From Cetorhinus maximus (taxonomy: Eukaryota): DNA of 64,000 bases. Both the position numbers and the translations under genes were made by a program. The stretch spans positions 12,090,001 through 12,154,000 of the forward strand of contig NC_135909.1 in NCBI RefSeq assembly GCF_964194155.1, written 5' to 3'. The notes under the pieces were generated by a model that was given only the letters and a program-made list of their open reading frames with translations, had not been told where the DNA came from and ran no database searches. Positions 1 through 64,000 of the stretch are shown piece by piece (position 1 is the first letter of the stretch; the number at the start of each line of letters is the position of its first letter).

Positions 1-262
1 CGGAGTGCAGTGAGTTCAGAGAGAGACAGATTAGAATGGGTGAGAGGAGCAGAGAAATTGAGACGGCTAATGTCACGCCGACAGTTCTCAATGAAAAGAT
101 CAAGAGAAGGTAAGAATCCAGAGGGAGGGGTCCAAGTGGAGGGAGAATATTGGAGGTGGGTAAAAGGATCCGTTGAACGGGGAGAGGACTCCTGCCCAAA
201 GAAGTGAGCACGGAGACGAAGACGGCGGAAGAAGAGTTCAGCATCATGCCGAGCCCGAAATT

Positions 263-1486
263 CATTTCTCCTTTAACTCCTCTCACTTCCTCCAAATAAA
301 AGGTGTGGCTATGGGTACCCGCATGGGCCCCAGCTATGCCTGTCTCTTTATGGGGTATGTGGAACATTCCTTGTTCCAGTCCTACTCCGTCCCCCTCCCA
401 CAACTCTTTCTCCGGTACATCGATGATTACTTCGGTGCTGCTTCATGCTCTCGTCGGGACCTGGAAAAATTTATTAATTTTGCTTCCAATCTCCACCCCT
501 CCATCATCTTCACATGGTCCATCTCTGACGCTTCTCTTCCCTTCCTTGACCTCTCTGTCTCAATTTCTGATGATAGACTGTCCACCAATATCCATTACAA
601 GCCTACCGACTCCCACAGCTACCTCGACTACAGCTCCTCACACCCCGCTTCCTGTAAAGACTCCATCCCATTCTCTCAGTTCCTTCGCCTCCGTCGCATC
701 TGTTCTGATGACGCTACCTTCAAAAACAGCTCCTCTGACATGTCCTCCTTCTTCCTTAACCGAGGTTTTCCATCCACGGTCGTTGACAGGGCCCTCAACC
801 GTGTCCGGCCCATACCCCGCGCATCCTCCCTCACGCCTTCTCCTCCTTCCCAGAAACATGATAGGGTCCCCCTTGTCCTCACTTATCACCCCACCAGCCT
901 CCGCATTCAAAGGATCATCCTCCGCCATTTCCGCCAACTCCAGCATGATGCCACCACCAGACACATCTTCCCTTCACCCCCCTTGACGGCATTCCGTAGG
1001 GATCGTTCCCTCCGGGACACCCTGGTCCACTCCTCCATCACCCCCTACTCCTCAACCCCCACTTATGGCACCTCCCCATGCCCACGCAGAAGATGCAACA
1101 CCTGCCCCTTCACTTCCTCTCTCCTCACCGTCCAAGGGCCCAAACACTCCTTTCAAGTGAAGCAGCATTTCACTTGCATTTCCCCTAACTTAGTCTACTG
1201 CATTCGTTGCTCCCAATGCGGTCTCCTCTACATTGGAGAGACCAAACGCAAACTGGGCGACCGTTTTGCGGAACACCTGCGGTCTGTCCGCAAGAAAGAC
1301 CCAAACCTCCCTGTCGCTTGCCATTTTAACACTCCACCCTGTTCTCTTGCCCACATGTCTGTCCTTGGCTTGCTGCATTGTTCCAGTGAAGCCCAACGCA
1401 AACTGGAGGAACAGCACCTCATCTTCCGACTAGGCACTTTACAGCCTTCTGGGCTGAATATTGAATTCAACAACTTTAGATCTTAA
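263..1486 (+). CDS. PLE reverse transcriptase (C-terminal half) plus GIY-YIG endonuclease, 5'-truncated, no internal stops
   Basis: Motifs QIKGVAMGTRMGPSYA, RYIDDYF, LPFLDL, YKPTDSHSYL, CPRRRCNTC, VYCIRCSQCGLLYIGET, RFAEH, GLN. The first 30 codons of track ORF 173..1486 come from the inverted segment. Confidence 0.93.
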   Translation, partial: HFSFNSSHFLQIKGVAMGTRMGPSYACLFMGYVEHSLFQSYSVPLPQLFLRYIDDYFGAASCSRRDLEKFINFASNLHPSIIFTWSISDASLPFLDLSVSISDDRLSTNIHYKPTDSHSYLDYSSSHPASCKDSIPFSQFLRLRRICSDDATFKNSSSDMSSFFLNRGFPSTVVDRALNRVRPIPRASSLTPSPPSQKHDRVPLVLTYHPTSLRIQRIILRHFRQLQHDATTRHIFPSPPLTAFRRDRSLRDTLVHSSITPYSSTPTYGTSPCPRRRCNTCPFTSSLLTVQGPKHSFQVKQHFTCISPNLVYCIRCSQCGLLYIGETKRKLGDRFAEHLRSVRKKDPNLPVACHFNTPPCSLAHMSVLGLLHCSSEAQRKLEEQHLIFRLGTLQPSGLNIEFNNFRS

Positions 1487-1832
1487 ACCCCCCTCCCCCC
1501 ATCCCCACCCCGTTTCTTTTCCCCCCCCACCCGCCTTTTTTTTCAATAATTTATATAGATTCTTCTTTCCCCACCTATTTCCATTATTTTTAAATCTAAA
1601 ACTAAAACCTTTAGTCTTTCCACCCCACCCCCACTAGAGCTGTACTTTGAATATCCTGTCTTGCATTCTTAATTAGCACTTTTCTCAGACAAAGACCACC
1701 ACCTTCAACACCTCTTTGACCCTTTTGTCTCTGACATCTTTTGATTATCTGCTCACACCACACCCTCAATGTGTCTCTTCCCCCCCACCCACCTTAAACC
1801 AATTTATATTTCTCCCTTGTTGAAACTATGCT

Positions 1833-1876
1833 TCAGTTCTGCTGAAGGGCCATGAGGGCTCGAAACGTTGACTGAT
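1833..1876 (+). ncRNA. Minimal type I hammerhead ribozyme motif (PLE-associated), variant core CUGCUGA
   Basis: tcagtt-CTGCTGA-a-gggcc(atgag)ggctc-GAAA-cg-TT|gactga. Helices I and II pair; helix III is the short ACGU palindrome. Confidence 0.8.
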
Positions 1877-2099
1877 TTCTTCTCCGCCGATGCTGCCAGA
1901 CTTGCTGAGTTTTTCCAGGTAATTCTGTTTTTATTTTGTTTTGGATTTCCAGCATCCGCAGTAGCTTTTAGCTTTTTGTTATTATCAGATGCATTCCATT
2001 TGGTCCCACTGACTTATCAACATTAAGCACAGCCAGACCTTCTAGTACCTCTTCTTTAACATGGGTTACATGTAAAATAAGTAATTTGCAAATTGTCGA

Positions 2100-2700
2100 T
2101 GGAGGAAGTGAGCACTTTTATTGCAGAGGGTTTAAAGGAGAGGAGCAAAGCAATTGTGCTGAGGAAGTATGATTGTGCAAATAAAAATAACAATAAGTGG
2201 AATGAAGAGGGCGGGCTGTTCATGGGCTGATTGGAGAATTTCATTAGGGCTTATTCTTTGGAGATTATAAGGCCATTTTTCCACATCCTTATGGAGACTA
2301 ATGTTGAAGGAAGCCTGTCTTCATCTATAAGGAATCATTGGCTTAGTTTATAAAAATAACGCAGACAGATGGGATTCAAAGAATTGGAGGGGTATCACGT
2401 TGTAATGTGGAATATAAGATCTTGGTGAGGGCTCGGGAAAACCTTTAGGAAGAACACAAAGACTCTGGAGACCGTGCAGTGGATATTTACTGGAATGGGA
2501 TTAGTGGTGAATGATTAGGTATGTGGGTGGACTGAAAAATAAAAACTGGAGATGCTCTTATCAGAGGGAATGTTAAGGGGAGTTTTAGTACAGGTATTTA
2601 AGATCAGTCCAAGTACTTAGGATCAGCCCCGGTCTTTGTTTCTTATACTCATTGAACAATATTTTTTCCCATTGATGGAACGTTTGAAAACAAATGAATA
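2100..2700 (+). mobile_element. Highly degenerate CR1 LINE ORF2 3' fragments
   Basis: TFIAEGLKERSKAIVLRKY and KILVR resemble the CR1 AFIARGLEYKSKEVMLQLYKTLVRP motif. Confidence 0.5.
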
Positions 2701-2893
2701 GATAAAAAAAAATAATTCATCACCAAATGTCACTGTTCCATTCCAAACAGTTCCTGACTCGACGTGATAGATTTTTAGTTTTGTTTACAGTAACCGCATT
2801 TCCAACATTGCACACCTGGCTGCAATTTCAGAAGCTTCTTGCCAACACTTCACGGCTGGAAAAAAGGATACGAGACCATGACTTAAAGCTAGG

Positions 2894-2975
2894 ATCGGCT
2901 CTGAGGGGATGTTAAGATGAGGGATTGTGAAACCATTGTGCTTTTCACACGTCGGTTCGAATCAAGTTATTGGAT
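2894..2975 (+). pseudogene. tRNA-Ser(GCT)-derived pseudogene
   Basis: 2911-2963 gttaagatgagggattgtgaaaccattgtgcttttcacacgtcggttcgaatc aligns without gaps to vertebrate tRNA-Ser(GCT) GTTAAGGCGATGGACTGCTAATCCATTGTGCTCTGCACGCGTGGGTTCGAATC. Anticodon and acceptor arms are decayed; the B box is intact. Confidence 0.65.
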
Positions 2976-3029
2976 ATTTTTAGTTAATTGCTTCTTCCTG
3001 TTTGGGTAGGTTTTGCATAAAAAAGGCCT

Positions 3030-3850
3030 GGAATCGGATGCTTGTCAATGTCTCACTGGAGATGACAAGTGGCAAGTAACATTCACGCCACACAAGTGTC
3101 AGGCAATAATCATCTCCAAAAAGTGGGAATCCAAACATTGTCTTGATGTTCAATGGCATTACCATAACTGAATCCCCCACTATCAACATCCTGGTGGTTA
3201 CCATTGACCAGAAACTGAACTGGAATAGCCATAATGGCTATAATACAAGGTCAGAGGCTAGGAATCGTGAGGGGAGTAACTCACCTCCTGACTCCACAAA
3301 CCCTGTCCACCATTTACAAGGCACAAATCAGGAATGTGATGGAACACTTACCACTTGCCTGGATAAGTGCAGCTCCCACAACACTCAAGAAGCTGGACAC
3401 TGTCCAAGACAAAGCAGCTCGCATGATAGAGACCAATTCCACAAACATTCACTCCCTCCGCCGCCAACGCACAGTAGCAGCAGCGTATACCATCTACAAG
3501 GTGCACTGCAGAAACTCACCAAGGCTCCTTCGGCAGCACCTTCCAAACCCTCAACCACTACCATGTAGAAGGGCAAGGTCAGCAGATAGATGGGAACACC
3601 GTCACCTGCAAATTCACCTCCAAGCCACACACCACCTTGACTTGGAATTATACCTCCGTTCCTTCATTGTCGATGGTAAAAACCCTGGGACCCCCTTCCT
3701 GCTAGTACTGTGGGCGTACCTACACCACAAGGACTGCAGCGGTTCAAGAAGCCAGGTCACCACCACATTCTGAAGGACAGTTAGGGATGGGCAATAAATG
3801 CTGTCCAAACCAGCGAAGCTCACATCCCTGGAATGAATTTTTTTTTAATT
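3030..3850 (+). mobile_element. 5'-truncated LINE (L2/CR1 group), ORF2 C-terminus and 3' tail
   Basis: VTIDQKLNW..., GQRLGIVRGVTHLL...IYKAQIRNVMEH...LDTVQDKAAR; tail gggatgggcaataaatgctg...cacatccc. Confidence 0.85.
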
Positions 3851-4959
3851 GGAAATTTTCAGACTTAATCAAAATTGATACTGAGCTATTACAGTCCTTT
3901 CCCCAGATTTTATTGGATTGATGAAGAAATAGGATTCAGGAAAGGGAGCAGGACTTTTCCTTCCCTTTCACTCTCCGGATTTACAGTGGCTGAAAGAGCA
4001 ACCGGAAAAGTTAAAGGTGATGGAGCAGGAAAAAAATAACATTGACCTTGCGGAAAACATTTAGTTTGACATTTTCTTGATAAGTTCAGTGAGTGAGCAA
4101 GTTTTAGTAAATGACGTTTAAAATGAAGGGCCATCTAATTAAACCTATGAAAGATAGAAAAGGTTGTTTATTTTTGTGGTGAGATGCTTGAAACTGTGGA
4201 GGAGCCGAGAGAGATGTACAGACATCATTAAAAGCCAGTGGACAGGAAGGTAAAAATTATGCCTAAGGCTAATAGAATACGAAGTACTGGGTTTATTAAT
4301 CCTGTGATGAACAAACCTGCTCCGTGTTACAAGCATTTTCTGTGATTTAAAAAAAAAATCAGGTGACAATTCTTCATTGAAATACAGGAAATGCTGTTCA
4401 AACTGTACTTTCATGAGCTGTGAAACAAGAAAATCCCAATTTCCGCACATTTTGAAGCCAAGCGGGAGGAGATACCTGTTTCTCAATGATCTGATATTGG
4501 AGTTGATGAAGAAGGTTTTCTGAAGATCAATATGTTCCTTTTTGAAGCCCGGGAGGGGTTTGGTTTTCTATATTAAACTTTGGCCCTTGAGTAAGTTCTT
4601 TGTGTGCAGCTGTTTCTGGTGGTGTTACTGAGTCAGGAATGTTGGTCAGGGTAGCAGGAGAATTCACTGAGCTTCTTCAATAGCGCTAGGCAATTTTTCA
4701 TCACTTCAAAAACCTGCCACCAGTTATTGGTCAGGATTACACAGAAGTGGTACACCGAGGATATTTACTTACAGAAATCAATACTTTACAAAGAAATAAT
4801 TACTTCTTGTCATGAAAGTATTATAGTTTTCATAATATTTTTCTGGCTTATTGTGAAGTAATTTTATGGGGTAAGTATAGTTGGGTCTTTCTGTGTGTAA
4901 TGTAGTTACATTTGGAGTCAAGTAGACTGATAGTTTAAACTCATCCAAAGAAGTTAGGT

Positions 4960-5356
4960 TGAATATCTTGTCTTCCATTCTTAATTCCCACTAGAGCTGT
5001 ACTTTGAATATCCTGTCTTCCATTCTTAATTAGCACTTTTCTCAGACAAAACACCTCTTTGACCCTTTTGTCTGTGACATCTTTTGATTATCTGCTCATC
5101 TCCACAATCACCACACCCTCGATGTCTCTCTCTCTCCCCCACCCCCCACCACCCCCCCCCCAACCCACCTTAAACCAATTTATATTTCTCCCTTCTTCTA
5201 ACTATGCTTCAGTTCTGCCGAAGGGCCATGAAGGCTCGAAATGTTAACTGATTTCTTCTCCGCCGATGCTGCCAGACCTGCTGAGTTTTTCCAGGTAATT
5301 CTGTTTTTGTTTTGGATTTCCAGCATCCGCAGTAGCTTTTAGCTTTTTGTTTTTAT
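4960..5356 (+). mobile_element. Solo PLE 3' terminal region with hammerhead (5209-5251) and 13-bp TSD
   Basis: Near copy of 1630-1985. Flanked by aaagaagttaggt at 4947-4959 and 5357-5369. Confidence 0.9.
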
Positions 5357-6284
5357 AAAGAAGTTAGGTGCTTGACATGCGAATGAGTAAACATGGAAGC
5401 TGGGTTAGCATGTAAGGTGTGAAGGGAATTTGCATTTTTGGATAAAGGAAGGGATATTTGCATTTCAAAGGGATCTCAGTCAGTTTACAACTAGCCAGAT
5501 AAGCAAGGCTAAGGAATATGTTTATTTTTCCCAAAGGTTACTGGAAATAGTGGCGACATGGAAGTTTTTTCTATATTGTGAACAAGATACAATTTCAACG
5601 ACATATGGGACTTTAGAATTTACATATTAAAAAGAGAGAAACATACATAAAGGAGAATGAAAGGTTATGTTGGAAAAGGCCATTTAAAACCTAACAGGAG
5701 TGTGTGAAATGGCCTCAATGAAGCCTCCGGCATTTTTACGTAAGTCTGCTGTCGAACTAAATGGGAGTTGGAGAAAAGCCAAAAGGCATTCCACTGTCCA
5801 GGGTATTGTGTTAACTTGCTGAGTCTGCTTTAATTCTAAAATCTATTTCAGACCTTCAAAGGAGTGTAACTAGGGGGTCAGGTTAATTAGTAACTTGAGG
5901 AGTTATTATGGTACTATTTGTAGTCTTATGTATGTGCTTGACATCTTTTACTTTTAATAAACATATTAATTTCATTTTTAAAATTTCTAAATGTCCTGTC
6001 AGACCTATTGCTCCTGAATTCAGTGCATGCATCTCGTAATGAATACAAATTTCAAAACCTTTGAGATAACATGACCAAGCATCCCTCGTGGATTTGGTCC
6101 ACCTGGTACACATCATCTGCCACGTCATTACAGTCCCTCACACACTCCGGTCAATTAACACCTGAACTCTTTATTGCTGATGGATTTCTTGTCATTTTGA
6201 ATCCCACCTGAGTTGAGTTTTAAGTCAGATTTCATGTTTTCTGGAAAATAAAACTGATTCAGGGAAAAGGAACAGGCACTTTCT

Positions 6285-6525
6285 GTCAGAAAGGGGCAGT
6301 TAATTTCTGCACAGGAAACACCCACAAACAACAATGTGAACATGCTTTGGGCTGATGATTGAGTGCTCGGGGGCATAACTCCACTGCTCGTGTGTCTTCG
6401 GCACAGCGCCATGGGGTCACTTATGATAAAAAAAGAGGTTGGGCAGGACCTTGGTTTATCATCATTATTTGAGGACAGCACCTACAATAGTGCAGCCCTC
6501 CCTCAGTACTGTACTGGAGTGTCAA
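6285..6525 (-). mobile_element. DeuSINE-family (SacSINE1/AmnSINE1-like) fragment
   Basis: Minus strand reads tgacactccagtacagtactgagggagggctgcactattgtaggtgctgtc..., the Deu-domain core. Confidence 0.75.
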
Positions 6526-7559
6526 ACTTCCTTGTTACACACAAATTCTGGCACGGGTTTTGGGGCCATACACTTATCTTTCAAAGGCAAATGCGACCAA
6601 ATCAGCCCCACTTAAAGTTTTTAACAAATCGCCCAATCCACAGCTACAGGACTGGGGCAATTCTGAGGTTATCTCCTGGCAGGTCACGTGACATATGAGG
6701 CCATAATGCATCACCACCAGGTTTGTGACTTGATTGAAACCCAAAATATTATCACAATAACGTGTCAAATAAATCTGTCATCTGCTTGACAACACAGCAG
6801 TAACACCTTCTGCATGACCATGAGGAGAGCTAGGGAGACATGCACAAAACTAAATCCTTTAATAAAACAGTTCAAAAAACCATTTAGACTGAAATCCTGT
6901 GAGGAAAAGTGAAGTTATTTTTGAGAACTCCGCTCAGAGAGCTTCATTGGACAGGAGAGAAATCAGGCGAAGAATCCGAGGAAATCGACACCAGCGAACA
7001 AGTTGACATCAAAACTGGATCAACTCCCATGAAGATGAATGAGTAAAAGCTGAGACTTCAGTGCAGCATCAGTTGACCAAGTAGAGCTGTTGCCTGGATA
7101 AAGTATTCTGACAGGGTTTATTGAACTGAGTGGAATAGACAGATCTTTGCAGATCAACTCAATTATCTCTAGGTTTTTACTTGAAAACTTCCAGTTTGTT
7201 GAAAGATGGAATCCATATAAATTATAATTACAGTACAAATGAGTTGATAATTCAAACACAAAGGTTACTTTCAGGTAAGTTAAGTGGCACAAATAAATTA
7301 CATCCAAGAACTCGATTGACCTGCGAGCTCAAACACAGAAAAAGTAAATTGCAGAGTGAAGATTTTATAATGTGGATTTGTTGAAAGTGGGAATTAGGTG
7401 CAGAGGGGGAATGAGCTGCTGTGTAAATTAAACCGAGAGACAACAGCAAAGATACAAGCCGGAAGGAGGGGAACATTCTAAATAACGAAAACTTTAATTA
7501 AACAGGCAGCTCATTTCAGTGTAATTTTGGGAAAGCTGAGAGCTGTTGCCTACACATCC

Positions 7560-7790
7560 TGTGCTTTGTGGAAAATCCGAAAACAGGCTAATGATAAATG
7601 TCAGATTCATAATAAATTAAAGAACCAAGCAGAATACAGAAAGTACAGAGGAGAGCTCAAAAAGGAAACTCTAACAGCAGAGGGAGTGTACGAAAAAAGA
7701 TTAGCAGGTGACACTGAAGACTATTACCAAGAAATGGGCAGTCAATGAAAGGGAGGCTGTGGGGGCAGAGAAGATGGCTGAAGCTCTAAG
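7560..7790 (+). mobile_element. CR1 ORF2 linker fragment
   Basis: NQAEYRKYRGELKKE...YEKRLAG resembles the CR1 EN-RT linker. Confidence 0.6.
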
Positions 7791-8004
7791 TGGCAGGAGA
7801 GATTAAATGATGAAAGAATTGGTGCTGCAAGGCAAAAGGGAGAGGTAAAGGAACATGTAACAAAAGCAGAGATGTGTCGAAAAGTGGTGCAAATGGAAAA
7901 ATGAGGAGCAGATGCCATCTGAAAGCAAAAAAAAACGACAGAAAAGTGATTTTAAACCAAATGTGAAAAAATAATCAAAATAGGGACAGAGGTTACAGTA
8001 CAAA

Positions 8005-8300
8005 GAACGTTAGAGATTGGAGCAGCAGTAGGCCATTCAGCCCTTCGAGCCTATTCTGCCATTAAACACGATCATGGCTGATCTGATTGTGGCCTCAACT
8101 CCATTTTCCTGTCTGTCTCCCACAACCCTTGACTCCCTCGTAGAATCTAACTCAGCCTTGAATATATTTAATGATTCAGCCTCCACCGCTCTCTCGGGAA
8201 GATAATTCAATGACTAACGATCCTTTGAAAATAAATTACTCCTCATCTCCATCGTAAATAGGGGACCCATTATTTTATAAACTATGCGCCCTAGTTCACA
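8005..8300 (-). mobile_element. CR1 LINE 3' end
   Basis: ggagcagcagtaggccattcagcccttcgagcc...atcatggctgatctg is the reverse complement of the CR1 tail seen at 16380-16470. Confidence 0.8.
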
Positions 8301-8309
8301 CTGCAATTG

Positions 8310-10560
8310 TAATTCTTAGCACAATTGGGATTGTTTATTAAGTGTTGTCCAATTGTGGAATGAGAGTGTGGAGTAATGAACTGCCTGGTGGAGTATATAG
8401 TAGGGTTTGCCCTCATGGTTCACTGTGTCCACGTATACATGGGCTACCAAAGACTCAGAAAAGAGATGTCCCTTTACATCCTATCTCATCTCTGACTGAT
8501 TCTTCACAAAATGAATTGGCCAAATGGTTGAGTGAGTTGCTACAAACAGTTCTGAGCGAGTTTTCCCCATACATGGAGCAGGGTTCCTTCTCCTTTGTGA
8601 AGCCCATACAGGACTTGCATATCAATAGCAATGGTGTGTGCATGTGCGTGTTGCTTGTTTGACATTGCTAGCCTCTTGATTAAGGTGCCGTTCAAGGAAG
8701 CCATTCACATTTGAACCACGTCATTAATTCATGATGATCTAGTCTCACTGCCATTGTCTGAATTTGTATTCATTGAACATATGAACTCAACAACTCATGC
8801 AGTTGATTTCAGTTTTAATGACACCGTGTATGCCCAAAGAAATGATGTTGCCATGGGATACCGTCTAGGCCCAGCTCTTGTAAATATCTTTGCCCATTTC
8901 CACGGGAAACGTGTCTCCAATGAAATGACCCCTAACATCCTATCCCTTTCATGTCTCTGATACATTAGTTACACATTTTCTATATCTGCATCTGCAGCTA
9001 CATGTAAAAAAAAATCCTGTGATACCTTAATGGGCTCTAACTTGCTCTCTTCTCATTGAAATTGACCAGTCAAATGAGCCCCCTTTCCTCAATGTACTAC
9101 TTGAGAAATCTGCCAATGCGTTCTCTACTACTGTCTACTGCTAGCCCACCGCCACTGTTGGGATTCCTACAGTTCCATGCGGTATAAGGTAGGTCTTATC
9201 GCCAAACTGATAGGTAGGGACCAGGCCATTTGCTAATCATGCAACATGATGCCAAATTCAGGCACTTCAAAGCTATCCTGCCGGATAATGGCTCACTCGA
9301 TCAAATAATTGCTCACTGTATATAACACAAACTCAACAATGGGCCTAAGCCCGCCACTTTATTTTCTGAATAGTGTCCAGTCTACCTCAGATAACACTGG
9401 AATGGTTACGGTATCTCAAAAACGTGAACAACTAATAAAACTACCCGTTTCACAATGCTACTATGCAGTAGCAACACGAGTGGCATTCTCCACTAACAGG
9501 ATGCTGCTGTCAAGACTAAAACAATGTTCTGCCAACAAGACAAATAACTAATGTTGTATATGAATTTCAGTGTCAGTGTGATGTGAGGTCTGTGGCCATA
9601 TGACCCAATGACTGTTGGATCATATCAAACAGCTTAGGCCTTCAGCTGTTCACAACAGGCAAAGTACTGAGCATACTCACCAAGATCCTGCTTGAAAAGC
9701 TCAGAACATAGTATCCAACATTGGGTGTGATTTCACAGAAGGACAATACTTACTGACCAATCCTGATTGTGCTAAGAATTACACGAACATCGGTTACGAT
9801 CCCGGCTGATGGTAAAACTGGATAAGTTCCCAGAGTGAAACCTGGCTTGATAGAACCCAACATGTGTAGGATGTGAGAAAAGAGAAGAAATTCACAGGTG
9901 TTTGCTCATGAACTTTGAACACAAAGAGTAAAATATTGATCAAAACAAGAAAAACAAACTACATTAACCAGACAAAACAGTCAGAAAGATCTCAATACAA
10001 ACAAAAGAAGGTGATTCAATTTCCCAACATTCCTTTGCCCAGCAATATCTTTACAGATGGATAAACCAGTGAAGAGTTACCACGGGTTTGTCACAAAGGC
10101 TACTTTCTTGGGACTGGCACACGTGCAAACTGTTTTCTTCTGGTGAATTCTTGAGCATTTACTTGATCCTTCTCAACCAAGACTTATCTCACCCAAAATA
10201 ACTGCACTTGATACTCACTGTTTCAGTAGCAACACCACCAAACTGATCACGACAATGAATCCAATAACTGACTCTGCAGTTAACTATTGTCCCAGTAGCC
10301 TAAGAAAAACTTGGTGGACAATCATTCCCTGATTCCTTCCCAGGGAAATGCCTGGAGCAATCAGAGTCGACTTGGCTGTTTGAAATAAGACAAAAGCTTG
10401 GCAGTTAACTCTTCCCTGTTGCATTCCCATGCCAATGCCTCTACCAATCAGCAAATATTTGTCAACGAATCAGCACCCCCTTCTCATGCAGTATAAATTT
10501 TTGTTCCCTTTGAGATTTGGTATACTTGTATCTGTTCTGAAAGTTAATGTCTTTTCAATG
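8310..10560 (+). mobile_element. Degenerate Penelope-like element of a second (Poseidon/Penelope-type) clade, interrupted at about 9790-10400
   Basis: PRIHGLPKTQKRDVPLHPISS...LAKWL; FSFNDTVYAQRNDVAMG..LGPALVNIF; NVVYEFQCQC near 9550; probable terminal region with ccaatcag and tataaa at 10440-10500. Confidence 0.75.
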
Positions 10561-10884
10561 AGTTATTTAAGGTTTGTTAACATAATATGAATTACATTAC
10601 TTAGCTTAGGAAAAGACGGTATTATTTGTTGTTGAGCACATATACATAGAGGTTAGCTGGGAAATACGGTTGTGAAGCAGCAGAGCTGTGAGACTAAACA
10701 AGTAAATAAAATCTCTTGATAAATACAAACTCTGTGTCTTGGCTCAGCTTCACCAACTGGTTTGGATCCCATTAACACTGAAGAGGGAAAGACAAAAATT
10801 TTCAACATCATGTCCCTTTTTTCAGGAACACTCACGTTCTGCATTCCTAAGCAACAATTTCTACATAAATCTGTCACATTTCTA

Positions 10885-11010
10885 ACCGTTCCCAGTTCCA
10901 ATAAAATGTCATGACCTGAAGCCACAGGTGCTTCCAGATCTGCTGTGCATTTCCAGCATTTCCTGTGTTTATTTCAGATTCCCAGCATCCAGAATATTTT
11001 GCTTCTATAT
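10885..11010 (+). mobile_element. Decayed PLE 3' module
   Basis: ccacaggtgcttccagatctgctgtgcatttccagcatttcctgtgtttatttcagattcccagcatcc matches the module downstream of the hammerheads. Confidence 0.65.
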
Positions 11011-11254
11011 TTCCATTTTTTTATCGGTTGTTACTGTGGGATAAATTTTATATCTGCCTGGCCCTTGCACTGTGTCTGTGTCGGATATGAGGTGTACATG
11101 TCGGTCTCTAACATACATGTGTGCCTATGGAAAAGGACTGCCTGTGCAGACAGTTTCTACCCTGATCCTTACAACTCCTCTCACACCAAGTGAGATCAGA
11201 CAGATACAGGCTCCCTTGCACAGATACAGAAAGATGTCACACAGACACTAGCAT

Positions 11255-11700
11255 TAGTCTAATTTTGGGCACCAAACCTTTGGAAATACTTGAAGGTTTT
11301 AGAAAGAGTGCAGAAAAGCTTTATAAGAATGGTTGTAAGGGTGAGGGGCTTTAGTTACAATGTTCAAAATAATGAGTGTTCTAGACATAGTAGATAATGA
11401 TAAAACGGTCCTGTGGGCAGTAGGCATCGATTTATGGTGGTTGGCAAAAGTACTAATGGAGGAATCAGGAAAAATCTTTTTATGCAGGAAGTCATTAGGA
11501 TCTGCAACTCACTGCCTGAGAATGTGCTAGAGACAGTGGAAAGTGGGTTTGTCAAAAGGGAATTGGATAAGCACCTGAAGGGAAAAGGTTTGCCAGGCTG
11601 TGGTGAGAGGGCTGGGGATCAGAAGTAGCTGAGTGGCTCTGGTGGAGAACAACAACAGACACGAAGGGCCGAATGGCCTCTTGCTGTGCTGTAAGTATTC
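11255..11700 (+). mobile_element. CR1 3' fragment
   Basis: RKNLFMQEVIRICNSLPENV...KRELDKHL and tail gaagggccgaatggcctc. Confidence 0.75.
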
Positions 11701-13500
11701 TAAGCGTGTATGTATTTAATTGTAGGATTCATTCTGTCTCACTATCTCTCTGGTAAAGGATTTGAGTGTCTGATTCATTATGTATCTGTCAGTCCCTAGG
11801 GATGTGTGTGTATGTTTCACTCTGTATTGCTGTCTCTAGTACACTGTGTGAGTGTGAGGTGAATATACTTCATTGGGCCATCTGGTCGAATTGGTACATT
11901 ATTCCACAAGATACTCCACCCAGAATACTTCATGTACCATTATCTGCTGATCCATGAAATCCATTCTCCCTCCTATACTTACCTCGCTTTCCCTTAAATA
12001 CAGCTGCGCTAATCGACTCAACTGCTCAAGGCGACAACAACTTCCAAATTCTACAGATTCCATAAATTATATTGAATTTGTTAATCGGATTTAATACTCA
12101 TATCTCTGTGTCGACCCTATCACATCCCATCACTTATTCCTCACATTGGCCTGTTTCTGCAACACCAACAGTTCATGTGAGTTCCCTCCGCTCTGTTGCA
12201 GTTCTCGGTTCTAGCCAGTAGAGGTCAGCACACTCTGCTAGGTCGAAGTTTACAGATCAGAGATGGACACAACAGGCAAGAATTGTTCACATTATATTGG
12301 GAGGGGAAGGGATTTATTCTGTATCTGTCACTCACTGGTGCTTTGTGAAAGACACTCTGAACCTGTCAGTCTTGTTTACCGTATGTGAGTGTGGATACAT
12401 TCTCTGTGGAACTGTAGGTGAATGTTGAATTCATTCTGCTTCTGTTGATATCTGGTACAATATATCTGAGTCACAGTCAGTCTGTATCTTGCATTTCCAG
12501 GTGCTGCATGAGTGTTGGGTCACGTTTTGAGCCTGGCAGTGGAATGGTGCGTGTGCAATGGATGTGTTCTATCAGTCACTTTCTGGTATTGCAAGTGAGC
12601 TCGGTACTCACTGTGAATTTCTTAATGGTGGTGGTGGTTTGTGAGTGTTCATGTGTTTCACTCTTTGCCAGTCACTGCTACTTTATGTGAATGTGGAAAC
12701 CATTCAGAATCTGATTGTCTCTGGCATTCCTGGGAGTGAAGTTTCAGACTGCACTTGTTATTCACTGGAACTGTGTAGGTGTTTGGCAGGCATTCTGATC
12801 TGTCACTAGGGGAGTAGGTGAGTGTAGGATTCATATTCCAAATTTCATTGTCTCGCAGTCTATAGGAACTGGGCATGATTTTGTACCTGAATGTCTCTGG
12901 TGTTGTTTTTGAGCAGGACAATCATATATATCTGTCAGGCTCTTCTAATGTGTGGGTTTAATTCTGGATCTGTCAATGGCATTCTATGTCTGTGGTATTG
13001 TTATGTAGGTTGGGAATCACATGTGTCTTTCATTCCCTCGTGCTGTTTGTGAGCATGAGATTCATTCCATATCTGTCATTCGGATTAATTCTGTATCTGT
13101 CAGTGTCTGCTACTGTATGAAATTGTGCGATTCAATTGGTATATTTCATTCACTAGTATTGTATGTGGAAGTGGATTTATTGTGAGCTTGTGTGTGTGTC
13201 TGTGTGTGTGTGCGTGTGGACTTCCATTTGTTTCTGTCAGCACTTGTTACTCTATGTGACTCTTGGACCCTTTCTACAGTCTCTCAGTGGTATCATTGGT
13301 GTGTCAGAAAAATTTTGTATCATGCACACTCAAATATTGTGAGTGAGTGCAGTGAACAGCTTGTGTCTCTCAGCATCTGGCACTGAACATGTGTTTGAGA
13401 ATTATTCTCTATCTGTCAGTCTCTGGTACTCTGGGTGGGAATGGGATTTATCATGTAACCTTCAGTGTCTGGGATTGTTCGTAAGATTGGGTTAATTGTA
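11700..13500 (+). repeat. Degenerate ~46-bp tandem repeat, approximate consensus GGATTCATTCTGTATCTGTCAGTCTCTGGTACTGTATGTGAGTGTG (interrupted about 11870-12300)
   Basis: Recurrent attc(a)ttctgtatctgtcagt motif at about 45-bp spacing. Confidence 0.75.
12197..12229 (+). promoter_or_regulatory. Candidate CTCF site with upstream motif
   Basis: TGCAGTTC followed by core CCAGTAGAGGTCAGC (12215-12229) at the expected spacing. Confidence 0.55.
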
Positions 13501-14546
13501 TATAAATTTCCAGCACAGCCACAGGCCACTAATGTGGTCAGCTTAAGCAAACTATATGTGGGAGTTTTGGCGCAGTATTAAATCTATGTCATTTTGAACA
13601 CAATTGGGAAAGATAATGCATCCTTTAATCTGATACTGGATGGGTGTGCAAGTGTAACTCAAGTTGTACTAATCGATTTGATCTGTGACATTCAGTCTGA
13701 TTCTGAGTAAGAACTTTGACATGAACGTAAAATGGAGCTCAGTCTGGAATTGTTACAGTATTTCCATTTGACACTGTGTGAGGATGGAGGATTAGTATGT
13801 AATCTATAGCTCAGTTCATATTCATCAAATTGATATTGTCTATTTTAGTTTCATAATCAGGGTGAGTTTTAAACTAGAAACTGAATTTCTGTCTCAGGTT
13901 ATCCTAGCTTTCAGGATATCTCAAACTGATAATGTACTTGAGATTTGAACTTGTATCTCAGATATATGTCACGACACATTATGGGAATTAATAGTGCAAT
14001 TTATAAACTCATGGCATGTGCGAATACTGGACTGGTAATTAACATGAATCTCAGCGTGCATCATTAAGGTTTAGCCTGTGAGCTTGCAACTGGAAACATG
14101 TCAGTTTCACCTGATATTTAACTTGTAGCGAAGGCAGCACTATTGTGAGACTGACCCAGTGAGAATTTGATAGTGGGTGAGAATTTGGACTGGGATTTAT
14201 GGACACTCCAGTCTGCGGGTGAAATGGATACTATGTCTATCTCTCCTGCTCTGTTTGATTCGTGGATGGAAAATGACTCAGGATGTATTTATGCTGCCTG
14301 AGACTGTGAAACTGATGACCTGTCTGTGTCTCTGTGCTCTGTCAGTGATAATGTACATACTGTGTGTGAGAAGGAGCTGGCGGGAATCTTCATTCCAATT
14401 TGGCTGGACGAAACATCTCATTTATTCTGGTTCCTTCAATTATTTGCCTGCTGGAAAAAAGGATATTTTAGAATTCATCTACAGGTGAGGTATAAGATAC
14501 TGATTCCATGAGTTTAATCTCTTGATCAATAATCATTATGAATGGT

Positions 14547-16470
14547 CTGGGAAGTCTGGGAAGAGTGCCCTCTGCAATTACCGTCGTCGTGAAGCAGTCT
14601 CGGAAGAGTTTCCATAAATTCGGCCAGTGGTCAGGGACAGGAGGGTGTGACTATGAGTGGCACAGGTAGAGGAATCCAGGAAGTAGCACTGCAGGAGCCT
14701 CAGTCCTTGCCATTAACCAACAGGTTTGAGATTCTTGCTCCCTGTGTGGATGAGAGCGGGGACTGTAGGGAGGATGAGCAAACTGACCATAGCACCATGG
14801 CACAGGGAGCCATTCAAGTGGGGGGAGAAAAGAGAAATGTAGCTGTACTCGGGGATAGTATAGTTAGGGGAATGATACTGTTCTCTGTAGCCAGGATTGA
14901 GAGTCCCGAAGGCTGTGTTCCCTACCTGGTGCCAGGGTTAGGGATATCTCATCTGGGATGCAGAGGAACTTGGAGTGGGTGGGGAAAGATCCAGTTGTCG
15001 TGGTCCACGGAGGCACCAACGATAGAGGTAGAACAAGGAAAGAGGTTCTGCTGAGGGAATACAAGCAGCTAGGGGCTAAATTAAAAAGCAGAACCAAAAA
15101 GGTAATAATCTCCTACCTGAGCCACAAGCTAATTGGTATCGGGTCAATAAGATTAAAGAGGTGAATGTGTGGCTCAAAGTTTGGTGTGGGAGAAATGGGT
15201 TCAAATTCATGGGACATTGGCACTAGTACTGGGGAAAGAGGGAGCTATTCCATTTGGATCAGCTCCACTTTAATCAGGCTGGGACCAGTGTCCTGGCGAA
15301 TTGTATAACTAGGGTTGTAGATAGGGTTTTAAACTAAATAGTGGCGGGGGCTGGGGTTCAGTTGCATGGAAAGAGAAAAATCAATGTTTAAGGAGAGGGT
15401 AAGAGTGCAGGTTAGTGACGAGGCTGATTGTTCCCAAGAAGTGAAAGGAAGGGACAGAGTGTGTGAACACCATATTGCACCAAAGAATCATAAAAGCATA
15501 GGGACAATTGAGAACAGGGCAAACTTAAAGGCTTTGTATCTGAATGTGTGTAGCATTCAGAATAAAACTAATGAGTTAAAAGCACAAATAGAGATAAATA
15601 GGTTTGACTTGGTGGCGATTACTGAGACGTGGTTACAGGGAGAACAGGTAAGTGAGCTGAATATCCAAGGGTACTCAGTGTTTCAGAAGGATAGGCAGGA
15701 AGGAAAAGGAGGTGATGTAGCATTGTTAGTAAAGGAAGGGAACAGTGCTATAGTGAGGAATCAAATAGGCACTGGAGAGCAAGATGTAGAGTCAGTGTGC
15801 GTAGAAATAAGATTTCATGCATGAATTGCTGAAAGCTAGTATACAGGCACAGCAGGTAATAAGAAAGGCAAATGGATTTGTGGCATTTATTGCTAAAGGA
15901 ATAGGGTATAAGAATAGGGAATTGTTGTGGCGACTTTACAAGGCATTGGTGAGATTGCACCTGGAGTACTGTGCACTGTCTTGGTCCCCTTACTTGATGA
16001 AGGATGTATTTGCATTGGGAGCAGTTCAGAGGTGGTTCACTAGATTGATTCCAGAGATGCGGGTCTTGTCATAAGAGGAGAGATTGAGCAGTTTAGGCCT
16101 AAACTCGCTGGAGTTTAGAAGTGTGAGAGGAGACCTAATTGAGATGCTAAAGGGGATAGACAAAGTAGACATGGAGCACATGTTTCCCCTTGTGGGGCAT
16201 TCTAGAACGAGAGGCAATAGTTTTAGGCTGAGGGGTGATAGATTTAAATCAGGGGTGAGGAAGAATTACTTTTCTCAAAGGGTTGTGAAACAGCTGAATA
16301 AATTTAAGGAGGAGATAAACAGATTTTTAATTAGTAACGGGTTGAAAGGTTATGGGGAGAGGGCGGGAAATTGGAGTTGAGGCCGAAATGAGATCAGCCA
16401 TGATTGTATTGAATGGCGGGGTAGGCTCGAGGGGCTGAATTGCCTACTCCTGCTTCTTGTTCTTATGTTC
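14547..16470 (+). mobile_element. CR1 LINE with SGNH-esterase ORF1, internally deleted ORF2 and 11-bp TSD
   Basis: LTNRFEIL, GDSIVRG, VVVHGGTND (ORF1); YLNVCSIQNK, AITETWL (APE endonuclease). Jumps at about 15812 to the RT C-terminus (QQVIRKANG). TSD ttatgaatggt at 14536-14546 and 16471-16481. Confidence 0.9.
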
Positions 16471-16629
16471 TTATGAATGGTTTGAGAGGCTGTAGCCAGA
16501 TTCTAGCTCTGATTGGACAGACCCTTCTCGATCCAATTCTCAACTAATCAGAGAGCCAGGTAGAAGAAACTGTAAGTTCTGACTGGCTTATATTTTCATA
16601 TTTGAAAAGCCTGCCAATTTCAGATCATG

Positions 16630-18750
16630 TGTGGATAATTCTATTTCCAGCAATTTCTGGTACTGAATGAAACTTTGGGATTCATGCTGTACCTTCTAAT
16701 TCTGTGACTTGTACATGAGAGAGGTTTGTTCTATATCTGTCAATCTCCATTTTTTTTATGTGATGGTGGAATTAATTCTCTATCTGCTAATCTTGTACCA
16801 TGTGAGACTATAGGATTCTCTCTGTATCTGTCACTTGCTGAACTGCATGTGTGTGAGGGATTTATTATGTATCTGTCAGTCTCTGTTTCTGTATGCAAGT
16901 GCTGATATCAACCTGTACTGCGGAGTCTCTGCTCTGCTCTGTGAGTGTGGTCACATTCACTGTCTGTCATTGTTGTGTGTGACTGTGGGATTCATTCTGT
17001 GATCATCAGCCCTTGGGACTCAGCCAGTGTGAGAGTCAGTCTGCATCTCTCCATCTCTCATCCATTGTCAGGTTAATTCTGTAACTGACATTCATTGGAG
17101 CTGTGTTGTTATGGCCTTAATTCTGCATCTGTTAGCCTCTGGTTTGGGATGTGGATTTGGGACATATTCCATATCTGACAGACTCTGGTGCTGAATGTGA
17201 CAATCAATTTAACTTTCTATCTGTCAGTCTTAATGCAAAATAATTTGTAATTGTGTATCTGTCTGTCTATGGTACTGTATGTGAGTATGGGATGAATTAT
17301 GTACCTGTCAGTCATGGAACTGAATGTGATTTTGTGACCCATTCCATCTGTCAGTCCCCAGAATTACAAGTGAATGTGGAGCTCATTCGGAAGCTGCCAA
17401 TATCTGGAAGTGAGTGTGAGTTTGAGGTCAGTTCTGCAGTCATCTGTTTTTGACTACATGTGTGCTTCATTCATTCTGTATGTAACAGTCTCTGGGCCTG
17501 TAACCAAATGTTGATTTCTCTCTGTATCTGTCAGTTGTGGGACTGTGTATGAGTGCAGGATAAATTATATGAATGTCATTCTCTGATACTATGTCAGTGT
17601 GGGATTCGATTTGCTTCAATATATCACTTGTGAAATAAAAAAGTGTTCTATTCCGTGCTTCCTTTCAGTTACCTGTAAAGTGCAATATTGTTGCATTCAA
17701 TCTGTATGTGTCCAAGTCTTGTCTTGCATTTGGATTTATTATTCTTTCTGTATCAGTAGGTCCAGGGTAATTTACATGAGAGGGAGATTAATTGCAACCG
17801 TAACATCTGTGAATGTGGCACTCAGGCTTTTGCTGTCCATATCTGGAAATAATTGTGTCACTGATGTTGATTTTACTTTTTTCTTCATCTATTAATGTCT
17901 GTGAATGAGATTTGTCTTCTGCCTGTCAGTCGGTGGCACTTTAAATGACTGCTTTTGGTCTGTGCCTTATTGTCTTTATCTGTGTGTAGTCCTGTGGGGT
18001 TTCTTTTCTACATTTCAGGGTTTGGTCCTCTGTATAAAGTGGGATTAATGCAGTGTATGTCAGTTTCTGGTGAGTGTGGACATACCTCTGTATTAGTCAA
18101 TCTCTCAAACTGAATGTGAGTGTGCATTAATTCAGTTTTCATCAGCATCTGGCCCACACTGAGGGTGGGAATCATCCAATATTTGTCAGTTTCTGGTATT
18201 GTATGTGAATGTGCTGCTTCATTCTGAGTCATTGCCTTGTAAAGGGTGTGTGTGGGGGGTTTATTTCTACCTGTCACTGTGCAATACCGAATGGGATTAT
18301 GAGCTTCATTCTGTATTTTTCAATCTCTACTGCTCGATGTGAATGTGTTTATTTTTGGCCGTCAGTCTCAGGTACAATAAGAGACTCTGGAATTTATTAT
18401 ACCTTTGCCAGTCTCTGATAGGGTATGTGACAGTGGGCTACATTCTACATCTTTTACTCAATGGCAATGCAAATGAAAGTAACTTTTATTCTGTATTTGT
18501 CAATCCCTGGATTAAATGTGTATTTGGAATTTGTTGTTCTTATGTCTGTTTCTAGACTTTCATGTGTGTGTGGGGTTCATTCTCGATCTATGTGTCTCTG
18601 CCATTGAATGCAAGTGTGGGAGTTTTCTGTATTGGTACCTAACCTGCATCTCAGGCATGATCTACAGGCTACATTCAGTAGTTCTGTGTGAGTTGTGCAG
18701 TGGTATTAAATTTGTATCTGTGAGAACAAATTGAAGTGATAATATTCGCA
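16630..18750 (+). repeat. Degenerate ~46-bp satellite array
   Basis: Many copies of gattc/tattctgtatctgtcagtctctgg...tgtgagtgtg. Confidence 0.8.
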
Positions 18751-19699
18751 TCAATCTGATGCATGGTCCATTATGTAATTCCTGCAGTTTGAAAAAAACA
18801 GAATTCATACTTTAATTGTACATTCTAGTCTAACACTTCGTCAGATTTTGGAACTGGTATTTAATGTGTAGCTCACTCTACATTCTGTGGTGCTTAGTAG
18901 CAATTCATCCTGCATCTTACACTAAGGTAAATGTTGTCTGATGTAGTTAATAACTGGCCAAGGTGACTCCGTGTATTTAAATCAAATAGTGGCTGTGCTT
19001 TTGCCCTGGGATTGATGTACCTAGTCCTCAGGTGTACTGGGTTGGAGGGAAATGGAATCAACTTCCCCAACCAATGATCTTTTTGACTCTTATATTGAAA
19101 GGGCGCCTCTCAACCTTGGGGTCTATGTCGGTCTCTATATGATATATTTTGGCCTAAAGACCTGGCAGTATCTCTGGGCTTTGTGAGTGATATTGTACTT
19201 ACTGTGAGTTGGAATCATCACGCTACACTTTTCCTTGTTTCGAGGAATCATCCGGTTCCATCAATTCTTTCCGTACACACAGAAAACATAACTCCATTAC
19301 CCGAAGAATAGGTGAAGTAGAAGATACAAAAGTGATCAATGTATTTTAAAAATAACTTATTATAACGAACAATCAACAAAGCAAAACTAGCAGCATATCA
19401 GTGTCTGACCCCATCACGGTACTGGAGCAATCTGTTTCTGCTCATCTGCTATTTTGAGCGGTTTTACAACAATTTAATGACATTAGAAACAACCTGTCCT
19501 GTGCACTGCTCCTTGAATTAGACTATCCGATGGAGGAGTGACTTTCGCAAGAGTCAGGTTTCTATTTGCTGCTCCCTTTCAACTAACTGTACACCTGGAA
19601 ACAAGCAGGCACAGTTTTAAATGTCTCTTTCACACTTCTCACCTGGTGCCTGAAATTGATCTTCTTTGTGTAACTGGAAACATTGTTACTGTGCGGCTA

Positions 19700-20350
19700 T
19701 TTTCCCCGCCATTCTCTGTCCAATAACAAGGGACAGTGGGAGCCGGAACTAAGCCAGGAAGCTTCACTCGGGTTTGGGGAGAGAAAGCAGCAATGATCTT
19801 CAATGGCGAGTTCTTCTCACTCTGTCCAGACACTGCTCGAGAATGGCCTCTCCCTTCCCCCCGCTCACTCCATGTTCCGGGAGCAGCTCGTGTTCCAGGG
19901 AGCCCATTAAAAACAGCCGCCGCCTCCGCCTCAGCTGCCCGGACACTCAATGCCAATCTCTGAGCATATCTGCGGACGCGGCTCCAAACCGATGCGCTGC
20001 TTTAAGCAGATGCTGTTTGTTCACTTCCCTCTGGGGCGGTGATGTCTCCGATCGCTGCTGAATTAAACCCTATTCCGCTCACTGAGTGAATGACACTCTC
20101 GGCCATTGTTGGGGGAGGGGTTGCGCATGCGCTCTTATCCTCATTGTGACGACACCGCGGAAGGTTTAAAAAACGCATGCGCAGAACTCCGCGGCGACAA
20201 TTCAAACGCTAAAATCAATGGGAATTTTCCCCATTTCAATCTCATCACAGAGAGAACAAAATCTCCGAACCTGTGTCGGCGCGGGGGGCAAGGGGTGTTG
20301 GGTGCGAGTGGTCGTGTGGCGGGGGTACACTGGTGGGTAAAGGCCGCTTT
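19700..20350. promoter_or_regulatory. CpG-rich segment with NRF1-type motifs
   Basis: High CpG density against a CpG-depleted background; gcgcatgcgc near 20123 and cgcatgcgca near 20174. Confidence 0.55.
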
Positions 20351-20739
20351 ACAACATCAATTTTAACCCGAGATTCCCCCAGACAGCTTGTAAAATGCTG
20401 GAACCGTGTGTGTATGAGGATGGTGATGTTACTGAGGATGATTCCTGTTTTAGAATAGACTGTGTTTAGGTCGGAATATTACTGAGTGTTAATTATAACG
20501 AGAGCATATTTCAAAGCCCCGGGTTTGCGGAAACTCCTGACTGTGAAGCCCGGGTCTGTCCGGGTTTGTGTCTCGGTTCCATTGGTAATAAACGGGTTGA
20601 AATTGGCGGTTGCAGAAACTGGAGGAGGAGCTGAAAGATCAGGGGCTGTTCTCTCTCTGTCTGTCATTCCGGCTCTCTCCCCCCTCCCGCTCTCTGTTTA
20701 ATCTTCACTCTGTCTCCTCCCCTCCCTGCTCTCAAACCG

Positions 20740-20776
20740 CGTTTTTCAGTCAGGTCGGGGCGGGCTCTTTAAAAGA
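20740..20776 (+). promoter_or_regulatory. H4 promoter: H4 subtype element (HiNF-P/site II-like), GC box, TATA-like box
   Basis: gtttttcagtcaggtc, ggggcggg and tttaaaag, 60-90 bp upstream of the ATG. Confidence 0.7.
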
Positions 20777-20823
20777 GGAAAGTGAAGCAGCTCGTGTCTC
20801 ATATTCTGCAGTGATCTGAGTGA

Positions 20824-21144
<321 letters not shown>

Positions 21145-21178
21145 ACAACTCGACCCTTTCTACCAAACACACAACAAA

Positions 21179-21219
21179 GGCTCTTTTCAGAGCCACCCAC
21201 CACCTCACAGAGAGAGCAG
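21179..21219 (+). terminator. Histone 3' stem-loop and purine-rich downstream element (H4)
   Basis: GGCTCTTTTCAGAGCC at 21179-21194, then ACCCA and agagagcag. Confidence 0.95.
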
Positions 21220-21289
21220 AGACCTGGGAACGGGAGCTGGGATGGGCTGTGATCGGGAATGTTAGTGAGTGTCTGAAACAGAAAAAAGA

Positions 21290-21425
21290 GGACTAACGAA
21301 GAGTGAAACGGACTACAAACGCTAACTCTTTTCTATCCACAGAAGCTGTGAGACATACGGAGGTTTCCAGCATTTTCTGTTCTTAATTCAGATTTCCGGC
21401 ATCCGCAGTATTTTTCATTTATTTT
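21290..21425 (+). mobile_element. Decayed PLE 3' module
   Basis: ...aacgctaactcttttctatccacagaagctg...tttccagcattttctg...cagatttccggcatccgcagta. Confidence 0.65.
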
Positions 21426-21589
21426 AGTGCCTGATTTGTTCCGGGGTTCGGGGGGATGTGCTAAGTAACTCGATTTAATCGTTGTTTATTAACCTGGATG
21501 GCACATTCTCCACTGACGCTGAAAAACCTCTCCACTACTTCACATATTCCAAATGTTTTATTCTCGGTGACACCAGCCGTTCAATGCGT

Positions 21590-21695
21590 CAGTGGAGTTG
21601 AGGTTACAATCAGATCATCCATGATTTCACTGAATAGGATCAGTCTCGAAGGGCTGAGTGGCCTCCTCCTGCTCCGAAACTCAATGTTCCCACGT
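21590..21695 (+). mobile_element. CR1 3' tail fragment
   Basis: ggagttgaggttacaatcagatcatccatgat...cgaagggctgagtggcctcctcctgctcc. Confidence 0.7.
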
Positions 21696-21784
21696 CTGTT
21701 CGTGAAGTTACTGACAGGGTTTGGGAAACTGAACAGTTTCAGCTCAGCCACTCGGCGACCTGGAATTCCCGCAGTCTGAGTCGG

Positions 21785-21910
21785 ACTCTAGCTCTGATTG
21801 GTCACCGTCTTCTTTGTCTAATTCTTAACCAATCGCAGAGTCATGTGGATGAGGTCGAAAATTATGATTGGTTTATTTTTCTTCGAATTCGAAAAGCCCG
21901 CCAATTCCAG
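21785..21910. promoter_or_regulatory. Orphan CCAAT x3 plus E2F/CHR-like module
   Basis: ATTGG 21797, CCAAT 21829, ATTGG 21867, ttcgaaaagcccgccaa about 21888-21904. Related copies at 16500-16625 and 44555-44660. Confidence 0.55.
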
Positions 21911-22494
21911 TGTTGGAATATACAAGATAACCTTAATTTTCAGGCAACAATTTTTAATCTCTCACTTTATGATCTGTTATATGGCACTCCCTTTCACAAA
22001 ATCTTGGCGCTATTTTAGGAACAGTCTGAATTTGTCAATCTCCTTTCAGGAAATGGGATCTGTCAGGCCGGGAACAGCTGGAGAATCGAGCCGGTCCCTT
22101 TCCCCGCTCATTATCGTCATGATCTGCCCAGAAAGAGGGCAATGGGAAGGGGTCTGAAGCCCCCAGCACCGGTTCCATTTTATTACCCACTCCAGACCTC
22201 GAAGCGAGCGGCGATTTTAAGGTTTGGTTGTGCTGTAGGGAGCAATGGACAGTCCTTCAATTTTTGCCTGCGAAATCCAGCACTGACTGTACACAGTTCA
22301 AACAACAGACTGGTGTTTCTGTCCAAAAATGTGGAGGTTCACCAGGATGATGCCGGGTTTAAAAATTTTCGGAATAGGTTAAATGAACAGGAATTTCATT
22401 CGGGTTAGGAAATAATGATTTGCAGTGAAAATTTTTAATTTTAAAAATGGAAGAACAAAGCCTTCTGATGTCGAGGCGGTAAACAGCTGGAAAT

Positions 22495-23130
<636 letters not shown>

Positions 23131-23159
23131 AACCCGGCTTCAGCACCAAGTACAACAAC

Positions 23160-23200
23160 GGCTCTTTTAAGAGCCACTAAATCGACAAATGAAAGAGCTG
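23160..23200 (+). terminator. Histone stem-loop and downstream element (H3)
   Basis: GGCTCTTTTAAGAGCC at 23160-23175; aaagagctg at 23192-23200. Confidence 0.95.
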
Positions 23201-23747
23201 CGATATCCTGTTTACAAATCCAGCACTTAGACATTGCTTAGATACAGTTCACTAAGTTGCAACAGTTTATTTTTTGTTCTCTACAAACCTATTTTGTGGG
23301 ATTGACAATCACAGACGATGCAGTTGTAAATTGTAGCGCAGATGGTGTCTTAATTTCAACAGAAAATTGGGACTGCGGTCACCTTAGTGCTCTAGGATAC
23401 TTACAATAAATGGCGGCGCTGATAATGTATTAAATACTGCGAGCAGACATCAATCCCGGGCAAAGGGTGAGCTGCGGGTTACAAGTCAGTGCCCAATAAA
23501 GGCAACGCCCTGAGCAACAAACGTGTATCCCTCCGGTGCACAGATATACCATAGAATATAAAAGAATTTGCATAGCACAGGAGGCCATTCATTCCTTTCG
23601 TGTCTGCATTTGCTCTCCAAATGAGTGTTATGACCTAAAGCTTCCCCCCGCCCCCAGGTCTGGCAGCATCTGTGTGGGGACAGAGTTACCGTCCCGAATC
23701 GGCATTACGCTTCATCAGAGCCAGAATGAAATGAGTTCAGACAGTGA

Positions 23748-23789
23748 GCAGCCCTTTCAATGATCCTGTGAGTGGCTCTGAAAAGAGCC
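23748..23789 (-). terminator. Histone stem-loop and downstream element (H2A copy 1)
   Basis: Reverse complement GGCTCTTTTCAGAGCC at 23774-23789, then gaaagggctg. Confidence 0.95.
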
Positions 23790-23819
23790 TTTGGGTTATT
23801 AGATTAAGGAATGGCCGCT

Positions 23820-24221
<402 letters not shown>

Positions 24222-24267
24222 TCACAAATAATTTCACAAAGAATGAGGAAATGCGCTCGCATTCGCT

Positions 24268-24475
24268 TCTCTTATAGCTTCGGGAGGAATGGTGCTGCGG
24301 GCATTGCTGATTGGTCACTTTGTTGCTGCATCTCATAATGTTGTTCACATCACCAATCAGATATCTACTGAACTCACCAATCCGGAGACTCTACGGATGA
24401 GGGCGGAAAATTACGGCGCCAAATTTTGAGATTCCAACTGATTTTTCTTTCAAATTTTAAAAGCCCGCCAAATTT
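24268..24475 (-). promoter_or_regulatory. H2A copy 1 promoter (TATA, CCAAT x3, E2F/CHR-like sites)
   Basis: ctataag ~24272; attgg/ccaat ~24310, 24353, 24377; ggcgccaaa ~24415; gcccgccaaa ~24463. Conserved at 43095-43300. Confidence 0.75.
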
Positions 24476-24523
24476 GTAAAAAAGAAGCCAAAAAAAAAAC
24501 GGACGAACATAGTACTAATTGGA

Positions 24524-24611
24524 TAAAAGCAAAATACTGGTGATGCTGGAAATCTGAAACAAAAATACCTGGAAAAATTCATCTGCGGAGAGGAACAAAG
24601 TTGACGTTTCG
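24524..24611 (-). mobile_element. 88-bp PLE 3' module insertion with 13-bp TSD
   Basis: agtactaattgga at 24511-24523 and 24612-24624; a single copy of the site in the paralog near 43048-43061. Confidence 0.88.
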
Positions 24612-25352
24612 AGTACTAATTGGAAATGGTTATTCAGTATTTAGTATTCGAATGTTATATTCACTTCATCTCTCTCTCTTTCCCTGGACTACATTTTTTT
24701 GTATATTTCAGTTTTTGATTTTCTGTCTGGGTTTATGTGTATCTGAAAACAAGTCGAAAATAACGGCGCAAACTTATGGAATTTTTTTTTTTATTCGACA
24801 TCGAAATTACCTCCGATATATTTATAAAACAAGAAATACATTTCATATAGAAAATCCAGCTAATAGTGAACACGGTCTGACGACAAAGTTTTACAAATGT
24901 CCGTCCCTGATGGGACTATTTCACATTTTATCCTAAATTCCAGATCCGCTTTAAGAATCCGGCATCAATTCGAGATAATCTCGATCCGTCATGAAACCTT
25001 CTTAGCAGCCGGCTGAAAGTGCCATTTACATCGTTCTGCTGATAGACGGGAAATTGTAGATATTTGTGACAGCCAAAATTGAACATACTTGGAGTAAATT
25101 TGCCAGCGTCGAGACTGAAGGTTGCTACACAACCGGTGCTTACAGGAAATGAACTGATCGATTATTGAGGCCAAACTTGATCCAAATTGGAAACTGAATC
25201 ATTTACGTTCTATTCGCTCTCTCTCCAAAACCAGGGAAAGGGGTCGAATATGACGCGTCTTAAAACAAAGCGCAGAGGGTGAGCGGCAAGTCATTAATTT
25301 ATGGGGCATCATTAACGAGACCCAACAATTGAACGAGAATTAAATCTACATT

Positions 25353-25480
25353 CACGTGAGGGAGAGGTCGAGTGTGTTCAGTTCTGCCGAAGGGTCATAA
25401 AGACTCGAAACGTTAACTGATTTCTTCTCCACCGATGCTGACAGACCTGCTGAGTTTTTCTAGGTAATTCTGTTTTTGTT
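25353..25480 (+). mobile_element. 128-bp PLE 3' module with hammerhead (25378-25420) and 13-bp TSD
   Basis: ttaaatctacatt at 25340-25352 and 25481-25493; tcagtt-CTGCCGA-a-gggtc(ataaa)gactc-GAAA-cgTT|aactga; empty site near 42593-42605. Confidence 0.9.
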
Positions 25481-25589
25481 TTAAATCTACATTACCGAGA
25501 ATCTCTGATTGAAACGTGATCAAAATAACAATTTCACAATTCGAAATGCTTCATAGCTAAAACATAAATTTAGAAGTAATGAAATCATA

Positions 25590-25630
25590 TAGCTTTTTCA
25601 GAGAGATTGTGGGTGGCTCTTAAAAGAGCC
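25590..25630 (-). terminator. Histone stem-loop and downstream element (H2B copy 1)
   Basis: Reverse complement GGCTCTTTTAAGAGCC at 25615-25630, ACCCA, then gaaaaagct. Confidence 0.95.
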
Positions 25631-25657
25631 GTTGTGTTATGAATCAGTTCTGGGGTT

Positions 25658-26032
25658 TTACTTGGAGCTGGTGTACTTGGTCACCGCCTTTGTCCCTTCC
25701 GACACGGCGTGCTTGGCCAGTTCCCCGGGCAGCAGCAGGCGCACGGCGGTCTGGATCTCCCGGGAGCTGATGGTGCTGCGCTTGTTGTAATGGGCCAGGC
25801 GGGAAGCCTCACCCGCGATGCGCTCGAAAATATCGCTCACGAACGAGTTCATGATGCTCATGGCCTTGGAGGAGATGCCGGTGTCGGGGTGAACCTGCTT
25901 CATCACTTTGTAGATGTAGATAGCGTAACTCTCCTTCCTCGACTTTCGCCGCTTCTTGCCGCCTTTTGCTACCGGTTTCTTTAAGGCTTTCTTGGCTCCC
26001 TTCTTAGGAAGTGGTTTCTTCTCATCAACCAT
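25658..26032 (-). CDS. H2B: Histone H2B, copy 1
   Basis: 124 aa [15 protein letters not shown]...[27 protein letters not shown]...[10 protein letters not shown]; ATG at 26032. Confidence 0.98.
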
Positions 26033-26074
26033 CGTCACTTTCAGACACAGAATAAAACAAACTCCTTCCGAGCG

Positions 26075-26235
26075 CCGATTAAATAGACAGTCTGACAGAC
26101 CTATGCTAATGAGGAATGGGGAAACAATGATTGTGATTGGTTATTTAAAAGAATACAACAGCCAGTTATTTTGTACTTTTCTCTGATTGCATATTTAAAG
26201 ACAACAAACAAATTTCGACTTCTCCACCAATCATT
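26075..26235 (-). promoter_or_regulatory. H2B copy 1 promoter with octamer variant ATTAGCAT
   Basis: TATA-like tatttaa ~26078-26084, atgctaat 26103-26110, CCAAT boxes ~26136 and 26227. Same layout at 41830-41985. Confidence 0.75.
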
Positions 26236-26379
26236 AGCCCTTTTACTACAAGCAGGAAATAAATTTTATCAGGATTCTCTCCAGTCCCAGTTTGTGAAGA
26301 TACACCGGGAATTGTCGTCTGGTTGCTCGTGTGAGGGGCCCTTCTCCACAGAGGGACTGAACGGAAATGCGGGATTCCT

Positions 26380-27125
26380 CCTGGAACTCTTGTAACGTGT
26401 GCGAATTACTCACTGGGATATTGTGTGAGTATGTGTGTGTGAGTGGTTGGGGGTTGAGGCTGTGGTACGCTGTGTGAGTGTAGAATTTATTCTGTACCTG
26501 TCTTTGGGGGTGTTTAAGACTCATTGTGCGTCTGTCAGTTCCGGATGAATGTGAGTGAGCGGGGGATCCATTCTCAATTTGGGAATATATGCTATTTTGG
26601 ATGAACTCCGTATCTGTCACCTGCGGCTTAAATATGTGAGTGCAGGATTTATTCTCTACCTGTCAGTTTATTGAACTACAAATGAGATTCACACCGTGTT
26701 TCTCAGTCTCTGACACTGTAGATCAGTGTAGCATTGATTGTATATCTTTCAGCCTGTGCTACTATCCGAGTGTGCACTTTTCATTCACTCTCAGAGCTTG
26801 GGACTGTGTTTGAATGTGAGATTAATGCTGGACATGCCAGCATCTGATCCGCAATGTGAGTGTGGAATTCAGTCTGTATCTGTCAGTTTCTGGTATTGAA
26901 TGGGAATGTGAGTCATTGTCAATATCTGTGAATCTTTTGAACATATTCTGCATCTGTTTGTCTTCAGTGCTGAATGTGAGATTACTTCAATCAGTCAGTG
27001 ATAATGTATGTGACTGTGGGATTAATTCAGTCATTCGGTGGTGCTGCATGTGAGAGTGGGATTAATTCAGTCATTTGGTGGTGCTGTGTGTGAGAGTGGG
27101 ATTAATTCTTTCAGTCGGTGGTACT
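26380..27125 (+). repeat. Degenerate satellite ending in near-identical 40-bp units
   Basis: gtgggattaattcagtcattcggtggtgctgcatgtgaga repeated from 27016. Confidence 0.8.
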
Positions 27126-27127
27126 AA

Positions 27128-30100
27128 AATAGATATGAACATACGAACCAGGAGCAGGAGTAGGCCCCTCAGCAGCTTGAGCCTGTTCCGCCATTCAATA
27201 AGATCATGGCCAAGGGATAGGCAGTGGCAGATATTTAAAGGGATATTTCAGAATGCACAAAATACATGCATTCCAATCAGAACCAACAATTCCAAAGGGA
27301 GGTTATGTAGATGTTTAAATAAGAAATGAGTTAGTCCTATAGAAAGAGCATTTCGGGAATTGAAAATGCAAAATAGGGAGATGGCGGATGAACTAAACAG
27401 GTATCGTGCTTCAGTCTTCACCATAGACGACACAAGTAATACCCTGGAAAAAGCTGTAAATCAGGAAATGGAAGGGAGGGAGGAACTCGTGGAAAATTAC
27501 AATCACCAGGGAAGTGGTATTGAGAAAATTATTGGAGCGTCGGGCTGTGAAATCCCCAGGTCTGGATGGATTTCACCCCAACTTCTTGAAAGAAGTGGCT
27601 CGTGAGATTGTTGGTACATTTGTTTTAATTTTCAAAATTCCCCAGATATGGGGAAGGTTCAATTAGATTGGAAAATAGCAAACGTAACTCTTTCATTCAA
27701 AAAGGGAGGGAGACAGAAATTAGAAAGCTAAAGGCCAGTTAGCCAAACATCTGTCATAGGGAAAATGTTACAAGCTATTATTATATATATTAGGGCACTT
27801 AGAAAAATTCAAGGGAATCTGGCAGAGTTAACATGGCTTTGTGAAATGAAAATCATATTTAACCAATTTATTGGAGTTCTTTCATGGAGTCACATGTGCT
27901 GTGGATAAAGGGGAACCGGTGGATGTACTGTATTTAGATTCCCAGAAGGCATTTGATAAAGCTCCACATCAAAGGTAATTGTGGAAAATAAAAAGATCAC
28001 AGTGTAGGGGCTAACATATTGGCATGGATGGAAGATTGGTGAGCTAATAGGAAGCAGAGAATTGACATAAATGGGTCCTTTTTTGGTTGGCAGGATATGG
28101 TGAGCGGTGTGCCAGAGGGATCAGTGTCATAGAGTTAACTAGCACAGAAACAGGCTCTTCAGCCCATCGTGCCCATGCCAGCCATCAAATCATTGCTGGG
28201 CCCTCAACTTTTTATAATGTATATAAATGACTCGATGAAGGGACTGAAGGAATGGTTACTAAATTTAATGATGGCACAACGATAGTTAGAAAGTAAGTTG
28301 TGAAGAGGACTTAAAGAGGCTACAAAGTGACATAGAAAGTTTGAGTGGGCAAAGCTCTGGCAAATGGAGTATAACTTGGGGATATGTGAAATTGTCCATT
28401 TTGGCAGGAAGAATAAAAACGAAGCTCCTTATCTAAATGGTGAGATATTGTAGAGCTCTGCGATTCAGAGGGATTTGGGTGTGCTAGAGCATAAATCACA
28501 AAAGGTTAGAATGCATGTACAGCAGGTAATTAGGAGAACTAACAGAATGTTAACATTTCTTGTGAGGGGAATTGATTTCCAAAAGAGGGAGGCTGTACAT
28601 CAGTTATACAGGGCACTGGTGAGACCACATCTGGAGCCCTGTGTACAGTATTGGTCTCTTTATTTAAAGGAAACATTTAAATGTGTTCGAAGCAGTTCAG
28701 GGAATATTTATTAGACTAATACCAGGAATGGGCCGGTTGTCTTACGAAGAAAGATTGGACGGGTTAGCCTATCTTTGTGACTGGAATTTAGAAGAGTAAG
28801 AGGGGATTAGATTGAAACCATTAAGACACTGAGGAGTCTTAACAGGATGGATGTGGAGATGATGTTTCGTCTTGTGGGAGAAGCTAGAACTAGGGGGTCA
28901 TTGTTTAAAAATAAGGGGTTACACATTTAAGACATTGATGAGGAGAATTTATTTCTCTGAGTGCTGTGAGTCTTGGAACTCTCTTCCTCAAAAGGCAGTG
29001 GACGCAGAGTCTTTGAATATTTTAATGGTAGAGCTGCATGGATTGTCGATTAGCAAGGGGGTGAAAGGCTATCAGGGGCAGACAGGAATGTAAGGGTAGA
29101 GTTCACTTTAGCTAGCTCTGCTTTCATGCCCTCATTTAAGTTGAAAATACTCGTCATGGATGCGCTCATTTCTCCATCCAAAAAAAGTGTAAAATTCAAT
29201 CACATTATGAACGCTGTTACCTAGAGGTACCTTCACTATGAGGCTCTCATTTAATCCTGTCTTGTTGCTCAATACCAGGTCTCGAATACCCTGCTCTCTG
29301 GTTGGCTCCAGAATGTTTTTTTTAAGAAAGTATCCCAAAAACACTCTATGAACTCCTCATCTACGTTACGTTTGTCCATCTGATTTTCCCAGTCGATATG
29401 TAGATTGAAATCCCCCATGATTATTGCTGTACCTGTCTGACAAGCTCCCATGATCTCCTCTTTTATACTCTGTTCTACCGTGCAGTTAAATAGTCACCTG
29501 ACCCACAAGTGACTTCTTGCCTTTATCATTTCACGTCCCAACCCAAACCTGAATCATCCTGGATTTCTGAATTTAGGTCATCCCTCTCTAATGTGCTAAT
29601 ACCATCATTAATTAACAGATCCACCCCTACACCTTTTCCTGACATATTTCATTCCTAAATATCACATACCCTTCAATATTCAGGTCCCAAACTATGTCAC
29701 CCTGTAGCCATGCCTCTCTGATGGCTATCAGATCATTCTTATTTATTTATATTATCAGTTAATTTGTTACGTTTCAAATGCTACATGTGTTTAGATACAG
29801 AGCCTTTAGTTTTGTCCTTTTATTCTGTAGCTACAAGGCTTATCTGCTGATTTACTCTTAGATTTATGCTATTTCTCCCTTCCTGTCATGGTCTGTTTAT
29901 CACTTCCCATATTAATACCTTTCTTTCTTGCCTTGTCTCTTCTCTTTGAAAATGTGATCCTTTCCACTATTCAGTTTAAAACCCTCTCTACTACCCTAGT
30001 TATGCAGCTTGTGAGGACACCAGCCCCAGCACAGTTCAGGTGTAGACCATCCCAACGGTACAGAAAAATCTGAAAGAACACCCAAAACTGGTGCCAGTGG

Positions 30101-31575
30101 CCCATAAACTGGAACCCACTTCTCCCACACCAGTCCTTGAGCCTTGCATTCATTTCTCTAATCTTATTTGTCCTATGCCAGTTTGAACATGGCTCAGGTA
30201 ATAATCCTTTGAGGTCCTGCTGCTTAATTTTGTGCCTAGCTCCTCATACTGACTATGCAGAGCCTCCTTCCTCATCCTGCCCATGTTGTTGATCCCTACA
30301 TGGACCATGATCACTGGATCCTCCGCCTCCCACTGCAAGTTGCTTTCCAGCCCTGAACAGATGTCCCTAACCCGGGAAATGATACAGGCAGGCAACAGAG
30401 CCATCTGGACTCTCGCTCTTTGCTACAGAGAACAGTGCCAATCCCACTCAATATACTGCCCCATACTACCACTACATTCCTTTTAATGTTCCCCCAACTT
30501 GAATGGCTTCCTGTACCACGGTGCCATGGTAAATTTGCTCATCTACCCTGCAGCCACTGCCCTCATCCAAACAAGCAGGGAGAACATCAAACCTATTGGA
30601 CCATTGCAGAGGCTCACACTCCTGCCCTCTGGGTCCCATTACCTGCCTCGTTCGCAGTCACACCCTCCTGTCCCTGACCATATCAGAAGAACCTACTCTA
30701 AGATGTGTGACTGCCCCCTGGTATAAAGCATCAAGGAAACTTCCCCTCTCGCTGATGTGTCACAGAGTCTGCAGCTCAATGAATCTGAGCTGAATTTCCT
30801 CCAGCCACGAACATTTACTGTAGACATTTCCTCTGGATCGCAATGTTATCCAGGAGTTCTCACATGCTGCAGCCTGGACACATCACCTATCATCCTTAAT
30901 GTATTTTAAATAATTACTTAATTATGTTATTCAGTTATGTATGTTACATTCTTATATATTTTATTTACTTTACCACAAGTTTTTGTACTATTTTCAACCT
31001 TAGGGATAGTATCGACCTTATACATGTACCGGATATTCATCAAACAGCTAGCTCCTTTCGCCTGTATTAGAGCAAGAACCAATTCCTATGGGGTGAGAAG
31101 GATAGAAGAAGGGAACAATTACCTGCTTTCCTCCCCCACCCTTCACCGAGCTCCTATCCCACCAAACTCCAAGTCTTCACTCAGTTAGCTGAGCTGCACT
31201 CGGTTTACCTTGGCTGCACTAAAGAACCCTGAATTTATAGTAAACTGAACTGAGGCAACAGTAACCAGATAGAAAACAAAAACAAAAATACCTGGAAAAA
31301 CTCAGCAGGTCTGATAGCATCTGCGGAGAGGAACACAGTTAACGTTTACCAGACTGAACCAGTTAGTTAATTAACTACTCAACTCCGACAACTGAGAGTG
31401 AGCTTGCGCTGTCTAAACTGAAGAAAGAATTTAGCCTGTTTACACAGTACTTTCCAGTTACTGCTAATTGCAGACTAGATTAGATTTTAAGAGCAAAATT
31501 TAAGAACGAAATTAACACTTACATCTCCCCCCTCACCAAACTCAAGTCCTTAGCCAGCTTGATCAGCTGCACTCT
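27128..31575 (-). mobile_element. Near full-length degenerate CR1 LINE with internal inversion (27210-29095 on + strand)
   Basis: Minus strand: 5' region, esterase ORF1 (VHVGINN, DGLHLN), EN (IMGDFN). Plus strand: linker and RT. Minus-strand 3' tail at 27128-27210. Confidence 0.85.
31268..31348 (-). mobile_element. Short PLE 3' module inside the CR1 5' region
   Basis: aaaatacctggaaaaactcagcaggtctgatagcatctgcggagaggaacacagttaacgttt. Confidence 0.8.
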
Positions 31576-32350
31576 GTTTGGCACTGTATGTATGAGTGGG
31601 ATTAATTCTGTCAATCTGTGGTACGGCATGTGAGAGTGGGATTAATTCTGTCCAGCGGTGGTACTGTATGTGAATGCAGGATTCAGTCTGTCAGTCTTTG
31701 ATACCACATGTGAATGTGGGGTTAATTCTGTCAGTCTGTGGTACTGTACGTGAGAGTGGAATTCATTCTGTCAATAAGTAGATTGTTTGTGAGAGTGGGA
31801 TTAATTCTGCCTGGTGGCTATACTGTATGTGAGAATAAGATTGATTTTGTCTCTGTCAGGCTCCTGGCCTCTGTCTGAGTGTTATATTCATTCTGTAACT
31901 CTCAATTCCTGATGCTGTGCACGATTGTGGGATTCATTTGTCTCTATCAAACCTTAGTTCTGAACGTGTGTTCATGAATGTTTTGTGTGTGTGTAAGTTT
32001 GTGGCACTGTGTGAATTTCAGATTCTTTTTCCATCTCTACATCTCTGAGACTGTTTGAGGTTCATTCTGTACCTATCAGTCAGTTCCACTGTGTGAGACA
32101 TGGGATTCATTCTGCAGTTGTCTATCTCTGGCACTGTCGGTGAGTGTGTGATTTATTCTGTTTCTGTGTATGTCTGGTGCTGTGAGTGCCTTGGACTTCA
32201 TTCTGTATGTGTCAGTCCCTGGAAACATGTTGGATTTGTTGGGTACTTCACAGCGTCCAGTTCTTTGTGGATGTGGAGTTTATTCTGTCACTCTCAATCT
32301 TTGATGTTGCTTGTGACTCTGGGATTAATTGTGTATCTATATTCAATAGT
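31576..32350 (+). repeat. Continuation of satellite (40-bp units 31596-31830, then degenerate 46-bp units)
   Basis: About 6 copies of gtgggattaattctgtca.tctgtggtactg.atgtgaga. Confidence 0.8.
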
Positions 32351-32419
32351 TATCTCAGGCATGGTGTTGTAAATGAGTTAACATCTTAAACCTTTTAGGA
32401 AGTAAAACAACCATCCAAA

Positions 32420-32595
32420 GCCTTACGCAGTCTGGTTTACATGTGATGTCAGAACAAACCTCAGTTATTTGCTTATCCCTGAACTGCCATCTACAATGTC
32501 CAAGCAAACCATTCAGTTCTATTCAAGAAGGCCGCTCACCAATACTTTCTCCAGGGCAATTAGGAATGGGCCCACATCCTGTGATTTAATAGAAG
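32420..32595 (+). mobile_element. Decayed SINE 3' part (same family as 52195-52490)
   Basis: tctggtttacatgtga...ttcaagaaggccgctcacca...gggcaattagg; inverted paralog at 39960-40090. Confidence 0.6.
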
Positions 32596-33384
32596 AAAGC
32601 TCACATCTCCTACAGCCACCAGTCTGAAAATTTCACCACTCCAGTTTTAAATTCAAATATTCACGATCCATTCCTTCTTTTCAACAATACAACAAAAGAT
32701 TGTCAATCTTATCAAGTGGTATTGATACATATAAATGTTAAAGCCTGTAATTATGTGACCTCATGATGTGAATGATGAGTCTCACTAATGAATAGTGCAA
32801 AATGGAAGTCTGGATGCAAATTAAATTCAATGGTTGGAAATCAGGTAGAGCGTGTGTGTGAATATGTCATTTACATCCTGGACAGATCAGGCTTCTTACT
32901 GGGATTGTGAACTTGAAAAATGTGAGGCTCTAAACCAAGCAACCCACAGTAGCTCCCTAGAGTTAAAAGAAGGAAGCATATTAAACTGGAACCAAACTAG
33001 TTAATTGCTCATTTCAGAAGATTAGTCAAATAATAGCAGGTATACTTCAGTAGGAGGATTGGAATAGGGAACAGACACAGCTGAGGGCAACCATATCTGC
33101 TATCAAAGAATGTAAAGGGTACTAGAGAAGAGAATGGGAGCTGACTGCAGTGGGGTGGATCCCATGATAAAACTGAGGGTTTATAAAGCTGCTTTGTAAC
33201 AGTTTTGCAGACTGTAGCTGATGCCGAATTATCCCTATTGTGGTTGAAACCCCATTAGTAACCAGCATTGGCTGAGACAATTAACCCTGGGAAGCATTCA
33301 TTTTCAGTGGAAATGATTGATGTCTGTAAAGGCAGCCAATCCTGTACAACGTGGATAGATTATTTGAGTGGGATAGGCAGGAGA

Positions 33385-33560
33385 TGTATGTTTTCAAGAA
33401 GGAGTTAGATATAGCTCTTGGGGTGAAAGGGATGAAAGGATATGGGGAGAAAACGGGAGCAGGCTATTGAGCTGGATGATCAGCCATGATCATGATGAAT
33501 GGTGGAGCAGGCTCGAAGGGCCGAATGGTCTACCCCTGCTTCTATTTTCTATGTTTCTAG
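33385..33560 (+). mobile_element. CR1 3' tail
   Basis: gatcagccatgatcatgatgaatggtggagcaggctcgaagggccgaatgg...ttctatgtttcta. Confidence 0.8.
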
Positions 33561-35361
33561 GAGGGACATAGAAAAAAAGAGAAATGAACAAAAAAAAGAG
33601 TTAACATAAGTCAAAGGAGGAAGAAGTTTTACTGCATGAGAAAAGGGGTGCTGATTTGTTGGCAAGTTGATTCCAATTGTTCGAGGTGTTGCCATGAAGA
33701 ATTCACCGGGAAACTATTGCCCTGCATGGTGTTGTTTAATTCAAGGTAGGCACAATGGACATGTTCCTTTTGCCTGCTGATAACAGGGCCCTGCACTTGG
33801 ATATATGTAGCCTCTAGCATGTGCAAGTGAGCCACATTGTGAAGAATAAGGAACTTCAGGTACTTAGTTGGTGAAGTAGTGACCATTTTCCTCAGAGGAG
33901 TGAGGGTTGAGAGGAGAGGGTAGAGGTATTCAAAATTATGATGAGTCTGGACACAACAGACAGAGAAAAACTGTTCCAACTGGATGGGACAAAGACCAGA
34001 GAGCACAGATTTAAGGTAATTGACAGAAGCAATGGATACTTTTTGGAGAAACGTTTTCATGCAGCGAATGGTTATGATTTCAGATGTGGGTCCTGACACT
34101 GCTAGAGGCAGATGGAATCAAGGTAGTCAGGAGAGAATTGGATTATTATCTGAAAAGGAAGAATGTGCCGGGTTGTAGGGAATGACACTAGATGTTTTAC
34201 TCATTTGAAGGCCTGATGTAGACTCAAAGGGCTGAATCTCATTGTGTGCTATGATAGCAATACTGTGTGCATGTGCATGTGTGTGCAAGTTTAGGTGTGC
34301 TTGATTATCCTTCTGTCAAACTCTGATGCTGCATGTGAATGTGGAATTTATGTTTCTTTTAGGAGTGCTACTGGGTCTGAATGTGGGATTATCTAGATTA
34401 TGTTAAGACAGTTCAGTCGTCCTGTGTGCAAATCTGAAAATCAGACTGTTAGTAGCATTCTTTAATAGTGTCTGTGTGTGTGTGTCATTCCAATTGTATT
34501 TGTGATAATTTCTGACTTTCATTGGTACCATATGTGTGTGTCAGATTGATTAATGTTATTCAGGCTCAGGTATTGTGAGTGAGTGTAGTAATAGTCTGCA
34601 TCTGTCAGTGTCTGGTAATGGACCTCTGCTCAATAATGATTCTGAATCTGTCAGTCTCTGCTACTCTGTGACAGTGTGGGATTCATTACATCGCCTTCAG
34701 TCTTTTGGATTGTTTACCAGTCTAGATTCATTCCATGTTGAAATTTCAGTACAGGAATAGGCCATCGATATTCTTGGTTTAATGGAATAATTGCGAGTTT
34801 GGCCTTATATGAAATCCCGTTCTGTGTAATTTTTTTAATGTGAAACTCCATTGTTATGCCAGTGTAACTCCGTTTATACTAATCAAATTAACGCTGTGTC
34901 ATTCAATCTGTTTCTGAGTGAGAATTTTAAACTTGGCTGTTGAGCTCAGTTTGCAGTGATAGAATTAATACAACATCTATCAGTCTGATACAGTGTGGGT
35001 TTTTCGGATTGCTCTGTGATTTGTATCTCAATCTGTACTAATCATTTTGATACAGTATCCCTTAGTTTAATAATTTGGGTGAGTTTCAAACTAGAATCTG
35101 AGTTTGTATCTTTCAGTTTGATCTGGTAATAATGTAATTGCAGCTAAGACTGATTCCCTGATCAATGCTGCCACCATCACCTCCACTTTTTCCTTCTCGA
35201 TCTTTTTCTGAAAACCGTATTTGTAAATATTCAGCACCCAGTCCTCCCTTTTTTTAACCCACGTTTCTTTCAGTGCCACTACATCATATTCCCACATTGC
35301 CATTTGTCCTTCAAGCTCATCAACCTCATTTATCACACTGTGTGTTTACATACTGGACAGA

Positions 35362-36820
35362 GGACTGGAAAATCGCTAAAGTAACCCCCCTGTTTAAGAA
35401 GGGAGTGAGATAAAAGATGGGAAATTACAGGCCGATTAGCCTGACCTCGGTCGTTGTTAAGATTTTAGAGTCCATTATTAAGGATGAGATTTCAGAATAC
35501 TTGGAAGTGCATGGTAAAATTGGGCAAAGTCAGCATGGTTTCATCAAGGGGAGGTCATGCCTGACAAATCTATTAGAATTCTTTGAGGAGGTAACGAGTA
35601 GGTTAGACAAAGGAGAACCAATGGATGTTATCTACTTGGACTTCCAGAAGGCCTTTGACAAGGTGCCGCACAGGAGGCTGCTCAGTAAGATAAGAGCCCA
35701 TGGTGTTAGAGGAAAGGCACTAGCATGGATAGAAGATTGGCTGTCTGGCAGGAGGCAGAGAGTGGGAATAAGGGGGTCCTTCTCTGGATGGCGGCCGGTG
35801 ACTAGTGCAGTTCCACAGGGGTCAGTGTTGGGACCACAAATTTTCACTTTAGACATTAATGATCTAGATGAAGGAACTGAGGGCATCCTGGCTAAGCTTG
35901 CAGATGATACAAAGATAGGTGGAGGGACAGGTAGTATTGAGGAGGCAGGGAGGCTGCAGAAGGATTTGGACAGGTTAGGAGAATGGGCAAAGAAGTGGCA
36001 GATGGAATAGCACCTGGGGAAGTGTGAGTCATGCACTTTGGTAGGAAGAATAGAGGCATAAACTATTTTCTAAATGGGGAGAGAATTCAGAAATCTGGAG
36101 TGCAAAGGGACTTGGGAGTCCTAGTCCAGGATTCTCTTAAGGTTAACTTGCAGGTTGAGTCGGTAGTTAGGAAGGCAAATGCAATGTTGGCATTTATTTC
36201 GAGAAGACTAGATTATAAAAGCAGGGATGTGCTGCTGAGGCTTTATAAGGCTCTGGTCAGACCACATTTAGAATATTGTGAGCAATTTTGGGCCCCGTAT
36301 CTCAGGAAGGATGTGGTGGCCCTGGAGAGGGTCCAGAGGAGGTTCACGAAAATGATCCCAGGAATGAATGGCTTAATCTATGAGGAACGTTTGAGGACTC
36401 TGGGTCTATACTCGATGGAGTTTATAAGGATGAGGGGGGATCTGATTGAAACTTACAGAATAGTGAAAGGCCTGGATAGAGTGGACGTGGGAAAGATGTT
36501 TCCATTAGTGGGAGAGACTAGGATCCGAGGGCATAGCTTCAGAGTAAAGGGAAGACCTTTTAGAACAAAGATGAGGAGGAACTTCTTTAGCCAGAGAGTG
36601 GTGAATCTATGGAATTCATTGCCACAGAAGGCTGTGGAGGCCAGGTCATTGAGTGTATTTAAGAGCGAGATAGATAGGCTCTTGATTGGTAAGGGGATCA
36701 AAGGTTACTGGGAGAAGGCGGGAGAATGGGGTTGAGAAACTTATCAGCCATGATTGAATGGTGAAGCAGACTCGATGGGCAAAATGGTCTAATTTCTGCT
36801 CCTATGTCTTATGGTCTTAT
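35362..36820 (+). mobile_element. Relatively young 5'-truncated CR1 (RT domain), nested in an older minus-strand CR1 fragment (35140-35360, 36820-37030)
   Basis: NYRPISLTS, QHGF, YLDFQKAFDKVPH, PQGSVLGP, LADDTK; few stops or frameshifts; tail (tcttatg)n. Confidence 0.92.
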
Positions 36821-37314
36821 ACATGCATTGTAAACTTGTCTTTGCATTTCTCATAGTGCTTCTTAATCTGCCCCTATCTAATATGGCATTGCTTCCTTCT
36901 CCAGTATTATCCATCGCTCACCCTCCTCTCTGTCCTTATGACTTTTTGGTTCTGCTGTAAATTGTTGACTAACCTCCTGCCAATTTAAATTAAATCCTCA
37001 CCAACCAGATTACTGAACCATAAACTAAAATTGGACTTGGTGCCTGTGCTTGCAAAGTACAATGGATCAGAACTCCAACAAGTTAACCTCTTGGCCACCT
37101 CTGCTCCCTGTGAGTGACACTGTACTTACTGTGTGTGAGGAGCTGACTGCACTTCCCCTTGTGTTGTAGAATCACATCATTTATTCTACTGCTTTCAAGT
37201 ATTTGCCTATCGGAAGAAAATGTGTTTATTACAATTTATGCAGAGGTGAGGTCGAAGATACAAAGAAACCAAAGCAATTATTAAATTAATAATCATTCCG
37301 AACAACCGCAAAGT

Positions 37315-37425
37315 CAGAGGTTCAAGAAGGCAGCTCACCACCACCTTCCCAAGGCAACTCGGGATGGGCAATAAATGCTGGCACAGCCAGTGAAGCCCAC
37401 ATCCCATGAATGAATTAAAAAAAAG
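37315..37425 (+). mobile_element. L2/CR1-group LINE or SINE 3' tail
   Basis: ggttcaagaaggcagctcaccaccacc...gggcaataaatgctgg...cacatcccatgaatgaattaaaaaaa. Confidence 0.8.
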
Positions 37426-38114
37426 ATAAGACAAACAGAGTCAGTGTCTGAATCCACTGCAGTCCTGCAGCACTCAGCTGCTAAACACCAGGGACTTTGT
37501 TCCTGTTACAACAATTTCCTGCCATCCAGAAACAATCCACTGCTCCAGGAGTGGGACTGAGTGACGGAGCAGGGACTATTGTGTAGGTCAGATTTCTAAT
37601 TGCCGCTCCCATGGACTAACCGTTCAAGTGAAAGCAAACAGCCGCTGTTTAAAATGTGTCTCGGCATTAGCGGCTGTTTTAAACCATCTTCTTCCACTCA
37701 CAGGCAGTGCTGGGGAGGGCAGCGCGCATGCGCAGAATGCTGCACAAGTTCCGGAAACACAAATATTGAACATTCCAGCACAGAACGAGGACATTCGGCC
37801 CATCGTGTCTGCACCAGCCACAAAATAGTTTGCTCCAGCCTCACGTCATTTTCCAGCTCTTGCTCCGTGAGTCCTGTCGGTCCCAGCAGCTCAGTGCAGA
37901 TCCAAGTGTTTGTTAAAGGCAGTGATGCGCTGCTGTCCCCCAGCTCTGCCTGGGACTGGAAGAAGATGGTTTCAAACAGCCGCCAATGGAGAGATCCCGC
38001 TCCCGGGGGAAGGGAACAAACAGCAGCCTCCTGGGAGGAGGGAGACAGAATGGCAAGAAGCTGTTATTGAAAATCATTGCTGCTTTCTCTCCACAAAGCA
38101 ACAATGAACATTTC

Positions 38115-38420
38115 TGATAAAAGCAAAATACTGCGGATGCTGGAAATCTAGAACAAAAAGAAAAATACCTGGAAAAACTCAGCAGGTCTGACAGCATCTG
38201 CGGAGAGGGATACAGTTGACGTTTCGAGTCCGTATGACCCTTCATCAGAACTAAAAAATATAGAAATGAGATGAAATATAAGCTGGTTGAGGGGGCTGGG
38301 ACAGGGTAGAGCTCGATAGGGGGCCAGTGATAGGTGGAGGCCAAGAAGAGATTGCCAAAGATGTCATAGACAAAAGGACAATGGGGTGTTGGCGGTAGTG
38401 ACATTATCTAAAGGATGTGT
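38115..38420 (-). mobile_element. PLE 3' terminal region copy
   Basis: Reverse complement similar to 1690-1985. Confidence 0.85.
38214..38252 (-). ncRNA. Minimal type I hammerhead ribozyme, canonical core
   Basis: agtt-CTGATGA-a-gggtc(atacg)gactc-GAAA-cg-TC|aact. Confidence 0.85.
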
Positions 38421-38600
38421 TACCTGGGATGTTAGGGGGAAATAAAGGGTTACAGTAATTATTAGGGGGAATCTAGGGATACAGTAAGAACTTATTGAAA
38501 GGGAATGAATTACTTAAAATCTCCAAGCACATTGGCAGTTAAAGGTTACCAGATGAACCTTGCACAGCCTTAAGGGCCTGCAAACAACAGAAAGGCCTTG

Positions 38601-39285
38601 GATAAAAGCAAAAAACTGCGGATGCTGGAAATCCAGAACAAAAATAAAAATACCTGGAAAAACTCAGCAGGTCTGACAGCATCTTTGGAGAGTAACACAC
38701 TTAACGTTTCGAGTCCGTACGACTCTTCAACAGAACTAAGGAAAAATAGAAAATAGGTGAAAGAGAAGCTGGTTGAGGGGGTGGGACAAGTAGAGCTGGT
38801 AAGAGGGTCAGTGATAGGAGGAGATAGCCAAAAGATGTCATAGACAAAAGGACAAAGAAGTGTTGAAGGGGGTGATATTGTCTAAGAAATGTGCTAATAG
38901 GTGACATTAAGGGTAGAAAGCAGGGTGAGCAAGGTACAGATAGCCCTAGTGGGGTGGGGTGGGGTGGGGGGAAGGGATCGAAATAGGCTAACAGGTAGAG
39001 ATAAAACAATGGATGGAAATACATTTAAAAATAATGGAAACAGTTGGGAAAAGAAAAATCTATATAAATTATTGGAAAAAGGGGGGATCGGAAAGGGGGT
39101 TGGAATGGAGGAGAGAGTTCATGATCTAAAATTGTTGAACTCCATGTTCAGTCCGGAAGGCTGTAAAGTGCCTAGTCGGAAGATGAGGTGCTGTTCCTCC
39201 AGTTTGTGTTGAGCTTCACTGGAACAATGCAGCAGGCCAAGGACAGACATGTGGGCATGACAGCAGGGTGGAGTGTTGAAATGCC
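38601..39285 (-). mobile_element. 5'-truncated Neptune-type PLE (GIY-YIG C-terminus, 3' region, hammerhead 38699-38737 with CUGUUGA core)
   Basis: HFNTPPCCHAHMSVLGLLHCSSEAQHKLEEQHLIFRLGTLQPSGLNMEFNNFRS, nearly the same as the end of ORF 263-1486. Confidence 0.92.
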
Positions 39286-39729
39286 ATTGAAATATAGTAT
39301 AACCTTCAGCTGCAAACTCAGATTCCAGTTTGAAACTCACCTAGACCATTAACCTCAATGACACAATTACAATTTGATTAGTACAGACTGAGATAGAGAC
39401 CACATACCAGTCTGAAAAGCTCAGAGTATCAGAATGGCAGAAACTGTATTCAGTCTCACAGAGCAAACTGAGCACAACAGGCAAGTTTAAAATTCTCACA
39501 GTCTGCTTAAATAAAAATGTATCAATTTGATTATTACAAAGTGAATTACACTTACACAGCAATGGAGTGTTAGATCCAAAGATACCTGAGCTTTCATAAG
39601 TGTGTTCACACACAAAGGGATTTAATACTAGGTCAAACTCGATTACTTTATTAGAACCTACAGCATCAATGGCCTGTTTCTGTTCTGAAATTTCAACATG
39701 GACTGAACCAAGACTTGTAAACACTCTCA

Positions 39730-41700
39730 GAAACTGAAGGTTATGCAATGAATCCCACACTGTCAGAGTAGCAGAGACTGACAGATTCAGAATGATTATC
39801 AATGACATGTCCAGTACCAGAAACTGACAGATACATACTAAATACTACACTCAAAATTCCTGAGTCTGAATAATATTCCATTTATCTGACACAGACACAA
39901 AGTAGCACTGACAGTGAAAGATAGTCACAAACTCACATCACACACAAACTGACATGTTGGTGCGCTGCCTTTTTGAATACAACTGAGTGGTTTACTCGGC
40001 AATTGTAGATGGCAGTTCAGAGTCAACTTCATTGCTGTTCTTGGTCCTAGGATCCAATATAAGCCAGACCAGGTAAGGATGGGGATGATAAATCTACTTT
40101 CCTAAATATTTGAAGGTGTTAAACTTAGCATTTTGAACACTATTTCTGAGATAAATATGACATACAGATACACAATCAATCCCAGAGTCACATGCAGCAT
40201 CAAAGACTGAGAACTAAACAATAACTGTCTCTCTCACCTACAGTCAAGTCACTCACCATCCTGAATTGGAATTATATCGCTCTTCCTTCACTGTTGCTGG
40301 GTCAGAATCCTGGAACTCCCTTCCTAACAGCACTGTGGGTGCACCCACAACACATGGACTGCAACGGTTCAAGAAGGTAGCTCACCACCACCTTCTCAAG
40401 GGCAACAAGGGATGGGCAATAAATGCCGGTCCAGCCACCAAAGCCCAGATCACATGAATAAAAAAAATATAGCACCAGAGACTACTCAGCAAATCTTACA
40501 CAACACCAGACACTGAGACATACAGTATGAAGACCAATACATGCACAGTAAAATAGAGACTAATACAGAATGAATCCCAGCATGCACACCATGCCAGAGA
40601 CTATCAGAAACAGAATGAATTCCATAGTCACAATGTACTGGAGATTGAAAGATATACATTAAAAAAAAAAACCACATTCACCACAGTGCCAGAGAGTGAC
40701 AGATACAAAATGAATCCCACATCACACAAAGCACATTGACTGATAGATACAGGGTGATTCTCAAATTGTCCCAGAGATGTAGAGATACAGAATGTATCTG
40801 ACATTCACACAATGCCACAGACTAAGAAACACAGAGGAATCTCAGAGCCAAGGACTGATAGAGACAAAATGAATCCTTGATTTCTGAAGACATCAGGCAC
40901 TGAGTTACAAAAAGGCATCAACGCTTACACAGGGTACCAGAGTCCAACAGAAACAAAATGAATTGCAAGCTCCCGTACAGTGCCACGGAATGAGAGAGAA
41001 TTGATCCCACTCATATCCAATACTATCCATTGAGGCAAATTCAACATTTAACACTCTTTGGTGCTGTAAGTGACAGTGGGATTACTTCTGTCAAAAATTG
41101 CAACAGATGGGCCTGTTGAGATTGAATCACACACTCTGAATCAGTACCAGAGACTGACCGATACAGACTGAATTTCACACTCCTATTCAGCAACGGATGT
41201 TGACAGGTACAGAGTTTATCTCACATTCACACACATTATCAGACATTGACAGTGAATGAGAAGTTCAGACTCAGAGATAGTAACACAGACTGAAAGACAT
41301 CGAATCAATACAACTCTGACCTACAATGCCAGAGACTGACAAATAAAAAAAATTATTAACATACAGTTACAGAGACTGACAGGTACAGAATAAATCCAAT
41401 AATTTTCGTGGCGGAGAGAAACACATACTGATTTAATTTCGCACTGGCGTGTAGTCCCAAGAAGCGAATGATTTCACTTACATACACCAATAACGGACAG
41501 ATGCACAATGAGCCTCAGGATATCAAACGAATCCAACATTGAGACATGGTCCCATCAAGTCACAGACACAGAATAAATCCAGGCCTCGCACACTGTACCA
41601 CGGCCTTCCAAACAGTGAAGGAACCCCACACTCACACACAGCATCAGACAGTGAATAAATCACGCACATTACCAGAGCCTCACAATTCCTGAAGGAACCC
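39730..41700 (-). repeat. Degenerate satellite, minus orientation (with LINE 3' end at 40245-40470)
   Basis: Recurrent agagactgacagatacagaatgaatcccaca. Confidence 0.78.
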
Positions 41701-42035
41701 CACATTCCTATACAGTCCCTCGCACCGACAGCCAGACGACATTTCCCGGTGTATCTTTACACACTGAGAAACTCCGGCTGGAGAGGGTCTTTGTAAAATG
41801 TATTTCCTGATTTTAGTAAGGAGGCTTATGATTGGTGGAGAAAGCTAAATATAATTGGTCTATTGATCAATCCATTCGGAAAATCACAAAAATAGATGAC
41901 GTGTATAGTATTAAAAATGTCCAATCAGAATCATTGTTCTCCCATTCTTCATTAGCATATATCTGTCAAACTGTCTATATAATGAGCGGACGGAAGGGGT
42001 TTGGTTTATTTCTGTGTCTGAAATTGAGATTGAGG

Positions 42036-42413
42036 ATGGTTGATGAGAAGAAGAAACCAGTTGCTAAGAAGGGCGCCAAGAAAGCGGTGACTAAACCGGC
42101 AGGAAAGGGCGGCAAGAAGCGGCGAAAGTCGAGGAAGGAGAGTTACGCCATCTACATCTACAAAGTGATGAAGCAGGTTCACCCCGACACCGGCATCTCC
42201 TCCAAGGCCATGAGCATCATGAACTCGTTCGTAAACGATATTTTCGAGCGCATCGCGGGTGAGGCTTCCCGCCTGGCCCATTACAACAAGCGCAGCACCA
42301 TCAGCTCCCGGGAGATCCAGACCGCCGTGCGCCTGCTGCTGCCCGGGGAACTGGCCAAGCACGCCGTGTCGGAAGGGACAAAGGCGGTGACCAAGTACAC
42401 CAGCTCCAAGTAA
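42036..42413 (+). CDS. H2B: Histone H2B, copy 2
   Basis: 125 aa [37 protein letters not shown]...TSSK; ATG at 42036, inside track ORF 41832..42413. Confidence 0.98.
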
Positions 42414-42452
42414 AACCCCAGAACTGACTCAAAAACAGATTCAAAACACAAC

Positions 42453-42493
42453 GGCTCTTTTAAGAGCCACCCACAATCTCTCTGAAAAAGCTA
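42453..42493 (+). terminator. Histone stem-loop and downstream element (H2B copy 2)
   Basis: GGCTCTTTTAAGAGCC at 42453-42468, ACCCA, gaaaaagct. Confidence 0.95.
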
Positions 42494-43348
42494 TACGATT
42501 GCTCCACTTCTAAAGTTATGATTTTTACTGTGAAGAATTTTGAATTATCTAATTGTTATTTTCTTTTTGTTTCAATCACAGCGATTCTCGGTAATGTAGA
42601 TTTAACCCTCGTTCAATTATTTAGTCAGGTTAATAATGCCTCATCAATTAATGACTTGCCGATTACCCTCGGCGCTTTGTTTGAAGACGCGCGCGTTAAT
42701 ATTCGGCCCCTTTCCCTGGTTTTGGAGAGAGAGAGAATAGAAGCAAATGCGTCAGTCTCCAGTTCTGGTCAAGTTTGGTCTCAATAATCGATCAGTTCAT
42801 TTCCTATCAGCCCCGGTTGTGAAGCAACCTTCAGTCTCAACGCTGGCAAAAATGGTCAGTTTTGTCTGTCATAAATATCTACAATATTCCGTCCGTTTGC
42901 AGAACGATGTAAATGGGACTTTCTGCGGCTGCTGACAGGGTTTCATAAAGGATCGAGATTCACCCCCGGATCACGGATTCTAAAAGCGATTTGGAACATT
43001 GGATAAAATGTGAAATAGTCCCATCAGGGACGCGTATTTTTAAAACTTCCAATTCGTACTATGTTCTAAGAAGTCCGTTTTATTTCATTTTTAAAAAATT
43101 TGGCGGGCTTTTAAAATTTGAAAAAAGATCGGTTCGAATCTGATAATTTGGCGCCGTTATTTTCCGCCCTCACTCCGTGGAGTCTCCGGATTGGTGAGTT
43201 CAGTAGATATCTGTTTGGTGATATGAACAACATTATGAGACGCAGCACAAAGTGACCAATCAGCAATGCCCGCAGCACCATTCCTCCCGAAGCTATAAGA
43301 GAAGCGAATGTGAGAGGATTTCCTCATTCTCTGTGAAAGTGTTTGTGA

Positions 43349-43750
<402 letters not shown>

Positions 43751-43780
43751 AGCGGCCATTCTTTTATCTAATAACCCAAA

Positions 43781-43822
43781 GGCTCTTTTCAGAGCCACTC
43801 ACTGGATCATTGAAAGGGCTGC
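43781..43822 (+). terminator. Histone stem-loop and downstream element (H2A copy 2)
   Basis: GGCTCTTTTCAGAGCC at 43781-43796, then gaaagggctg. Confidence 0.95.
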
Positions 43823-45734
43823 TCCCTGTCAGGAGATGGAGTTATTGTAACGGTGGATTTATCTGTTTCTGGTTTGTTTACTTGTGTTTTCAGTTCCCTC
43901 TCTGCATTGCGCTGTTTCTCTGCTCCCACATCTCCCGCTTTAGTGAACTGAAGAATCGAAAGACAGAGTCAGAGTCGACATTTTCATAAATATTTCATAG
44001 TCATAAATATCAAGTTTCTCCCGGTACATTCATGAAAAATGCCACGACTGGTGCAATAAATGCTTTGTTTTTACTCTCGCGTGATCTGAGCGCCGCTCCA
44101 GGAACAGAGTAAACTCGGAAACGGAGCGGACATTTTCGGGCTGATCTGTTTATTCCGCAGTTTTCCCCGAGGCCGGAATCAGTGAGAGTTGAGCACTCAC
44201 AGGACCTGAGTCCATTTCTGCGGTTTCAGATCTGCACCCGCCCCCCTCCCCCCGGTCTCCCTATTCTCCGGACACAAAGCTGCCTGTCCCAGGCGGTTTG
44301 GTGTCGGGGATTCTCTCCGCACTCCCTGTTGTAACATTCCCGGCCGCTTTTAATGGAGAGGATCAGAAATCAGCCGCTTTTCTCAGTCCCTGTGAAGTTT
44401 GTGTGAAGGAGTTGGTTGGTAATCTATACGTATTTGCTTTTCCACTGATTTGAGCTGATTTAAATTGCTGAACGGGGCCTTATTACCGCAGGTTACAGAT
44501 AAGAGATTGACACATTCAAACTGGCGTTCAGTTATTTTGTATTTTTCCGGTACTGAAATTGGCGGGCATTTCGAATTTGAAAATCCAAACTTCCAATTTC
44601 TTCTCCCTGGCTCTCCAATTGGTTAGGAATTTGTGAACAGAGTATCCAATTAGAGCTACAGACTCTCAACCCGTTCATAATGATTATTAATAGACAGATT
44701 ACACTAAAGGAATCGTTGTCTTCAACCTCAGTTGCACTTGAGTTCGAAAATATACTCTATATTCTAAAATATACAGGCAAATAAAAGAAGGATCCGGAAT
44801 AAATGTGATGTTTCCACAAGCCAAGTTAAAATGAAGATTCCCGCCAGCTCCTCTCACACAGTACGTACTTTATAACTGACAGAGCACAGAGACACAGGCA
44901 GGTCATCAGTTCCAGAGTGATATTTTCAATCCATCAATCAAACAGAGCAGGAAAGACAGACGCTGTTTCCATGTCAACATTTAAATATCAGATAAAACGG
45001 ACACGACGGTGTCAGTTTCAAGTTTACAGAATAAACCTGAATAATATACTCTGAGATTCATGTGAAGTACCTGTACAATATTTGCACACATCACGGGTTT
45101 ATAAATTGCAGTGCCAATTCCCAATGTCTGTCCTGACATATACATTAGATGCAAATCCAAAACTCAAGTACATTATCCGAGTGAGATATTCTGAAAGCGA
45201 GTATAACCTGAGATACAAACCTTGATTCCAGTTTTATGAAACAAAAAGATACAACATCAATTCGATGAGTATGAACTGAGCTGTAACTTTCATACTAATC
45301 CTAAATGTTCAATGTCAGATTGAGAATACTGTGCCAGTTCCAGACTGATCTCATTTTACATCCATATCAAAATTCTCACTCAGAATCAGACTGAGTGTCA
45401 CAGATCAAATCAATCAGTATAACCTGAGTTACACCCGCATCCCAAGTGAGTAGCAGGTTGAAAGATACATTATCTTTCACAAATGTGTTCACAGTGACAG
45501 ACATTTAACACTGGGCCATAACTTCCAAACATTGCTTGCTTAATAGCTACCACAGCAGTGGTCTGTAACTGAGCTGAAAATTTGCATCGAATGAATCAAA
45601 ACGTAAACAATCCCAGAGACTGAATGTTATACAATGAATCCCATACTCAGTCACATACACTGAGTGACAGAGACTGACAGATAGACAATAATTCTCAACA
45701 CACGTTCAGTGCCAGATGCTGAAAGGGGCAGCTG

Positions 45735-48390
45735 TTTTTTTTTTATTCTCCCTATTCATTCATGGGATGTGGGCATTGCTGGCTAGGCCAGCATTTATTG
45801 GCCATTCCTAGTTTCCCTTGTGTAGGTGGTGGTGAACTGCTTTCTTGAACCGCAGCAGTCCATGTGGTGTAGGTACACCCACAGTGCTGTTAAGGGAAGG
45901 AACATCAGGATTTTGACCCAGCAACTGTGAAGGAATGGCAGTATATTTCCAAGTCAGGGTGGTGAGTGACTTCAAGGGAAATTTCCAGGTGGTGATGTCC
46001 CTATGTGCCTGCTGCCTTTGCCCTTCTAAAAACTGGTGGTCGTGGGTTTGGACGGTGCTGTTTCAGGAGGAATGGTGAGTTTCTGTAGTGTATCTTGCAG
46101 ATGGTACACACTGCTACAACTGTGCATCAGTGGTGGAGGGAGTGAATGTTTTTGAATGGGTTGCCAATCAAGTGGGCAGCTTTGTTTTGGGTTGTGTCTA
46201 GATGCTTGAGTGTGTTTGGAGCTGCACTCATCCAGGCAAATGGAGAGTATTCCATCACAGTCTTGACAAGAGCCTTACAGATGGTGAGTTGGCTTTGGAG
46301 AGCCAGGAGGTTTGTTACTTGCCGCAGGATTCCTAGCCTCTGACCTGTGCTTGTAGCCACTGTATCTATATGCCTAGTCCAGTTCAGTTTCTGGTCAATG
46401 GTAACCACCAGGATGTTGATAGTTGGGAATTGAGTAATGGCAATGCCAAAGAATGTCAAAGAATGATGATTAGTTTCTTTCTTGTTGGAGATGGTCGTTG
46501 CCTGGCTTTTCTGTGGTGCGAATGATAATTTCCACTTATCAGGCCAAGTTTGGTTAATGTCCAGGTCTTGCTGTATTTGGACATGGACTGCTTCAGTACC
46601 TGAGGAGTTGTGAATGGTGCTGCCCATTGTGCAATCATCAGCAAACATTCCCATTTCCCGCAGTTGATGGACAAACGTCATTGCTAAAGCAGATGAAGTT
46701 GATTGGGCCTTGGATACTCCCCTGGATAACTCCTGCAGTGACATCCTGGGACTCAGATGATTGATCTGCAACGATCACAACCACCTTCCTTTGTGCTAGA
46801 AATGACTCCAGCCAGCGGAGAGCTTTCCCCCTGATTCCTATTGACTCCAGTGTTGCTAAGGTTCCTTGATGCCAAACTCTGTCAAATGCTGCCTTGATGT
46901 CAAGGGCAGTCCCTCTCGCCTCCCCTTTGGAGCTCAGCTCTTCTGTTCGTGTTTGAACCAAGGTTGCAATGAGGTCAGGAGCTGAGTGGCCCCGGTGGAA
47001 TCCAAATTGAGCGCCAGTGAGTAGGTTATTGCCACTTGTTAGCACTGTTGATGGCCCCTTCTATCACCTTACTAATGATGGAGAGTAGACTGATGGGGCA
47101 GTAATTGGCCAGGTTGGATCTGTCTTGTTTTTTTTATAGAGGACATGCCTGGGCAAATATCAACATCGCTGGATAGATACTAGTGTAGGAGCCATACTGG
47201 AACAGCTTTTGCCAGGGATGCAGCAAGTTCTGGATCACATGCCTACAGTGCTATTGCTGGGACATTGTCAGGGCCCATAACCTTTGCAGCACCCAGTGCC
47301 TTCAGCCGTTTCTTTGTATCAGGTGGAATGAATCGAGTGTACTGAAGATTGGCATCTGTGATGCTGAGGACCTCCGAACGAGGCCGACATGGATCAGCCA
47401 CTCAGCACATCTGCATGAAGGTTGTTGCGAATACTTCAGCCTTATCTTTTGCACTGATGTGCTGGGCTCCTCAAACTTTGACGATGGGGCTATTTGTGAA
47501 ACCTCCATTCATGACTGGATGTGGCAGGACTGCACAGTTAGATCTGACCCGTTGGTTGTGGAATTGCTCAACTCGGACTATCACTTGCTGCTTATGTTGT
47601 TTGGCACGAAATTAGTCTTGTTTTGTGGCTTCAGCAGGTTGACACCTCAGTTTTAATTATGCCTGGTCCTGTTCCTGGAATGCCCTCCTGCCCTCTTCAT
47701 TAAACCAGGGTTGATCCCCTGACTTGATAGTAATGGTAGAGTGGAGAATATGCCGGGCCATGAGGTTACAGATTGTGGCTAAGTACAATTCTGCAGCTGA
47801 TGACCCACAGCACCACATGGATAACAAGACTAGAGGTGTTAGATCTGTTTGAAATATATGCCATTTAGCACTGTGGTAGTTCCACACAACACAATGGAGT
47901 GTATCCTCGATGTAAATATGTGTCTTCATCTCCATAGGGACTGTACGGTGTTCACTCCTACCGCTCCAGCCATGGATAGATACATCTGCCACAGGCAGGT
48001 TGTTGAGGATGAGTTCAAAAATGATTTTCTCCTCACCATCTGCCGCAGACCAGGTCTGCGGTGGTGCTACAAGGATATTTTTGGTGATGGACCCACCCAG
48101 CTTGCATTCTGTGCCCTTGCCATCCTCAGTGCGTCCTCCACGTGGTGTTCAACAAGGAGGAGTATTGCATCATGAGCTGAAGAGTGGATGGTGGGCGTCA
48201 GTACGTATTAATCTGCAGGGAGTTTCCTTGACCATGGTTGACCTGATGCCATGAGACTGGAATCGATTTTGAGGACTCCCAGGGCAACTGTCATATCTGC
48301 TGGTGATCTGTCCTTTCAGTGGTGGTGGTATCTGGGAGATTGTTAGGAATGTTCCCATGAGTATGACTATGTGAGGCGGTTGCTTGACTA
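45735..48390 (-). mobile_element. Degenerate L2/CR1-group LINE, most of ORF2 (same family as 3030-3850)
   Basis: AQFGFHRGHSAPDL, ALDIKAAFDRVWH, MFADDCT, TIDQKLNW; 3' tail at 45750-45860. Confidence 0.88.
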
Positions 48391-48659
48391 GTGCCAAAAC
48401 GTTAGTAAGTATTGACCGAGATTCCTGGTTCATTCGGTTTTATTCCTTTAATAGAACTGAGTGGCTTGCTGCCATTTTAAAATCAAGCACATTGTTGTTG
48501 GTCTGTTTGAAATCTATCCCATTTAGCACAGTGGCAGTGCCACACAACACAATGGAGTTTAGGTACCAGAGCAGGTTTCACCATTTAGCGTGGTAGGATT
48601 CGAAACCTTGGAATATTATTCTGGATCAGCAGCAATACCAGGCCACCACTGCTGATCAC

Positions 48660-49170
48660 ACGCCAATTATACCACTGATAGATTTAGAGAGAGTCCAAGA
48701 CTCACATATGCTAACAGGTGCTGAGAGATACAAATGGAAGACCACACACACAGACACACACACACGTGACTGAAAAGCAATAAATGAATCCCACAATTCC
48801 GTATCGTACTAGAGAATTATAGATACAGAAGTAATCCCACTGATAGATAGAGAATTAATCCCATACTCACAAAAAGCACAAGGAACTCAAAAACACACAT
48901 GGTTCCCACACTGACATAGCATCACAGACATAGAATGCAATTGACTGAACTAGAGTGAATATCAATTCACTCACAGTACGAGAGCTTTATATATAAATCC
49001 TAGTGACTGATTCGAATGCCTGCCAAACTCATACACAGCTCCAGAGAATAACAGATGCAGACTGATTGCTGCACTCCCATGCAATACCAGAGATTTCAGA
49101 TTCAGAATGATTTCCACATTCACATGCAATAGCACTGGCTGAAAATGAGTCAAACGCACACTCAAACTAA
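48660..49170 (-). repeat. Degenerate satellite, minus orientation
   Basis: Inverted paralog of about 12700-13290, including the CA/TG run. Confidence 0.7.
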
Positions 49171-49294
49171 CACAGGGTAGTTAAATATTTTTAAGGCAGA
49201 AGTAGATAGATGCTTGATAAGCAAAGGGGTGAAAGGTTATCCGGGATAGACTGGAATTTGGAGTTGAGGCGAAAATCAAATCAGCCATTAGCTT

Positions 49295-49388
49295 AAACAA
49301 AAACAGAATTACCTGGAAAAACTCAGCAGGTCTGGCAGCATCAGTGGAGAAGAAAAGAGATGACGTTTCGAGTCCAATGACCCTTCAA
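49295..49388 (-). mobile_element. PLE 3' module inserted in a CR1 tail, imperfect 9-bp TSD
   Basis: cattagctt at 49286-49294 and cattatctt at 49389-49397. Confidence 0.75.
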
Positions 49389-49544
49389 CATTATCTTCTT
49401 GAATATCGAGCAGGTGTGAGGGACTGAGTGGTCTCTTCATGCTCCCAATCTGTATGTTCACACACATCACTTTTAAGAGATTCAGAACGAGTCGCAAATT
49501 CACTTAGAATCCCAGAAAGTGACTGATATAACAAATCTCTTGCA

Positions 49545-50132
49545 GGAGAGAGTTCATGGTCTGAAGTTGCTGATCTCAGTGTTAAATCTGGAAGGCTGTA
49601 AAGTGTCTTCTTGGAAGATGAGCTGCTGTTCCTCCAGTTTGTGTTGGGTTTCACTGGAACATTGCAGCAGGCCAAGGATGGACATGTGGGCATGAGAGCA
49701 GGATGGGATGTAAAAATGGCAAGCGACAGGAAGGTCTAGGTCATGCTTGCGGACCGACTGAAGGTGTTCCACAAAGCAGTCACCCAGCTTACGTTTGGTC
49801 TCTCCAATGTAGAGGAGACTGTATTGGGAGCAGCGAACGCAGTAGACAAAATTGAAGGAAGTGCAAGTGAAGCGCTGCTTCATCTGAAAGGAGTGTTTGG
49901 GCCGTTGGATGGTGAGGAGGGCGGAGGTAAAGGGGCAGGTGTTGCACCTTCTGCGCTTGCATGGGAAGGTGCCATGGGAGGAGGCTGAGGTTTTGGGGGT
50001 GATGGAGGAATGGAGCAGGTTGTCCCAGAGGGAAAGGTCCCCACAGAATTCTGACAGTGGGGGTGAGGGGAAGATGTGTTTGGTTGTGGCATCATGCTGG
50101 AGTCAGCAGAAATGGCAGAGAATGATCCTTCC
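49545..50132 (-). mobile_element. Degenerate Neptune-type PLE GIY-YIG fragment
   Basis: FTCTSFNFVYCVRCSQYSLLYIGETKRKLGDCFVEH. Confidence 0.88.
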
Positions 50133-50169
50133 TAAGCAATCCTGATTGAGCTGAGAATTACACTTGCAG

Positions 50170-50478
50170 TGTGAACTAGAAGGGCAGAGTTTTAAAAATA
50201 AGGGATCTCCCATTCAAGATGGAGATGAGGAGGAATTTCTTCACTCAGATGATTGTTAGTCTTTGGAATTCCCTTTCCCAGAGAGCAGCGGAGGCTGGAT
50301 CATTGAATATATTCCAGACTGAAATAGACAGATTTTACAAGAAAATCAAGGAATGAGGGAGATAGGCAGGAAAGTGGAGTTGAGGCCATAATCAGATCAG
50401 CCATGCTCTTATTTAATGGCAGAGTAGACTCGAGGGGCTGAAAGGCCTCCTATTGCTCCTATCTCTAATGTTCTTATG
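50170..50478 (+). mobile_element. CR1 3' end
   Basis: gagatgaggaggaatttcttcactcag...gatcagccatg...aatgttcttatg. Confidence 0.8.
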
Positions 50479-51574
50479 CCTGTAAGCTCTTCCCCATTCT
50501 GGTTCCTTTTTCTTTGCACGTTTGGTTTTAATCTCATTTTTTTCTTGTTTTTGCTTTCGAATGGCAGCTGTTCATCATTCCTCCATTCACACTCCTTTAG
50601 ACTCATCTCTGTTTTTTGTTACTTGTTCCTTTACCATTCCCTATAGCCTTGCAGCACCAATTATTTTGCCATTGAATCTCTCCTGCCCTCTACCCTGCAG
50701 ACTGAACCACAAGACAAAAGGTTTTTACTAAATTCACCAAGGAGTAGCGAAGGAGAATTAATTAATAATCTGACAGTAAATGAGCATCTAAAAATCTCAC
50801 AATATGTTAGAGGCAGGCATTCGGTTCGAGGAGAATGGTCACACACATGTTACAGTTTTCACCTTAAGCAAGTCCGATAAGGAGGGAATGAGCGATAAAC
50901 TGAACTCGTTAAAATTTGATCGGTGATTAACAGATAAAACCAGACAGGAAACAATCAGACACTCAAAGAATTATTTAGCACAATATGTAGAATGCAAGCC
51001 CGAGGGAATGAAACTTCACGTTCTTGGTTCATGATGATTTGGGGGACAGAATTCCATGTTTTGAGTCAGCGATTAAGAAGGAACCTGCCTAAATATTGAT
51101 TAACTGTGTTTTGACGTGATGCTGTCTCCGCTATGCTGATACTCTCGATGGGACATGTCGAAGGGAGGACAATGTTGTCCAAATTAGCATGGTGAATTAC
51201 TGCAGGGTGTCCGGTAGATCGGACATACTGCAGCTTATACGTATAAAATTCACTATACACATTTTTTCCATTTAAGGGAATAGCGTTTGCTCTTCAGGCA
51301 ATAATAGCGTGTTAGAGAACAAAAGAAGGCCACTCGGACCATCATGCCTGTGTCAGCTCTTTGGGAGAAATGGGATGAGAGAAAATCTCGGCTTGCGTGT
51401 GTTTGCCGCATTTGCAGCTTGTGTGATTAAAAAACATGACAGAGATTTGTTACAGACTGAAGTGGTTAATGGAAGCGAGAAGCCGCTTAAAATTCTTGTG
51501 TACGGTAAAGAAATATCAGGTATATTTGTGGGGAGAGGACAAATGTTTCTTTCTTCTTTTAATGAAAAGGTAAA

Positions 51575-51646
51575 TAGCGGAGAATGGTTTCGATCCATCG
51601 ACCTCTGGGTTATGGGCCCAGCACGCTTCCGCTGGGCCACTCTGTT
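51575..51646 (-). tRNA. tRNA-iMet: Initiator tRNA-Met(CAT) gene with 4 substitutions, probably a pseudogene
   Basis: AACAGAGTGGCCCAGCGGAAGCGTGCTGGGCCCATAACCCAGAGGTCGATGGATCGAAACCATTCTCCGCTA. Initiator ATCGAAA T-loop; two acceptor-stem mismatches, one D-stem mismatch and one T-stem G-U pair; TTTT downstream. Confidence 0.9.
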
Positions 51647-51702
51647 ACTTGGACATGATTTGCTGCTACGTCAAGATGATTTGCTGCTACATCTTGTTGT
51701 GT

Positions 51703-51812
51703 AACTGATTTCTTCTCCGCCGATGCTGCCAGACTTGCTGAGTTTTTCCAGGTAATTCTGTTTTTGTTTTGGATTTCCAGCATCCGCAGTAGCTTTTAGC
51801 TTTTTGTTTTTA
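51703..51812 (+). mobile_element. PLE 3' module starting at the hammerhead cleavage position
   Basis: aactgatttcttctccgccgatgctgccagac...agcttttagctttttgttttta, near-identical to 5246-5355. Confidence 0.88.
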
Positions 51813-52194
51813 TCTTTGTGTTTGAGCAATGTTCATTCTTTTTTTGTTCAACAAGAGCACACGTATTCGGTGGCTCCCCCTGGCGACTCAATTCCACTTT
51901 GCAACACTCCCAAGAATGTAACAGACAGAGGACGACACAGAAGAGCAGTAAGAGACTGCCCGCACGCAAGACGATAGGAAGGCAAAGGAGCATGGAGTGA
52001 ATCACCATTAATGTAAAGGCGTTCTCTCTTGCATAAATATGTTCCACATTCGTAACGAATTTGCTGTTGACTAAATTAGCTCCCTGTGCATGTGTACTCT
52101 TGTTGAAATGTGTTGCGGTGTTTTAAGTGCTTTCCCGTTTTTTAAAAATATCTTCCCTGCTGTGCAACTTTGCTGTCTGCTTGGAACTGTGTTT

Positions 52195-52490
52195 ACTGCT
52201 GAGTTCAATCCCACCACGGCAGATGGTGGAACTTGAATCAATAAAACATCTGGAATTAAAATTCTAATGATGACCATGAAACCATTGTCGATTGTCGTAA
52301 GTATCCATCTGGTTCACTAATGTCCTCTAGGGAAGGAAATCTACCGCCCTTAACTTATCTGGCCTACATTTGACTCCAGACCCACAGCAATGTGTTTGAC
52401 TCTTAAATGCCTTCAGAACAAGGGCAATTAAGGTTGGGCAATAAATGCTGGCCGAGCCAGCGATGTCCACGTCCCATGGACAAATAGAAG
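52195..52490 (+). mobile_element. tRNA-derived SINE (5'-truncated) sharing its 3' tail with the L2/CR1-group LINE
   Basis: B-box gagttcaatccc, body ...catctggttcactaatgtcc..., tail gggcaataaatgctggcc. Confidence 0.75.
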
Positions 52491-52505
52491 AAAATAACTC
52501 TGCAC

Positions 52506-52621
52506 TCTGCTGTAGAACTGTGCTCTCTGCTGTAGTTCTGTCCTGTCTGCTGTAGAACTGTGCTCTCTGCTGCAGTCCTGTCCTGTCTGATGTGGAACTG
52601 TGCTCTCTGCTGTGGAACTGT
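52506..52621 (+). repeat. Minisatellite with alternating 20/21-bp units
   Basis: ctctgctgtagaactgtgct and ctctgctgtagttctgtcctg, about 5.5 units. Confidence 0.85.
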
Positions 52622-52939
52622 TAAGAGATATTCTCTGTTGTGTAAAATACTTTCCTGTCGAGCAAATCTGTTCCAGTCAGTGTAAACATGATCCCTCTTA
52701 TACTTTTTCCTTCTCCATTCTGTAAAATGTGACCTGATCAGAAGGTGTCCCCTGTTGTCCGAAGATATTACCTGTTGTTCTTTGAAGACGTTTTCTGTGG
52801 GTAAATATTTTCTTCCTGGTCTCATAATGTCCCCCAGTCGTGTTAAGATGTCTCGTATTATGTTTAGAATTTCCCATTTCCTATGTGAAAATCGTGATAT
52901 GCCACAACTGGACAGTTGTCAAATCTAAATTGCGTCAAT

Positions 52940-53630
52940 TAGCCTCTGGTCGTGAATTTGATTGTGGGATACATATCATGTCCATCAAACTCTTACTGTA
53001 TGTGAGCGAGATTTGTTCTGTATCTGTCAGTCACAGGTAGTGTCTCTGAGTGTAGGATTCATTCTGTATCTCAGTCTGTGGGACAGTTTGTGAGATAAAG
53101 GCAAAATACTGTGGATGCTAGAAATCTGAAACAAAAACAAAAAATGCTGGCCTGACAGCATTTACGGAGAGAAAGACAGAGTTAACGTTTCGAGTCCATG
53201 TGACTGTTCTTCAGAGCTGAAGAAGAGTCAGACTGGCTCATAACGTGAACACTGTCTTTCTCTCCACAGATGCTGTCTAGCCGACTGAGTCTTTCCAGTT
53301 TTTTATTTTCGTTTTGTTTTTGGACAGTTTGTGAGAGTGGGATTCCTTCTTTATGGGTCAATGTCTGGTACTGTATGTGAGGGTGGGATTAATTCTGTAT
53401 CAGTCATTGGCACAAAACGTCAATGTGTGAATCATTCTGTATTTATAATTTCTCATTACTGTTAGGGAAAATGGGATTAATCCTGTATCTGAATGTCTCT
53501 GGTATTCTATGTGAGCTTTGGCAGCATTATTCAGCACTCAGTTTCCCATACTTTGTGGGAGTTTGGAATTAATTTTGTTTCAGTGAGTGGTATTGTGTGG
53601 AAAGTATGATTCATTCTGTGTTGCTCAGTC
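52940..53630 (+). repeat. Degenerate satellite, plus orientation
   Basis: Recurrent gggattaattctgtatc...tgtgag. Confidence 0.75.
53096..53321. mobile_element. Head-to-head pair of PLE 3' modules with 15-bp TSD
   Basis: ggacagtttgtgaga at 53081-53095 and 53322-53336; centre ttcttcagagctgaagaa. Confidence 0.88.
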
Positions 53631-53634
53631 CCCC

Positions 53635-54640
53635 ATATCAATGGACTGGTCAGGTGCGCAGAAAAGTGGCAACTGGAATTCTACCTGGGGAAGTGTGAGG
53701 TGATGCACTTAGGGAGGTCAAACAAGGCAAAGAAAAACAAACTACACTGTTAATGGGAGAATGTTCAGAGTTGTATAGGAAGTGATGGAGTGAAAGTGAA
53801 TGTCCAAAGATCCTTGAATTATCAGCAGAGGTCGATAAGGTGGTTCAGGGGGCATGTAGAACAATTTCCTTTATTAGCTGACTATAGAATATAAGAGCGG
53901 GTGGAGGGCGGGTAATGCTGGAACTGTATAAGTCATTAGGCCACAACTTGAGTACCGTGTGCCTTCTGGTCATCTTATTACAGAAAGGATGTAATTGCTC
54001 TGGAGAGAATACAGAGGAGATTTATTGGGATGTTGCCAGCACTGGAAAAATAAAGCAATGAGGATATGTCAGGTAGGCTGCAGTAGTTCTCCATGGAACA
54101 GAGGAGGCTGAAAGGAGATTTAATTGAGATGTACATTATTGTGAGGGGCCTGAATAGAGCAAATGGGCAGGGCATATTTACCTTCACAAAGGGGTCAGTG
54201 ACCAGTGTGTACAGATTTAAAGTGATTCCTAGAAAGATTAGAGAGGAGCTGAGGATGTCTTTTTCACTCAGAGGTTATCCAGGGTCTGGAACTCACTGTC
54301 TGAACTGGTATCAGGGGCAGAAATTCTCAACTGATTGAAAAGGTGCCTGCATATGCTCCTCAAGTGCCATTACCTGCAAGACTATGGACCAAGTGCTGGA
54401 AAGTGGGAGAATCATGATATATAAAAAAGTAAAGATGCTGTGAGGGAACGCATTTTATTTCTCTCAGCAGCAAATTGCTGTGTTCCGGAATGTGTTTGCC
54501 TGAAAGACTGGTTCAATCAGATTCAAAAGTAAATTTTAAAAGGGAATTGGACAAATACAGAAATGAGGATATTTTTCGTGCAAGCAGAGGAGTTGGACTA
54601 ATTCGCTCCGAAAAGGTGGCACAGATGCTATGAGTCCAAA
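53635..54640 (+). mobile_element. Degenerate CR1 3' fragments
   Basis: gaagtgtgaggtgatgcac, MEQRRLKGDLIEMYIIVRG. Confidence 0.75.
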
Positions 54641-54694
54641 TATCACCGACTGCGCTAATATTATTCTCGAAATGGTGAACAATATATCCCAGAG

Positions 54695-54958
54695 TGCCAC
54701 GCGTAAGGGAATACGCCCTATCTCCATCAGAAGGGTCTCACTGCGCAGCTGCGGGAAGGCCAAGCCACCGGAAAACGCCTGCTGCGCGGAGCATGCGCGG
54801 TGCGGCACCAGGAAGCTGAATCTGGGTGATCGTTGCCTCATTAACACCGACTCTCACCGCCGCCGCCGCGGGGACGGGGAGCGGGTCGGCGCCGTGAAGC
54901 CGATGGTGCAGCGCCTCCCCCATCCTCACCGCTGCGTCCCGGATTCTCCCGTTTGTAC
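54695..54958. promoter_or_regulatory. Small CpG island with NRF1- and ETS-like motifs
   Basis: ccggaa ~54768, gcatgcgcg ~54791, (ccg)n run; very CpG-dense. Confidence 0.5.
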
Positions 54959-54959
54959 C

Positions 54960-55510
54960 GAGTCTTTGATGCGGTAACAGAGAGGGTTGGGGAGGGTGAT
55001 GCTGTTCATGTGGTTTACATGGATTTCCAAAAGGCATTTGATAAAGTCTCACACAACAGACTTGTCAACAAAGTTACAGCTCATGGAATAAAAGGGACAG
55101 AGCAACATGGATATGGGATTGGCTGAGTGACAGGAAACAGAGGGTAGTGGTGAATGGTTGTTTTTCAGACTGGAGGAAGGTTGAAAGCGGAGTTCCCCAG
55201 CGGTCGGTGTGAGGACCCCTGCACTTCCTGATATAAATGAATGGCCTAGACCTTGGTGTACAGAGCATCATTTCAAAATTTGGAGAGTTCATGAAAGTTG
55301 GAGGTATTATGAACAGTGAGGAAGATAGTGTTAAACTTCAACTGGATATAAGTGTAAAAACAGAAAATGCTGGAAAAACTCAGTTCTGACATCATAATCT
55401 GTGGAGTGAGAAACAGAGTTAACTTTTCAATTCTGTATGACCCTTCTTCAGAGCTAAAGATATAGACAGGATATAGGCAGGTTGGTGGAATGGGTAGACA
55501 AGTGGCAGTG
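54960..55510 (+). mobile_element. CR1 RT fragment interrupted by a minus-strand PLE module (55352-55458)
   Basis: FDAVTERVGEGDAVHVVYMDFQKAFDKVSH; module with cccttcttcagagc. Confidence 0.8.
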
Positions 55511-56344
55511 GTAAAAGTTTGGGATCAGAATGCCTTGGGGCCGACCCTGGGGAATATGCACACTCTGTGCCTGGGAAAGTCAATGTATTGGATACAGCGG
55601 TTTCTCGGGCAAAGAATTGTGGGAGTTGCAGCCACCATGAGCAGATGTCAGTAAGTGTTTTATTACAGGCTGATTGTCCTGAAATGTGAACTCTGTTTCT
55701 CTCTCCACAGATGCTGCCTACCTGCTGCATATTTGCAGAATTTTCTGTCTTTATTTAAGACTCCCAGCAGCCACATGATTTTGACAGTGAATTATTGCAG
55801 TTGTTGCTCACAAAACCAAAGGCCAGAAACACAAACTGACAAATGAGGCGTCCTTTTGCATCAGGGTGGATGTTGGGCATGGAAGTCGGTCTCTCGCTTT
55901 CTGTGAAGGTATGTTCTTGTTGGCTGACTTTCAACTGGAGTGTAGATGGAGGAGTAGTTGATGTGTTTCACCTTGAGTACTTTTGAGACCAGTAGAGCCT
56001 ATCTATTTCTGATAAAAGGACACGAGCAAAAATCATTAGCTGTTTCCTGTACTGTAAGAGACTGACAAAGTAAATTCCATACTCTGATTTGGTGACAGAG
56101 AGTGACAGACTGAGTTAATTCCACCCAGAGTCATATACTGTAAGAGAGATTGACAGGTAGTTCATTCATAGAATCATAGAACGGTCACAGTCCAGGAGGT
56201 GGCCATTCAACCTGTCATGTCTGTGCTGGTTATATTCATCTTGTGCCACTTCACCACCTTTTCCTGTAGCTCTGCACATTTTTCCTTTTCAGTTAATCCA
56301 AATCTCTTTTGAAGACATTGTTTGAACCTGCCTCCATCACACTA

Positions 56345-58655
56345 CATAAGAACATAAGAAATAGGAGCAAGAGTTAGCCATTTGTCCACCCTAGCCTTCA
56401 ATGCCATTCAATAAGATCATGGATGATCTGATTGTGGCCTTTGTTATTCACAATAAGAAGTTGTGGTGGAAGAATTAATCCAGGCTGGTCTTTTTGTTCA
56501 TGCTGGTTTATTTTCAAGACAGCTCCTCAGTGCTACAGACTTCCAAGTAGCTTCCCCACAAAGTGTTTCAGCTGCATCTTTTTATTCTGTTTAGGTGGGA
56601 TAATCAATGCCCGTCACCTGTTTAACTAACAGTAACAAGGCTTTTGTCATTCAAAAATCTGTGTAATTCAGCTTTGAACATATTCAATGACCCTGCATCC
56701 ACTGCTGTCTGAGGTAGAGAATTTCAAAGATTAAAGATCCTTTGAGAGAAGAAATTTCTCCTCATCTTTGTCTTAAGAAGGAGACCCATCATTTTGAAAC
56801 TGTGCCCCCCCACCTTGTTCTAGATTCCCCCATGAGGGGAAACACCCTCTCAGCATCTTTCCCTCTCAGAACATTTTAAGATCTAATAAGATTACCTCTC
56901 ATTCTTCTAAACTTAAATGACTATTGGCCCAAACTGCTCAATGTTTCCTCAAGGGACAACCCCTCATCCCAGGAATAAACCGAGTGAACCTTCTCTGAAC
57001 TACTTTTTTTTTTGGAAAAATATACTTTATTCATAAAATATCTGAAAGAACATTACAAAACATTTCCAAATGGCCATCACAAAAAGTGCAATCATATTCA
57101 ACTTTTCCACATGGATCACGAGGAGCAATTAATACCAGCAATGAACATTACAGTATTTTCAATATGGTCATCACAGACAGTCAGACAGTGCAATGGTATT
57201 GGAGTTATCGATATACAACATGTTGCACTCTGAAGTGCTTCAATATAATTGAGACACATGTCGCTTTCACTATATACATTCCTTGTGAGTCATACAGTCG
57301 AGGGGTCCATACAATTCCCAGCCCCTCGGTGCACTATGGCAGAAAGGTCTTAGACAGTGACCTTTCCCCATTGCGCCTTTGTGACGGCTGTCCCAAGCTT
57401 TAGTGCATCCCTCAGCACATAGTCCTGGACCTTGGAATGTGCCAGTCTGCAACATTCAGTCAGGGGCAACTCTTTGCACTGGAAGATCAACAAGTTTCGG
57501 GCAGACCAAAGGGCATCTTTTACCAAGTTGATGATCCTCCAGCTGCAGTTGATGTTTGTCTCGTTGTGTGTCCCTGGGAACAGCCCATAGAGCACAGCAT
57601 CCTGTGTCACAGAACTGCTCGGGATGAACCTCGACAAAAACCGCTGCATCTCTCCCCAGACTTTCCACAAAGGCACATTTCACAAGGAGGTGAACAATGG
57701 TCACTTCCCCACTACAGCCACCTCAAGGGCAGCGTGCGGAGGGGGTGAGACTCCTGGCGTGCAGGAAGGATCTGATAGGGAGGGCCTTTCTCACCACCAG
57801 CCAAGCTACATCTTGGTGCTTGTTGGAAAGTTCTGGTGATGAGGCATTCTGCCAAATGACTTTGACAGTCTACTCGGGGAACCACCCGACAGGATCCACC
57901 ATCTCCTTTTCCCGCAGGGCCTCTAGGACATTACGTGCCGACCACTGTCTGAAGGACTTGTGGTCAAAAGTATTTCTCTGCATAAATTCTTCCACAAGGG
58001 ACAGGTGGTATGGCATGGTCCAACAACTTGGAGCGTTCCGCGGCAGCGTGGCCAGACCCATCCTTCGCAACACCAGGGACAGGTAGAACCTCAGCACGTA
58101 GTGACACTTGGTGTTTGTGAACCGGGGGTCTACGCACAGTTTGATGCAGCCACACACAAAGGTGGCCATCAGAATGATGGCGATGTTGGGCATATGTCGC
58201 TCCTTCGACAAGATGACCAAAACTGTCCACAGTGTTCGAGCTGTAGTCTCACCAATGCCCTGTACAGTTGTAGCAAGGCATCTCTGCTTTCATTCTCCAT
58301 TGTCTTTGCAATAAAGACCAACATTCCATTTGCATTCCTAATTACTTGCTCGAGCTACATGTTAACTTTTTGTGATTCATGTCCAGGATCTGTCTGAACC
58401 GCAGTATTTTGCAATCTCTTCACATTCATATAATGATCTGCTTTTCTATTTGTCCCACCAAAGTGGAAATCCTCTCATTTTCTGACAGTATAGTCCACGT
58501 GCCACATTTTTCCCACTGACTTAACATATCTATATTGTTTTGTAGATTCTGTGTCCTCCTCACAACTTCCTTTCCCACCTATCCATGTACTGTCAGCAAC
58601 TTTGTCTAGTCTGTCCTTTCATCTGAGTCATTAATATAAATTGTAAATAGCTGAG
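56345..58655 (-). mobile_element. CR1 3' half interrupted by a Tx1-type element
   Basis: Tail cataagaacataagaaataggagc at 56345; CR1 sequence resumes at about 58195. Confidence 0.78.
57004..58192 (-). mobile_element. 5'-truncated Tx1/L1-clade LINE (C-terminal zinc-knuckle region, polyA tail)
   Basis: CHYVLRFYLS...WSARNVLEAL...VDPVGWFPE...RCP.GGC...TIVHLLVKC...KDALWSARN; AATAAA plus A-tail at 57004-57032 on the minus strand. Confidence 0.8.
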
Positions 58656-58659
58656 AACC

Positions 58660-60450
58660 CAGCAGGGGGAAGGGAGTGAGCCAGAGGTTGTCGTACACGT
58701 CGGTATCAATGACACGGGGAGGACAGGTATTGAGCTCCCTCAGTCAGAATTCCAGCACCTAGAGAGGTAGTTAAAAAGTGGGCCCTCAAAGGGAGTAATC
58801 TCGGGATTACTGCCAGTGCCACGTGCTAGTGAGAGTAGAAATGTGAAGATGGGGAGAATCGATATGTGGTTTGAGGCTGGTGCAGGAGGGAGGGATTCAG
58901 GTTCTTGGGACATTGGGACCAGTTCAGGGGCAGGAAACACCTATTCAAAAGGAACAGGTTGCACCTTAATAGGACTGGGACCAATTTCCTCATGGGGAGA
59001 GGCACTTGTGTGATTCAGGAGGGTTTGAACTAAATAGGCACGGGGTGGACATCAGTATATAGAAGCAGAGCTGAGGAATAACTGTGGAAGAAGTGGGAAC
59101 ATACAAGATAGGAGTAGATGAAGAAGGAATCTAAGAGCGATACAAGGACATGTGTATTATGGCATAAAGTGTGGTGAATAATGTTGATGAGCTAGAAGCA
59201 CAAATTGCCATGTGGGAATATGATGTCGTGGCAATGATGAAAACGTGGTTTAAAAATGGTGAGGACTGGGTGCTTAATTTTCACTGATGCAAAGTGTTCA
59301 GAAAAGATAGAGAAGGGAAAAGGGAGGTGGGATGGCAGTACTAATTAAGGAAGTCACTGTAATCTTGGTAAGAGACAATATCCTCAAAAGGACAAGGGCA
59401 GAATTCATTTATTGGAGCTGAGGAATAATAAGAGGATGATCACACTCACGGGGATATTCAATTGGCCTCCAAAAAGGTGAGAGAGAGGGAGATAGAGGAG
59501 CACATCTGCAGGGAAATCACACCATGTGGGACTCTCAATGACGGTGACAGAAATGCCTGTCTGTCCCCCTGACTATGAAATCTCCACTAATGACTGCATT
59601 TCTACTCTTTGCTGTTCCCTCCTGTGCAGTTTCTTGCCCATTGATGCCATTGTCTGGACTGCACTCCTTCTGGGTGTCACCATTCCCAGCAGTCTCCAAT
59701 GCCGAATACCGGTTTGACAGTGGCACACAACCCGAACACTCCTGCATTTCCTGCCATTTCCTCCTCTTCCGGATTGCCACTCATCTACTATCCTGACCTC
59801 TCTCTCTCTCCCTTTGAGGTGTTCAGCTCCTGGAATGTACGATCCAGCGATCTCTCATCCTCCCTGATTCTCCACAGTGACTCCAGCTGCCCCTCAAGCT
59901 CGGAAATCCTGAGCTCGAGCTCGAGCAGCTGGAGACACTTCCTGCACATGTGGCTCCCAAGACATATGAAGTGTCCTGAGGTTCCCACATGGGGCAGGAA
60001 CTGCAAACAACAGGTCTCAGCTGCCCATCCATGATCGAAAACAAACCTCTATTCCCTCTTTTAGAATCCAGTTTGCACCTTGTTTAAATTGTTATTTATA
60101 TTAAATACCTCAAGACCTGTTCTGCACTAATACTCTTATAATTGCCCTGATTGAAATGTTTAATTTTCCAGCTCCTCGTTTAATCAATGCCTCATTTTGA
60201 GAAATCTGCACAAACCAACCAGCTCCCTTCTTTCCCCTGATATCATGCTTTGACTATTTATTACAAACATGGCCGGTTTGCTCCAACCCCTCCCTCACAG
60301 CTCTTTATCCCCCCCCACCGCTCTCACTCTTCTCTCCTTCTCTCTCTCACTGCTGCTCTCGGGCTGCTCTGCCGCTGCTCTTTATCCACCCTCCAGCCTC
60401 ACTCAGCTCTCACTCTCCTTCTCGGCTCCTCCACAGTCCCAAGTTTCTGA
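58660..60450. mobile_element. CR1 5' part: ORF1 Zn-finger/leucine zipper and esterase start (minus, 59522-60450), esterase remainder and EN (plus, 58660-59520)
   Basis: VVCSSCPMWE...MCRKCLQLLELELRISELEGQL, PLSNRYSAL, GDFIVRG; VVVHVGIND; EN motifs. Confidence 0.8.
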
Positions 60451-60479
60451 CTGTTTAGGAAATTCGCTGATCTTTCTTT

Positions 60480-61610
60480 GCTCCAAGATGGGAGACCTCA
60501 CACTTCCCCATATTGACCACCTTCGGCCAGTTTTGTTCACTCACGGAATCTGTCAATGAGCCTTTGAAACTTGCTGCTCCTGCCTACACTACTAACCATG
60601 TCACCTAACCTAGTGCCATCAGCAAGCTTGGATATAGGCTGGAATTATTTCAAATTGAAGAGCTCTGGGAATGCAAACACAACAGCCAGCTGACGTGACA
60701 GAGAATCAGTTCAGTATAAATCTCTCCAGGCTGAAAAACAGCCATTCACCACTACTTTCTCCTTTCTGTCCCTTATTCAATTTTACATCCATGTTGCACC
60801 TGCCCCTTTAGTCCCGTCTGCTTGAATTTTACTAACAAGTCTTTTTCAAACCTCTTTGGAAATCCTGACAAACACCATCAACCTCACTATCCTGGGCAAT
60901 GTTCTTTGAAACTTCATCAAAGAACTTCATTAAGTATTTGCCATGGTTTTCTGTTAACCAATCTGTGCTGGTTGTCATTTATCAACCCATGTTCTACCAA
61001 GTGACAATGAATTTTGTCCTGGATTATTGTGTCTCAATGTTTCCCCACCACCAACATTAGACTAACTGGTCTGTTGTTCCTAGCTTTTTCCCTCTCCATT
61101 ATAAACATGGATGTTAAATTAACAACCTGCAGTTCTCCGGCTTCACTCCCATATCCAAGGAGGTTTGAAAGATTGTGGCTCGAGCTTCCTCTATTTTCCC
61201 CCTTCCTTCCCTCAGGAATCCAGGATGTATCCCATCCAGGTTATGTGACGTATTTACTGTGAACGCTGCCAATCTTGTGATGGCCTCCTCTTTATCTATT
61301 TTCATCCTATCCAATTTCTCCACCAGCTCCTCCTTTACTGGGAGATTAGCAGCATCCGCTTGTTTCGTGATGACAGATGAACTGTTCTCATTTAGTACCT
61401 CAGCCCTCTGCCGCCACAGGATCTTCTAATCAGCTGACCTTTTCAGTAACTGTCTATACATTGGTAAAAGACTTCTGTTTTTGGTTAGGTTACCTTCTAA
61501 TCTTTTCTCATACACTCTCTTGGCTGACCTAATTTCCTATTTCAGCTCTCCTCTGTGCTTTCTATATTCTGTTTGGTTCTCTAATGTATTATGAATCTGA
61601 CAATTATCAT
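60480..61610 (-). mobile_element. Degenerate CR1 ORF2
   Basis: DGIHPGFLRE...IFQTSLDMGVKPENCR, and an NRPVSL-like motif. Confidence 0.7.
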
Positions 61611-62659
61611 CAAGCTTCTTTGCAGTTCCCACAGAGCACAGGATGTGTAGGCAACAGCTCTCAGCTGTCCCAACACTTCACTGAAATGAGCCATTTAATT
61701 AAAGTTCTTGTTATTTAGATTGTTCCTCTCTTTCTCTCTTCTACTTTTGCTGTTGTCTCTCGGTTTCAATTACACATCAGCTCCTTCCCCGTCTGCACCT
61801 AATCCCCACTCTCCACAAAATCCACATTTTAAACTCTTCACTCTGCAATTCACTCTCTCTGTGTTTGAGCTTGCTGGTCACTCTGGTACTTTTTGTAAAA
61901 TAATTGTTCTACTTTATTTATTCGAAAACAGTTTGTTTTTAAATTATCAATTCATTTGCACTGTAATTCTAGTTCATCGGAATTCAATGTTTCAATAAAT
62001 TGGAACTCAAGAAAATCTAGAGATGACTTACTTGTTCTGCAATGGCGTGTCTATTCCACTTAGTTCATTAAACCCTGTTCTAAACAGAAAGCTTAATCCA
62101 GATAATATCTCGACCTGATGAACTGATGATGCACAGAACTCTCAGCTTTTTACAGGAGTTATTCCGCTTTTGATTTTAACTTGTTCGCTGGTGTCGATTT
62201 ACTTGGATTCTTCACCTGATTTCTCTGCTGTCCAATGAAGTTCTCCCAGCAGAGTTCTCAATAATAATTTGATTTTTCCTCACAGGATTTCAATCTTGAT
62301 GGTTTTTGAATTGTTTTATTAAAGGATTTAGTTTTGTAACTAGCTCTAACTCCCTAGCTCTCCTCATGATCAGACAGGAAGTTTCACTGCTGCGTTTTCA
62401 AGCAGCTGACAGCTTAATTTGAAAAATCATTGAGACAGGATTTTGGGTTTGAATCCAGTCACAAATCTGGTTGTGATGCCTTGTGGCTCCAGCTGTCATG
62501 TGACCTGCCAGGGGATGACCTCATAATTGCCCCAGTCATGTAGCTGTTGATTGGTCGATTTCTTAAACACTTTCACTGGGACTGACCTGGTCGCAGTCGC
62601 CTTTGGAACGCAACGGTGTTTTTTTTCAAATCCCACACCGGAATTTGTATGTAACAAAG

Positions 62660-62932
62660 AAGACTGATACTCTAGTACAGCACTGAGGGAGGGCTCCACT
62701 ATTCGAGGTGCTATCCTTCAGAAGACCCATTAAAACGAAGCTCCCTCCAGCCTCTCATTTTGTTGTAAGTGATTCCATGGTGCTCTGCCGAAGACCCGAG
62801 CAGTGGCGTTATTCTCCTCCTCCCTGCCTGCGCAGTCGCTGATATTTATGTCTCAATCAACAGCCCAAGACATGGTCACATTGGTGCCTATGGAGGTTTC
62901 CTATGTGCAAGTTAGCTGCCTCTTTCTGACAG
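62660..62932 (+). mobile_element. DeuSINE-family fragment (inverted paralog of 6285-6525)
   Basis: ctgatactctagtacagcactgagggagggctccactattcgaggtgct...gatatttatgtctcaatcaaca. Confidence 0.75.
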
Positions 62933-63439
62933 AAAGTGTTTGTTCCTTTTCCCTGGATGAGTTTCAGTTTTGCACAAATAAAACATTAAATTTGACTGAA
63001 AACTCAACTCAGGTGGGACTCAAAATCACAACCAATGCATTAGTAATAAAGGATAGAGGGTTTAATTGATCAGAGTGTGTGATGAACTAATGCTTTCTGT
63101 ATTAAGTACCGATTTCATTGAGATAATATGAGAGAGAGGGAAACAGCTGGATTTTAATTCCAATCCTATGGCTACTATTCCCAAAAACACCATGGAATTG
63201 GGTCAACAGGCAGATGTTCCTGCATTAAAATACCCAAATACTGATCAAAGGATTCACAGCTGGTAAAATCTGGGAAATGCAGCTTGGATAGGATACTGCA
63301 ACATTTACTGGGAGCTGCGCTGTGTGTAGGATTCTAGTTCTGAACTGGAGATTTTCAATATTGAGAGAATAACAGCATCAACAAATTTGGACAGGGCTGC
63401 ACCTCGTTTCAGTTCCCTCCAATAACTATTGAGCACAGA

Positions 63440-63885
63440 TCCGGAGTTAACCCTAGAATCATAACCCACATCAAAGATTGAGATTGATAAAATAAACCTC
63501 ACATTCACATAGAAAATCGGACAGGGTGAACTACTGAACAAATCCATCATGTTACCAGGCACTGACAAACTGCACAATACACACACAGCACCAGAGCCTG
63601 ACAGATACAGAATGAAGCCCATTACTCACAGCACCAGCGACTGACCAGTACAGAATAAATCACCCACTCACTACAGTAACGGAGACAGACAAATGCAGAA
63701 TGAATCCCACATCACACACAGTACAGCTGACCAGTAGATACAGAATACATCTGATACCGTTTGACATTCAGAAGTTGAGAATGAATCAGACTTTCACACG
63801 GTGCCAAACACTGAGACGCAGAGGAATCATAAGCACACGTTCAGACTCAAAGTCTGACAGAGACAGAATGAATCCCACAGTCATT
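63440..63885 (-). repeat. Degenerate satellite, minus orientation
   Basis: Recurrent gacagatacagaatgaatcccaca; similar to the reverse complement of 31950-32340. Confidence 0.75.
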
Positions 63886-63899
63886 AATGAAAATGAAAA

Positions 63900-63971
63900 T
63901 AGCAGAAGATGGTTTCAATCCATCGAGCTCTGGGTTATGGGCCCAGCATGCTTCCGCTGAGCCACTCTGCT
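63900..63971 (-). pseudogene. tRNA-iMet: Initiator tRNA-Met pseudogene
   Basis: AGCAGAGTGGCTCAGCGGAAGCATGCTGGGCCCATAACCCAGAGCTCGATGGATTGAAACCATCTTCTGCTA; D-stem disrupted and B-box C56T. Confidence 0.88.
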
Positions 63972-64000
63972 AGATGGGAAGGGAGTGCCACAGTGTTATT

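What the first reader, a model, noticed from the sequence alone, without database searches (positions are those of the whole stretch)
24511..25493. Hammerhead mini-modules inserted as stand-alone units: 13-bp TSDs and empty sites in the twin cassette
Seen: two tiny non-coding PLE 3' modules (88 bp minus, 128 bp plus with a complete hammerhead fold) sit between H2B and H2A, each with an exact 13-bp TSD. The inverted paralog has single, unoccupied sites (~43048-43061 and ~42593-42605). The window holds at least 14 related modules, with exact TSDs of 13, 13, 13 and 15 bp and several 3' junctions ending TTTATC. Known: PLEs carry hammerheads and retrozymes are non-autonomous hammerhead retroelements; TSDs are not regarded as a consistent PLE feature. 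Inference: ribozyme-processed short RNAs are mobilised by the Neptune RT/GIY-YIG with a fairly fixed cut stagger, i.e. a shark retrozyme-like system. This is my best candidate for an under-described system here.
Basis: partly seen in the sequence, partly recalled or inferred. Interest (0 to 1): 0.75.

Follow-up and report, generated by a model that had tools for sequence, protein, structure and literature searches.

The report
Penelope stubs record symmetric 14-base cut
These two tiny insertions in a histone gene cluster are real short copies of a very common Penelope-type jumping gene, not a separate ribozyme-cut element, and related copies across the genome carry a target duplication peaking at 14 bases at mirror-symmetric sites, which likely means the enzyme cuts both DNA strands and copies its RNA from both cut ends.

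Summary
Both modules and both exact 13-bp TSDs are real. The empty site is clean for the 128-bp module and ambiguous for the 88-bp one.

The retrozyme reading fails. The 128-bp module starts with an exact, inverted 23-nt piece of the ORF from 2.8 kb upstream in a 3.3-kb Neptune-type Penelope element. 223 of 239 sampled arms span the hammerhead cleavage site, and genome-wide at most 1.8% of copies start there. The core is non-canonical (A6C).

The fixed-stagger idea holds, but for the whole family (52 bp to 3.1 kb). 59 of 80 two-armed insertions have 13-16-bp TSDs (mode 14), against 18 of 86 one-armed ones. Their landing sites are two-fold symmetric, and the two arms end at different RNA sites (73 of 78). 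5' ends peak 33-35 nt upstream of the cleavage site, at a TATA/Inr-like start.

Best reading: a symmetric ~14-nt staggered cut, reverse transcription from both ends on uncleaved element RNA, and frequent run-off or truncation. This scan already noted the symmetric cut in another genome and the hammerhead-edge start in this one. I did not find these features in print in 8 searches.

The parts
24511..24523 (.). TSD1, left copy (13 bp); primed end of module 1
   Evidence: exact repeat
24524..24611 (-). Module 1: one-armed short copy of the element's pLTR end, from 9 nt upstream of the hammerhead cleavage site to tail site B, with an internal deletion; older subfamily
   Evidence: present in 30 of 30 paralogs fetched
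24612..24624 (.). TSD1, right copy; its first 3 bases also match the element (microhomology at the 5' join)
   Evidence: sequence read directly
25340..25352 (.). TSD2, left copy (13 bp)
   Evidence: empty paralogs
25353..25357 (.). 5-nt filler that does not match the reference element
25358..25380 (-). Inverted 23-nt exact copy of the element's ORF (2830 to 2807 nt upstream of the cleavage site); short second arm, joined by microhomology
   Evidence: blastn 100%; direct match
25378..25480 (+). Module 2 main arm: starts 37 nt upstream of the cleavage site and ends at site A (no tail); 97% identical to the young family
25379..25419 (+). Minimal type I hammerhead motif with A6C core; predicted cleavage between 25414 and 25415; predicted Inr +1 at 25380
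   Evidence: cleavage site and +1 are inferred
25481..25493 (.). TSD2, right copy
42593..42605 (-). Clean empty site for module 2 in the inverted cassette
43048..43060 (-). Single copy of TSD1 (1 mismatch); ambiguous, because ~260 bp of adjacent sequence are also absent
1..1986 (+). Long two-armed copy of the young family (inverted piece 1-266; direct piece 264-1985 with RT C-terminus, GIY-YIG, hammerhead and tail)
4947..5369 (+). One-armed ~400-bp copy with 13-bp TSD
53081..53336 (.). Two-armed insertion, one arm to site B and one to site A, 15-bp TSD

Best explanation
The two modules are short insertions of an abundant ~3.3-kb Neptune-type Penelope-like retrotransposon, likely made when its RT/GIY-YIG protein cut a two-fold symmetric DNA site with a ~14-nt stagger and reverse-transcribed uncleaved element RNA from the cut ends. 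Shown: element identity, two fixed 3' ends (site A about +66 and site B about +100/110 from the cleavage site), a TSD mode of 14 in two-armed copies, symmetric flanks, A/B pairing of the arms, a 5'-end peak at -33 to -35, and no peak at the cleavage site. Inferred: the cut leaves 3' overhangs, and each end primes its own cDNA, one from B and one from A or further inside. Two cDNAs joined head to head keep the full ~14-bp TSD. When only one end is copied, the other is trimmed and joined by microhomology, giving a TSD of 8-14 bp or none. Many very short copies likely arise when priming occurs in the transcript's 5' pLTR and RT runs off the RNA's 5' end at a TATA/Inr-like start. Module 1 is a one-armed B product that lost about 1 bp of a 14-nt site. 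Module 2 is an A product whose second end primed 2.8 kb inside a long RNA. The ribozyme is carried as passenger sequence and did not define these ends.
For: Full-length unit in partial tandem with RVT_1 and GIY-YIG hits (both below Pfam's curated cut-offs). 29,340 exact hits of a 37-mer and 5,964 of a 48-mer from the module-1 subfamily. TSD of 13-16 bp in 59 of 80 two-armed vs 18 of 86 one-armed events, Fisher p 7e-12; none longer than 16; nulls 0 of 430 and 0 of 223 at 12 bp or more. Among 39 two-armed events with 14-bp TSD: purine at -3 in 38, pyrimidine at +3 in 37, both in 36; purine at -7 in 34 and pyrimidine at +7 in 35. The discovery set gave 25/25 and 25/25, the validation set 12/14 and 13/14. 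Arm ends: A+B 73, A+A 3, B+B 2, and 17 with one internal end, of 95. The tail-less arm reaches at least 10 nt further 5' than the tailed arm in 28 of 65, so it is not a fold-back copy of it. Genome-wide stepwise loss of 3.9%, 7.7% and 4.2% at -34, -35 and -36 vs 1.8% over two bases at the cleavage site; 27 of 30 inspected losses at -35 are true junctions (the script flagged 26 and I reassigned one by eye). TATA-to-A distance of 29-30 nt in 141 of 149 copies that keep both motifs. In vitro, an anole Poseidon protein cleaves and extends both strands, starts RT at two internal sites, and does not need ribozyme cleavage (PMC11167929).
Against: No biochemistry and no raw RNA reads: the start site, the overhang polarity and any dimer are inferred. 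35 of 86 one-armed and 8 of 80 two-armed events have no detectable TSD. The test that short-TSD one-armed events still show the second half-site 14 nt away held in discovery (21 of 25) but not in validation (2 of 6). Measured TSD lengths are upper bounds because of microhomology, and both modules here have 13, not 14. Module 2's site fits the motif only partly. The -33 to -35 peak covers only about a tenth of ribozyme-bearing arms; most 5' ends are spread out. The cap-G test was inconclusive: G in 574 of 1,104 purines at -36, several explicable by the inverted arm. The sample comes from one contig (C1) and was selected by exact patterns, so it favours young copies.
Confidence: 0.75

Rival explanations
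1. Retrozyme-like system: ribozyme-cut short RNAs or circles are mobilised in trans as a separate non-autonomous family.
For: Hammerhead motif, short median length (344 bp; 43 of 166 events are 200 bp or shorter), exact TSDs. Animal retrozymes are related to PLE pLTRs and reported in one chondrichthyan genome (10.64898/2026.07.22.740005). One window copy (51702) starts at the cleavage site.
Against: 223 of 239 arms span the cleavage site and 3 of 166 events have two same-strand ribozymes. Breakpoints within 5 nt of the site: 7 of 155 and 0 of 79. 1.8% loss genome-wide. ORF piece in module 2. No fixed monomer length. A6 is absent in 168 of 186 fetched cores (sample partly selected for pyrimidines there).
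Confidence: 0.05
2. Ordinary one-strand target-primed RT with random 5' truncation; inverted arms come from fold-back or self-priming; TSD length is unconstrained.
For: PLE TSDs are described as short or variable (8, 9, 10 bp or none in Adineta, PMC3846280; 'variable length', PMC9977147). Self-priming was proposed for head-to-head repeats. One-armed events do show broad TSDs, and several junctions are palindromic.
Against: Sharp mode at 14 and no TSD over 16; symmetric half-sites; A/B pairing in 73 of 78; the tail-less arm is often the longer one (28 of 65).
Confidence: 0.12
3. Same two-ended mechanism, but the 5'-end cluster at -33 to -45 reflects RT stalling or cDNA-cDNA annealing in the self-complementary ribozyme region, or a splice acceptor at the AG at -35/-34, rather than the transcription start.
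For: The cluster is strongest in two-armed events, many junctions are short palindromes, and a second small cluster lies at -41/-42. In D. virilis an intron ends at helix I (PMC4209133).
Against: Conserved TATA-like box 29-30 nt upstream of an Inr-like word across subfamilies. One-armed copies also start at -34/-35 (L166, L235, L245, L249). Bases upstream of the junction do not share an exon end.
Confidence: 0.3

Closest known systems
EN+ Penelope-like elements, Neptune clade; insertion unit with pLTR, inverted 5'-truncated copy and one-sided tail (PMC8557442 and PMC3846280, passages seen)
   Same: Single RT plus C-terminal GIY-YIG ORF, Cys linker, partial tandem, minimal hammerhead in the pLTR, heavy 5' truncation, head-to-head inverted arms, tail at one end, short TSD, TATA plus Inr-like pLTR.
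   Different: Here the TSD is sharply 13-16 bp (mode 14) in two-armed copies, the target is two-fold symmetric, the A/B pairing is nearly strict, and 5' ends peak at -33 to -35. I did not find these quantified in the passages or searches seen.
Anole Poseidon (PAc) in vitro system (PMC11167929, parts 1-2 of 4 read)
   Same: Both strands cleaved and extended, two internal RT start sites bounding the tail, ribozyme cleavage dispensable, predicted dimer.
   Different: [quoted passage not shown] Here the two ends almost always use different sites. Its supplementary figures were not seen.
Animal non-LTR retrozymes (10.64898/2026.07.22.740005, parts 1-3 of 5 read)
   Same: Type I hammerhead derived from PLE pLTRs; mostly non-coding.
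   Different: Defined by tandem units each with a complete ribozyme. These modules are single, of variable length, span the cleavage site, and one contains ORF sequence.
L1 twin priming (recalled; no call)
   Same: The second nicked strand primes internally on the RNA and gives a 5' inversion inside one TSD, as in module 2.
   Different: Here the second arm usually starts at a fixed site and overlaps the first arm in sequence.

Membership tests
EN+ Penelope-like element | Single ORF with RT and C-terminal GIY-YIG | tested here: met
   857-aa frame in L143: RVT_1 E 4e-06, GIY-YIG E 0.00096, both under curated cut-offs
EN+ Penelope-like element | Partial tandem forming pLTRs | tested here: met
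   L143: truncated copy followed by a full ~3.3-kb unit
EN+ Penelope-like element | Minimal type I hammerhead in the pLTR | tested here: met
   Helices I and II, palindromic stem III, variant core; activity not tested
EN+ Penelope-like element | Optional tail at one end and inverted truncated copy | tested here: met
   Sites A and B; 80 of 166 events two-armed
Neptune clade | CX2-5CxxC linker between RT and EN | tested here: met
   C-X4-C-X2-C in the translated ORF; motif from PMC8557442, where a linker motif is also given for Nematis
Neptune clade | RT phylogeny groups with Neptune | not tested
   No reference set was fetched and no tree was built
Non-LTR retrozyme | Tandem units each with a complete hammerhead | tested here: not met
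   Both modules are single; 3 of 166 events have two same-strand ribozymes, all complex PLE insertions
Non-LTR retrozyme | Unit ends set by ribozyme cleavage; discrete monomer | tested here: not met
Non-LTR retrozyme | Self-cleavage and circular RNA in cells | not testable with these tools
   Only assembled contigs were served

The most novel reading that the evidence does not exclude
Penelope-like elements integrate by a concerted, two-ended reaction unlike LINE target priming. A protein dimer makes a 14-nt staggered double-strand cut at a two-fold symmetric site (purines at -7 and -3, C at -5 and -1; mirrored on the other side). Each end is committed to a different RT start on the RNA (site A or B), and strong-stop-like run-off copies from the capped, uncleaved 5' pLTR produce thousands of ribozyme mini-insertions. 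This would explain the one-sided tail and the inverted pLTR in one step.
Probability: 0.5. Interest if true: 0.7.

Novelty: new member of a known kind. Interest (0 to 1): 0.5.

Why it matters
How Penelope-like elements integrate is still open: the in vitro paper read here (PMC11167929) leaves the later steps unvalidated. This genome holds tens of thousands of young copies whose junctions give exact predictions for a biochemical test: the target motif, the 14-nt offset, which RNA site each DNA end uses, and where the RNA starts. It also warns that solo hammerhead hits in such genomes are mostly PLE stubs, not retrozymes. The two modules themselves are ordinary passengers of a duplicated histone cassette, useful as markers of its history.

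Tried and rejected
Rfam scan: no hammerhead family hit in the window.

RNA evidence: only Logan contigs were served, 4 of 22 listed runs were laid, and contigs cannot show starts, ends or circles; uninformative.

Cap-G test: inconclusive. The splice or back-splice origin of the -34 end was judged only from 60 junctions, with no shared exon end; a genome-wide junction count was not run.

Folding z-scores of the modules are unremarkable (0.26, -1.33, 0.67, 0.06).

The inverted/simple flags printed were wrong (library contained inverted arms) and were replaced. One search stopped on a script error and was rerun.

Rows dropped: L058 (same event as L057) and L250 (duplicate of L249); 3 discovery and 3 validation events cut by locus ends; 18 hand-picked validation events were left out of the pooled 166 but used in the arm-end, fold-back and motif counts.

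A clean empty site for module 1 with both flanks was not found. No dimer prediction, protein homologue search or tree was run.

Lunse et al. on PLE hammerhead variants was not held; only its title was seen. PMC5718144, PMC12910113 and PMC6765202 passages gave no PLE TSD length.

Full report
Observation. The modules lie between an H2B gene (frame 25658-26140, minus) and an H2A gene (23820-24221, minus). Both 13-bp duplications are exact. The inverted cassette has a clean empty site for module 2. At module 1 it has one copy of the word with a mismatch but also lacks the next ~260 bp. The cassette is repeated at least 40 times, nearly all on contig C32. Of the 30 best paralogs, all carry module 1 (the query included it), 12 carry module 2, and 18 do not. 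Each module is therefore one insertion later multiplied with the cassette, and module 2 is the younger.

The element. Relatives extend into a ~3.3-kb unit with one RT plus GIY-YIG frame, a C-X4-C-X2-C linker and a partial tandem. This is a Penelope-like element, Neptune by motif (PMC8557442, passages; no tree). A 37-mer downstream of the ribozyme has 29,340 exact matches and a 48-mer of the module-1 subfamily has 5,964. Positions below are relative to the predicted cleavage site. 3' ends fall at two sites, A (about +66) and B (about +100/110). The stretch between them is the known PLE tail, which in vitro lies between two RT start sites (PMC11167929, parts 1-2 of 4). Module 1 ends at B, module 2 at A.

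Test of the ribozyme idea. A cleavage product would start at 0. Module 1 starts at -9 and module 2's main arm at -37. Module 2's first bases are an exact inverted 23-nt copy of the ORF at -2830 to -2807, so its template was a long element RNA. I censused the first 100 hits of the 37-mer (82 events) and the first 30 of the 48-mer, with 108 resolvable after dropping 1 duplicate and 3 cut events. I then added 80 new loci, 76 resolvable, of which 58 were taken in list order and 18 hand-picked. Breakpoints within 5 nt of the site: 7 of 155 and 0 of 79. 223 of 239 arms span it, and 3 of 166 events have two same-strand ribozymes. Genome-wide, 26,295 of 26,786 copies that start at 0 continue through -2. 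The core of module 2 is CUGCCGA. Only 18 of 186 fetched cores keep A6 (partly selected). A6C is a known natural variant that shifts metal preference (PMC7151607, abstract only), so activity is open. In the anole element, ribozyme mutants insert normally. Retrozymes are defined by tandem ribozyme units (preprint 10.64898/2026.07.22.740005, parts 1-3 of 5); that test is not met. Solo minimal hammerheads were already read as truncated PLEs (PMC4209133, parts 1-2 of 4), and de novo Chlamys insertions have a median of 128 bp (PMC9977147, passages).

TSD length. In the pooled 166 events, 80 are two-armed (head to head, 3' ends outward). Their TSDs are 14 bp in 33, 13-16 bp in 59, 8-12 bp in 13, and none in 8. 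The 86 one-armed events have 13-16 bp in 18, 7-12 bp in 33, and none in 35 (Fisher p 7e-12). None exceeds 16. Swapped-flank controls reach 12 bp in 0 of 430 and 0 of 223; 7-10-bp calls overlap the null. The 13-16 class occurs at all sizes: 13 of 15, 32 of 42 and 14 of 23 two-armed events at up to 200, 201-600 and over 600 bp. So the stagger belongs to the family's enzyme, not to a mini-module class. Published PLE TSDs in the passages seen are 8, 9 and 10 bp or absent in Adineta (PMC3846280), present without a length in D. virilis (PMC2377424), and 'variable'. TSDs in PLEs are thus known; the narrow length is what stands out.

Symmetry and arm pairing. In 39 two-armed events with a 14-bp TSD, position -3 is a purine in 38 and +3 a pyrimidine in 37; -7 and +7 follow in 34 and 35, and C at -5/-1 with G at +5/+1 is enriched (the -1/+1 positions are affected by how the TSD is delimited). 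The pattern was seen in the discovery set (25/25, 25/25) and held in validation (12/14, 13/14). One-armed events with 8-12-bp TSDs had the pyrimidine 17 nt from the primed end in 21 of 25 discovery but only 2 of 6 validation cases. Module 1's site fits a 14-nt cut at -7, -3, +3, +5 and +7; module 2's fits at -7 and -3, and at +3 only for 13 nt. Arms end A+B in 73, A+A in 3 and B+B in 2; 17 have one internal end, 15 of them opposite B. The tail-less arm runs at least 10 nt further 5' in 28 of 65 and lacks the tail, so neither arm can be a simple fold-back copy of the other in those cases. In 5 of 42 events the two arms differ in the core dinucleotide, which may mean two template RNAs or later mutation.

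5' ends. They are not random. 31 of 155 fall at -31 to -45 and 15 of 79 at -30 to -46 in validation. Genome-wide counts fall from 29,507 to 28,345, 26,161 and 25,057 on adding bases -34, -35 and -36. The largest step (2,184 copies) is mostly true junctions (27 of 30). The two pattern families differ, so the baseline is approximate. A TATA-like box lies 29-30 nt upstream of the A at -35 in an Inr-like word in 141 of 149 copies that keep both; Penelope transcription is known to start in the pLTR. Run-off at the transcription start is my best reading (about 0.55); the cap-G test was inconclusive and no raw RNA reads were served.

Mechanism. Shown: end positions, TSD distribution, symmetric flanks, A/B pairing, the ORF piece in module 2. 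Inferred: a coupled pair of nicks about 14 nt apart with 3' overhangs, priming from both ends on uncleaved RNA, joining of the two cDNAs or trimming of the unprimed end, and run-off at the RNA 5' end. A dimer is the simplest way to get a symmetric site and a fixed distance; it was predicted for the anole protein and was not tested here.

Novelty. The element and its layout are a known kind. Eight literature searches showed no report of a fixed 14-bp TSD, a symmetric target or strict arm pairing for PLEs. Older primary papers, Repbase entries, Lunse et al. and the supplementary figures of PMC11167929 were not seen and may bear on this. Earlier notes of this scan reached parts of the same reading, on this and another genome. 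My TSD, pairing and 5'-end results came before and the symmetry result; those notes are not counted as support. Verdict: observation mostly right, retrozyme reading wrong, stagger right and sharper than proposed. Interest 0.5.

Noticed in passing
G000:C32, about 8.9-21.3 Mb; window 24200-25700 and 42380-43380: At least 40 copies of this H2B-H2A spacer; module 2 marks a clade of 12 of the 30 fetched, two of which share a 10-bp deletion in the ribozyme (L067, L068). The modules are usable markers of histone-cluster duplication history.
   Followed up: partly
window 24625-24880: About 260 bp present in cassette A and absent in cassette B, with no other match in the window; origin unknown.
   Followed up: partly
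L134, L136, L286: Complex insertions in which several successive segments each stop at -41/-42 and then jump template; a second discrete 5' end besides -34/-35.
   Followed up: no
all fetched copies: Position 6 of the hammerhead core varies by subfamily (U, C, A), and the 97%-identical young family has A6C with GUU, suggesting relaxed or altered ribozyme function in recently active lineages.
   Followed up: partly
window 51702-51823, next to the tRNA-like hit 51575-51646: The one window copy that starts at the cleavage site (-1); no TSD found; preceded by a short duplicated stretch.
   Followed up: no
L121, L127, L139, L225: Apparently one-armed copies carry short or stuttered inverted tail fragments at their 5' join, like aborted second arms.
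   Followed up: partly
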